DNA of 64,000 nucleotides, taken from contig JALDTO010000155.1 in assembly GCA_023515725.1 (NCBI GenBank), positions 157,091 to 221,090 of the forward strand, in the 5' to 3' direction. The notes below the pieces were generated by a model. It was not told the origin of the DNA, searched no databases, and worked only from the letters and a program-made list of their open reading frames with translations. The position numbers and the translations under genes are program-made. This document shows, piece after piece, positions 1-64,000 of the stretch (the stretch's first letter is position 1; each line of letters begins with the position of its first letter). Source of the stretch: Amoeboaphelidium protococcarum X5. Its lineage: Eukaryota > Fungi > Aphelidiomycota.

Positions 1-149
1 AAATGGGCGATTGAATTTTCTCAAATGGTGAACTAAGCGCGTCTGGCGTTCCAGAACAATGACGAAAAGCTTTGAACGATCAGACTTCTCCTCACTTTCT
101 TGCTTCAATCACAGCTATTTCTTTGCATAGTCTGTAATATAATCATAAT

Positions 150-940
150 ATGACTCTTTCTACAGACGCGGATGGAGTATCATAAGTACTGTTTGACTCT
201 GTATAGACTGCGCTTGAAGATTTTAGTAAGTATTTCCCACGAATACTTTATGATCGCACTGATTGAGATTATTTTCACTGTAATGTAGAGAGAGGATAAT
301 TTGTGATTGTTTTGGACGATGAAGGGCGAGAGAATGAAGGAGATCTGATCGTTGCTGCAGAGGATATGACGCGAGAGTAAATGGCATTTATGGTGAGACA
401 TACGACCGGTATTGTGTGCGTGCCAATGACTAGGTAGCGATTAGAATAATTGGAGATACCTCTCATGGTAACAGCTAATACTGATCCTCACTATACTAAG
501 TTTACAGTTTCCGTTGATTATAAGCACGGTAAGATTTATCTTGTTCTGTTTATATGGTGTAAGTAATATATATATATATATATATATATATGAATGTAGG
601 CACGTCAACCGGAGTCTCAGCTTCAGATCGAACTGCCACTGTTAGAGCACTTGCTGATGGCAATACTGTGGGAGATGATTTTACTCGACCTGGTCACATC
701 TTTCCACTTTTGGCTGATGATAATCTATTGGCAGGTCGACAGGGACACACAGAGGCTTCCCTTGCTCTGTGTCAGCTCACTGGAAAGTCACTGGTTGCCG
801 TAATTAGTGAGTTGGTTCGTGATCAAGACGGTGAAATGGCGAGACGTGATGATTTGATCAAATTCGCTAAACAGCATCAATTGTCCATTATAACTGTAAA
901 GTCTCTTCTCCAACACTGGTTAACCATGTAGCATGAATGA
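150..940 (+). CDS. RIB3: 3,4-dihydroxy-2-butanone-4-phosphate synthase (riboflavin biosynthesis); introns 226-288 and 529-599
   Basis: With TAR=Gln and two GT-AG introns removed, the frame reads VIVLDDEGRENEGDL...FTVSVDYKHGTSTGVSASDR...RPGHIFPL...GHTEA and ends at TGA 938-940. Confidence 0.95.
566..591. repeat. (TA)n microsatellite inside RIB3 intron 2
   Basis: Perfect AT dinucleotide run. Confidence 0.9.
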
Positions 941-1021
941 CATAAAATAATTAAAATAGTATTTAATCTATAGTAATAATTTTAATCAACGATTAAAGTA
1001 TCTTTATTTCGTTCACAATAA

Positions 1022-2434
1022 TCATAACAGGTCGAACAATGACAATTGTTGATTATTGGTGTTTGCCTAGATTTAACCGTTATTACTATTATCACTATTA
1101 TCAACGGTACGAGATTACACTTGTTCAGACTTGACATCAAAAGCATTCTCAAATATTTTTGCATCCACGCTAGCCTAAGTTCTGTGGCCATTATAGCCGG
1201 AATTTTTAACTCTTCCACGGCGAACGTTAGAATCCACAGCAGATACTTCATATTGATCATTCTGTACCGCTTGCTGTGATTACTGAGGTACGCTTGGTAG
1301 ATCCTGATTCACAGATTCATTCACGTACTTATCATGGTTCGCCTCATGCTCTGCAGGTAGAGGATGATAACTAAGTGAACGACCAATACCCGGGAATACT
1401 TTGGCCATTAACTGATAGATATTAGGACGATAAAGAGCATCTACTGTCAAACACCACCTGATCGTGTCCAACATCAGCTGAGAGTATTGATTTGGAGAAG
1501 AAGATGGAAATCTATACTTTGCATTAAGAATAGCCAACTTGCCGTCTTCCTCATTGAATGGATTTACAAAGTAACACAATTTATACAGAAGCACGCCGAG
1601 AGCCCATACATCAGATTTAGTGCCAAGTCCACACTTTCTGATGCGATACAAGTCACACATCTCTGGCGATCTATACTGTATCGTTGTAAATCTATCGATA
1701 TCCTCTTATAATGCTGACATGTCGTGAGCAGATAACGATTGGCCAGGCGTAAATGTCCGCGTGGTACAACTTCCAAAATCGCACAATTTAAATAAAGTTG
1801 ATCCATCAGCACTCATTTAAATTAAGACGTTTTCCACCTTCAAATCTCTATGGACAACCGGTGGATTCTGATAGTGAAGGAATGCAGTGGCATCAACCAC
1901 CTGGCTGAATATAGTCCACACTTCGCTCTCCTACAGCTTAGTACTCAGCCGTCTGTTCATCATATCAACCAAACCACCGCCGACACAAAACTCCATCGCT
2001 ATGCACACTTACAGGCCATGTGAAGAATACTACTGCTACTGCTATCTTCCATCCCCTCCCATGACCGAAGAGTCGATATAGCGCACAATGTTTGGATGCT
2101 TGAGTTGTTTCATCAGTGCAAGTTCATTCATCACCTGGTGCTGCATTACACCATCGCTAGAAGTCTAAATCATTTTTATCACTAACGGGAATCCATCTAG
2201 ACCTCTCGCCAGGTACACTCGCGCAAATCCACCTACACACTGATCGTAAAAGTATGAATGTTTAATCGTTCGTACACACTATATATATCAAAGAATCAAA
2301 CCTTCTGCGAGAAATCTCTCGGGTAAGGCTACGACACTACCGACCGTTATAGGCGCAGGTCTACCTTGAGGAGAACTTGGCTGCAGTATAGGATCATCCT
2401 AATGCTAATACAACTACGATAAATGCTGCTACAT
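1022..2434 (-). CDS. NAK-family (Ark1/Prk1/AAK1-like) Ser/Thr kinase; intron 2233-2301
   Basis: LAEG|GFARVYLA across the intron, HRDLKVENV, LCDFG, YRSPEMCDLY, KSDVWALGVLLYKLCYF; TGA at 1022-1024. Confidence 0.9.
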
Positions 2435-2630
2435 GGTCTCGCTGCTATTTAATGATTGTTTCAGCTTTTTGTTTCACTGAGGATGGTTGAAGCGAGAAAA
2501 GATCAATCTAAATCGCGCGGTGATTTTAGGGGTACGTCGCACTATTCTAGTTCAGTAGCAGGTAAAGCAAGAGCAATAAAATTGAAACATAGTCGCAGTG
2601 TTACCTAAGAATAACTACGCTTCATCTGAT

Positions 2631-2957
2631 TCATTTTGTACACTTGAAAGAAGAAGAATCCCAAGCAGAGTTGAAGAAGTAGATATCTTCCGATTCTTCA
2701 TCCGTTGCCATGAGTGCCACCGCAGTTTCCTCTAAATACAGGAGTTTGCTTATTTTGTTTTAACAATAATGTGTTTATTTTTGAATAAGTTCTCTGCATA
2801 ATTTTAATGTGAACAATACTTATCGAAGAGTATGGAGTGAAAGAGCTGAAGAGTTAAGGGGCGTACACGCAATTACCGGTTGGTGTCGCTGTTGTGTCAA
2901 GCAAATCTTGACTTGCTATTATAAGAGCAATGACGGCGCAAATGTTTAGACAATCAT
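2631..2957 (-). CDS. hypothetical protein, 108 aa
   Basis: Uninterrupted ATG-to-TGA frame under table 6 filling an otherwise long spacer; no recognisable motif. Confidence 0.3.
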
Positions 2958-3154
2958 ACGGCCATTGTATAATAGCACCAGACCGCAGACATTATATATG
3001 GCGTTATTTTGAATGGCCAAGCCATTATTTCCAATTTAGTGATCGCGAGGCACCTCAATTTAACACACAGGAGAGGAGGAGCGCCCCTTTAAATATCAAT
3101 CAAACAAATTCCTAAAACATAAATTGACTTTCTCTCATTACAACTTCATTAAAG

Positions 3155-4681
<1,527 letters not shown>

Positions 4682-4878
4682 ATGACTTGGGACATGGTCA
4701 TTTCCAAATACATCGATGATCTATCTTCGTTACTGTTGAATATGCTGAGAAATAAAATTTATTAAATACCATCTCTATAATGTTACCAAAGTGAAAAATG
4801 TTTAATTAATTCATAAATGTTTATATTATCAACAACAACAACAACAGTTTGATTTAAATACACCCAAAACTAGTGCCA

Positions 4879-6345
4879 TCAAAACCAGACATCGTGTACT
4901 TTCCCTGTGGAGCCATCAGTTTTGATAAATTGCCCCTTTTGGCCATGGAGAATTCCATTTTGATAATCGTTTGGAGTCTCAAGATAATTTTTGACATCCA
5001 CATACATTGCAATGCCCAGTGGTTCAATAACCTTGACGTTATTTCGAGCAATGAACCCAAAATTGATATTGAGTTTCTGGCGGAGGCACTTTTTTATAGC
5101 CTGTAAAGCAACCATACTTTCGTTATGGAATGCACCATCACAGCCGTTGCCGTCAATTTCCTGTGCCAGCAGTTTAAGGGCCACAAAGCCATTCCGTGCT
5201 TTGTAGGGTTTACGCGTAAATGGACTAATAGTGAAATTACCAAACACTTCTTCGATATCGATGACACCATTGCCATTGATATCAGACATGGCCAGCATTT
5301 TGTCACCATCAACAGCTCCACCATCTCGGTCATTCACCTGTTCTGGTTCCAGAGTGATTCCGACACCTCGCTTAGCAGATACTTTACCATCATCGTTCAT
5401 ATCAAAAATTAGGGGAGACCCGTCACCGCCAACAGAAACCCCGGAATCAAAAGTTGGAAAATCATTTGGGGGAGGCTCCCCAGCAGGAGGAAAAGGACTT
5501 GGAAGAAAGGACCATTTCTTCTTCAAAAATGGCTTACTTTCATAATCAGGATTCATCCACCACAATTTATATTCCTCCATCGAAGAAAATCCGGAAGGAA
5601 CTGGCGGTGGTTACCAGGTAGGATAGTTGGGATTGTACGATGGTGGAAACTAAATAGGTGTTGATGGCGTTGCACTTTCCGGCACTCGCGGTTAAGTGAC
5701 TGATGCAGATGTTGATGGCTTGCGTGTCCGAGTACCTGTAGTGGTAGGAGGACGGCTAGAGGATTTGCTCTTTAAAGGAGGCAACGAATCAGTAAATGTA
5801 ATGGAAGGCACATTATATTAGCTCTTAATGACTGTACTCGTAATTGACGATTTAGAGCGATAAGGCGTCTCTTAACGACTGCCAGTAAATGTTGCAGTAC
5901 TATGAGAGTTTGTATGAGCAGAACTGGAGCGATGCGCTGATGGCAGTGGAGAGGATGGTACGTTAATAGATTACGTCTGCAAAGGCTCATCAGTAGAACT
6001 TGCTGATGGCCATGAGCCAGATGTCATGGTAACAGACGGTAAAGAGGCTCTCTTAGACGATTATATAGACTGAGAGGTAGGTACTAGCGCGGTTTAACTG
6101 CTACTACTACCACTTTTAGAATTTACTCTTGTAGTTGAACAGATTGAAGATGAGGTATAGACAACAGATTCACTACTACTACATGGTGTGCTAGAAGAAT
6201 AGGAGGATATAATAGCAGAAGCAGATGAATCAGAGCCGCGCAAGCGACACTTTAATACCACAGCTGGCGTGGGATCCGTATTTCCAGGCAATGATAACAC
6301 GCAAGCAAACAGCGAATGGAAAAGATATCCCAGAATTAACAGCAT
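4879..6345 (-). CDS. secreted Ser/Thr/Pro-rich protein with C-terminal FrpC self-processing-module-like Ca2+-binding domain, 488 aa
   Basis: One continuous frame under table 6: signal peptide MLLILGYLFHSLFACVLS, mucin-like stalk, then SPLIFDMNDDG...DINGNGVIDIEEVFGN...NGFVAL...GQFIKTDGSTGKVHDVWF, TGA. Confidence 0.8.
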
Positions 6346-6613
6346 TTTGTCACTTTTTGTCTCAGATAAACAATCAGCTACAATTCGTAAATAGGCTTAG
6401 ACGTGTGGTCACTAATACCGTAAGTCCAATCATTAGAGCCCTCATAAACGGATGCCGAATCCGCTGCAAGAGTCAAAGTTGCTCAGTAGCTCCGACTGTT
6501 CATCAACATTCCGCCAACACAATGTTAACGGTACGCTATCAAAAACCGTAATTATTAAAGTAATCAAGTCAATAAAAAATACTCTTTGATTACACATTCA
6601 AATTTGATTCACA

Positions 6614-9220
6614 TCACTCGAGCTGTAGACGCGACTTCAACTTTTGCAATATGAAAGACGCCAAGTAACGATTGTCAGAGCTAGAATCATTCTACCAGAC
6701 ATCGTCAATGAGCCAATTTACGAGCTAGTTCACATCAAATCTCTTGCAATTATCAGAAATAGCCACTTGCCAGTTGAATGGAAGAACTTCTTACCGCCGA
6801 TATCCGATGGAATAGCTATCATCAGCGATCTCCAACGCAGAGCTCAAAGCCAATAACAAAGGCTGTCTAGCACTAGGATAATCAATGAGTTAAATGAGCT
6901 TCTAACCATCGTGGAGCTCAATCTTTGCAGATTAACAAAACTGCCAATACCAGCCAAAGACACGTCCAAGCTCGGTGAAATTCTCATATAATTCAGCAGG
7001 ACCAGTGCCACAGCTACGGATAAGAATGCAAAGCGTTGTCATCCACTTGGCCAAAAGTTAGGCCGTAGTTACTTGAACATGGCGCGTCTGAGTAATGTCA
7101 CTTTAAACTTAATTAACAATTTACAATTTTGATACATATGACGTTAAACCGGCTAAATGAGAATGTCCACTAAGCAAAAGATTCTAATCCACAGTCTGAC
7201 ATTCTTGCCTCAGCCATTCCAGCTTAGATGTAAAAAGTCCCCTTGATAGCAACTTTATCCAATCTTTCACGATGACGTTTAATAGATTCTCCCTTTCAGA
7301 GCGTTATTATAAGATTTTAGAGGATAGTGGGTGAAATCTATTAACATCTCCCTCTTTCACTATTAGTTAAGTATTTGATGGTGATGATGACAACTTCAAT
7401 TGATTAAGCATAACATCCAGAGATTGCTCAAATCCAGTCTTTCCAGCAGACAGTGCTTCCAGCTCCGCCTAATAAGTTGAAGATAAAGAATGTGAAGTCT
7501 TAATTATGACATCCAACACGTCTGATCGGCCGCCTAGAGACAATCCTTTAGAATTCCAAAATTCATCAATCAACATCCGGCCGCATTACTTGGGCTGTGC
7601 TTAGAGTAGTGCACAAAGACAGTACATTCTCAATTAATCGAAATCTTTCAGACCATAATCATTACTCACATACAATATGCGGTGACATAGATCAAGTGAT
7701 GCATTTGACAACTCTCTCTTTGACTGAGTGCCATTGATCGACTATGGAATAGCTCTTAAGACCAACTCAAGTCGCTGTCTGTCATTAGATTTAGCATACA
7801 GCTTCATGTACTGAACACATTGATTAAGAGTAGTAGGCGCTGCAAGCTGAATTTTCCCCGGAAGATCCATTGGATCCAAATCATCGTCAGAATCTCCGAG
7901 TACCTCGTCGGCCACGTAGTTTCGACCTCTTGATAACTAAGACGGCGTTGTCCCTAACTTATCGACTTTCTTATAATGATCAGATTACGTTCTACTTTCA
8001 GGCTCATCTTGACTTCTATCCACTTTAAGAGATTCTGCCTAATTTGAAGACTTCATCTCGGCATAAGAATCATGATTCAAAACAAATTATACAGAGTGAT
8101 ATGAGCATTCTTCAAGTTGGAAGTCAAGAGACTGCTAGACTTCAGTCCCAGAGCAAGGATAAGGAAGAGCATTAATAAACTTTTAAGCCACTGCAAGAGC
8201 CACGTATTTGTATTCCAAATTAGGCAAGTCAAGATAATAAGGGATTCCTTTAATAATACATTCTCGTAAATGGACGACAATATCACTAGATTCAATAGAA
8301 ATGCGGTGCTCTTACAGCAGTAGGAACATCATCATACAAGTGTACTAATGATGCCAAGGATCAGAAATGCACATAATTTCAATAGCATTGCTCCATCTCT
8401 TTGTCAATAGATCCAACACAGACATAGCTTATGTTTTCGAGACTAAACGCGTCAATACTTTAACAATTGATAGCAATAATTATCCATGAGGATCGAGATA
8501 CATTAAGAACTTAGGATCACATATGCGATTAAGAAGAGACTGGTCAATAGAGCAATTATTCAACACAATCTGAACTTACAATTCTACATCAAACTAATGA
8601 TAGCTGTCAAAAGTCACAGGCTATTGTAAATGTTCAAGTTATGACTGAAGTAAAGTTCTAAACCACGATTCCTTTAATCTGCTACTAGTTATTAGAGAGA
8701 CAATACTCGACAAAGAACAATGCCCGCAGCTTTAAATAAGTTCTTCAACAACTAAATATGCTTAATCACAATCGATCCATTATTAAAGCGGAATGACATG
8801 TAGATAATCATTACCAATTCTACGTCGGACTAATTCAAGCCATTACAATATCAAACACGTGTGAAATCGACGCGACTATAACCAACTTGGGCATTAACCA
8901 AGACATTACTAAGCTCTACCAGGTACTTCCATAATTTTCTTAATCAAAGACTCAAATACAGCAGCTTATAACTGTTATTCAGAGTAATCCTTTTAGATAT
9001 TACACATGGCTTTGGACAGAAAGTCATACTGAGTTATCATAGATTTCAATTACAGAATCGAATCTTGCAATACATCACTTGGTGAGTCGAAATTTACATT
9101 TTAAATTAATTATATGACTAGATCCACATCAATCTAAGTTTGTAAAGTATTCATCTATGCCAACTAAAAAGCTAATCTAATCAAAAAATAATTGATGGCT
9201 GAATGATTGTTGTAATTCAT
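6614..9220 (-). CDS. TEL2: Tel2 (TTT complex, PIKK chaperone), about 868 aa
   Basis: Long helical-repeat frame with acidic DSDDDLDPMDL motif followed by a Telomere_reg-2-like block (PTTLNQCVQYM...ELSNASLDLCHRILYVSNDY...LRMYCLCALL); start codon uncertain. Confidence 0.8.
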
Positions 9221-9339
9221 TGAACAGGAAAAAGCATATGAAGTGCGATCGCCGTCAAATATTGAGTTACAACAAAATGACGCGTTATAATGGTTGATCG
9301 AGAGTTATTGCATTATTGTATTGCTTAAGCACAAACCTA

Positions 9340-10505
9340 TCACTTTATCATGTTGGCAGTACGTACAACGCCTTTACCAACTTTTTCTTTATTATTCCAA
9401 GCAGCTTTACCCGCAGCTTTGGCTTGATCAGACTGCGCTACTTTGATCAACGTTTCCTTGTTGTCGTACGCAGCTTTCATTGCCATCTGGCCTTGTTTAG
9501 AGCCGGCAATCTTTTGAGCGGCAGCTGCAGTCTCCTAGCCATCTTTTGAGGTGGCATACTTGAACATTTCCATTTGGGATGGTGGCGCGTTATTATCACT
9601 CTGCTTAGGAGTGGCCGCAACTTTAGAATTCTATTAATTTTGCTATTTCGGTGCGTTTTTGTCAGTGGAAGAGACAGGCCTACTGCTACAAAGAGTTGGC
9701 GATGCAATTGCTGCACTTAAGACAAATGAACGAGCCCATTGCAGTTGATTAGGGGGCAACTTTTCCGGGACCGGGACTTTATCATTAACTAGACGCGCAA
9801 TGATGTGCATGGCAATGATAAATTCACCGGGCTTTAAAGCGTTAGCAGAGGATGATTAATTCTAATCATACACCAGTTGCCAGACTTTAGCCAAACTGTC
9901 TTTGCCTGCGCCAGATGTGGACCAAAGTTGCTTCACTGTACTAGCTTCCACTAATCCGCAGTTATCTGGATCGTGTTTTCTAAATATCTTCACGTAAGAG
10001 TTGAATCTATCAGCCGGAATGAAGTCTGGTGCAGATACAGTGATACTACCGCCTTGACTAGGCAGAGATGCATTAGATGAATTGTTAGAGCGTAGTGGGA
10101 TAGGTGGAGCGGGTGCCTTTTGCTTCTTACTCGCGGTGACTTATTAAGCACTTTATTGTTGCTACTATACAGAGTAGGAATCAACATCCACATCGGCAAT
10201 CTTTGGTCTTGGCTTTACAGGAGGCGGTGTATCAACTTGCTACTACTTTGGTGGTTGATCTTCATCTTTAAGCTGTACATGCGTGCTGGGAATCAAGCCG
10301 CGCTACTGAGTGTTTATTAAAGTGGCGACTAACCACCCATCTTCACTAGATTATTACACTACATATAACTAAAATATTAATAAGATGATTGTATAACGCG
10401 AAATGCAAATGTTTATATCTTACCATCGCAAAATTGATCATTGGTCTGGAATGACAATTCATCCTAATCTTCAGCGTCGCATGGGTGAATTGCTACAGCT
10501 CTCAT
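9340..10505 (-). CDS. SH3 plus EH-domain adaptor protein; intron 10359-10423
   Basis: SH3 (AIHPCDAEDQDELSF...EDGWL...RGLIPSTHV), PxxP linker, EH domain (YVKIFRKHD...LAKVWQLV...EFIIAMHII...VPEKLP). Confidence 0.8.
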
Positions 10506-10664
10506 TACTTATAAACTTTTTAACGCCTCTTAATTCGATTATTTTTTACTAAATTTGCTATTGAAAAAATCAAGATTGTCTTGATTTAATTAAGCATTAG
10601 ATATTTTCAAGAAATTTGAGATAAATTTAGACCATTGAGCAAGTGATTGATTAGAGAGTTGATT

Positions 10665-11576
10665 ATGCTCAATTGGAGGCACATGATTCAGGCTACAGCT
10701 TTGCGTCGAAAGATTTCAGTGAAAGATCATTATGCGGGTGAATTCAGTTTGTAAAAACTTTTAAGCAAGATTGAACAAGTATCCTCTGGCTAAGACAGTA
10801 TTGTAACAGATGACATTGATAGCTTGCATGTTGGTGGATCTGAAGCTACATTGCGGCTGGTCAAGTTGGCGCAAATACAAAATGGGTCCAAAGTTCTTGA
10901 TTTAGGATGCGGTCTGGGAGGTACAAGTAGAATGCTGGCGTCCTAATTAAAATGTAGCGTTCTTGGCGTGGATTTCTCTGAAGCATTCATCGATGGCGCT
11001 CAACAAATAGCTCAATTACATTTAGCTAAATAACAAAACTTTGAACTATTAGATTGGAGGCAGCATAGTAGTGGCGTACCTGCCTCTGGTGGTCAACTCT
11101 ATTACGAAATTGGAGATATTAGCGCGACATAAAGAATAGATGGAGAGTTTGACGTTGTTTGGATATGTCATGCGTTGATGCACTGCCGCAACGTTTAATC
11201 GTTAATGGAGAGTTTGCATAGTAAGCTGAAGACTGGCGGTAGAGCGGTAATCTACGACATTTTCAAGTCTCAGACATTCGATGATGCTGATATGCGTGTT
11301 CCTCTGCCATTTACCTCTGATCGATCCCAAGTCTCTTTACGCACTTTATAATAGTTTCAAGAGTATCTAGATGGTAAGTTCAAGGTGAGTTAAATTGAAG
11401 ATTGGTCATCATTCGGCCTTTAATGGATGGAGAGGACTCGTTCGCATGTGCCTTTAATATCACCAAAGCTAGTATTGGGTGGAGATTCGGCCAAGATGAA
11501 GAGCATGAATATGAGACACCATTTATCATAAGGAGACTTTATATTGATGACAATTGTCTTAAATAAGCAAGAGTGA
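10665..11576 (+). CDS. class I SAM-dependent methyltransferase (sarcosine/dimethylglycine N-methyltransferase-like), 303 aa
   Basis: DSLHVGGSEATLRL...KVLDLGCGLGGTSRMLA...VLGVD; LKTGGRAVIYD. Confidence 0.85.
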
Positions 11577-12046
11577 AAATGATGAGTGTATTATTTTATT
11601 ATTAAGACGCATTTATTTCTTGCGTTTGTCCAGTAGGTATCACTGTATATAGATTGGTTCTCCCGTTTATTGTCTCATGTGTGTATAATCTGCTTAGTAA
11701 GTACAAGCTATATTAGCACACGCGTCGATCAAGTATCAACAGCTGACTCTCTGGGGGCTTAGATGATCAACATTGTTTCAAGTGAGCCGCCTCTCTAATC
11801 ATTGACATCTCGAAGAGGCAAGTATCTGCAGTATATACGCGCGCCTCTTATGAGCATTGATTTCTTCCACTTAACGTGTTAATATATAATTCATCTTATT
11901 AACATATATTTATCTTCTTGTACTTCTGTTGGTGTCTCTGTTGACTCTTAGTCTTTTCATATAGCTTCCCGTCTTGTTCATATTGTGTATATAGTTTGTC
12001 CTATACTTAAATTTTCGTGTTAGCAAACTTTCATGCAAATAACGCA

Positions 12047-12119
12047 AGGCTTATAGCGCAGTTGGTAGCGCGCTCGCTTAGCGTGCGAGAGGTCTCGGGT
12101 TCAATTCCTGATGAGTCCA
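12047..12119 (+). tRNA. tRNA-Ala(AGC), with A1:C72 mismatch and G37
   Basis: Cloverleaf, G3:U70 alanine identity pair, anticodon arm ctcgc-TTAGCGT-gcgag, TTCAATT T-loop, downstream T-run terminator. Confidence 0.85.
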
Positions 12120-12464
12120 TTGCTTTTTATCATTACAGTTTAAAAAGTATCGCGTTCTTTTTAACCTTCAAGCAGCCATCTCCACTATCTGCCGTAATCA
12201 GTTTTGACGCACCAATACTGAATCGGTCCAAAAAAACAAGCGTTTAAATGAATCTAGTGTCCAAAAACTCAGACTAATCGATCAGTCTTAGAGGCACCGA
12301 TTTAAAAATTTCTGTATCCAGACATGTAACCGCAAGATAACGTTAATAAATCGCTTTTTGCATCAGACCGTTCTTTGAAACGTTACGCGGCTTAAAATGC
12401 ATTTCATCGTTGTTTTAGCTCTTTGTTCTGTCCAAGTCAACGCCTTCGTGTAAAACTGCTCAAC

Positions 12465-13703
12465 ATGTCTGAAGTTTTATTTTACGAGTATAGTAGAGAG
12501 ACGATTATCATATCAATCAGTTTTCTGAGCATTTATTTACTAGTGTTTAGTGTATTGTATCGATTAAAATCAAGGTTGCATTGGGCATCTTAATTCCGAC
12601 TACTTCGATATGTTGTAGCCTTCAACTTGACTGTTGCCGCATGTTCCCTTCTTCTTGTCCCGTCATCCATAATTGCCAAGTATATTATTCTGAACTTTAG
12701 TACTATATCCTGGATTACGTGGCTAGACTCTTCACTCATGATATCTATATGGAACGTTGTGTACTGGACATAGCTATTTAGTATCATTGTTCTGACACCA
12801 TTTTCCTATTTTCACTTGGAGTCCGTGTCCACAGGTCGGCAGAAATATCTGGAAGCTGGTAGAGTAACTCTGATGCTATGGCTATTGATTTATATTGCCG
12901 TCACTATATTGAGATTATTGTTGAGGGAATCATAGATGCAGACAATTGACTTTATCCACATTATGACAATGTTTGGCTCACTCTGCTACTTTCTGTACCT
13001 TGTTCCCAAAAGTTTTGCACATATTCTGCGATGACTATCTGCCAATGTGTATCAGAATGTATCCATACAGTATGAGTATATTACCGAGAGTTAAACGCGT
13101 CTATCTGTACTTAATGCATTGCTCACGTTGATACTCATTGTCATAAGTGTTCTCATGGTCTGTTAGTTGTGCTTAAACTCTGTGTATGGACTGTTTTCAA
13201 TGCTGCAAGTATTGTACAGATCTGTATTTGCATCGTAGAAGGGACGAAATGTTTTGCTCTATTAATATGAAGATCTGCGGGCAAAGTAGATAGAGTCCAT
13301 ACTTACTAGCACTAGTTCCTATTTGGGAATGTTTGGTGTCTTTATGGAATTTGTATTCTCCGTCTCACTATCAGCAGTGACAATCTCCAGTTGGATTATC
13401 GCGTCTTTAGATAGTCAAGCAGCTGTCGCATCATCATCATCATTAAAGTGGTCTTCATAATTGGGAGGCCTAGTTAATTCATTTCTCATCCTCTTGGTAT
13501 GCGCTGCTCTCCCAGTGGCCATTCGGGTGCTCGATATCAGCTCTCTTAGTTTACTTGGAACTCTGGGAATGTTGTATGATGAATACAATAATCAAGGGGA
13601 ATATCCTATCTACAGCCTCATCTTCAAACTCATCCTCCTCCTACTTTCATGGCGAAAGTTTATAAAGTTTACTCTAAATATAAATGAAGTTGAATTTTAA
13701 TGA
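12465..13703 (+). CDS. LMBR1: LMBR1/LMBR1L-like multipass membrane protein, 412 aa
   Basis: SLLLVPSSIIAK...WITWLDSSLMISIWN...VLTPFSYFHLES and ALPVAIRVLDISSLSLLG match the LMBR1 pattern; ends TAA TGA. Confidence 0.75.
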
Positions 13704-13857
13704 ATCTTGTGATGTTCCGTTGTAATAACACCCTGGGCGATAGTCTTAGGTGTTCTACTGTATGTTTAAACTCCTTCTCTTTTTACCGTGTATTCTCTAT
13801 TGAGTAAAAAGTTACAAGTATTGTAAATCTATCAAGATACCAGTCATAAGAAAATTG

Positions 13858-15302
13858 ATGTAGAATATGGTGCAGATTGCTCCAAAGTTTGATAAAACGC
13901 GTATTTAATAAATAAACTTGATAAGTGCGTCTATAAAGGAGATTAAAGACGCGTTTACTCCAGTTGCTGTGGATGTCGCTGGTATAGTCACGCCCGTTAA
14001 TAAGGTACAAGTCGTGTTAAAATCGCTGTCTTCAAAGTAGCTGACATTGAATATTAAGGGCGTCTAGTCTGTGCAGGTTTACGATGAATAGAATAAACTG
14101 ATACTGCTCAAAGAGGGAATTAGATCTATACCAAAAGAGGAGTAGTTGGAATCATCACTGTAATGGCTCAGTGACGCGCAGATAGAAAATTCACCATTAA
14201 AGTTTGATTTTGAGCATTTCAACGCTCAGGATTTAATTAATTGCTTTGTGTAAACTCACTCTCAAGATGACAGTTTGTAGTTTGGTTGTTCATATGAACA
14301 CGTTGGTCATATTGCTCATCTGAACCTGGGCGACGATTCACCTCTGCATCGATATAGATTTGTTATTGGCGCAATTCTGCTTGAAAAGACTCCTAATGCT
14401 AGTCTGATTGTGAGAAAGGTTGGTAAAATTGAAAGTACATTCAGAACATTTGATATGGAGGTGTTGGCTGCCTCCAATCCAAATGATATTTTCTTTGATT
14501 GTTTGGTGTCTGAAAATAACTGCCGTTCAAGTTTGATTATAGACGCGTATATTGGAACTCTCGTCTGGGCCATGAACACGAGCGATTGACAAAGCTTATT
14601 CATAGCGGCGATAAGTCATCTACAGTGCTTGACGTGTTCTGCGGTGTTGGTCCCTTCTCTATTCCCCTGACTAAGTTGAAGCATCGCGTCTATGCTAATG
14701 ACTTGAACCCAGATTCTATACACTGGCTGAAATAGAATGCAACTTTGAATAAGCTTAAATTTGATGAAGAATTAATTGTTGAAGGTGATTCATAATAGAA
14801 AAGTCCTGAAACCGCTTCAAGTAGTGGGTTGCGAAAGTCTGCATCTTTATTGAGTATCTCTAATGAAGATGGACGACATTTCATGCGGCGATATCTTCCT
14901 AAACTATTAGCTGATGGTAGTAACAATAATGCTATACATATGATTATGAATTTACCAGCTATAGCGATAGAGTTCTTGGATGTTATTGGTGAATTTTACC
15001 GCAATAATGGTCGATAGATGCCTAATGTGACCGTTCATTGTCATTGCTTCACCAAAAATGTTACTAATGCCAGGGAAGATATCATTGGCCGAATGGAGAA
15101 ATCTCTCAGTCTGCCGCGTTCCCTTTTTGACATTTAGCTGCTCCATCATGTTCGAACTGTAGCTCCTAATAAAGATATGTTTTGCGTCTCGTTTAAGCTA
15201 AAGTCTGGCGAAGATGACTGTTCTCAAGTGAAGGTGAAGCGCGTATCTGATGAGTAGTTGGTGGACGATAAAGTAAAAGTTGTAAAACTTGATGAAAACT
15301 GA
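13858..15302 (+). pseudogene. TRM5: tRNA (guanine37-N1)-methyltransferase Trm5 with a 1-nt deletion at about 14526 (pseudogene or sequence error)
   Basis: YEHVGHIAHLNL, IESTFRTFDMEVLA in one frame; FKFDYRRVYWNSRLGHEHERL, DVFCGVGPFSIP, ANDLNP, IMNLP, VRTVAPNKDMFCVSF in the shifted frame. Confidence 0.85.
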
Positions 15303-15364
15303 TCATCGTACTATAGAACTTTAAATTGCATCTAGTATTATATCCAAGTTTCATCAATCATAAT

Positions 15365-17797
15365 TCATAAAAATATCTTCTCGTACTTAGCGATCCATGA
15401 CTCGAGAATGGTGGATGCAATGATGACCGACATTAGTCCACTCTTCTGATTCTAATTCACTCCAGCTCTCTTGAGACTATACTCATTGCAAAATAGACTT
15501 GGGCCAAATATGCGTGCTATAGTGCGTTTATTCATCCGTTTACTTCCTTCCCTGATGTGCACAGACTGATAGGCAATCATGTGCACGAAAAAGCCAACAA
15601 TAAACTTGAGCGTGTTAAACTCTGGAGGAGACGTCACTTGAGGATCATTTAGGAGCGTTTTAACTTTTCTGATCACGGTACTCGAATCTTGCTGTGAAGA
15701 GTGAACAGCATTCAATTGCTATAGCAGTTTCGGTTTGATGACACACAAATGCGTTTTGTGACACCAAAGTCTCAACAACGCTGCAGCATCGGTTGGCTCT
15801 TACAGGTCGCGAACGCTGATTTAACCAGTCTATTCGTAGTGATAGAACCACTTCTCGATGTCGCTTTTATTGCCTTAAACTTTAAAAAGACCATCAACAC
15901 TCAGCCGCTCTTCTTTAATAAGGAAGTTGACGCACACCATAACTAGACGTGGAACATAATCAGTATTAACCCGGAATATTTAACTTGTCCAATTCAGTCT
16001 TGGATCCCTGGTGTCAGGCGGGGAGTTGCTTTTGGCGAGATCAAATAACACAGCTCTATGTTTCTTTGACGTGCTTTCGTTATCCTATGGGAGCATAAAC
16101 TGACTCGATTGATCGCATTGAATAAAATCACCAGATGCTTTCTTGCGCGAAGCCAACAGATTAATCTGCATTTTCCGACGAAGGTCAGAAGATTCTTGAA
16201 CCACTTTACGCTGAGGTGTAGACGTTACAAAATCAGACATTGTGTCATCAGCATCTCTAAAACTCTAAATCTTCTTTTGCTAAATCTCTTATAAAAGTGA
16301 GAGTTCCTCTCTACCTCCGTTATCCCAGCGATTACGCATTGAAACTTATAAGATGGATTTCTTACGACCCGATGGAGCACCAACTTCTGACTAGACTTCC
16401 GTGACAACTAGATTGCTTGCCGTTTAAAAGTCACTCAGTGTATCTGCCGGCTCCTAATTATCATCATCATGATGCAGAAATTTCTCAATTGACAAACAGC
16501 TACGTGGATTCCATACTCTGCCGAAATTACCATCTTCATCTTCGCAGTACCACCATAACCCGTGCTGAGACTTGCTGGAATCGTTCTGACGCGGCACATT
16601 CTGATCATTACCCCACTCCAAAACGTAAAGATAATCACCAATTTAAAACTTCAGCTCGTCTGAATATAGCGCGTCAACGGTGCCAGTTAACTTGCTACTG
16701 ATTTGATGAGGCTTCTTGGCTCTAACAATAGCTAGTCTGGGAGCAGCGATACTATCGGCACAGCTCATCTCATCATCCATCATTTCAGATTCTTGAGGAA
16801 TATCAAGATCAGATGAGCATGGAGTAGGAGATCCATATTATAGAGTAATGTCGAAAGCAGACTCGGGAGTTTTTGCAATGGGACTCGCGGTCGCTTCAAT
16901 AAGTTATTGCAGTAGAATAGACTAACATTAGTGAACAGCTCTCTTATAACCATCCACCATGGTAGACTTGTCCTTCTTCAGACTTTCAACTAGAATAAAA
17001 GCGTACTCTGCAGTCAGAATCAATTCGCCAAAAGGCAGCTTATCATTCGATATCTCATCTACCGTTATACTCAGATCCTTATCAAAGTCATTGAGGATTG
17101 TTTCATGCTGTATTAGCAAATCCTCAATCTAGAGTTTCAATTATTAGGCAGTAAAAAGCTCACCCGACGCAAGTGACAAACTAGATTATGCCAATTCAAC
17201 CAGACTAGGCACGGTCTCTCTTTCGAATTACTTTATCATTTTATGACAGGAATCTATGCGATCCTACAGGGCGGAGGTGACTGTCAATTCAACATTACAA
17301 GCATCCTCAAGAGAATTCCATTTGGCTACAGACTCTCGCGGAGATGTGGCACTAGAGTAGGCCTACTCTGCAAATAGTGTCTACAACTCTTTCCTCTCCA
17401 CTTTAAACCAGGTAGCTATGGACGGAGCACATTGTTATAACTGTGCATAATCTACGTCTTTTAATTTCAGCAAAATTTTCGATCGTCGAGTCAATTCTTC
17501 TTGTTTGAATTCCAACGCGTGATGGATTGTCCGCATTATTGATTTGTACGCAGCATTAGATGCCTTGACATACTCATTCAAAGACTTTAAATCTTTTTTC
17601 AGTAGATCCACGTCTCTCTGTTATAATTGCATTTCTATTTAATCTATTTGATGAGTTATTTATTATTGCTAGAATAAAATCAATCGGATAGAAGTAGTTG
17701 CTCTACTAATTATGTAGCATTCACTCAGCGCCAGCAACAAATCACGTTCCAAATCGACGCGTCTTGGTGATGGCGAGTTTTGATTGGACAATAACAT
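15365..17797 (-). CDS. RhoGAP-domain protein with N-terminal coiled-coil region, about 810 aa
   Basis: C-terminal RhoGAP block (LVMVCVNFL...DGLFKVQG...DAAALLRLW...KRMNKRTIARIFGPSLF); start and stop are in the same frame under table 6. Confidence 0.75.
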
Positions 17798-18437
17798 ATC
17801 TTACAATCGCTTATGTGATGTAGTGTAGCATTAACAATTGATGTAACCACATGCAAATGTAAATTGATGACTTTGATGATATTATGATGCAGGAAACGAA
17901 TTTTAATGAAATTCACGCATTTTTATATTAAACAAAGATCAATTTATTTACAGAGTCTTATTACGAACGTTTACCGGAGTTGAAATATGTATACGGTCGA
18001 GCGCGGGTACTTCATTATCAACTATATTGTACTAACAATGGTTTAACAATATAAGGTGAAGGTTCAAACAAAGAAAGTGTGGCGTATGAGACTCCTCTCG
18101 AGCGATCTGAGTGTGTGTGTGAAAAAGGCTCAAACGCTGAAACACAAACAAAGAAACAAACGCGCGCGATCACTCACACCGAAACACACGGCACGGGGTA
18201 AGTTTTGCAAAATGACGACGAGGAGGCGCCATTTCCTATTTCTCTCTCTCTCTCCTCATTTCATTCATTTTACTTACACACTCGGCAAAGAGTTACTGAA
18301 GTTGAATTAGATCTGGTCGGCACTTTTACCTGTCATCAGATCTGTCATCATCATAGTCTTATTATTACTCCTGCAGTCGATAGATTTTAGAATTAATACA
18401 ATACCTATTAATATAGAGGTGTGTGTACCTATTTGTG

Positions 18438-20741
18438 ATGGAAGACACTACGGCTTTAAAGAATCAGGATGAAAAAATTGTTAGGATGCAGAGAATTATA
18501 GAGAGAGAGTTTGATTATGAGTTGTTGATCCAGAAGAGACATATCAGGTAGATCGAGGCGGAAATTAGTAGAGGTGAATTGATTCTGTAGACCCTTGGTG
18601 AGCTGTTGCGTAAGAGCTGTCGATAATCACCTCATATCAATTCACCGTTACTCATTAAGTAGCATCTTGAATTGGAATATAGTTTCAGAGCTGACTAGGC
18701 ACATGGTATCAATAGTTAGTCTTGTGGTAGAGAAGATGGCCTGTTTCTTCGTAGTCACTCATCATCCTCCAAAGTTGGTAGATCTGCAGTGGGCGAAAGT
18801 TCGTTTACTTTTGATTCATCTTCATTAAGCAGTTTTAATGCCGTGGAAGTAACGCCTAGACCATTGTAGTAATAATAATAATAGTAATACAAGAGAAGAC
18901 CTGGAAGACCGCGGTTACATGCAGTCAAGTCTCGCATCATAAAGCTCAAGTTGCCCAATGTAGTAGCATCATCGTCTGAAGTTATCAGGCCAAAGTTGGT
19001 TATTAAATTGAACAAAAATTCACTGGAGAATCATCATATTTAGCGGTAGAATTCTATTCTCAACGATCTTCATGACCAAGTTAAATCTATTGCCATCGAC
19101 AGCCACTCACAAATTAATGAGGATAACCGGATGGATGTTGATGAAGATCATTAGTCTGATGAACTATCCGTGGTGAGTTCCATTGATGTGTAGTCTGGTG
19201 GAAGTTCTCCTAGAATCACGTCGATCAATATAAGTGGTACTAATCAAGATATAAATGCGATGGATGAAGTGGCTCTGTTCAGTAAATCCAGCATGTACTT
19301 GAATAAAGTGCTATTGTTGGAGTGCACTGCGCGCAAGGTGGATGAAGTGTTTAAACTTTTGATCACATTTACTGAACATGGTTGTACAGACTAGCAATAA
19401 TCTTCTCTCATGGCCATAATATAGTCTATCAGCATCCGATTATTCTGTGATGGCAATTAGAAAGATGTTGTTTATCTCTCAAAATAGCCACTGAAGGTTG
19501 TGGTGGAGACTGCTCAAGATTTCACGGCGCGTACTCGTATTCAGTTCAAGTCGATCGACGGTAAAGAGTGTGGTAAACCTTTTGAATTTATTTAGAATTT
19601 CATGGTGTCTTCTGTAGAGGATTGTGATTAGGAGAAGCTTATCAACTTGGTGCATCAGAGATTTGTCGTTAATTTGTCCAGAGATTTGCATATTCCTTAG
19701 TCTATGATCTATTAAAATGGTGAACAACATCAAGATTTGGTCATCCCGTCTGTAAGTCTTCTCACTCAAATGTCCTCTAGCATTAGTAATCACTCGGAAA
19801 CTGTGCTTAGTAGTGATGCTGCTGAAGATTAGTTTGATGTTAATGTTCCAGTGGCTATTGGATCTTTCTAGAGCAGACGCCAGGTTGATGAGGCTGTTTA
19901 TTGTATATATTGCGGTATCAGATTCACCTCAACTGCTGAGCTAGATGGCTAATCGAGGTGTTTTAGCCACTAGAGCATGTGCAAAATGCGACCTCTTAAC
20001 AAGAAGTGGAAAGTGCGCAATAAACTCATCAGTCTTTCTACTCCACAGCTCATATATTAGACATTTGATGAAGTGCAAAATTACTGTTAGACTGAAGATT
20101 ACGAAGCACCGAACATGAAAGCGTTATACCCTCTTCTGAACAAGTTTTTATCCAATCCGCTGGAGTCTCAGTGCTCTTATCTATTAGATTAGTCAACTCC
20201 TGGTTCATCATAAAGTGGTGGAAATGTAAATTCTGGTCAAGATATATGGAATGTGCTGTCAGAAGCGAGTAATGTATTCCCATTGCAACTTTAGCTCTCA
20301 GGCAAAGATTCTCGCGCCATTGTGGACGGCTATAATTACATGAGACCAGATACATTGACTCTATTCACTTCCGCAGTCAAGATGTTTCTGAAAAAGATGG
20401 TGGATGATGCCGTTCTGCTCATTGAAGAGGAAATTAATGAAGATCCGGATGAGGTCGCACAGACTCTGGATGATGGTGCTGCAGATTAACGTCTAATCAC
20501 TCCTTTCCTGATCTACAGAGTGCTGCTGTGGAAAAAGGATGAAGAGTATGATTTCCTGCTCAATTCATACATGGAAAGTTTCGGTGGCTCTTCTTTCACA
20601 TCTGTTCTTTAGTAATAATAATAATAATCATAATAGTAGTAGCAATCTACTTTACTTGAGCTCTAATCTCGATAAGGTCTACCTAGAGGAAGTTCGTTTG
20701 ACAATATGAAGGACTTGGAAATGGATCATCCTATTCTTTGA
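18438..20741 (+). CDS. YEATS2/Ahc1-like chromatin protein with divergent YEATS-like domain, 767 aa
   Basis: N-terminal coil IIEREFDYELLIQKRHIRQIEAEI typical of YEATS2/Ahc1; central beta-rich segment (KQPLKVVVETAQDFTARTRIQF); C-terminal RLITPFLIY; polyQ written in TAR codons. Confidence 0.55.
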
Positions 20742-21017
20742 CATTGCTGCCTTTTTATGGTAATTGTGAATAGTGATGCGCCGTGACTTAAAAATTGTTA
20801 ATATATTGAATACTTTATACTTGATTATTTACTATTGTTATATTTGTGAGGTATTGATGAGCTTCAATTCTGCACCAAGTGCCACTCACAATGTGCTGGT
20901 ATGAATTCGAATTGCTATTTTTAACTTCTTTGTCCTGCCTAATACATCAACTTAATTTCTTTCAATAATCATAGTAGTATAAGAGAAATACAATCCTTAT
21001 CCGAGATATATAATACA

Positions 21018-22499
21018 ATGGTGATATCGCGCAAGGTAAAAGTGTGGTGCGGATATAGCATGATGTTGCTTCTAGGACAATCTATGTCGTAATCCGTTAC
21101 AACCACCACTTCCTTGTTGCCAACCGGAGAAACTAAAAACATATTGGACGATGTATTTTCTCCTGCCAACACAATAATTATTGCAATCGCTGGGTCTGCA
21201 GTTGGAGCATTGATTATAGGTGTGATCGTATTCTGTCTAATACGAAATCGTAGACGCAGATAGCGTTAATCTTCGTCTGATTTGAAATAATCACCACTGT
21301 AACAATAGAAACGGTTGAAATCAGCTGGTTCATCCTAGTAGAAGTCTAAGTCTAATAAGTAAAGCGCATCCCCGCAAGTAGTCGTTGATAAGAGCGCAAA
21401 TCGTGCCGAGAATGCGACACTGTAGTAATAGACCAAGTAACAAGATGTCGGATTCGAGGGGACCGTGTATGACGCTACTATTGTGCAGACAGTAACTGCT
21501 GGTACAATGTACAATGCTGATGCAGAAGCACCGCTGAATATTCCGGGATTCTTATAGATTGACATCACCAAGGATGTGGATAAATCGTAAGTGATTGCAC
21601 AAGGTGGATTCGGTGAGGTGTACGAAGGTCTCCTGCTGAGTGAGAATATTCGTGCACGATTTCCACGTATTAACCGCATCGCAATAAAGTTAATCAAGCC
21701 GCCGTAGAGCATATCAGAGGAGGAGAATAGAATTGTGTTTGACCAGGAGGTGGCGTTGATGTGGCACTTTGATGGTCATCCTAATTTCATTCAGCTGATT
21801 GGATATTCTCATTAACCTCTAGTCACTGTGACAAAGCTGTATGAATTTGGAAGTCTAGCCAATTTGATATATGGTAAAAAGTCAATTCCCAACATGAAGT
21901 ACAATTTCTATTTAGTGCTTAAGCTCGGTGAAGATATTGCGTCAGCTTTGTTTGAATTGCACACTCGTAAAATTGCTCACAACGACGTGAAGCCGGATAA
22001 CGTGTTGATTGACTTTGATTATCTTCAGTAGCCAGTTGGTGTGATTTGTGATTTCAGTATCTCATCGGTGCACAGTGAAGAATTGCTTGGAGTTAAAGCG
22101 TTCAGAAAATCTCAGTTAGAAGGTGCGTCTATTCATTATTGTCCTCCGGAGCTTTTGATGGAAGTTAGAAATGATCCGTTGGAGAAGGTGGAGAAGATTC
22201 CTCTCGCAGTAGATGTTTACGCATTTGGTCTTCTACTCTTTGAAATGGCAACTCGTAAACATCCTTGGCACAAGATGCCTCAAGGAGAGATTATCAATGC
22301 AGTGTGTGCCGGCAAGAGACCGCATATTCCTGCACAGATAGTAGAAATGGCTGCCAAAAATCCACAGACTAGTTTCATGCTGGAATTGATCTCTCGTTGT
22401 TGGAATCAAGATCCCGCTCAACGTCCTTCTATTGCGGAAATCAAAGGCAAGTTGATGAGTATAAACAATTCATTATAGTCTCGTAAAGGACAAGATTGA
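21018..22499 (+). CDS. receptor-like (TKL-type) protein kinase: probable signal peptide, very short ectodomain, one TM, non-RD kinase, 493 aa
   Basis: TM IIIAIAGSAVGALIIGVIVFCLI followed by RNRRRR; IAQGGFGEVY, IAIK, HNDVKPDN, CDFS, YCPPE, DVYAFG, CWNQDPAQRP. Confidence 0.9.
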
Positions 22500-22713
22500 A
22501 TACTTAATAAACTCACGTGATTAAAATTAGTGTTTTTCGTTATATATAGTATTTCAACACTAGAACGAACTTAACACCGTAAAAGATCCAGCAAATAAAC
22601 GCGTTCAGGAGTAGGCCATCACATTAATGCAATCGACAATCAGAATTTTCCCACGCTCCTAGTTACTAAAAGTAAAACATAGCTAAATAGAATAAGAAGC
22701 TCGATTTAGCGCG

Positions 22714-23388
22714 ATGTATTATCATAAAGTTATCCTCTTTAGTGTACTTCTTTTGGCAATTACTGATAATGTCTAGTCACTGCCAAGGAAGACTTGTGCT
22801 TTGGTTGGATCCATTCTAGATTCAGAGTTTGACGATGATTACTGCAATGATGATCGGCGCTTTAATGAATTTTATGGCATTGAAGAACAGGCAGACGATG
22901 AACTAAATTATAAATGGGGAAATACAGCTTTAAAAGGCGGCAATATTATTGATTCTGCTGATTTGGCGCCTGGATACTCCGATCTTCCCACAAATGAATC
23001 TAATCCTGGGACTCTGAGTGATCCAAGAACCAGCAATAAATAAATCCAAGCAAGTTCGTTTAAACGCGACGCTGCACTTCACTAATACCATGAAACTGTG
23101 CCATCTGTAGAGTAAGATAGAGAAAGTCTGATAAGGCAGCTAGAATTGCTTGAGTAATCCATCAAAGATCTTGAGGATAAGATTCAATTCACAAAAATGC
23201 GTATTAGAGATCGCTGGCACTCCAAAGTATAGTCAATAATCTATCATTAAAAACATAATATTCCGTTCACAAAAGAGTACATGTACGATTCGACTCTACT
23301 AGATGAAGAACTGTAGGAGCTTAAATAAGAATTGGATTATACGCGGTCAAAGCTAAAAGCATTGTCTCTACATAGTCTCCGGAGTTGA
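22714..23388 (+). CDS. secreted hypothetical protein with C-terminal coiled coils, 224 aa
   Basis: Signal peptide MYYHKVILFSVLLLAITDNVQS, acidic N-half, KR dibasic site, heptad-rich C-half. Confidence 0.7.
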
Positions 23389-23696
23389 GCTTCCACTGGC
23401 GGTGCTATTCTATAGGCCTTGAATTCAAAGATGTAACAAGTGAATGAAATACAATTGATAGATTTGAATTCTCCCATCATTGCACAAGATTCAGCACTGC
23501 TTTAATTAAAGACACTTAAATCACGCAGGCAATTTATTTACTTTGTCAAACATTAGAATAGAAGAGCTATTCTTAGCCTATTTTATGATTATGGAATCAG
23601 ATCTGGTCCGGAAATCAAACAATAAAGTCATCGGCCAAGAGTCTAAACGTTTTTGTACACATCTTCAAATAGATAATAAATCCAATTGTGTGAAGA

Positions 23697-26195
23697 ATGT
23701 CAGGATCATAAGTACCGCCTAGTTGTTACGTTGGCCCAAATATCACTGGCATTGTTATTTCGGCCGGCTATGAGTGCAGCGCTGGCTTCTTCTGTCCAAA
23801 CACAACTGAAACAGAGGCGTAATCACTCCCGCAAGTCTGTCCTCCTGATTTTAAATGTTAATTGTTGAGACTCGCCAACACTCCATGTAAGCCATAGGGT
23901 GAGTATGAGCCAATTGTGTGTATGCCTGGCAATTATTGTCCTGATTTTAGTACTATGCTACCGTGTCCATCTGGTTCATTTTGTCTAACCGGTTCAGTTA
24001 AGCCGCTTCAATGTCCTCCTCTGTCCAGTTGCCCCGCTGGTGCCAAGAAGGTATTATTTTATGGTGGATTGATCTTTTGCGTAATCGTGGATGTCGCTCT
24101 GGCTTTCTTGTACTTCTTGCTCATAATGCACCGCCGCAAGCTGTTGAAGATGAACGAAATCTCTTCACAGTTTGATGAAGTTGATCTAAAGACGCCCGAT
24201 GCTGCGCCGGAATCCGCGGAAGTTGTTGAAGACGCCAAAGATACAAAAGCTGATATATCGCCAGAGTTGATAGCTGGTTACTCTAAGGCTTTTGGTAAAC
24301 TATTTAAAGATGACAAGACTGGTCTGCATTTGGATTTTGAGTTTTAAAATCTTGGACTTGTGCTTCCCAATGGTAAATAAATCCTGAATTGTGTCAGTGG
24401 TTAGATCAAGAGTAAGAAGTTGACTGCTATTATGGGCGCGAGTGGAGCGGGTAAGACTACGTTTATGAATGTGCTTATGGGGAAGGTTTAGCGTACGTAT
24501 GGGCAATTGCTCATTAATGGCAAGTAATTGGAGATTCATGAATTCAAGAAAATTGTCGGCTACGTGCCTTAAAATGATATTATGATTCAGGAGATGACTG
24601 TGAGGGAGACTATTAGATATAGTGCTGGAGTGCGATTACCATCTACTTGGTCTAATTCTGAAATTGACCAGTATGTGGATGCTGTGATTGAGACTTTGGG
24701 ATTGAGTCATGTGTAGCATTCTTTCATTGGAGATGAGACTACGCGTGGTATCAGTAATGGTCAGAGGAAGAGAGTTAATATTGGTATGGAGCTGGCCGCT
24801 TCTCCTTTGGCTATTTTCGCTGACGAACCAACATCTGGGCTTGATAGTACTGCCGCGCTAAAGGTCGCTAATCTTCTGAAGAGTATCGCCCAGATTGGTG
24901 TCACTGTTGTCGCTGTGCTTCATCAGCCGAGATACGAAATCTTTCAGTAGTTTGATGAGATTCTCCTCATTGCAGGTGGTGGTAGAACTGTCTACATTGG
25001 TCCATAAGTTGAAGTGGTTGAGTATTTTAAATCCCATGGCTTTGTATTTGACGACAAATAGAATCCTGCCGACGTGTTGATGGATATCATTTCTGGTAAA
25101 GGGGTCAATACAGTGGAAACTCTTACTGTAGATGATTTAGTCGAAAAATGGAAACAGCATGAGATTGCATCCGGGAAGGTAGTGGATGCTGTATAAAATC
25201 AAACTAATGCTCGGCCGTTGAAATCCTTCAAGTTGAAGAACAACTCAGTGTGGCCATGTTTACCCACTGGGTCTTTGGTGCGTAGTAACAGAGGCGTACC
25301 ATCAGAGTCTATGGCGATGTTGGATTAATTATCATCAGTACGTAGTTCTGCGGGATGGTTTTAGTAGGCCTTACTTGCGCACAATCGCTCACTAATTCAG
25401 TTTAGCAGGAAGGTTAGTTCGATGATCTTGGAGATTGGCGTCTGTATACTGGCCGGTGGTCTAATGGGCTTATCCGTAATGGGTGCAGATGGTGAAATGT
25501 TTCGCGGCATCTATGTGAGCCCGTACACTCTTATAAGTCCTGCACCATTAGTTTGGATTATCCCACTGCTTGGACTTTTGGTATCAATGGCTGTCGGTCT
25601 ATCTGGAGCACCGGCTGCCGTAAAGATTTTTGGTGAAGAGAAGGTTGTGTATTGGAGAGAAGCTGCAGCTGGACATTCAAGATCGGCATACTATGTTGGC
25701 AAATCCATAAGTGCCTTGTACCGATTTGCTGTCACTTCGCTGCATTTTACAGCGGTGTTTTATTTTCTGGCCAGTCCATTGAATTCATTTGCCAATATGT
25801 ATGGCATCATTGTAGTTCTGTACTATTGCGTATACGGGTTTAGCGCTATAGTTTCCATGTTGGTTTAGAGAGAGAACGCGTCATTGCTAGCAGTGGTGGC
25901 GTGTCTCTTTGCTGCAGTCTTCAATTACTTTGGTCCAACTAAAGAGAAAGCGGTTTAATGGGGCATCAATTTCATTTGGGAGATATCTTATGCTAAATGG
26001 GCGTCGGAGGCTCTATTTGACGGCGAAGTCTCCAATTTCGGAAATGTCTACCAAGTAGAATTGGCAGCGTCATTGTACGGCTACACTTTGAATCGGTTCA
26101 CATTTGATCTCTGTATGGCCTTGCTGATAGGAAGTGTCTTTCGCGTTATAGCGTATGTGCTGATGATTGTGATGAACAGGGATAAGCAGAAATGA
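23697..26195 (+). CDS. ABCG half-transporter with N-terminal Cys-rich ectodomain and extra TM (Adp1/plant ABCG24-28-like), 832 aa
   Basis: CxxGxYCP repeats, TM, Walker A GASGAGKT, signature GISNGQRKR, Walker B IFADEPTSGLD, LHQPR, C-terminal TM domain. Confidence 0.9.
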
Positions 26196-26287
26196 AAGTA
26201 CATACTGTATGATTCTTCACAAAATTATTTAATTTATTGCAAGAGTATCATTTCTGTTCACGCTATTAAACGAAGAAGCGCGCGTTC

Positions 26288-26575
26288 TCAGTAAACCAGC
26301 TGCTCGGACAATCCATCGTAAACTGGCTCATTCGGATCAACCGGCCATTTACAACCACAGGCTTCAACACAGCTCTGTCCACCGCCAGCAGTCAGACACA
26401 GATCACGGCACTGCTTGAAGCACAACTTGCGGGCCTCCATGCCAGATGATTATACACTCAGAGCGGAACACACTACACAATGTCATAACAAATAATTAAA
26501 TTCATCCAGATGCACTTTGTAACGCGACTTACCGGAAGCAATAATAAGAGCAATAAACAGGATTATAGATTGCAT
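26288..26575 (-). CDS. small secreted cysteine-rich protein, 75 aa; intron 26473-26532
   Basis: MQSIILFIALIIASVCSALSVQSSGMEARKLCFKQCRDLCLTAGGGQSCVEACGCKWPVDPNEPVYDGLSEQLVY; canonical gtaagt...tgtag intron restores the frame. Confidence 0.8.
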
Positions 26576-26823
26576 TTTTATCAATTTAAGTTTTAGATTT
26601 GATTAATATAATCTTTCTATTGACTGTGAGAAAATAAGAAAGAGTGAACGCAAAAGTCGAAGCGGCGACGTACGCCTCGTTAACATTACAAATCATCTAC
26701 ATGCGCGACTGGGATAACTCATCATCATCATGGTTCGCAATCCTTGGTAGACATTGTAAAAAATGTGAAGGAGAAAGAGACCTAATCATCCTAAAACTTT
26801 ATTCTCATTTATAAATAAAAGAA

Positions 26824-28494
26824 TCAAAATAGAGTTTTATTAGCAGAGTAGAGAGGATCCCTATCCTGAGATATTGACATGCTCTCGCGATACTTCTTCA
26901 ATGCTGAGCCAATTACATGGGACTGCGGATGTAAAAGCTCATCAAGCGCGTCAATTATAATATCTGCAGTCGGTCTTGCAAATACTTCATGATCCCAACA
27001 CTATTTCGTAAGATCAATCAGTAGTTGAAGCGACTGTCTAGTACTTGCCTGACTCAATACCTTCTCATCAAACTCTGGACGTCCACCAGTCACCACTCTC
27101 TTCTCAATCTCCTCTCTGAACTTCATCTTTCTCCACGCCTTCTTACGATTGATCATCTCATACATTGTCACTGCTAGAGAGTAGATATCAGAAGCTTTCA
27201 GTGCCGCGATTGTGTTGATTATCGCTGACTGTTCCCTTTGGCTCATCGTCTCATCAATCTCCTCGTGTGTTCTACCCTTCTTGAGTCGAATAAATGTCTC
27301 TGGACTTGCATATGGTGCACTAGCACCCTGGATCTTAACCACCTTGAATGCGCGAACAATATTCAAGTGTTTGGCTGAGATAATCTATGATATACCAAAA
27401 TCGGTAACTACAGCTCGGAATCTGCATTTTTACTTTGTATCACCACCTCCTTAACTCACCATAGACTCCCTTCGATCCTCATCAACAGCTGGCATATACT
27501 CAATGAGAACATTGTCCGGCTTGATATCATTATGCACAATATCAGCCTGATGCATAGCTTTAAGAGCAGACGCGATATCGCGTGTCAGATGAGCAATTAA
27601 ATCTGGAGTCCACATAATCTCTTGACCCTTCTGTTTTGACGATTTATCTCCTTGGTCTAGCTCAGCACTCTTCCTGATTGCATTATCATTATTGGCATTG
27701 TTGTCGTTTTTATTATTGCTAGCTTAAGATGTGGCAGGCTTGAAGATGCAAGTTGCAAGTGAGCCAAGTTCGTAGTACTTCATCACGATCACCATCGGAC
27801 TCAGACAGTATCCATACAGACGAGCAGCGTTTGGACAATTCCGAAAGTACCACATCATTGACACCTCCTGACAAAAGGCGGCGACAACTTCATCTGGCAC
27901 TGGCTTACCCGGCTTAGTTATCAATTCCTTGACTATGGCTAATTTAGCAGGTTTACTGGCTTTCATGTCACCCTCCTTGACCAGTGCCTCATTCTACAAC
28001 TCGGCGAGATATACTATACCGGCTCCACCTTTGGTTAGTTGCTTCTACAGTACGTAGTCATTGCTAGGATCAACCTATAAGAACCCGGGTAGGGAGAATT
28101 CTTTATCATCAGGAATCAGAGTGGCCAGAACACTAGAGATCATGGACATCTCAATTGATGTCGCAGCTGCATTAGTTGTTGATCTGGCGTCATTGATTCT
28201 CTACTGATGGCGAGCATTCAATCCCACCGCCTGTCCTTTGCCCTTCTTCATCTTCTAGCCGTCATCATGAAGCCAGATCTCAGGGACAAATAGTCCAAGC
28301 AGCCACTCGGGTAGAAAAGATGAAGGCTAATATCTCTATTAGAGGTAGGCGAAGCACATTAACAATAATTCAAGTGCAATACTGGCACCAATTACTCCAA
28401 TCCAAGTCAACACTGCTGCGTTCGCTTAACCATTACCCGATCGAGTTGTGCCATTGTTCACAATGTCTTCCACTATAGTTGTATTGTTTGACAT
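26824..28494 (-). CDS. receptor-like (TKL-type) protein kinase: short N-glycosylated N-terminus, one TM, non-RD kinase, 556 aa
   Basis: MSNNTT..., TM VLTWIGVIGASIALELLLMCFAYL, SLPGFLQVD, KGGAGIVY, HNDIKPDN, TDFG, YASPE, SDIYSLA, CWDHEVFARP. Confidence 0.88.
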
Positions 28495-28752
28495 TATTTA
28501 ACTTGTACTTAGAATTGATTGTTTTACAATGAATACAGTCGCCTTAGTCGGTGATTATGATGATGCTTATCCAGATGTTGGAAATATAATCTAAGTTGAA
28601 ACAATCCCCAAATAGAGCAGCTTGACAACGGCTGTTCACGCACCTCGATAACATTAGTGGTAGATCCGGCTTTTAATAAAATACAAAAAATGAATGTATC
28701 AAGACAAAATGCGAACAGTGTAAGTAAAATGATTATACAGTTGATTGTGAAA

Positions 28753-29688
28753 TCACATAGTCTTGAGCTCGCTCTGCGATGCTGCATTGTCTAACGCCAG
28801 TAAAGATCCACAACCTTCCAATATACATAGCGAACCGATGGCGAACAGTGCAATGAAATTAACAACCTCCTTCTTATTCTCAAACTGGCCATACACTGCG
28901 ACATTACTGAGCACGCTTAAAGAAACAAAAGTGGCATACAGGACTGGTTAGAACCGAGAAACCCGTACATGAGTAAGAGCATACTGTCGAGACAGTTCTT
29001 GAGAGATGGCCAACGCGATAATTAATGCAATCGCGATTCCAGCAAGATAATGCTTATCCGGTATTAACGCGCTTTCACTATCAGCGAAAGACGATTATTA
29101 TTATGATGATGATGAGTGTTGCAAAACGATAGTAAGCGCTTTACTGCAGAGGAGGCCGCTCGTGCCAAACAGCGCAGTTGTCGTGACACAATTGGTAATG
29201 TCGCGCAATCTAAGCCTATATAGTCTATATGCTTATATCAAAGCCACAATAACAAACAGTGCCAGAATTTGTATGAATCTCCCACCAGACAGAAGATCCT
29301 CTAATGTTTCAACTTATTAACTGGGAACTCCCAACATTATGGAAAGCACGCCAAATGCAATCCAAACATAAGCGTAGATGGCACCAGTTTCCAACTTTTC
29401 ATTCAGCATTCTATCGGCAGAAATAGCATTTACCACCACATTAATAATACCAAGCGGTGTAACAAGTGCTGGCTAACAGTAGGAGATTGCAACGTAGCTG
29501 CCAATAACTTCACCAACATAATTAAGTCCCAGTCCGCTCAACCAGAATTTATTACTGAACCGCGATTGCTACTATTTAAGACTCTCTACCTGCAGAATGC
29601 CATATTTCTACAAAGTTTACGCCATTCCAGTTAAAGCGTTCCCCAAGACGGCGGCTAAGAGCCCGATCACGGTCTTTGGAAATCCCAT
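28753..29688 (-). CDS. NIPA-family magnesium transporter (DMT superfamily), 311 aa
   Basis: IGLLAAVLGNALTGMAQTLQKYG, FWLSGLGLNYVGEVIG, SYCQPALVTPLG; multiple TMs; TGA 28753-28755. Confidence 0.85.
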
Positions 29689-30016
29689 ATTTCAGCAATC
29701 TAGAATTTAATAAGAGCGGTATATTTAGAAGTAATTCAGTTGAGGAAATTCAGTATTAAGTCTTATTTATTCTCGAAGTAGCTTCAGAAAATGTCAGCTA
29801 AAGCGCCCGCAGATTGAAACAATCGCCCTCTCACTTCAATTGATATATTTTCACAACAGACAGTCGAATTACTGAAGTGTCTCGCGCGCATTTCTTTCGT
29901 CAAAACTTTGTCAGTTCTTCTTCATCTTCACCATTGCGTTGAATCTCAGTTGCCTTTACTTAGACTTTGGACTATAAGATAGTAAATATACCCCGTGGAA
30001 GATAAAATTTGTCGAT

Positions 30017-30961
30017 ATGTTTAGCTTTGGATAGCCATAATAGTAATAATAATAGCCATAGTAATAAACAAGTGGATTTGGTGCATTTTCCTTTGGAACT
30101 GCTAATAATCCTCCGCAATCGTAGTAATAGTAATAGTAATAGCCTTAGTAGTAGACTAATTTATTCTCTGGATTTGGCACTGGCTAGCAGTAGAACTAGA
30201 ATTATTAGCAGCAGTAGTAGTAACAATAATAGTAGACGAAGCCTTTGATTAACAGGTACACCAAATTTAATGATCTGCCGTAAGAAGTACAAATCCAATT
30301 AGAGTAGATCAATAAAGTGGTGAATTAGAACAAGCATGACAGTATGAAAGTCTCTACTAGCGAGGTGAGCAAGTAATTGGAAAGATTGAAGGTGAGATAT
30401 GTGAATGAATCGGTGACGAATTCTCTGCTTAGAATGTCATAAACTATTGATGGGTAACTGGACATTGTGAAGGGTCAAATACGCAGCGAATAGCAGCGAT
30501 TGGCAGAGACAGCTGAGATTTCTAATAGAATGCTGGACAGTATACAATAATCGTTATAGTAATCTTCTTAGAATGGATTTGGTAGAAGTGGAACTCATTA
30601 TGCCGATGTTATTCACGAGTATTATATGCGCTTTATTCAGAATGCCAGATAGCAGTTTAATTCTTATAAGCTAGCTTTACAGGATATGAAATTGCAAGTT
30701 GATTAGTTGATGGTGTCATAGGATGGATTTCGCAATGCTAATGGTTCTCTGCAGTCTGTGACGACAACTCCTGAATGTGTCACTTCGATTCTGCAGTAGA
30801 ATTATAATTCTCTATTGCGTCTATCTGCTCAGGCCTCTACTACTCATTAGCAATTGATGTAGTACGCTAACTAGTGGTAAGATTATCAGAAGAATGTCAA
30901 CTCTTCCTCAAGATACAATGCTGAGAATCTGGAAAACATTGAAACTAGCATGAAGATGTGA
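30017..30961 (+). CDS. FG-nucleoporin, Nup49/Nup58-like, 314 aa
   Basis: MFSFG...GFGAFSFG...LFSGFG separated by polyQ in TAA/TAG; TKFNDLPQEVQIQLEQI followed by coiled coils. Confidence 0.7.
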
Positions 30962-31021
30962 ACATTATAACAACATCTATTCTATTTAATCCACATTCGT
31001 TCAATTTAAATTTTCATAAAT

Positions 31022-33105
31022 TCAACTCCATTCTTAGTCCTCAGTGACAACATTTAGCTGCTGCACAGGCTGAATTAGTTCCGCCGTCTCTATGACAGTC
31101 TCTCGATTGACACCGGAGAATGGCGGCTTCACCACTACAGGTCGGCCTGGGGTAGGAGCATCGATATAAGCGACAATTCCTGCTTATTCTATAGTCGTGG
31201 CATCGGCCCAGTCAGAGTTTGTGATTATACATGGCTCATCAGCCTGCTATAAGTATTAGCGGGGCTAATCCTCAAGTACTTACTATGAGTATTATTAGGC
31301 ACCAGCACTTTCATGAGGTTGTTGTTGTTGTTGCTACTCCTAAATTACAACTTCTCCAACACTTTGACTTTGGTAAAAATCTCGCATTACATCCGACAAC
31401 ACTGCAGATGTAGCATCGCCAGGCCTACCATCTACACGCTTCTTCCCATTTTAAGAAGCAATAGGACCATCTACAGCTGATCGTAGCAGTGGCTTGGTTG
31501 GGACAACATTTTCTTCTACATGAGGACCTGTTGCTGGATCATCAGGATTATGCTTGACAATTTCTGTCGGATCTGCCAATGACTTTTGACTCTTCTACAA
31601 CAACGCGCCGCCACTCTTCTTACGCGCAATCTTAGTTGGCTTCTTCATCAATTAATTACCTCCATCTTTCTACGCTCCTTCCGCCTACTCATCCTTCTAT
31701 AAAACTCGACTAGACATTGATTTGGCTGGTGGATGCTTCTTGTCGTTCACTCTAATGGACTTATTGGCGCGAGTCAACTTGTTCACACCAGATTTACCGA
31801 AGCTTCTCTTTCTACAAATGAGGATTGCTCCAGCAATAACCAAAACTATGACTACGAACAGAGCAGCACCCACGGCAATAGCGATGATCTACCACTGCTA
31901 TAACTACGGTTGGCATTGGGACGGAGATATGGTCTTCAGCATCTAAGAGCATTTAACTGAGTCGGACCCGTTTTTGAAGAGATTACCATTGTACACAACT
32001 ATTTATACAGGTCTACATCGATCTTATAAACTTTATCCAAACTAACGAGACTGTTACTGAGTAATCTGCGACGCGTTCAGTGTAGCCAAAGACTGTCTCC
32101 TGCGTATGGCAAAGTTGTATAGTGCCTACTGCGATGCTATAACGCCTCCAACCATGGTGTAGCTATAAGACGCTGGTCTCTCACTCTGCGGCAATGATGA
32201 ATCCTCAGTGGGCAATTGCGGGCAACTCTAGCCTTGAGATGCGCCAAATATATCATTAGATGCCTAAGGCCAAAACACGTCCCAACTCGCCAAGGACGTA
32301 GTGTAATCCGATTCAAATGGAGACAGGTTCATCATGGCATTACCCAGAAGATCATACGGAGCTGCTTGAATAGATATATTGGTCGCAATATCTACTTGAG
32401 AGTTACTTCTCACTAGAGCCGCTTGGAAATAATAAACTAGCGGGTCATTCAAATAATTGGGGATACACGGATCAATTCTGATTACACCGCAATTGACCTC
32501 AATATTGACTGCAAATTCTAGATAAAACTTACCAGCTGATGGAGTTGTTTGGTTAGAGAGGAGGCCCACGCGTAGCTGCAAGCCACTGCTAATCAGATCA
32601 CTCGTGCTTTTCAACGTTTAAAATCTAAAAGCCTTCTTACTGTCATCTTTTAGTATTCGATACTACTACAATCGTATGTAATTGTATGGCTAAACATCAG
32701 AGGATATGTTGCTATTTACTAGCGGCTAGCTTATAGGCTGACCATTGCTGCTGGCATTCATACCAAGGACCATGGGTGGTAGATTACTGTTATTATACGC
32801 AGGATCAGTCTCTCGGGCAATGTATGCAACGGCGTAGACATAGAATTCAGCGAATTGCGAGGTGTTAAGTTGTAATGAATATTCTTATGGAATCTGCGCG
32901 ACGCTTTAAATCTAATATTGTCCCTTATCCGAGAGAATGGCCCCCTCCGGAAGTGTTATAGTCAATGGGTCCACTACAGTATCAATGATGATGAGATGGT
33001 GAAACAACAACTGATCAAATTACCTTTTATCGCCTCACTGTTACAACGTGCAATTAGACAAAGCACAAGAACACTTAGACAAAGCAGGATCTAACTGCCC
33101 ATCAT
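31022..33105 (-). CDS. type I membrane protein of unknown function, about 677 aa; intron 32974-33023
   Basis: Signal peptide, about 370-aa ectodomain, TM IIAIAVGAALFVVIVLVIAGAILIC then RKR, long low-complexity cytoplasmic tail. Confidence 0.75.
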
Positions 33106-33400
33106 ATATTTAACTTTATAGCTTGTTAGATGATTGAGTATAAATATTATACAAAAATTAAGCAAACAATAAAAGCGAAAAGACATTGAAGTCACACCAA
33201 CCACAATGGTTATAAATAGCATCCAACATGCTTGGTCCCTTCAATGATCAATCATCGCGCGCGTGTTGCCTTTTGCTCAACAAAGTTTTCCCTCCTCTCC
33301 TTCAAACAGTTCCGCAGATTCTTATCGCACAGCATCGCATTGTCCCTATCGAGTAATTTGCATCTTTTTAATTGATTTTCAGTTTAAATTGATTGAAATA

Positions 33401-34210
33401 ATGGGAAAGAGAAAGAGTACTAGAGCGCCGGTCAAGAGGTAAAAGTAGACACTGGATAAGACATTCACTTGTCTCTTTTGCAATCATGAAAGTGCTATTG
33501 CTGTGAGGATTGTCAAAGATCAACAGATTGGCACGGTAAACTGTCGAATGTGTGGAGTGAATTGGTCATGTAAGATCACATCACTCGATGAAGCGATTGA
33601 TGTATATGCCAACTGGGTGGATGCGTGTGAAGATGCGCAGTAATAATAGCATCTGCAGTAGCCTATAGAATAGTTTATCAGAGGAGGTGGAGCACCGTCT
33701 GTACCATAAAGGTCTCTCTAATAATAGTATAGCAATGGATCATAGCTTTCTGCAGGTAGAGCATAAGTAAAGTCTTAACAGAAATCAGCTACAAGCTCTG
33801 GCAATAAATAGGAGCTCAAGTTTTAGAACAATAAGCCAGTATAAAAGCGAAGTAGAAGCAACTCTGTGGATTCATTTGTCACCAATGATAGCGACGATGA
33901 TGTAGAGTTTGGTCAAGATGCCGGCGAAGATGGATCGGATAATGATGAGGTTTCCGTTCAAGGTGGCTCCGAAGATGAAGAAGAAGAGGAGGAAGCTGTG
34001 GAAACTGAGGAGGAATCTGAGGGTGACGATAACAATGATCAGGCTATTGCACAAAGTAGAAACTTAGTGTCGTCTAAACTTGCAGACAGGCCTTAGCGGA
34101 ATCTGTCAGATGATGACGATTCAAGGTAGCAATCGGCAGACAATATTCAGCCAGAGTCTTCCAATATTCCAAAGAGACGCGCCATTATCAGCGATGATGA
34201 CGATGATTGA
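33401..34210 (+). CDS. ELF1: transcription elongation factor Elf1 with long Q-rich/acidic C-terminal tail, 269 aa
   Basis: MGKRKS...FTCLFCNHE...CRMCG...IDVYANWVDACE. Confidence 0.92.
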
Positions 34211-34408
34211 ATAAGATTAACATTTGCATTTATTTATGTTGTTCATATTCAGGTTAATCAATTAACATTGTAAAAACAACGAACAGAGCCGTTATCGCCA
34301 CTATCGCGCACATATATATACGCTAGAGTTTAGCGGTTTTCACCAGACTATAGCTGTATGGAACCTCTCAGTAAATAAAAACTGATCACATTATCTTTAG
34401 ATTATAAA

Positions 34409-35641
34409 ATGGGCAATGCAAGACAGAGAAGAAGTATTTCTCTCGTATTTACAATAATTCTAGTAGTTGGGATGCTTGTCACTGGCACTGCGAACACGCT
34501 TTTAAACAAATTCCAGGATAAGCAATGTGTCCGAGATTGTAACAATGGCGACAATAAACCAATCTACTATACCCAACCAGTCTGGCAGACTTTGACTGTA
34601 TTTTTTGGTAATTTTCTGTGCATGCTCGTTTATCTTTTGAATAACGTATGGCCTAAAATATATCAGCAGAAATAATCGGTTCGCAATGATGATGATTTGG
34701 ATTAAGACGCACCTCTGATCAGCACCATCAGTTAAGATGATACTTTTCAAGATCAGTTGTCAGTTAAAGATGATGATTCTGTAAATATTATGCTACGTAA
34801 AGAGCTGACTGGACGCTCATGTTTCTTATTGTGGCTGCCAACGGTATGCGATATAATTGCCACGACTCTGGTCAATGTTGGCTTGCTTGCCGTTGCTGCT
34901 TCAGTCTATTCAATGCTGCGTGGATCTGTTGTCATCTTCACGGGCGCGTTATCATTCCTGATTTTACGAGTCAAATTGCCTCTTAATTGCGTAATTGCTC
35001 TTTTAGCTGTCATGGTTGGTGTTACATTGGTAGGATTGGCTCCATGGTTATTTCAAGATGCTATTGATGACGCATAGACTTAACATCAATCATTTTTGAA
35101 TCCTGCAATTGGAGTCTTGTTCATAATTTGCGCCTAATTATCTGCGGCATTGTAATTTGTTATTGAAGAGAAGATCCTGGTTAACTATTCGGCTCCTCCA
35201 ATAAAGTTGATCGGTCTTGAGGGAACGTTTGGTCTTCTCACTCTACTGCTCCTGATGCCTTTATTCCACGTCACCTTTGGGAAGGACACTGGGGGATATT
35301 TTGATTTGGTAACTGGATACGAATAATTGGTATCTTACCCCAAGATATGGGGCTCTAGCATTGGGTGTGCTGTGTCTGTGGCCTTGTTCAACTGTTTCGG
35401 CCTGAACGTGACGCGTTTCATCTCTGCTACGTCAAGAACGACTATTGATACGTGTAGAACTCTGTTCATCTGGTTAATTAGTCTGGCTCTGTCTTGGGAA
35501 GACTTCATATGGTTGCAAGTCATTGGCTTTGCTCTTATGATCTATGGAACGTTTGTATTTAATGGTGTTATGCCGCTGGTTCCTACAAGTATCACTCGGC
35601 TACTTTGCAGTCGAAGGCAGTTGTCGAAAATTGATTAATGA
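34409..35641 (+). CDS. SLC35F6: SLC35F6-like DMT-superfamily transporter, 410 aa
   Basis: GMLVTGTANTLLNKFQD, LPTVCDIIATTLVNVGL, YSMLRGSVVIFT, SATSRTTIDTCRTLFIW; ends TAA TGA. Confidence 0.85.
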
Positions 35642-35779
35642 AAGTTAACTTATTCTCTATAGTATCTTTAAAATTTAATCTTTATTTTGTTCATTTTAAT
35701 CTGAATTAAGGGACGTCTTAAGTCATAATCAATTGTTGTTCATCTTCATTCATACTTATTTGACGACTATATCATTAAA

Positions 35780-37590
35780 ATGGGCGATAGAATCAGCATA
35801 CCAATTCCTGAAGATCTTCGGTTCGTGCCCAAAGAATTCTTGAAAGAGTGGATAGATGGCGGTTTTATTGAGAGCAAGCAATGTCTTAAAATTTGGGGTC
35901 GAGTGCAGTATCTTGTTTAAGATGAATCTCAAGTTGGTTTGTATTTAGCTGGACCGATGGGCGTTGGGAAAAGCGCGATTATGTATTATGTGGTGCATAA
36001 AGCGCGTCAGCTCGGATGGTTTCTCGTTTATATTCCTCGGTGCGATGACTGGCTGAGTTAAAGCCTTGGGTCTCCAGCAGATTGGTACGCGTATTACTTC
36101 GATGCTGTGCTTGCCGGTCTGCAAAGTACTACTGCTGCAATTTAACAAAAGTACAAGTATTGGTTCCACCCGATAATCACGTCTCATGGGTTGACGCTTT
36201 AATCGACCTTAATCTGTCGCTGGAATATTTTATACGGCTATTTGATTTGTTTTGTGAGAACATTGTAGTGAAACAGGACGTTGAAGTCATTTTGGCTTTT
36301 GATGAAGTACAAGCATTGTTCGGGAATGGGGTGAATATTATTCGTACTTAGAAACCGTTCTCAATAATTGACTGGGGAATGAATTATAAGCGAGGATGTA
36401 TCTTTGTGACGGGCAGTGCTGATTCTCCTTATTGTCTTTAACTTCTATCTGGTCATGAATAGTTTGTCAGTCATGTGTGTGGGCTTACCGATGATGAAGT
36501 CAGGTCTTGGTTTTAAACGCCTCAGTTCGCAAACATAGCTCAGCATCCTACCGTAACTTTAGTTAAGAATTTATTCCCGAGATTCGCTGTATTACTGGAG
36601 ATATTTCACGAGAGTTATTGACTTTGGGTAAAGACTTTGGTGACCTCAAGTCCGGTCTTCGCAACATTATTGAACAGTACTCTGTGTCGCGACGCTCGTT
36701 GTATTTATATCGTTTCTATGAATTTGAAGTCAACCACTTTGAATTAGTTCAGCGTGCGTTAAATTCTGTCGTTAAACTATTTGTGCAAGTGCACGTAAAT
36801 TAAGATGAGTTTGACATTCGATTCTTAGATACTGGTTTAGTATATTTAGAGGGCAGTCGCGTAAAACCACTCAACTCTAATGCGAATAATGTCTTTTTAA
36901 AATTGGTAAAATAGTAGGGCGAAATGCAGTGAAACAATGCAATTCTACGTAAATTAAGAAAGTTGGAAAGTGGCAAAATCAATCAAGTCGGTTTGGTATT
37001 TGAAATACTGTTTGTGCTAAATATTCTATCATCATCTGGCGGGGAATCATTGACATTGAAGTATTAGAATCTTGCTGCTGTTAAAGAGCAAAGATCCGTA
37101 GAAGTTAGACATTTCCTGTCTTCGCCCTCAAATAAACCAAATTGTCTTGGAAATACTACGCGCCAGGTACATTGGTTGCGCATCGTCTAGATTTCGTTTT
37201 CTTTGGAGGTAAAGATTGCGTTATTTTCTTTGAGCTTACTGTTGCTGCTGACCTGTTCAAATTTGAGTATTCGAATCTGAATAATTCTGATAGACTGGAA
37301 TTGATTTTGAATTCAGTTTCAAAGTGGATGGGATGTAAGATGCGAGTGTCTGAGGATAAGCATACCTTGGAGCTTGTGCTGCAAATTCGTGGAAGTTCCG
37401 AAGGCTCTGTTGAGTACATTGTCCATCTCCGCGTACACTATCTGATGGTGAATTGAGTGCGGGACTTTTCAAGAAAGAGGAATTTGCGTGGCTTAAAGTT
37501 ATGGATATAGATTGCCTTAAGGGCATATTCCTAGAGAATCACATTAAAAAGCTTCGCATAGCAATGCGTAAATCATTGCTGAATGAATGA
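35780..37590 (+). pseudogene. decayed P-loop NTPase plus PD-(D/E)xK nuclease gene, Crinkler/RHS-effector-like
   Basis: Walker A GPMGVGKS, Walker B ILAFDEVQ, ITGDISREL, GLVFE, LDFVF..IFFELTV; broken by about four frameshifts (near 36157, 36565, 37140, 37423) and an in-frame TGA at 36930. Confidence 0.65.
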
Positions 37591-37946
37591 ATGAGCAATA
37601 ATACTTATTGTCAACGATGATATAGTTATTGACACCGCAATTAACATTTTCTTAAGCTTTCTATTTTAAATGGGTCATTTACTTCAAAAATGAACATTCA
37701 TAAAACGAATCAGCTTGGATTGAGACAAATCTAAAATCTTTCCGTATGTGGAAGTGAAATACGGCGAGAAACACAGACACGCCGTTTCCCCTTATTCTCT
37801 CTCTCTGTCGTTCTCATTCACTTGGCCGAGTCTGTAAAGGGAAATAGTTATTGCGTTTATCACTGCACCTCCTATTTTATTATTTGTGGTGGCTACTGTA
37901 AGAAATAATCAATTGATTATTTAGGACAATACATTGAGGAGTGGAA

Positions 37947-38362
37947 ATGTCATAATCATTTCTGAAGCTTTTAAATAAAGATTGCCAGTACATCATCAAG
38001 GATGTATGGGCCGAGAACTTGGAGGAGGAAATGAAGAATATTGCCCAGATTGTACAAGACTATCCGTACGTGGCTATGGATACTGAGTTCCCGGGAGTAG
38101 TCGCTCGACCGCTGGGAAATTTCAAGACTGCCCAGGATTATTTGTACCAGACACTGCGATGTAATGTGGACCTTCTTAATCTCATCCAGCTAGGACTTAC
38201 ATTCGCTGATGAGCAGGGCCGGTTGCCGCCGACCGTGTGCACCTGGCAGTTTAATTTTAAATTCAACCTGGCCGAGGATATGTACGCTAATGATAGTATA
38301 GAGCTCCTGCAAAAGAGTGGTATAGACTTTTAGAAATTTTCTGTAGATGGAATTAGCGTAAA
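37947..38362 (+). pseudogene. CAF1: 3'-truncated CAF1/POP2 deadenylase (N-terminal half only)
   Basis: IKDVWAENLEEEM...VAMDTEFPGVVARP...YQTLRCNVDLL...WQFNFKF...SGIDF...DGISV, then homology stops 90 nt before the PMS1 start codon. Confidence 0.85.
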
Positions 38363-38451
38363 AAGGCCGCTGAGTCAATTTGTTTCATCATTATTGCCTG
38401 TTCGTTGTCTTTTTAAATTTACATTTTTGATACTTTAAACAGTAGTAGTAA

Positions 38452-40649
38452 ATGTCTCAGAATAAAAAAATTCGTTTGATAGATTAGAAGGATGCTCATA
38501 GTATAAGCGTCACACAGACAATAAGTTCTCTGGCGAATGCGGTGAAAGAAGTCGTAGAAAATAGTCTTGACGCCAACTCTTCAGTGATAGGTACGATTCA
38601 TTAGCGTTATTAATTAAAATTTATTCCCATTAAATTCATTATGTGTAGAAGCGACATTCTATAATTATGGTCTTGATGGAGTTAAAGTATCTGATAACGG
38701 TAGCGGGATAGCTGAGGATCAATTCGCTGCACTTGGTATGTCTTTTGTTGAATTCACCCAATAAATCGGTATAAATCATCTTCATTATAAGGAGAGTAGC
38801 TTTGAGAAATCATACGTCTAAAATAGATTCGCTGTAATAATTAGCTGAATCTGACTCTTTTGGATTTAGAGGTGAAGGTTTGAATGCTTTATGCTTTATG
38901 TCAGACGTGGAGATTGTCACGCGTCATTCTACGTCATCCACGGGGTTCTAATTGACTTTTGACCACTCTGGTGGTATTGAAAGACAGGCAGTACAGAGTA
39001 GAGATCAAGGCACTACAGTATAGATTTCGAATCTGTTTGCCTCTCTGCCCGTGCGCAGGTAAGAGTTTATACGGAACCATAAGAAGGAGTATGCCAAATG
39101 TGTCTCGCTGCTGACTGAATATGGCTTAGTAATGTCTAATCGCACTAAACTCTGTGTTAAGCATTAACTATAGAAGGCTGGTAGTAATAATGCGGAGAAA
39201 GTTTTACTATGTTCTGGTGAGTCTTTGATGGCAAATGCCACAGCGGTGTATGGAATCAAGTTTGCAAATACTCTCCGGCCTTTAAGTGGCTTCTCGCTAA
39301 CTGGTGATGGCGATATTGCATAGTGTCAGGTTGACGGTCTGATGAGTGCCGGCGGATAAGGTAGAAGTTCTGCGGACCGTCAATATCTCTATATCAATCG
39401 TCGTCCAGTGCACCTACCTAAAATTACTCGCCTATTGAATGAAGTGTGGAAGAGCCAGTATCCTCAATCTTATCCGTGCTATGTTCTAACGTTCACCGTG
39501 CCTGCAAATTCTTATGACGTTAATGTCACTCCTGATAAACGGTAAATTCTCCTGCACAATGAGTAGTAGATTATGTAATGGCTCCGAGATGTTGTGTCAG
39601 AATGGATAAATTCCAACTCTGGCTCTATTTAACGTTAAGTGCTATCTCAGTAGACTTAACTGTTTCCAAGTCAGTCCTCTGAATCTAAAACGTCCTCATT
39701 ATCATCATTGTCAAGTTCTATGGCTTCACTTTAATCACAGCCATAGTCATCATCATAATCATAATCACTATCTATGAAAGAGGACTAATCTCAAGTCAAG
39801 TTGAAAGTCCTCAGTGATGTGAATCTACTACTGCCAGATTCGAACAAGAAGTTTCATGTTCATAATGTTAATGAATATTTAAAGATTGATTTGAATGACA
39901 TTGAAAGTGGTTTGATTGAAAAGTTACAATAGGAAGAAGATGACTATATAAATAGTGATTAGGTGAGCAGTCAAACTCTTGATATTGAAGGTGAACGTGC
40001 TGAAGAGCAGACTGCAGTCCGATTGAGCAAGTTGTAATTCCAAGACATGTAGGTGGTGGGACAGTTTAATCTGGCATTTATCATTGCGAAACTCCAATCT
40101 GAATCCGGCATGGACTATTTTGTGGTGGATTAGCATGCAAGTGATGAAAAGACTCGATTCGAAATGTATATGCAGAACCTGAGAATCTAATGCCAGCCAC
40201 TTGTAAATCCTCTGACTGTTCACTTGACACCAAATCAAGTTCAAATAGTGATGGAGAATGAATAACTGTTTAAAAGCAACGGATTTATCGTGTCGACTGC
40301 TCCAGGAGATTCATCAGCCATCTGCATTAAATCCTTACCGACTCTAAATGGTCGCACTTACACACAATCTGATTTCGAGGAACTGCTGCTGTAACTCACC
40401 GACTCCGATGGTCATCATTGCCATGGAGATAGTGGTGATCGTTGCTGTTCAAAGACTAGAGCCGTGCTAGCATCGAAAGCTTGTCGATCAGCTATAATGG
40501 TTGGCGATACGCTGAGTGCAAATAAAATGCAGCAAGTTGTCAGCGGTTTATCTAAATTGGATCATCCCTGGTGTTGTCCACATGGTCGACCTACTATCCG
40601 GTGGTTATACTCCAGCCAAACTAACTAGTCTTCATAATCGCAGCCTTGA
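38452..40649 (+). CDS. PMS1: MutL-family mismatch-repair endonuclease Pms1 (PMS2 ortholog); introns 38591-38648 and 38736-38799
   Basis: AVKEVVENSLDA, DNGSGI, FGFRGEGL, DVNVTPDKR, GQFNLAFI, DQHASDEK, ACRSAIMVG, CPHGRP. Confidence 0.93.
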
Positions 40650-40878
40650 ATTGAGTTATTGATATTCCAATACTTACCGTCGTAGTTCTAGATAGTGCAA
40701 TGTGAACGTGTATATAAGCTTAATGAGTTATAAATGTTTAGGTAAGAACATATATGCAGAAAGCCCATGATAAATAATCTTTATTTATTATTAGACAGTA
40801 CACAACTCCAATTTCAATCTCAAATACAAATAGCATTACTTCCCTCTTAATAGAAATGCAATGAGTAATACTCAATGA

Positions 40879-41615
40879 TCAGACAGTTCTACGGTCAGTC
40901 ATGACGCGAACAATACAGCCAACACCACCAACCTCGAAAGTCTTTTCGTGCCAGGAGAGGAGAGTCTGAGGATTAAACTTATCCGGAAACTCCATGCCAC
41001 GGTAGACATACTTCATCAAAGTATCCACATCATCCTAACTGAGTCCTTTCAAAATGTTAGGAATGTCTGCAGCCTTGACAGCACTCAAAATATCTATCAC
41101 AGTCTAGGTATGCTTCAACTACAATACTTTATGATGATAAGACATAATTATAAAGACGTCATGAGACATTCATCAAAAAGTACACAGATATATACCTTTG
41201 TTTATTGCGGCGCAGATCCAGTTGGAGCATTAGCAAGTGCAACTTTCAAAGCATCAGCTACTCCACCTCTACAATCATCAACTCGAAATAATATCATAAA
41301 GTAGATCAAGATTATGTGATGCAATATTCAAGAACAATAATACCTAGTCAACAGCTGTCTAACTTCCTGAGCAGCAGAGTTCACCTACTTCTCAATCTCC
41401 TGTGCCTGACGAGGAGGATGCAAATCCACATTGGTCACATTGGCCACGAGACGCCCAGATGAAGCAGGAGCAGCACCTCCAGCTGCAGCATCTTCATCAG
41501 CACTAAACTTTGCCTGCAGCAATTCTTCATCTTCAACAAATCTATCCTCATCAAATGCATCCACGTCAATCTTTCTGTACGCATTCTGGTCAACTTGGGT
41601 AGGCATACTTGGCAT
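40879..41615 (-). CDS. ARPC5: Arp2/3 complex subunit 5 (Arc15); introns 41119-41195 and 41269-41343
   Basis: YRKIDVDAFDED, DTLMKYVYRGM, LLSWHEK, GGVGCIVRVMTDRRTV. Confidence 0.93.
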
Positions 41616-42019
41616 ATTTTCTCAGTACAAAAATTCTATTTTATTGATGATATATTAACCAACTACCCAATAAAATATTCAGAATAAAATGTTCAAATAA
41701 GACTATTTAATCACAGAATATATACTTACTATTAAAATGGGTTCAGCCAGAGGATTATAAAACGGGCGACGTTTGAAAGGAAAGAGGGAAAAGAGAAACG
41801 TTTGAATTAAAGAGAACGATGATCGTTGAACTGAACTCAGTTCTTGGGCGAAACGAAAACGCGATTCTGTGAAAGATTTCTCGTATGATACAAAACACCG
41901 TGCTGTGATTGTAAGAACATCTCTAATCTTCAACAGATGTGAAAGTAGTTTAAACTAGCAATTAAATTGCTACGTAATTATAAATGTTTTCTCTTTTCCC
42001 ATACCAAATTTCATCATCA

Positions 42020-43476
42020 TCATTTATGTAAATCGTAAATGTACTTTTCAACGTCAAAGTCTACATATTTGGACACTTGCTTGATTGATGGCAGCGAGAT
42101 GTTGATTTTGAGTCTCAGACATTCCAGGGAGCGATCCATAGTGGATGAGCATTTGTTGAGTAGTTTCATAGAGATTAGAGATTAAATCTAGCTATGAATC
42201 TAGATTGCATTTTTATCCGCATACTGAGCGGCACTATCGATGATAATGTTCTCAAAGATGCCAAGCATTCTGTCCACTTCAAACGTTTTCGGTCCAGTGT
42301 GAACTGAGGCAAACTTATTCAAATTCTTATTTTGTAATCTAAGAGACTTTTATCCATTTCTGCCTTGTACCTATCTACTTCCGAAAACTTTGGAATCAAA
42401 TTTGGACGGGTTGTATGACGCAAGGTATGATGCAATTAATATAAATTTGGCAAGGCTTGGTAAATCAGTCAGACGACGCGCAGTTTAATCATGGATACTA
42501 ACATTCTCTTTTAACAGAACGCGACGTAGAAAGTTCGCCTGAGACACTTGTCTCATGTACAAGTTGATAATATCATCACGCAGGTGATCTTTCAAATGGT
42601 TCAGAAGCCTTCTTACAACTAGACTGTACTCTTGATCACTCTCTGAGTTTTCTATCAGGTCCTTGTAGTTTTACTGCTAATTATAATTACCATCCATCTC
42701 ATTAAACAGCGGTGCAACGTAGACAGAAAATAAAGATTAAGTCACATAACTTATATCCGTAACTTTAACCGACTTGGACTTTAATGCGTCATACACAATT
42801 CTAGCCAGACTTTCGTAAAGCTTCCCATACAAAATCTTCTCCTTCAATGTCTTATCTAAAGGGTGGAAGCGTTATGCTAGTTTAAATGATTATTCAAAAG
42901 AAGACTAAAACACTATTTCAATACACTCCTTCTAAGAATACTCTTGCAGATACAATATCTAAGGATCCGAAAATCCACAAAGACCAAAAGCTTCCCAATT
43001 CAAATGACTCGCCATTACTATGTTGAGTTGAGACTGCGAACCAATGCTGACTAGAAAATCATTCACCTTCATCAGAGAAGCCACAAAGTCTATACAGTCT
43101 TAGAGTTCATGAGCATTATCCAAAACTAAAATAACGCTCTTGTTCAACTTTGACAGGATATCCGTAAAGTCTAAAATATTTTTGGGAGAAGAGTCGGACT
43201 CAAGCACTCTCAGCACAGTTCTAAGAATAGCTGTGCAATCATGAGCAACCAAAGTGCAATCGACACAAGCAACAACTTATTCATCAACTTGGCTGACGAA
43301 GTTCTTCAATAAAGTTGTCTTTCCACTACTGTATCCTCCATAAACGTAAAGCAGTGGCACTGGATATTCACTCTACAATGTCCTCGGAGGTGAATTCATC
43401 AAAATTTAATCTAAGTGAATCTTACATTCAAATAGGAATTGAGAAACTCCAACTCCAACTCTCTACCAATAAGCAT
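42020..43476 (-). CDS. ORC5: origin recognition complex subunit 5; intron 43373-43425
   Basis: LYVYGGYSSGKT, VFDNA, AKFILIASYLASYNP, GPKTFEVDRMLGIF, DFDVEKYIYD; stop TGA followed by three further in-frame TGA. Confidence 0.88.
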
Positions 43477-43801
43477 AATTACAAAGACTAATGATAATAA
43501 ATCAAAGGTTAAATTTGACAACAAGTGAGACGTATTACTTCAATCTAAAACAGCAGCTAAATATGCCTGTTTCAGTAGCACTGGGAATGTGTTTCATTCA
43601 GCAATTATATTGGAAACAAGGAGACTTTTAACGCGACGCGTGATCTTTTGAAACGACTCACCCACCCACAGAAGAGATCGCACAGGGTGGGAACCATTTT
43701 AGCAGTTTCTGCAATCATTCTTGCAAAGTCTATTCATCATTCCAATTCCATACCGTAATTCTGCCTTCGCTGTTCCGTCTCCTGATACTGAATAGAATAA
43801 T

Positions 43802-44632
43802 ATGTCTCAAAATTAATTTTTGCTACCTGTGGAGCCTTGGATTAAGTTCACCTCTACCACTGTGGGAAGGGATAAGCTGTATCGTACGGTGCAGTACTTT
43901 AGCAAGTTTCTGGCCTTTTACCTGAGCAAGTCAGACTCATCGAAGGATCTTGCTGACCGTCTGACTAGATTGTCTGCTGCCGTTGGTCTGGCTCGTAAGT
44001 TGTTTAGATTTGGGAAACCGGCTGATTTTATTCAGACTATATTCAAGTCGCTGAGTATCAAGGACGATGTTATAAAAACTTGCGCAATCGGTCGCTCCAT
44101 GTTTCTGGCAATGTGGCTAGGCTTGGATACCTTGTAGTGGTTGAACGCTCATAAAGTTATCAATTTGCCAGCTGCTCCAGCCACCATTCAAGCTATAAGC
44201 GCGGTATCTGGTGGTCCTTTGACTAACAAGACTTCCGCTTATGCTGCATCCTCCAACAATCCAAATCCATTGAACTCTTCCCTGCAGTTGTTCTCATTGC
44301 CGTGGGTGAATAAGAATGCTGCCCGTTGTTGGTTCATTGGACTCTTGTTCGCTATCAGTGCCGACCTGTGGCGTCTGAGGGGAAACATCCAGAGAGTCGA
44401 GGTGCTGGAAAGAGCCAAGAAGGGTGGTACTGATGTTGATGACATTAGAAAGGAGTTGAGTACTTTAAAGCGTGAACAGAAGAAGATTTATCTAGAATTG
44501 ACTTAAGATACGTTGGACCTCGTGATCCCGGGATCGCTGCTGGAAATCATCAAGGTGGACAATGGGTTTGTTGGTCTAGTAGGTACCATCACGTCTCTAA
44601 TCGGCTGGAACGCTGCATGGCCTCGCAATTGA
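43802..44632 (+). CDS. PEX11: peroxisomal membrane protein Pex11, 276 aa
   Basis: TVGRDKLYRTVQYFSKFL, ARKLFRFGK, QDTLDLVIP, VGLVGTITSLIG. Confidence 0.92.
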
Positions 44633-44914
44633 ACATGATATATAGTCAGTGTAATAAGAATTGTTAAAAGTTTCTCTTAGTCCTTGTTGCTGTTACTATT
44701 TTCATACTAGTTCTATGACGATATTCCAACGTGTTAAAAATAACGCGTGATCGGCCACCGTTAATTGGATTGGACGGCGCCCAGAATAGCATCACATCAG
44801 CTACTGATTAGCCTTACTTGATCGACTCTTATCTCTTTTTACTTATCAATTTTACACCATTACATTATTTGATATATCAAATACTGCTAAGGATTTTCAA
44901 TTACAAAAGATATC

Positions 44915-46573
44915 ATGATGGAGATTTAAAGCAGCCGCGCACTTGGAAAACCTGATCATTATGACACGGTAAAGTTGGCTGGAATGAAGCGTAAAAACAA
45001 GAGTAAAAGTAAAAGCTTTGCGGCCGCCAAGTCGTAATAAATAAACTCTCCAGACACAGTGGCCAGCAGTAATAGTAGCTTTAATTCACAATCTGGAAAT
45101 AGAAAGAGAAAGCGTGGACACACTGCGCCTGTCAGTATTGAATCGTGTGAATTTGGCAAGATGAACTCGCGTTAGATGAAACAGCGATTCGACTCTGTAA
45201 CAACTCCTCGAAAATCTGCTCAATATCATCAGGTTGAATCTGTGATAAAGACGCCAATTGATGGTCAGGATTATGACTTGCAGCTGCGATTAGAAGAGTC
45301 TGTCGTCAAACTGATAAATGATTCCATACAGCTTGAGGATAAAATTGATTTTGAACTAGACTTAGTTGATGGAGATGTGGAATCAAAAAGCATTGATCAG
45401 CAGGCACTAGTCTCAAAACAGCTGTCCATGATGTCAATATCTACAAGTTCATCATCCTCCCAAGAATCTGATGATGCAATGTCATAGTCCAGGGAGAGTC
45501 TTGATGATCTACAAAACAGCGGATATAAATCTGATGGCTCTGCAAGTAGTAGCATGACCACCTCGTCTGTCTCTCTTAGAAGAAAGCCGAGAATCCAGAC
45601 GCGTCGCGTAGGCTCTGAGCAAAGACTGAAACAGCGCGAGTAGAGAAAGCAGCTTTATGAGCGTCGCATGTCTGCCGCTGCTGATAATGATGGCTATATG
45701 AGTGATGATACTGACTACAAGCTCCGTGATATGACTCCATTGGAGAATAGGGTCCATGGTAAAAAGACCAGACGTAAATCTCTTACATTGGAGAGTCTAA
45801 ATCAGTCTGTGATGCGCTCTGGTCTTCAGCAGATGGTTTTAAATTTTTTCACTCCATTAGATGCTAATACTCTCTAAATGCTGGATGTTGCAACCTCTGA
45901 CAAGGCTACTGCTTCGAATACACTAAAGACTACCGCCACTTTGAAAGGGATGATAAAGAGCTGGAGACGCGCCTTAATGTCCACCAATGACGACAGCACC
46001 TTAAGTAGAAACGCGACTAAAAATAGCACTGCTGAAATGAGACAATACATTATCGGTCAATCCCCTCCGCACTTGGTTAGACGTTTGAGTAGAATCTCAA
46101 CATCAAAATTGAGTAACATGCCTACAACATCTGGTGAGATTGATGCCAAGTATCTAAAAGCCTCGCCGAGCCAAGTTAGACGCAACCGTGGTCTGAGAGA
46201 GTAAGTGCTTATTATGAACATGCTCCAAGACCTCCTACTGGCTTAGAACAAGAGTCTTGAAGAGATTCAGCAAATGAAACGTCGCGCCACCAAGATGAAG
46301 CCGCGCAAATAGAGAAAGTAGCCGATGTCTCTTGTTCAGCAGATTGATTCCGGTGTGAAAGGTGGTAATGGTGGTGTACATAAGGCTGCGAAGGTGAAGA
46401 CGGATGCTTTCAAGATGATGTTAGATGAAATTCCAGATGATGATCAAGAGCAACGCTAACCTCGCCGCAATTCTGCAGATCCAGTCATGACAAGTAACAA
46501 CCACAACGCCGTCGATGATGAAGACGATGAAAAGCCTCTTGGTGTACTCTTCCAAACTGAATTGCTATAATGA
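44915..46573 (+). CDS. hypothetical Ser/basic low-complexity protein, 552 aa
   Basis: Continuous table-6 frame joining three standard-code fragments; C-terminal DDEDDEKPLG; ends TAA TGA. Confidence 0.7.
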
Positions 46574-46830
46574 ATGCATATTTGACTTATTAATATATAG
46601 AATATAGAGATTGCATCTCCTACGTTTGTCTCTTTTTTACCAATGCCTTTAAGAGTATATTCTGGAACTTAATCATTTATTTGTATGGCGGATCATCTAG
46701 AACTTTAGTCTTCACCGCATCCAACATAGCAACCACGATTACATATGACTAAAATGAAGAATTTAAGTATTGTCTCCAGGTACGCACATTATCACCTTTG
46801 ATTTGCAGATCCCAAAATTGAATTGCAATC

Positions 46831-47604
46831 ATGAGCTCTGTACAACTAAATTAAGACTATGCTATTCGTGGAGATGATTATGTTGTGTCTGGATTGGATG
46901 TCGGATCTGCTGGCGATCTGGTATACAGAGTAACTTAGTAGAAAGGTTCTTGTGGTAAATTAAAGCTTCATTTTGAAAAATGTATCAAGTTGGATGGCGC
47001 ATAATCAGAGTTTGAACCTTAATTAGAATTAATCGGCCAATTTTAAGAGTGCCGTATAAACAGTCTTCAAAGTCAAGATCATGACCAAGTGCTTGAGTTT
47101 AAGCAACGCCAAATATTTGGTCCATGGGCATCAGGCTATCAGTTTGTAGTCAAATGGGATCGTTATATCCCATACGTGTAATTAGTCGGTCATAACTAGA
47201 AAGTTTACGCATTGAGGCATATAAAAGGGCGTGGTATTAATGCGGAATATGATGTCGTGGCAAGATCCATCGATGCTGTGCCAAGTGAAACTATTGTTGG
47301 AAATGTAAGTCATCAAATGAAATGCGTAGGATGTCACTGCTGCAAAGATAAGAACCGCGTACATACAGCTTCCCAGATCCGTTTATATCAAAACCAGTTG
47401 TCTGAAAAGTATGTGCCAATGTTTTTCTGTTTGACCATTGCTTAATAGTCTTGGCGCTCGGTATTTTTCATGGGTGTAGTGGGTGCACCTGTTGTTGTTT
47501 TAATTATTTTGGCATACATCGGAGTATTACCATATGAACTTGCGAGTGCTATATCGGGTGTTTTAAGTCTGATTGCATTTATCTGCGCTCTAACGGTATA
47601 CTGA
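46831..47604 (+). CDS. hypothetical protein, beta-rich domain with two C-terminal hydrophobic helices, 257 aa
   Basis: Open table-6 frame from ATG to TGA; hydrophobic C-terminus. Confidence 0.6.
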
Positions 47605-47996
47605 AGAATGAGGTGTCGATAGATTTGTTTTTGACAAGATTAAAAGTTGATGACTTTTCTGCGTTTCTTTGGCCCTTAACACCTAATTTAAATTTAGGCA
47701 GCCTTAAAAGCATATACTCAGAATCGCCTCTAATGACCTCTTTGCTCTTAACTATTGTAATCTCACGCTCGTTTCAAATCTGATTGAGCTAATCGTTTCA
47801 TCACTGGGACGGTCTCTCTTTCGCTCTCGTTCGTTCGATCGGTATCGCTCTATTTTCTTCTTTCGGTAAGCAACGTTTTGAGTCGTATGTGAGACATCAA
47901 TATTGCTATTTCATTGTACTTTGCATAAAGAATTTATTATAGCATTCAACTCCATTGAACTCTGACGCATTATTTTCTAGAAAACGCTTGAAGGAA

Positions 47997-49370
47997 ATGA
48001 GCGTGATTAACTACTCCAAGTGGGATAAAATTGAACTGTCTGATGATGAGGACATTGAGTGTCACCCAAACATTGACAAGGCCAGTTGGGTGAGGATGAT
48101 GCAGAGGAAGATTCATTAGGAGAGAGAGGACCGCAAGATGCGCATTGCTCAAATGAAGTCTGAACACTCGACTAATATTGAGTTGCGCAAGTTGATTGTG
48201 AAAATGTCTGAAGATTTTAAAGCTCAGAAAGAGGAGCAGAACAGATCCATGGTGGAGTAGTTGTTGCGAGATGTCCATCTTTTTGACACTACCAGAAAAG
48301 CCAAACTGCTGGACCCATAGTCTGAAGAGTATCTGTAGATCAAGGATGTATAGGAAGTGTATTTGATGTTGGTCTCTCGTCTCCTGGATGAAGGCAAGGT
48401 GGAGCGAAAGACCAATGTAGTTATTGAATAATTGCCACGTATTCTCACCGCTGAACTTCCTAAACTGGACAAGAGATAGAAGGAATTGTTGGAGAAGATT
48501 GCGACTGAAGAGAAGGAGCAAAATAAAAAGTTGACATCTGAGAATATTGGACATGAGGGATTCAGTAAGACTATAATTAATACCAAGCCTGATCCTAAAG
48601 AGTAGAAAGCTAAAGCTGGCAAGCAGTCTCAGAAGTAAATTGAAGTTCTAAATCCTGATCATGCGCAGAAAGCCATCTAGAAATCATCCGTGCAGAATTA
48701 AAGTGGTGGTGGTGCAGCAGGAGGGGATGCTGATGTGGATTTGAGGGAGCTATCTTAAGATGAAGATTAGATGATGTTGGACTTTGTCAAGTGCAAAGAT
48801 TTCACAGAGTCTTTTCACTTTATTCAGCAACACCCGGAAATTGTATAGAAGGAATTTAGTGATCATATAATGGCTCGTGCGTTCAAATGCCAGATGGATG
48901 GAAAGAGTTAGGAGGCTAAGCGTTGTGTTAAGTGGTCTCTTGCTCTGAACTATGCCCTGTAGATGGGCAGAGATGGTGTTGGCTTATTCTACAAGCGCAT
49001 GACTGGTGAGGCTAAGGAGCCACTTGCATTATTTGAATAAGACTTGGAAAGTACGTATAATCACGTCAAGGAGAGATCAAAGATACTGAAAGCTAAGCAG
49101 AATTCCAAGGATCTGGATGAAGATAATTCTAATCTAACTCCAGAACAAGCGGTAGTATTCAAGACTTTTCCAAAGCATTTCTAGGATGCCATGTATAGCG
49201 GTGACATGAACAAGATCAATGAAAGTTTTGGTAAAATGACAGAGGAGGAATCTGCACGTGTAATGGCTGACTGTCAAAAAACTGGCCTGATCAGTGTGCT
49301 GAGTGAGGAAGAATCTAAACAATATCTACCCCAGGAGAGTGACTCTGAAAAGAAGATGGTTGAATAATGA
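47997..49370 (+). CDS. CDC37: Hsp90 kinase co-chaperone Cdc37, 457 aa
   Basis: INYSKWDKIELSDDEDIECHPNIDKASW; ends TAA TGA. Confidence 0.95.
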
Positions 49371-49476
49371 TTGATAATCAATGGATATGTTAGGAGTTGC
49401 AATCATGTCGAGTATATAATGTTTTGTTATTAATCATCAATCAATTAACTATCAACTAACCATCACGGTATTTCAA

Positions 49477-49820
49477 TCATTGGCTGAGAATCTTCTTGCC
49501 AGTCTTCTAGATGGCAGCGACAACCTCATCCTTGGGCACTTTTCCGTAAATATCAACGCTTTAAGCCTACACAATAATTATCCATTAACTCATTATAATG
49601 ATAAAATATAACGTTAATCAGCTTACGTTCAAATCAGTGACCACCTTGTCCACTCCACCGACGCGCTTCAACGCACGCTCCACGGCGCCTGAGCATCCAC
49701 TGCAAGCCATTTACACTTTGAACTAATAGTGCTACACTCATTTACTCAGCGAATTGATCAAATAGAAATTGGAAATGAAAATATCAAGCTCATGCTTACA
49801 TTTAAATCTTTAGAATCCAT
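49477..49820 (-). CDS. ATX1: copper chaperone Atx1 (HMA domain); two introns
   Basis: YQFKVQMACSGCSGAVERAL...AIQKTGK after removing two gtaag...tgtag introns. Confidence 0.93.
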
Positions 49821-50034
49821 AGCGATAATATAAAATATGAGTATAAATATAAAATGCAAGATGACAAGCTAATATAAATAGGAAAGTACAAGTAGAAATA
49901 TTGATTGACACGATGATTTGCCAAGCAGAAATTCGATTCGTTGATTGAAACCATTCCATTTTAGCCAATCAAAATTAAGATACACTTTTTGCATTACACT
50001 AGCCACATGATAGTTTGTACATTAATATATCTAG

Positions 50035-52005
50035 TCATTGAGTGGCAGTCAATTAACCAGTGACTCTGTACACTTTGATTATAGAATCTATTAACGCGCT
50101 GAGAGTCTTGACCACAAGTTGATCTTCATCCTGATAATCGTACACATTCAACTTGTCCAAGATTGATGATGATGATGATGATAATCCGCCATTAATATTA
50201 TTAACCTAGTAATTTTCAAAATCTATTTACATGCCATAATTACCACATAGAGTCTGAATTCGCTTAGTTATTAATCGTAACACTTTTAATAATCTTTAAA
50301 TCTTGTCGCGAATGGCTTTCTACTACGATGCTACAACATCATTTCCAGTTTGCAATGTAGTTTGAAGAGATTAATGTTAACCTATTAGAAGCCATAGGTG
50401 CCTTAGAATCTCTGTTGCATTCACGTTGACATTCAATAGATCTTGGTACGTGTCTGCCGGCAATAACGATACTGGAGAGACGAAACCTTGAGCTTCAGTT
50501 ATATAATTCTAGAACTGATTAAATGACTTGAAATCCTCTAGACTTTCATGCGCAGTAGAAGCATTAACTACTTGATATAAAACTTGTTAATAAAATCCAA
50601 TTCTCTCTTGAACGATAGCATCATCAACACCAAATTAGTGATCAAAAGTCGTAAGATTATCATTATGGTCTTGCCAGTCCAGGTTGATATAGTGAGGCTA
50701 GGTATCCAATTACAAATCATCAAGTTAAGTAACATCTTTGAGCAGCTGCTTATGCTTGGGCACTACCGATTACTCATTAACAGCAGATAACTGTGAATTA
50801 AACTTTTATCTCTTTGCTTTGGATTACTTTAGATTACCATTATCACCATCTAGAGTATTCAATACAACTTCAGAGTGATAATTGAGGCGTCTAAAGAGAG
50901 AACGCGTAGTGGTATCATCCTAAACAGAGGCAAGTCGACCGTCAAAGTTGGCTATAGAATCACCTCCAAAATCCTCAATAGTCTCCTGCTCTGTAACATC
51001 CACAAGAAATGATTATAGTTGCTTTCGAGAACCACTATCTGCTGCTGCTGCTCCATCTTTCTATTAGGAATCAGCAGCAGTGTTAGTCCGATGCGACAAG
51101 AGATCCTCTTCATCAGCGAACGCTTTGTCAAATATGGCATCCTTCTTCCTGCTCTTATCCTTACTAAAGAAGACACTCTGGAGGCACCTGGTCCAGAACT
51201 CCTTCTCATCCATAGACTTGGTGGTGGAGACGTGTTCATCATACACCGCTTTAATCTTGGGATGATGAGCGAATATATTCTCTATAATCTCCTTGTTGAG
51301 TACAAACTTCATCTCCTACTGGCTACTTATTGAAGATGATGACCCTGATGTTGATGCATTCCGGACTATATCATCGATGAACTGCCCATTCATTCCCTTT
51401 CTCATTGACCGCTCTGCTAATAGAGTCTGCAATAGCTCCTGCCTGTCTGGGAGTGACCAGAAATCTTCCTCTGATATAAACTTGGAATCCACCACCAAAG
51501 CATAATGCAACCTTTTCAGTTGAGGAAACTTATTTAGCGCGGCATGTCTCTACTTGAGATCCTCCAGAGTTATAGATTACTTTCTAGCTCCAGTTGCAGC
51601 TGCCTGGGAATAAGTATCACCAGACCGAGATCCCACCAGAACCATTACCATTGAGAGACCATCCTTGAACTTGTCTCTTACTCGCCGCTCTCCCTCTGCA
51701 GTAACATCACGCTTAATATCTTCACCGACACCATCGCTGACATCTTTATGAAACTGGAACGTATGGGACTCTTCTTTCCCAGTTTAATTCTAATCTTTAA
51801 CTTGCAATTTAATCAGAGCCTTCGATGATGATGCCGGATTCACTAGCTATTTAACTATGGAAGATATAGGTATGGTAAGAGGCGACAGTCCAGGAGCGAA
51901 TGCTTTAAATTGCAGCGATACTTCTGTTAAAATCAAATGTCCTCTTGCTTTGTTATACGTGACTTCAGCCTTAAAGGGCAAATCTTTAGTGCTGATATTT
52001 GCCAT
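50035..52005 (-). CDS. TFB1: TFIIH subunit Tfb1/p62, 656 aa
   Basis: N-terminal PH-like domain, BSD motifs LKRLHYALVV..ISEEDFW and IIENIFAHHPKIKAVYDEHV..MDEKEFWTR, RRLNYHSEVVL. Confidence 0.88.
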
Positions 52006-52142
52006 TTTAATGTTAAAACTGACGCGACGGATAAGTGATGAAGAAGACGGTTCGATCGAAAGAATGCAAATAGGAAGAGCTCACACTCTATCTATCTGAG
52101 AACGAAATAATAATAATCAACGTCAATATTATATAACAACAA

Positions 52143-52607
52143 TCAAGAGGACTCATTATTGCCGTTAGATGTCATCTGTTAAGCAATGACGCGTTTGGAA
52201 GCATCAAGTCTATACAAAGCGGTGGCGAGTTCTTACTTTAACCGCTGATTTTCTCGATCTAGAATTATCAGTGCCTTATGCTCCAACAATTCCACTTGCT
52301 ATAGCTTTTACTTTATTGCTTCCGCTTAAGTATTTATATTCTGGTCCCTACCACTGTCTTTTAGTTATAAGAATCCAGCGAGTGGTAAGAGATCCGCTTT
52401 AGTGATGATTTGGCCTCTATGCGGATCTTTACCTCCATTCTCTTCAAGATACTGCTCAATTACTCGTCGCTCATACACCAGTCCGCTAGAAGTCACAACC
52501 ACAGGTTCTTCAGGTATTCTCCCAGACACTACACATTAACTAAAACTGTGTGATGTTCACATTCCTAAAATATATAAAGTAAACTTACGCGCGCACAACA
52601 ATAACAT
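52143..52607 (-). CDS. Prp19-like U-box plus coiled-coil protein lacking the WD40 domain, 134 aa; intron 52529-52588
   Basis: MLLLCALSGRIPEEPVVVTSSGLVYERRVIEQYL..GKDP and LKQELATALYRLDASKRVIA, then TGA. Confidence 0.8.
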
Positions 52608-52752
52608 TTAAATTTAAAAATTCTAAACTATTATAATGGAATAATCAAATTGCCTACTAAAATTCAATGAGCTCAGTGCAATGAAGAAAATCGATAAAAG
52701 ACTCTCGCGATCGTCGTAATCTTCTAAAGCAAAAACAGAAAAATAAGTAGAA

Positions 52753-54900
52753 ATGGGCAAGTAGTTAAAGTAGGCATAAAGACGTGCGCAGTAGAGTCAA
52801 AGAAAGCGTTTATAGAGCGTGTCTAAAAACGATGACAAGGATTTGGATTTCGATGGAGTGATCAGCGACGATGAAGTTGATGCGTATTATGCGTAAAAGG
52901 ATAAGATTCTGCTTGATCAACTCGATGATGGAAGTGATAATGATTTGGATGCAGAGTTGTTAAGCGAGAGTGAAGAAGAGGTGTTGGCTATGAACATGGA
53001 TGATTAGTAAAGTGATAGTGCTGACTACAATGGCGATATGTATTCTGATGGTGAAGGAAGTGTTCAAGTGGGGGAGAGTGATATGGAAGACGCGTTGAAT
53101 ATGGTGCCTGCACTGCGAAAACACGTCAAATCTGGCGGCTCTGATTATGGCGAGACTGATGGTGGTGAAGACGCGGAAGATTCTATGAAGTAATAATCGT
53201 CAGTTGCATGGGGTAAAAATCGAAATGCGTATTACGATGACGACTTGGATATGGATGATGACGCTGGTATCGAAGAGGAGGAGGAAGCTGAGCGTTTGCG
53301 TCGAGAGTAATTGGCGGCTATGGGAGATGATGATTTCTTGGATGGCAGTTTCGCCTCCAAGTTATAAAAGCAATCTAGTGCCAGTGCTAATTCTAATTCT
53401 ATTCCTCTCCTATCAACCGCGACACCATCTGACGATGAAGAGGATGATAATGAAGTTGAGTTGGTTGAGAAGGTATCCTTGAGCTTTGATGGCCTGACCA
53501 GTGATCAAGTTCAGTAAATTGTGGAATAAGAAAGGCCTGAGTTGATGGCGATGCTTCAAGAGTTTACTGGTAAATGCAAGTAATTGAATGAGAATTAAGC
53601 TGCTTTGCTGGTGGCCAAGACTTCTTTGAATTCAGATGGCGAAGATAGATTGGAGACTAATGAAGGTCTATCACTGTTAGAGGTGAAGAATCATTTGCTG
53701 ATGAATTACCTGCTCAATCTATCTTTCTATCTGTATATGAGATTGGAAGGTGCACGTTTGGATTAGCCGGACAATAAAGCTCATCCTGTTATTGAGAGAT
53801 TGGTCGAAGTTCGTTTGTATCTGGAGAAATTGAAGCCTTTGGAAGCCAAGCTGAAGTATCAGATTGATAAATTGATAAACGCGTCCCTACAGGCTCCATA
53901 TGTTTAGAAACTTAAAGTAGCCGGCGATGCACTTGGTGATAATGTTAGTGCATCTTCTGCAGATCCTCTCAAGTTCAAGCCCGAGATTGGTAATTTCGCG
54001 GGAGTTGACTCTGATGACAACTCTGGTGACGATGGCAGTGGAAGCGATGCAGGTGAAAAGGTATATAAAGCACCCAAAATAGCTCCTGTTCATTATGATG
54101 ATACTGGTAAAAAGGGTGCTGGTAAAGACGGATAGAAGAAGAATATTCCTGGGCAGTCGATCATGAAGGATCTGTTGAATGAGTTGAGTGAATTGCCCGA
54201 AGAAGTGCATGATGCCGGCAATCTCTTGGAGGCTAATAATGAGTTGAAGGAAGATAAAAAGTGGTAGGAGAGAGTTAAAGCTGAAGAGGAGATGATGATG
54301 AGACTGACCACCACCAAGAAGGATAAGAAAGATGTCCGATAGCAGAATAAGTTGGTTGATGAGTTGGCAGAGTTGGATCAGTTTGGAGATTATGCGTTAT
54401 CTAAAGTTGCCAATGATCGAGATGTTTTGGATGACATGTTTGCATCATCTAGTTCCCGTAAGAGTGATAGACTTCGAGATGCTCTCTCCGGTGGCGATTC
54501 CTCTGAGGATTATGGTGATGCTGGTCAGAAATAACAAGAGTCTGATGTCAGTGATGACGAGTATTATCAGAGTTTATAGAATCAGACGCGTAACTCTAAG
54601 CGTCAGCAATTGAATGAAGATATGGACACGTTAAGTGAGGAAGAAGATGGCGCGGCTGTTGGTGGTAAGAAGAAGTTTAAGCGTGATGTGGGATATGATA
54701 TCATGAAGAACAAAGGACTTACTCCGAAGAGAACTAAAGAGCAGAGAAATCCTCGTGTGAAGAGGAGAAAGAAGTATGAGCAGAGCCTGAAGAAGTTGGG
54801 CAGTATGAAGCCAAGTCAGAAGCAAAGTTCTGGCAATAAGTATCGCGGAGAAGAGACTGGTATTAAAAAGAATTTATCTCGCTCTGTTCGCTTCAGTTGA
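52753..54900 (+). CDS. SAS10: U3 snoRNP/SSU processome protein Sas10/Utp3, 715 aa
   Basis: GLSLLEVKNHLL, HPVIERLVEVR..LEKLKPLE.KLKYQIDKL, C-terminal KNKGLTPKR..RNPRVKRR..YRGEETGIKKNLSRSVRF. Confidence 0.92.
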
Positions 54901-55014
54901 GAATAATACAGTAACATTTATATCACTATGCGAACTTTGTTTCTTTTAACGAATCGTCGTTTTTGCTTATTGCCGAGCGACTTCAAATCAGAATTAAAAA
55001 CTAAGCGAACTAAA

Positions 55015-55662
55015 ATGCTTAGATAGATTTAACGCGTAGTTAATGTACGGTTATTGCACAATGACGGTTCGTTATAGACACTATCGCCCAAGATTTTGAA
55101 AAGGGATGACCCATTGGTGCAGAAATTATTCAGAGCGTATATCCCACAAGACTTTGAACCACAGGGCGTTGATAAAAATGGAAAAGAAATTCCACCGTTG
55201 GTAACTCAACAAGAGCTGAAATAGTTACGCGTATAATGCTATAGATTTGGCCTACAGCCACAAGACTTAAATCTACCAGAGCTGAAAGAGCAAGAGACAA
55301 CAGAAGTAAATGATCTGCGATTGTCAGTGATGAGGGCACGCGCCGAGTCTTTGATATTTGAACGTCAAGAACGCGCCCGAGAGAAATTGGCAAAATAGCA
55401 CAGGCGCGAGTTAAGACAGCGCAAGATCACTATGCAAGATGTAGAGAAGGATCTACGTGAGCTGGAAGAGAAATTTGCTGATCCCGAAAAGTACAAGATG
55501 CCTTTGAGCTTGTTGACAATGGCTGAGCGTGCAGAGTATGAGAAGAAGAAGCTGAGTTTCATTGAGAATAACATGAAGGCTATGGATTAGAAGTTACAAG
55601 AATGGAGAATCAAGAAACGCGAAGCTAGAAAACAAATTCATGATAAGCAGTCGCCTATTTGA
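55015..55662 (+). CDS. probable mitochondrial ribosomal protein mL59 (Mrpl25)-like, 215 aa
   Basis: Presequence-like N-terminus MLRQIQRVVNVRLLH; FEP..PPL..LKQLRVQC..G and IENNMKAMDQKLQEWR pattern; an alternative in-frame ATG lies at 54928. Confidence 0.5.
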
Positions 55663-55712
55663 GAATATAGATTTTATACTAAATTTAAATTTAATAAGCA
55701 AGACATTTTACA

Positions 55713-56480
55713 TCATAAGAAAGCAAACAATATCAAAGATAATATTTGAGCACATCCACCGATACCAACCGCGATCCCGGAAGACATTATGCCATTTTTA
55801 CCTCTTGGGCCTCCTGTAATCGTGTCATTCTTCTTTTCCGTATCGCTCAGGTTCAACTATGGCACATCAAATGCAAAAGTGCAATTAGTTGAATTAGAAT
55901 CTGCAGGATCGCATTCAAGAGTCTTATTGAAAATATCCCCTGAAGATGATGTCATGTTAACAGATGGTTTTGTGTCTTGCATCTTCTTTGAATCACCAAT
56001 TAATGGAGCAGATGGCGATTTAGTATCTGGCTTAGTTGATTCACTGGCCTATCGCTCAGGCGATTTAGATTATTCGGTCATCTTCCCACCACTACCGCTA
56101 CCACTACCACCGCCTGCACAGTCAACCACTGACCACTTGATATTCTTTAACCTCCCCACGCCGGTGGCCGCCAATTTGATAAAAGCTTCTTTAGATAGAT
56201 CAATGTCATTCTCAGCACATCCGGCACAGGAATCAACCACCTTAGCCATAATAGTAGTACCAGATGGGCCAGTCACCTGAATACATTTACCACAAGACGC
56301 GTCGGAGTTCATACGCGCAAAGGAAACAGCCACCGCGGCGGGTAGATCTGCCGTAGAAACAGAGATTCCCTTCGACAAACATGAAACACTCGCGCCCGCT
56401 GTCAAATCATAATACGTCAGCTCACCGACATAGGCCATCGACACTTTCAATAATAACTGTATCGCAATAATATACTTCAT
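55713..56480 (-). CDS. secreted RlpA-like double-psi beta-barrel (expansin/loosenin-like) protein with probable GPI signal, 255 aa
   Basis: Signal peptide, GELTYY, SCGKCIQV, KVVDSCAGC..DIDLS..AF, Ser/Pro linker, hydrophobic C-terminus. Confidence 0.88.
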
Positions 56481-56810
56481 TTTAGAATTGATTTTTTAAA
56501 AATATAGCCTTTGAGATAAAAAATACCAGTTTGTTTCAAAATTTAATTTAATTGAAATTGAAGATTTAATTGTCGTGATACAATCGAATCGATCTTGTAA
56601 TCATTCTTCGTAATGTGACACCAGAAAGTGATCATCCAATCATAAGTACGCAAATCAGCGTTGCAAAGACTATGTTTTAAACGAAAGCTGCTTGAATTCT
56701 TACTTCTACTATTGTGAAAGTGCCACCATGTAACCATAAACTAAAAATGAAACACGTCAGGTGCAAATGTTATAGAAACAAATTACGTTATTAACTTTTC
56801 ATGTATAAGC

Positions 56811-57989
56811 TCAAGCTATGAAACCAGTCTTAAAAAAGACGCGTGCCAAACGACTTTGGAACGGAACAGGGACTGCGATATTGTCCACAAAATCAGCCGA
56901 TAGGAATGGCAGCATGAAGAATGGCATTAAGGCAAGCAGACTCAGATGCACCAACAGCCGTTTGCCTATCAATGGTAGACTAGTTTTTGGCAATAATTCG
57001 CATAAACATGTAGCAAGTCCATGCAGAACGAAAAAAGCCATGTTGTAACCCATTTAACCAACACCATACATACAAAACACATAGTATTCGTGTATCAGCC
57101 CAGAAAATATGAAAGTGGCCATTGCAGCCAGCATTTTGCTCATCTTTGAACCTTTCGCTGTTGACTCTTATCCAGATGCAGCAGATTATTAATTCTAATT
57201 AGACACGGAAATCTTATATCTAGCCTAATCATTCTTCATGTGATATTTTTTATCATCATCATCCGGCGACTTTAGCTTTTTAGATACCGTATTAGGACGA
57301 TGAATGGCTGTGAACACGATCTGATGAAAAGCACGCTTAAAGCACACGTTCCATCTTGACCAAAACTCACGTAGCGTAGTAGCCGACATTGGGCTATCAA
57401 ACACCGGGATCATCTTAATACCCAAAACAATACCAGGCACACCAAAGATGAACTCGAAAAAGAGTCCCATCAGAGCCCACAAGCCATAACCAGATACTTC
57501 GAAAAGCATAAAAAATTCAAACCAAGATCCAGACTTTATCACAGGTGAGATTCTAAGTGGAACAAATAGAGCTGCAGCAGCAGCCAAACAATAGTATTTG
57601 ATGACATTGTGCACGAACATCTTCAACGAGTAAGTGCGTCCTTCTTGAACGACTTGGCGGCTCTGCTTCGTCTTAATCCAACGGCTTAGATGATCATCCT
57701 CCGGATACCACGCCATTCTGATGATAAATTCCAATGAAGACATATCACAGATATCATGCGCCTTGATGCCAAAAAACAATTGCAGAATTTTCAAGCTGTA
57801 GGAAGAGCATAATGCGGACAGCAAAAAGCGCCATCCGACAGAATCTGGTGCGAATACAATTGGAATAGAGATCAAACATGTGATTATGAACGCAGCCAGA
57901 ATCTGCCTAAGAGTCTAGCCGCGTATCATCCTGATAGATTCACAAATACCCGGAGTCAGTATCAGCACTGACAACGCGGTATAATTCAT
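56811..57989 (-). CDS. membrane-bound O-acyltransferase (wax synthase/MBOAT_2-like), 392 aa
   Basis: PVFDSPMSATTLREFWSRWN, ATFIFSGLIHEY, FFVLHG. Confidence 0.88.
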
Positions 57990-58186
57990 TTTAATATACG
58001 GAATTTCTAGACTTATAGGCGCAGTGAGACTTTACAAATAAAAAGATGAGAAAAGCAATCAGTGAACCACCCTTAAAATCGCCTTATACTAATCTGACGC
58101 ATCAATTAAATGTACTTTTGAAAAGGAACAATCATCAACAGAAAACGCGTAAATTATGTTGATTAATTAATCTTCATTGGAATTAT

Positions 58187-59383
58187 TCAATTAGACGGAA
58201 CAAAAAGCAGCTTATTAGGTGTGGTCTTGTCGGATCTAGAAAGTTTAATGACATTCGGAGTTGCCAGATCCAAAAGCTTCCCCGTGAGCTCGTCAACGTT
58301 CAAAGACGGCGAAGAGCTAGCAAGTAAAGCTAAAGCACCTGCAACATGAGGCGATGCCATTGAAGTGCCAGAAAACGATTAAAACTTGTTTCCTGGAGTA
58401 GCTGCCAGTATATCTTTGCCTGGTGCAAATAGATTGCAGCATCTTCCGCGGTTGGAGAAATCAGCAATTTTGTCATCAGTGTCGGATGCGGCCACAGTCA
58501 GGACAAAGTCGTAGGCAGCAGGCAGTGAGTAACACGCATCACCGTATTCGTTACCCGCAGCCACTGCGAACAAAATGCCGGAAACTGTAGCAATTTGCAT
58601 AGCTCTTTCCAGAATCTTGCTTTCGCCGGGGAAGCCAAGTGACATATTGGCAATATCAACTTCTGAACGGCCTCTGCGAGCTCGATCTTTAATTGCAAAT
58701 TCCACGCCACCCAAAATGTCAGACATGAAGCACCTACCATTTCCACTACAAACTTTAACAGCGACAACTTCGGCACTTTTCGCCACTCCTGACAAAAAAC
58801 CACCAACGGTGCTGGCAACGTGGGTACCATGACCATTGTCATCAGTATCAACACCAATGTAGAAAGATATTCCATGGCGCGCATTAGTGGAGCCATCAGA
58901 TCTTTAGAATTCAGAGTGCTTCACATCAATACCACTGTCGATAATGTACACGGTGGTGCCATTGCCAGCATGGGCTGGATAAGAGTATGACTGATGATTT
59001 TTATCATTCATGCGCTGGGAAATACGTGTTAACCCCCAGTTTTTAGGATTAGATTATTCACCAAAGATGTGTCCGATCTTATTCGGTTCCACGACATCAA
59101 CCTCGGGCATATCGCGTACCATAGCGATCAGATAGTCGTCCATTTTTGCCGCATATCCAAAGGAATACTTATGCATAACAGGATTATGGGTAGGCTCTGC
59201 AGATGCAGCCAGACCAAAGACGCGATGCAAGTGATCATCAATGAGCGCGTCTTTAGAATATGTACTTAGATACTCATTCTTCAAGCTGACGATATATTCT
59301 CCAGGCACTTCATTGTCACTTGTCTAGATATAGGACGCAGCACTAGTGGCCACCAGGCATAAGAAGACAGAAGTATATAACAT
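58187..59383 (-). CDS. secreted subtilisin-like serine protease (S8A, proteinase K type) with I9 propeptide, 398 aa
   Basis: Signal peptide, VPGEYIV, YIIDSG, DNGHGTHVA, AAGN, SGTSMASPHVAG, TPNKLLF. Confidence 0.95.
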
Positions 59384-59968
59384 AGTTATTCCAGTGCAAA
59401 TTGTGTCAAGGAGAAAAAGATAAGTAGCAAAGATTAAAGATGCAACTCTTGGCTATATAAATTACTCACTAAAATCAGCATTTTGTATCTATATGCATAG
59501 CTTATAAGCTCAAATTATAAATTATAATGAAACGTAAACTCATAAATATAATTATGGTGATAAAGAACTAGTCATTGTCTAGAAGGAGCCATATTCATTG
59601 CGACTCTCCCGGCAACATTGAGAAAGTATCTAATCACAACCTTGAAGGCAATCAGTAGTGATTGTTGTTAAACTTGTTGTATTGAGAAATTAAGAGACTC
59701 TTCAATACAAAGATTTCCTAATAAGTTACTTAACATTCTTCGTATTGGATACTCTCTTTCACTATACGCCACTTGTGGATGGTGAAATCCTTCAAGTACT
59801 ACTCCTGACTCAAGACCATGAGAAAATCCGCGCGGTGTCGCTAATATAAGCTAATCAAGCCCCTTCTTATAGCCTCGATCACATCATTTGAAGGTCTTCC
59901 TCGCTTCCACTTCTTATCATTCACAATCTCTTATCACACACTAAGTCTTTTTAATCTTTACCAGCATT

Positions 59969-61165
59969 ATGATCAAGAGTGTATTATCTTTGGCATTGCT
60001 TGCAGTTGTCTACTCTGCTCCTACTTAAAGCAATGACGCGTTCGAAGTCGTGCCTGGTGAGTTCATTGTTGGCCTCAAGATGGCTGAGTCTATGGACAGC
60101 AGTAACTTCATCGATGATCATCTGCAGCGTGTCTTTGGCCTGGCTGCATCTGCTGAATCTACCCATAATCCGGTCATGCACAAGTACTCATTTGGTTATG
60201 CTGCCAAGATGGACGACTATCTGATGGACATGGTACGCGCTATGCCTGAGGTTGATATCGTGGAGCCTAATTACATTGGTTATGTGGTGGGTGAGCAGTC
60301 TAATCCTAAGAATTGGGGTTTGCTGCGCGTCTCTTAGCGTATGAATAGCAGAGGACATAAGACGTACTCTTATCCTGATCATGCCGGTAATGGTACCACA
60401 GTGTACATCATAGATACTGGTGTTGATGTGAAGCATTCCGAGTTTAAGCGCGCTGATGGTACCATTAACGCGCGTCATGGTATTTCCTTTATCAGAGGGG
60501 TTGAGACTGACGATCATGGCCATGGAACTCACGTCGGCAGTACTGTGGGTGGCCTCCTAGTTGGTATTGCCAAGAGCTCCGAGGTTGTCGGCGTGAAAGT
60601 CTGTAATAGTTACGGCGGATGTGCAGTTTCTGATGTCATCGCTGGTGTCGAATTTGCCATGAAAGACCGTGCTCGCAAGGGACGTACCGACACTGACATT
60701 GCCAATATGTCTCTTGGATGGTCCGCTACCATTAGAACTCTGGAGCGCGCCATGAAGGCTGCTACTGATAGTGGTATCTTATTTGCAGTTGCTGCCGGTA
60801 ATTCTTATGCAGATGCATGTTATTTTACCCCTGCGCAGTTTAGCTTCGTGGTGACTGTCGCTGCATCTGGCATTGACGACTCTGAGGCATCATTCACTAA
60901 TTATGGAAAATGTTGTGATCTGTACGCGCCTGGTGTTAACATCTATGCTGGTGTCCCTGGTAATAGATTCCAGCAGATGTCCGGTACTTCCATGGCTTCT
61001 CCGCATGTTGCCGGAGCTCTGGCTCTACTGGCGTCTGGTAACAAGGCCGCTAGTGTCGAAGAGTTGAAGAGTTTGCTCTTGGAATAGACCACTGAGGGTG
61101 TAATTGACGTGTCTTCATCCCACAAGGAAACTCCTAACAAGCTTCTGTTTGTTAGCCCTCAGTGA
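59969..61165 (+). CDS. secreted subtilisin-like serine protease (S8A, proteinase K type) with I9 propeptide, 398 aa
   Basis: Signal peptide, VPGEFIV, YIIDTG, DHGHGTHVG, AAGN, SGTSMASPHVAG, TPNKLLF. Confidence 0.95.
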
Positions 61166-62508
61166 GGATTTGGTGGTTTACCGCGCGTATATTAGTCAAA
61201 ATAGGAATACATATAACGTTAGTAATACTTTTAACAGTCTATTAGGATAGATGTTTGATTTTTTCCCCAAATTACAAGAAAACAAACTATAGACTCCCTC
61301 TAAAAAGATGCCGAACTACCAGTCTGGACTTTCAGTTATCTCATCCATTAAAACATCAGATCTTCACCTGATGGAAACTAAATTATGACAGTCGTTTGAA
61401 GGGCCAGCTAGTCCAGTGTTACCACCGAGCCTGCACAGCTCAATACGCGCCCAGCTTGATCATCTAACTCTATCAGGATTCTTCAGTGATAATTTTCAAC
61501 ATATTTTCATTACTTAGTTTTTTTCATGGCCAATTCTATAACAGCCTCGACTCTGCGTTCGAGATGGCTGAAGAGTCCACTCAAGTTGTCCCACAGAGTT
61601 TGATTATCTCTGACTTCAGCTCAATCATCCGCTGACTCTGGCGTACATTGCCATTCTTGATCTCTTTCAGTTTCAGAGGCGCAATCAACAAGTACATCAC
61701 GGTGAACACGCCAGGAAGCTAAAGTTGAGCTGTGCGGTGGTTTTTGTGCAAAAATTACCCCCAACTAACCTCCTGCTCAGTCTTATTGCCAATAGTATGA
61801 AGACGTCTTTAATTGTACTATTTATTCTATTTATACAGAGGTGGCTATCATAGATGCCTTTTCCCGGTTTCATAACTGATACCGGTTATATAGTTGTACA
61901 GAGTAGGAGCCAACCCTCTTAACTACCCCCATCCACTTCCTACTCTGTTCCGCTGCCATTAATTTGAACATCTTTCCGTATTATAAGCATAAAATCATTG
62001 ATTAAAACGTTTAATTGTGTCGTCGTAGCGAATCGATATTGGAGGAAGATAGGAGAGTATCGGGTTGATCTAGTCGCAGATATGAATCATGTCGTTACAA
62101 TCTAACTCTCACTCGTTCCTTAGCTGTTGGCATAACTAAAATTTCTTAGAATGTGCCAGGTCGCCACAACTAGCAGTGATATATTATTTTTGGAGTCACG
62201 ACGATTATTGAGTAGGTGGTACACCTTGACGTTAGATAAGTATCTATCCGCTTCTGAAATTCGCGGATTATGATATGTTACTATAAAGCCTGTTTAGTTA
62301 TCAAAAGCTACGTCGACAACGCGTTATTTTACCTAGACACCTTATTAACAATTGATATAGAATTAAAAAATCTTTTACGATCATTCTGATCTTACAGTCT
62401 TTACTCATAAACGCAATTTTTTCGACTAACAACAAGTTTTGTTGGGTACACCTGTAAATTTATCCATTGTAATATTATAAGTCCTTTCCGATAATTTCAT
62501 CCAAGAAA

Positions 62509-62579
62509 GCACTCATGGTTCAGTGGTAGAATTGGTCGTTGCCATCGACTAGGCACGGGTTCGATTCCCGTTGAGTGCA
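62509..62579 (+). tRNA. tRNA-Gly(GCC)
   Basis: Acceptor GCACTCA/TGAGTGC, anticodon arm ggtcg-TTGCCAT-cgact, GTTCGATTC T-arm, T-run downstream. Confidence 0.93.
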
Positions 62580-62699
62580 TCTCTTTTTGATGATGTTGTA
62601 AATTTTATTGCTACAGGTGGATGATCCTATCATTTAGAACTTGTGGTCTCGTGCGGAGAGTTTAACTTCTGGCTTAGTTAAGTGTGGTCAATATTATTA

Positions 62700-63988
62700 T
62701 TGCGTTAATGCGTCTGGATAGACTGGAATTGCAATACATGCTGGCGAATTTTTTTATTGGGCGTAATATAACAGTGTTCTGCTTGCTTGAGAGTAGGCGA
62801 TGAAGAAAGTTCCATCTTTGAAGAGATTTGCAGTATCCGAGTATAAAGTGGTGATCTGAGAGATCTGTTGAGAGTGTTTGGTGTGTTTTGGTGGGTTATA
62901 CTGTATTCATTTTTGGCGGATTGGGGTACCGAAATCTCTGGGCCACTATTATCAAAAAGTTTTTGCCGACTACCACCGTCGACTTGTACCCGTCGCTTTA
63001 TGACCTATAGCATGGCCATATGACTCTGCTCTCTGAGGAGCACAGAGGGATGTCGGCTGGAAACAACGTCTCACAATCCTACTATCTGGTATATCGCTGA
63101 TGACAGGTGCTGCCGAAAGTTATAGAAGAAAAGAACTATTCCAACATACTGTTGCGAATGAAATGCCTGTCTTATCCTAGATGTTGGCAGCTGCTGGTGC
63201 TAGTTGATAGTCATGGTATAAAAGTACTGTTCCACCAAGATTTTCCTAATGAATTTCAGCATTCCTTTTGGGAGTTAGCTTGTCTAGAAGGCTAATCTCG
63301 TCGAGAATGTGCTATGCCGACTTGTGCCTAATTATTTGTGTAGAATAGTCTTCTAGAGCGGATCATAATGATCATTAAAAGTTTGATTTGTCTGTTCAGT
63401 CTGGAAAGGCTCTATGTCCGAATGTAATTTTAGTTGAAGGAGAAATCGAAGACACGTGGGGTAAATTACTGGATTTATCCTGTGTAAGGATTACCTGCGT
63501 TGGTACTTCGCATGTAATATCGACTTGTGATGATGAAGTTGTGAAGCTCGAGGCAACGCGTGTGCTATTTAATGCTGCTCTCTGGTTCTGTTATTGGTTC
63601 GATGCTTGATGTATAGTGATGGCAGGTCCGTACTGAGTTGATGGTTATTAAGAAGAGCAGCTAGATAGTGAAAAGTTACATTGTATACTGCTTGCAGCAG
63701 GTTGGCAGTAAAAGTCTAGATTATTGCTTGGTTGAGATGCTGGAACGCTCTCGGAAGTTGCTCATCTTCTGCCTCTATATTAAATAATGTCACCTTTTTG
63801 TTGGGAAGCTTCGGACTTTTTTGATGGTGATGGACGTTAAACTTGAACTTCAGATGACACGGATGAAATTATTAATTGGTAAATTGGGCACGGTAGACAG
63901 AGTCATGGTCTGCACTGGTGTTTTTGAACATGGATTGACATTCTATAGTGGAATACAGTGGTTATGTTGTAGTTATGTTGTATAAAAT
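62700..63988 (-). other. degenerate, strand-skewed sequence with broken minus-strand reading frames (possible decayed element or pseudogene)
   Basis: C/A-rich minus strand with short coding-like runs interrupted by TGA; no diagnostic domain recognised. Confidence 0.25.
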
Positions 63989-64000
63989 GGGGGGGGGGGG
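63989..64000. repeat. poly-G run at window edge
   Basis: 12 consecutive G. Confidence 0.9.

Follow-up and report, generated by a model that had tools for sequence, protein, structure and literature searches.

A Ser-Pro self-processing-module domain of Melainabacteria type on a putatively secreted stalk protein of the aphelid Amoeboaphelidium protococcarum

The self-processing module (SPM) has so far been described only in bacterial RTX proteins carrying Asp-Pro at the cleaved bond, and is the basis of NeissLock protein ligation. In a 64,000-nt stretch of the genome of Amoeboaphelidium protococcarum X5 (hereafter the window), an aphelid parasitoid of green algae, a sequence-only reading had recognized an SPM like that of FrpC at the end of a stalked, secreted protein, and had proposed that it joins its stalk to other proteins by Asp-Lys clip-and-link. 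What does such a domain do in a eukaryote? At stake is whether it is a passive Ca2+ module or brings a new chemistry of autoprocessing, in a 27-copy family of a pest of algal mass culture. What is new is a eukaryotic, probably aphelid-wide, expansion of an uncharacterized Melainabacteria-type Ser/Cys-Pro SPM; as the earlier reading had supposed, no eukaryotic SPM is described in the literature searched, which fell short of most subscription journals.

An SPM fold at the tip of a stalk

The gene is real, intact and under selection (Table 1). Its 1467-nt frame (6345..4879, minus strand) holds eight in-frame TAA/TAG codons, every one in the stalk, and standard-code ORF calling breaks it up, recovering only the last 233 aa. 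Internal stops within the A. protococcarum RPC2 and ArgRS genes agree with the reading of TAA/TAG as Gln, and paralogs of the window protein are held in NCBI as hypothetical proteins of this species. Single-sequence and profile searches of the genome found 27 copies of the domain on 8 contigs, all with intact frames and a common layout. RPC2 and ArgRS are themselves present in two copies, so genome duplication has probably left many of the SPM copies in pairs. Between paralogs, dN/dS is 0.03–0.20 for the domain, which is under purifying selection, and 0.30–0.61 for the stalk.

Table 1. Features of the SPM gene in window coordinates; residue numbers are those of the encoded protein unless FrpC is named.
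Feature	Position	Strand	Remarks
Whole gene	4879..6345	-	single uninterrupted frame, 488 aa + TGA, with TAA/TAG = Gln
Putative signal peptide, aa 1 to about 18	6292..6345	-	hydropathy; paralogs with similar N-termini
KCRLR motif, aa 32-36	6238..6252	-	just past signal peptide; kept in most paralogs and environmental homologs
Ser/Thr-rich low-complexity stalk, aa 37-240	5626..6237	-	7/8 TAA/TAG Gln codons
Pro/aromatic linker, aa 241-305, with short predicted helix, aa 256-264	5431..5625	-
Site D308-G309-S310-P311	5413..5424	-	S310-P311 where FrpC has D414-P415
SPM domain, aa 310-488	4882..5418	-	PF26745, Melainabacteria-type subfamily
Incomplete EF-like Ca2+ loop D315-G320 (FrpC D419-G424)	5386..5403	-	completed by D348 (FrpC D456, 5302-5304)
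EF-like Ca2+ loop D355-E366 (FrpC D462-E474)	5248..5283	-	intact
Helical insertion region	5086..5142	-	in place of FrpC EF3/EF4
D485, equivalent of FrpC D579	4891..4893	-	fifth Ca2+ site at scissile bond

The Gln codons of the window gene (4882-6345) number eight TAA/TAG and two CAA/CAG in the stalk, as against none and seven in the domain. Over the 27 paralogs the TAA/TAG share is 61% in the stalk and 47% in the domain (p 0.001); the sharp split is thus peculiar to the window copy, and mutation of Ser TCA/TCG to TAA/TAG codons within the stalk could account for the trend.

The terminal 179-aa domain, with which the protein ends, is an SPM by sequence and by fold. A phmmer search of the PDB matched it to the FrpC SPM (6sjw) at E 1.8e-8 and about 24% identity, with Pro311 aligned to FrpC Pro415. 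The five sequence blocks on which the earlier reading had based the homology are all present and collinear with the FrpC module, and the homology holds. PF26745, the Pfam model named SPM, is precomputed on paralogs and homologs, and the Atlas feature matches of the domain are all SPM; our local Pfam and NCBIfam scan returned weak EF-hand matches only and no SPM, the Pfam copy being probably older than the SPM model. The profile and structure comparison that had been suggested gave the same answer. Foldseek of the AF2 model (pLDDT 94) against the PDB matched only 6sjx/6sjw (E 9e-8), and VIA placed it on the FrpC SPM with Z 14.9 and rmsd 2.8 over 139 aa (TM about 0.55), the runner-up among 48,161 representatives standing at Z 3.2; no Hint, SEA or GAIN fold rose above that value in the same set. 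As in the SPMs of FrpC and ApxIVA (Neisseria meningitidis and A. pleuropneumoniae; 6sjw, 6sjx), an N-terminal Pro strand pairs, by alignment, with the C-terminal strand. Unlike in those proteins, the aphelid domain is C-terminal, and an ER signal peptide and a low-complexity stalk lie N-terminal to it. A search for RTX repeats and a T1SS signal gave no RTX match, and the protein stops at the SPM domain. Together with a hydrophobic N-terminus (best 9-residue hydropathy window 2.5, by hydropathy only), this upholds the proposed secretion by way of the ER in a protein devoid of RTX repeats. We found neither a transmembrane segment in the window protein nor an anchor at its C-terminus.

The N-terminal half was only partly as described earlier. 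Instead of about 290 aa of mucin-like stalk, there is a Ser/Thr/Pro-rich stretch (S+T+P = 50% of the stalk), for which we infer O-glycosylation, and then about 55 aa that are rich in Pro and aromatic residues, not mucin-like, and include a short predicted helix. Besides the window copy, only its twin (L002) and P0014, a close relative from another strain, show the linker with this helix. A genome search with the first 80 aa recovered only the gene and its twin, with no SPM-less relatives bearing the KCRLR motif, at low sensitivity. An environmental homolog (L067:612-2633, plus strand) has four tandem K-C-R-P motifs behind its signal peptide, as if the motif were a unit that can be repeated, possibly to allow polymerization through disulfides.

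The scissile site and the calcium sites

We took the Ca2+ site definitions and the roles of FrpC residues from the work on that protein (PMC7078468). By alignment, two of FrpC's four EF-like Ca2+ sites are kept (D419-G424 with D456, and D462-E474), as are G477 (here G369), G491 (G386) and D579 (D485), so that ligands of the fifth site appear to be retained. The partner of D579, D478, is matched by Asn or Asp, here N370 (5236-5238), and Asn at this position is tolerated in FrpC (PMC7078468). Two port residues are altered, L475 to Val and W451 to Ala. The sequence-only reading had both the scissile site and the second EF region remodelled. The first holds, D-G-S-P standing in place of D-P, but the D462-E474-type loop is intact, and the actual losses are the EF-like loop in the dispensable T430-G450 region, EF3, EF4, W451 and W519 (PMC7078468). 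The last four are absent throughout the clade of Melainabacteria and aphelid sequences. In the helical insertion that replaces W519, EF3 and EF4, two residues, C402 and C420, are kept in 24/24 paralogs tabulated and may form a disulfide.

The chemistry of FrpC requires the Asp side chain (PMC7078468); its D414A mutant neither cleaves nor ligates, and Gly, Asp or Pro ahead of Asp-Pro nearly blocks its cleavage (PMC7846742). When the copies were counted and their sites recorded, as had been proposed, 21 of the 27 had Ser-Pro, six Cys-Pro and none Asp-Pro, and the window copy has Gly309 directly ahead of S310-P311. The Ser codons at the site fall in both the TCN and AGY boxes, and Cys (TGY) is the sole other state in the genome.

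Ser-Pro had been read as a eukaryotic remodelling; it is in fact the commonest state among bacterial relatives, RTX proteins included. Among 140 non-redundant relatives, a sample ranked by likeness to a Ser-Pro query, in which Ser may be commoner than across all of the Pfam family, the residue ahead of Pro is S in 106, D in 25, C in 5, T in 2, and G and A in one each. Ser also occupies the position in 89% of the more distant, largely RTX-type outgroup. One of S, D, C or T is thus found in 138/140 relatives, and Asn in none, compared with 7% Asn in the flanking residues; the tree requires at least 13 switches from D to S/C/T. Gly stands ahead of the site in 30/111 S/C cases and in 0/26 D cases (p 0.001 raw); tested on 6 independent pairs, this covariation loses its significance (p 0.5). 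Loss of the site accompanies loss of the D579 equivalent (2/5 versus 3/138; Fisher p 0.009), a figure that depends on two divergent sequences. There is, then, a gap in the bacterial family also: most relatives found are Ser-Pro, a form for which we found no paper with a test, a mention or a report of cleavage in the literature searched.

Bacterial kin and spread among aphelids

Across 185,579 prokaryotic genomes, the closest named matches were proteins of Melainabacteria/Gastranaerophilales at 41–50% identity, and the best Atlas structure match was a Melainabacteria cluster (TM 0.91). In a 61-row IQ-TREE phylogeny, in which RTX-type SPMs from the search stood in for the absent FrpC and the long-branched L072 was omitted, the eukaryotic sequences form a single clade (100/99), joined to the Melainabacteria subfamily on a long branch (100/99). 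The node that separates the two placements, nested in or sister to the Melainabacteria members, has only 56/41 support. Forcing the eukaryotes together with the RTX-type SPMs was rejected (p-AU 3.7e-5). The phylogeny that had been called for bears out a bacterial origin of the domain, with one eukaryotic clade beside bacteria, but it does not group that clade with the RTX-type SPMs found. The closest kin are C-terminal SPMs of Melainabacteria, which leaves FrpC/RTX proteins, the source first supposed, unsupported.

The window domain belongs to this Melainabacteria-type subfamily, a supported clade with a common helical insertion and loss of W451. The uncharacterized bacterial members (Vampirovibrionia, Gastranaerophilales) share with it a C-terminal position and the absence of EF3 and EF4, and are mostly Ser-Pro (72%), with Asp-Pro in a quarter. 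They differ in their N-termini, which are Gly/Asn RTX-like repeats or Gln/Ala-rich tracts in place of a signal peptide and S/T/P stalk, and in an extra DxDGDG loop, present in the Melainabacteria members and the outgroup and missing from all eukaryotic members. This pattern, with Melainabacteria outside the eukaryotic clade, favours a single transfer from a bacterium to an aphelid ancestor, and we consider it likely that the ancestor acquired the domain from a Melainabacteria-type bacterium. With so patchy a subfamily, occurring in about 7/401 genomes of the class, the evidence points to a type of donor and not to a particular one. Vampirovibrio, a predator of algae, belongs to the class (PMC4451040), and an algal niche common to bacteria of this class and aphelids is plausible, which does not imply that Vampirovibrio itself has the domain; its genome paper does not mention RTX (PMC4451040).

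Several Melainabacteria genomes (G001, with L034 and L037; G002; G011) each encode multiple C-terminal SPM proteins, and one of these genomes has Ser-Pro and Asp-Pro forms side by side, a ready-made pair for comparison. One contig labelled Muribaculaceae (L023) falls within the Melainabacteria SPM clade and is possibly mis-binned.

A search of 1.84 billion representatives returned more eukaryote-like SPM homologs; a second, started from P0036, returned P0036 alone. Contigs of these homologs bear IFT122, RPC2, ArgRS and Brr6-like genes. One adjoining RPC2 clusters with A. protococcarum and Paraphelidium at 100%, which identifies that contig as aphelid; the remaining contigs appear aphelid-like by tree position and architecture only. 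The family is thus apparently spread across aphelids. Most eukaryotic homologs have a signal peptide, a K/R-C-R/K motif and a Thr/Ser/Pro stalk. Two environmental eukaryotic sequences have Asp-Pro at the site. L071:1975-3693 (plus strand; ENA ERZ19026022), a member of the eukaryotic clade, has the full architecture and T-R-D-P with its second Ca2+ loop disrupted, and would suit canonical clip-and-link better than the window gene does. L084:108-1665 (plus strand; JGI 3300081888) has a signal peptide, an R-C-R motif, a Thr-rich stalk, a hydrophobic segment and Asp-Pro, and its frame is broken near 1165-1190 by a frameshift or assembly error.

A calcium-folded head, or a second chemistry?

The explanation we favour, at a little under an even chance, is that the domain is a non-cleaving, Ca2+-folded head on a glycosylated stalk that serves in attachment or the cyst wall; a non-cleaving Ca2+ module had been the fallback of the sequence-only reading. 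An aphelid ancestor would have fused the acquired domain onto an ER-secreted stalk, and the head would fold on Ca2+, within the ER or extracellularly. An aspartic anhydride almost certainly cannot form where Asp is missing. Ser/Cys-Pro would then act as a structural cap in the port, leaving the chain uncut or cut by an ordinary dibasic protease, and the folded head would be a non-covalent binding or assembly module at the tip of the spacer, whose N-terminal Cys could form disulfides. Aphelids attach, encyst with a chitinous cyst and penetrate the host through an infection tube (PMC3975115), and a likely location would be the wall of the cyst, the infection tube or the pad that attaches the parasite to the alga.

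Besides the loss of Asp chemistry and the Gly ahead of the site, several observations fit a non-cleaving head. The domain exists without cargo, both in eukaryotic P0107, where a signal peptide and about 5 residues precede it, and in bacterial Atlas clusters of stand-alone SPMs (176-205 aa). Two eukaryotic members with Ala at the site retain the domain (and lack the D579 equivalent), and a dibasic KR/RR lies within 25 residues upstream in 13/27 paralogs. Within the secretory pathway, part of an Asp-Pro SPM is already cleaved beforehand (PMC12538545); such early cleavage in a Ca2+-rich compartment speaks for a form that is silent, or slower, in a protein exported through the ER. Against it, the near-exclusive S/D/C/T at the site, with no Asn, is what one would expect of a nucleophile more than of a plain Ser/Thr/Asx cap. 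The role in attachment or the cyst wall, moreover, is suggested by architecture (spacer, head and N-terminal Cys) and lifestyle only; the main texts of two papers on A. protococcarum infection (PMC8657485, PMC9343445) and one on Aphelidium zoospores (PMC11767097) mention no RTX, calcium, mucin or adhesion.

A second explanation, which we hold to be possible, if tentatively, is that Ser/Cys-Pro SPMs self-process by an acyl shift through the Ser hydroxyl or Cys thiol. Folding on Ca2+ would strain the port, Ser/Cys would attack the preceding carbonyl (an N-O or N-S shift), and the resulting ester or thioester would be hydrolysed or would hand the stalk to an amine or hydroxyl, giving release or a covalent glue. 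Hint, SEA, GAIN and Ntn domains use N-O/N-S acyl shifts. Hedgehog Hint, SEA and GAIN domains and Ntn hydrolases likewise open a secreted C-terminal domain with Ser, Cys or Thr, often after Gly; the likeness is a functional analogy, since we found no relation to them in sequence or fold and identified no conserved His or general base in the SPM. Only hydroxyl, thiol and carboxyl side chains are used at the site, and Asn, which caps turns and would be a one-step intermediate, never is. The repeated switches from D to S/C/T, the change of Ser codon box with Cys as the only alternative in the genome, the retention of Pro and of the fifth-site ligands, the joint loss of site and D579 equivalent, the excess of Gly ahead of S/C and the C-terminal position of the domain, as in Hint, all point the same way. 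However, the shift would act one bond upstream of the strained 414-415 bond of FrpC, the two covariations carry the weaknesses given above, and members without cargo exist. A Cys at or near the site may also sit in an ER disulfide, a Cys lying just upstream in many copies, and no paper that we found reports cleavage at a Ser-Pro SPM. That Ser/Cys-Pro SPMs, the commonest form among the relatives found, make up a second, undescribed class of Ca2+-triggered self-processing, which aphelids expanded to glue wall and attachment glycoproteins covalently or to release them, is a stronger proposition that we hold to be slightly less probable. It would place an ester or thioester in a fold where Asp-Pro yields an anhydride, and aphelids would have taken the Ser/Cys-Pro form from Melainabacteria, a class with an algal predator. 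If self-processing is true, the domain offers a possible ligation tool that survives the secretory pathway.

A third possibility, that the head is an effector or enzyme acting on or in the algal host, cut loose by a Kex2-type protease or borne on the stalk, is doubtful. The expansion of the family in a parasite, the upstream dibasic motifs and the stalk-less P0107 would suit it, but it calls for an activity of a sort not yet known for the SPM fold. Apart from the Ca2+ ligands there is no catalytic signature, SPM is the only fold matched, the low dN/dS of the domain denotes conservation and not the fast change typical of effectors, and Ca2+-dependent folding suits the extracellular space.

Canonical FrpC clip-and-link, in which an anhydride at D308 or another Asp would join the stalk to a Lys, can hardly be sustained. 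It has in its favour the Asp two residues upstream in the window copy, and Asp-Pro in the two environmental sequences and in some Melainabacteria members. However, D308 is out of register with FrpC D414, is followed by Gly and not Pro, and is not conserved among paralogs; with Asp414 itself replaced in every copy and W451, W519, EF3 and EF4 gone, the Asp-Lys reaction first proposed for the window protein is very unlikely. The protein is a member of the SPM fold family outside the clip-and-link class.

Bacterial contamination or a chance low-complexity match, to which the bacterial affinity of the nearest non-aphelid relatives and the absence of TAA/TAG from the window copy's domain might point, is excluded by purifying selection and by the 2–6 TAA/TAG codons in the domain of every other paralog, alongside those in the stalk, the 27 copies on 8 contigs, the eukaryotic neighbours (IFT122, RPC2, ArgRS) on independent contigs and, as regards chance, the fold match at Z 14.9.

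Within the window, the downstream neighbour of the SPM gene (3128-4681, plus strand) resembles a PH-domain AGC kinase (Akt/PKB-like) and would be a eukaryotic gene. Farther along are genes for three secreted-looking proteins: two (58187-59509, minus strand; 59822-61165, plus strand) whose N-terminal translations resemble subtilisin-like proteases, and one (55713-56600, minus strand) whose N-terminal translation resembles an expansin/DPBB-like protein.
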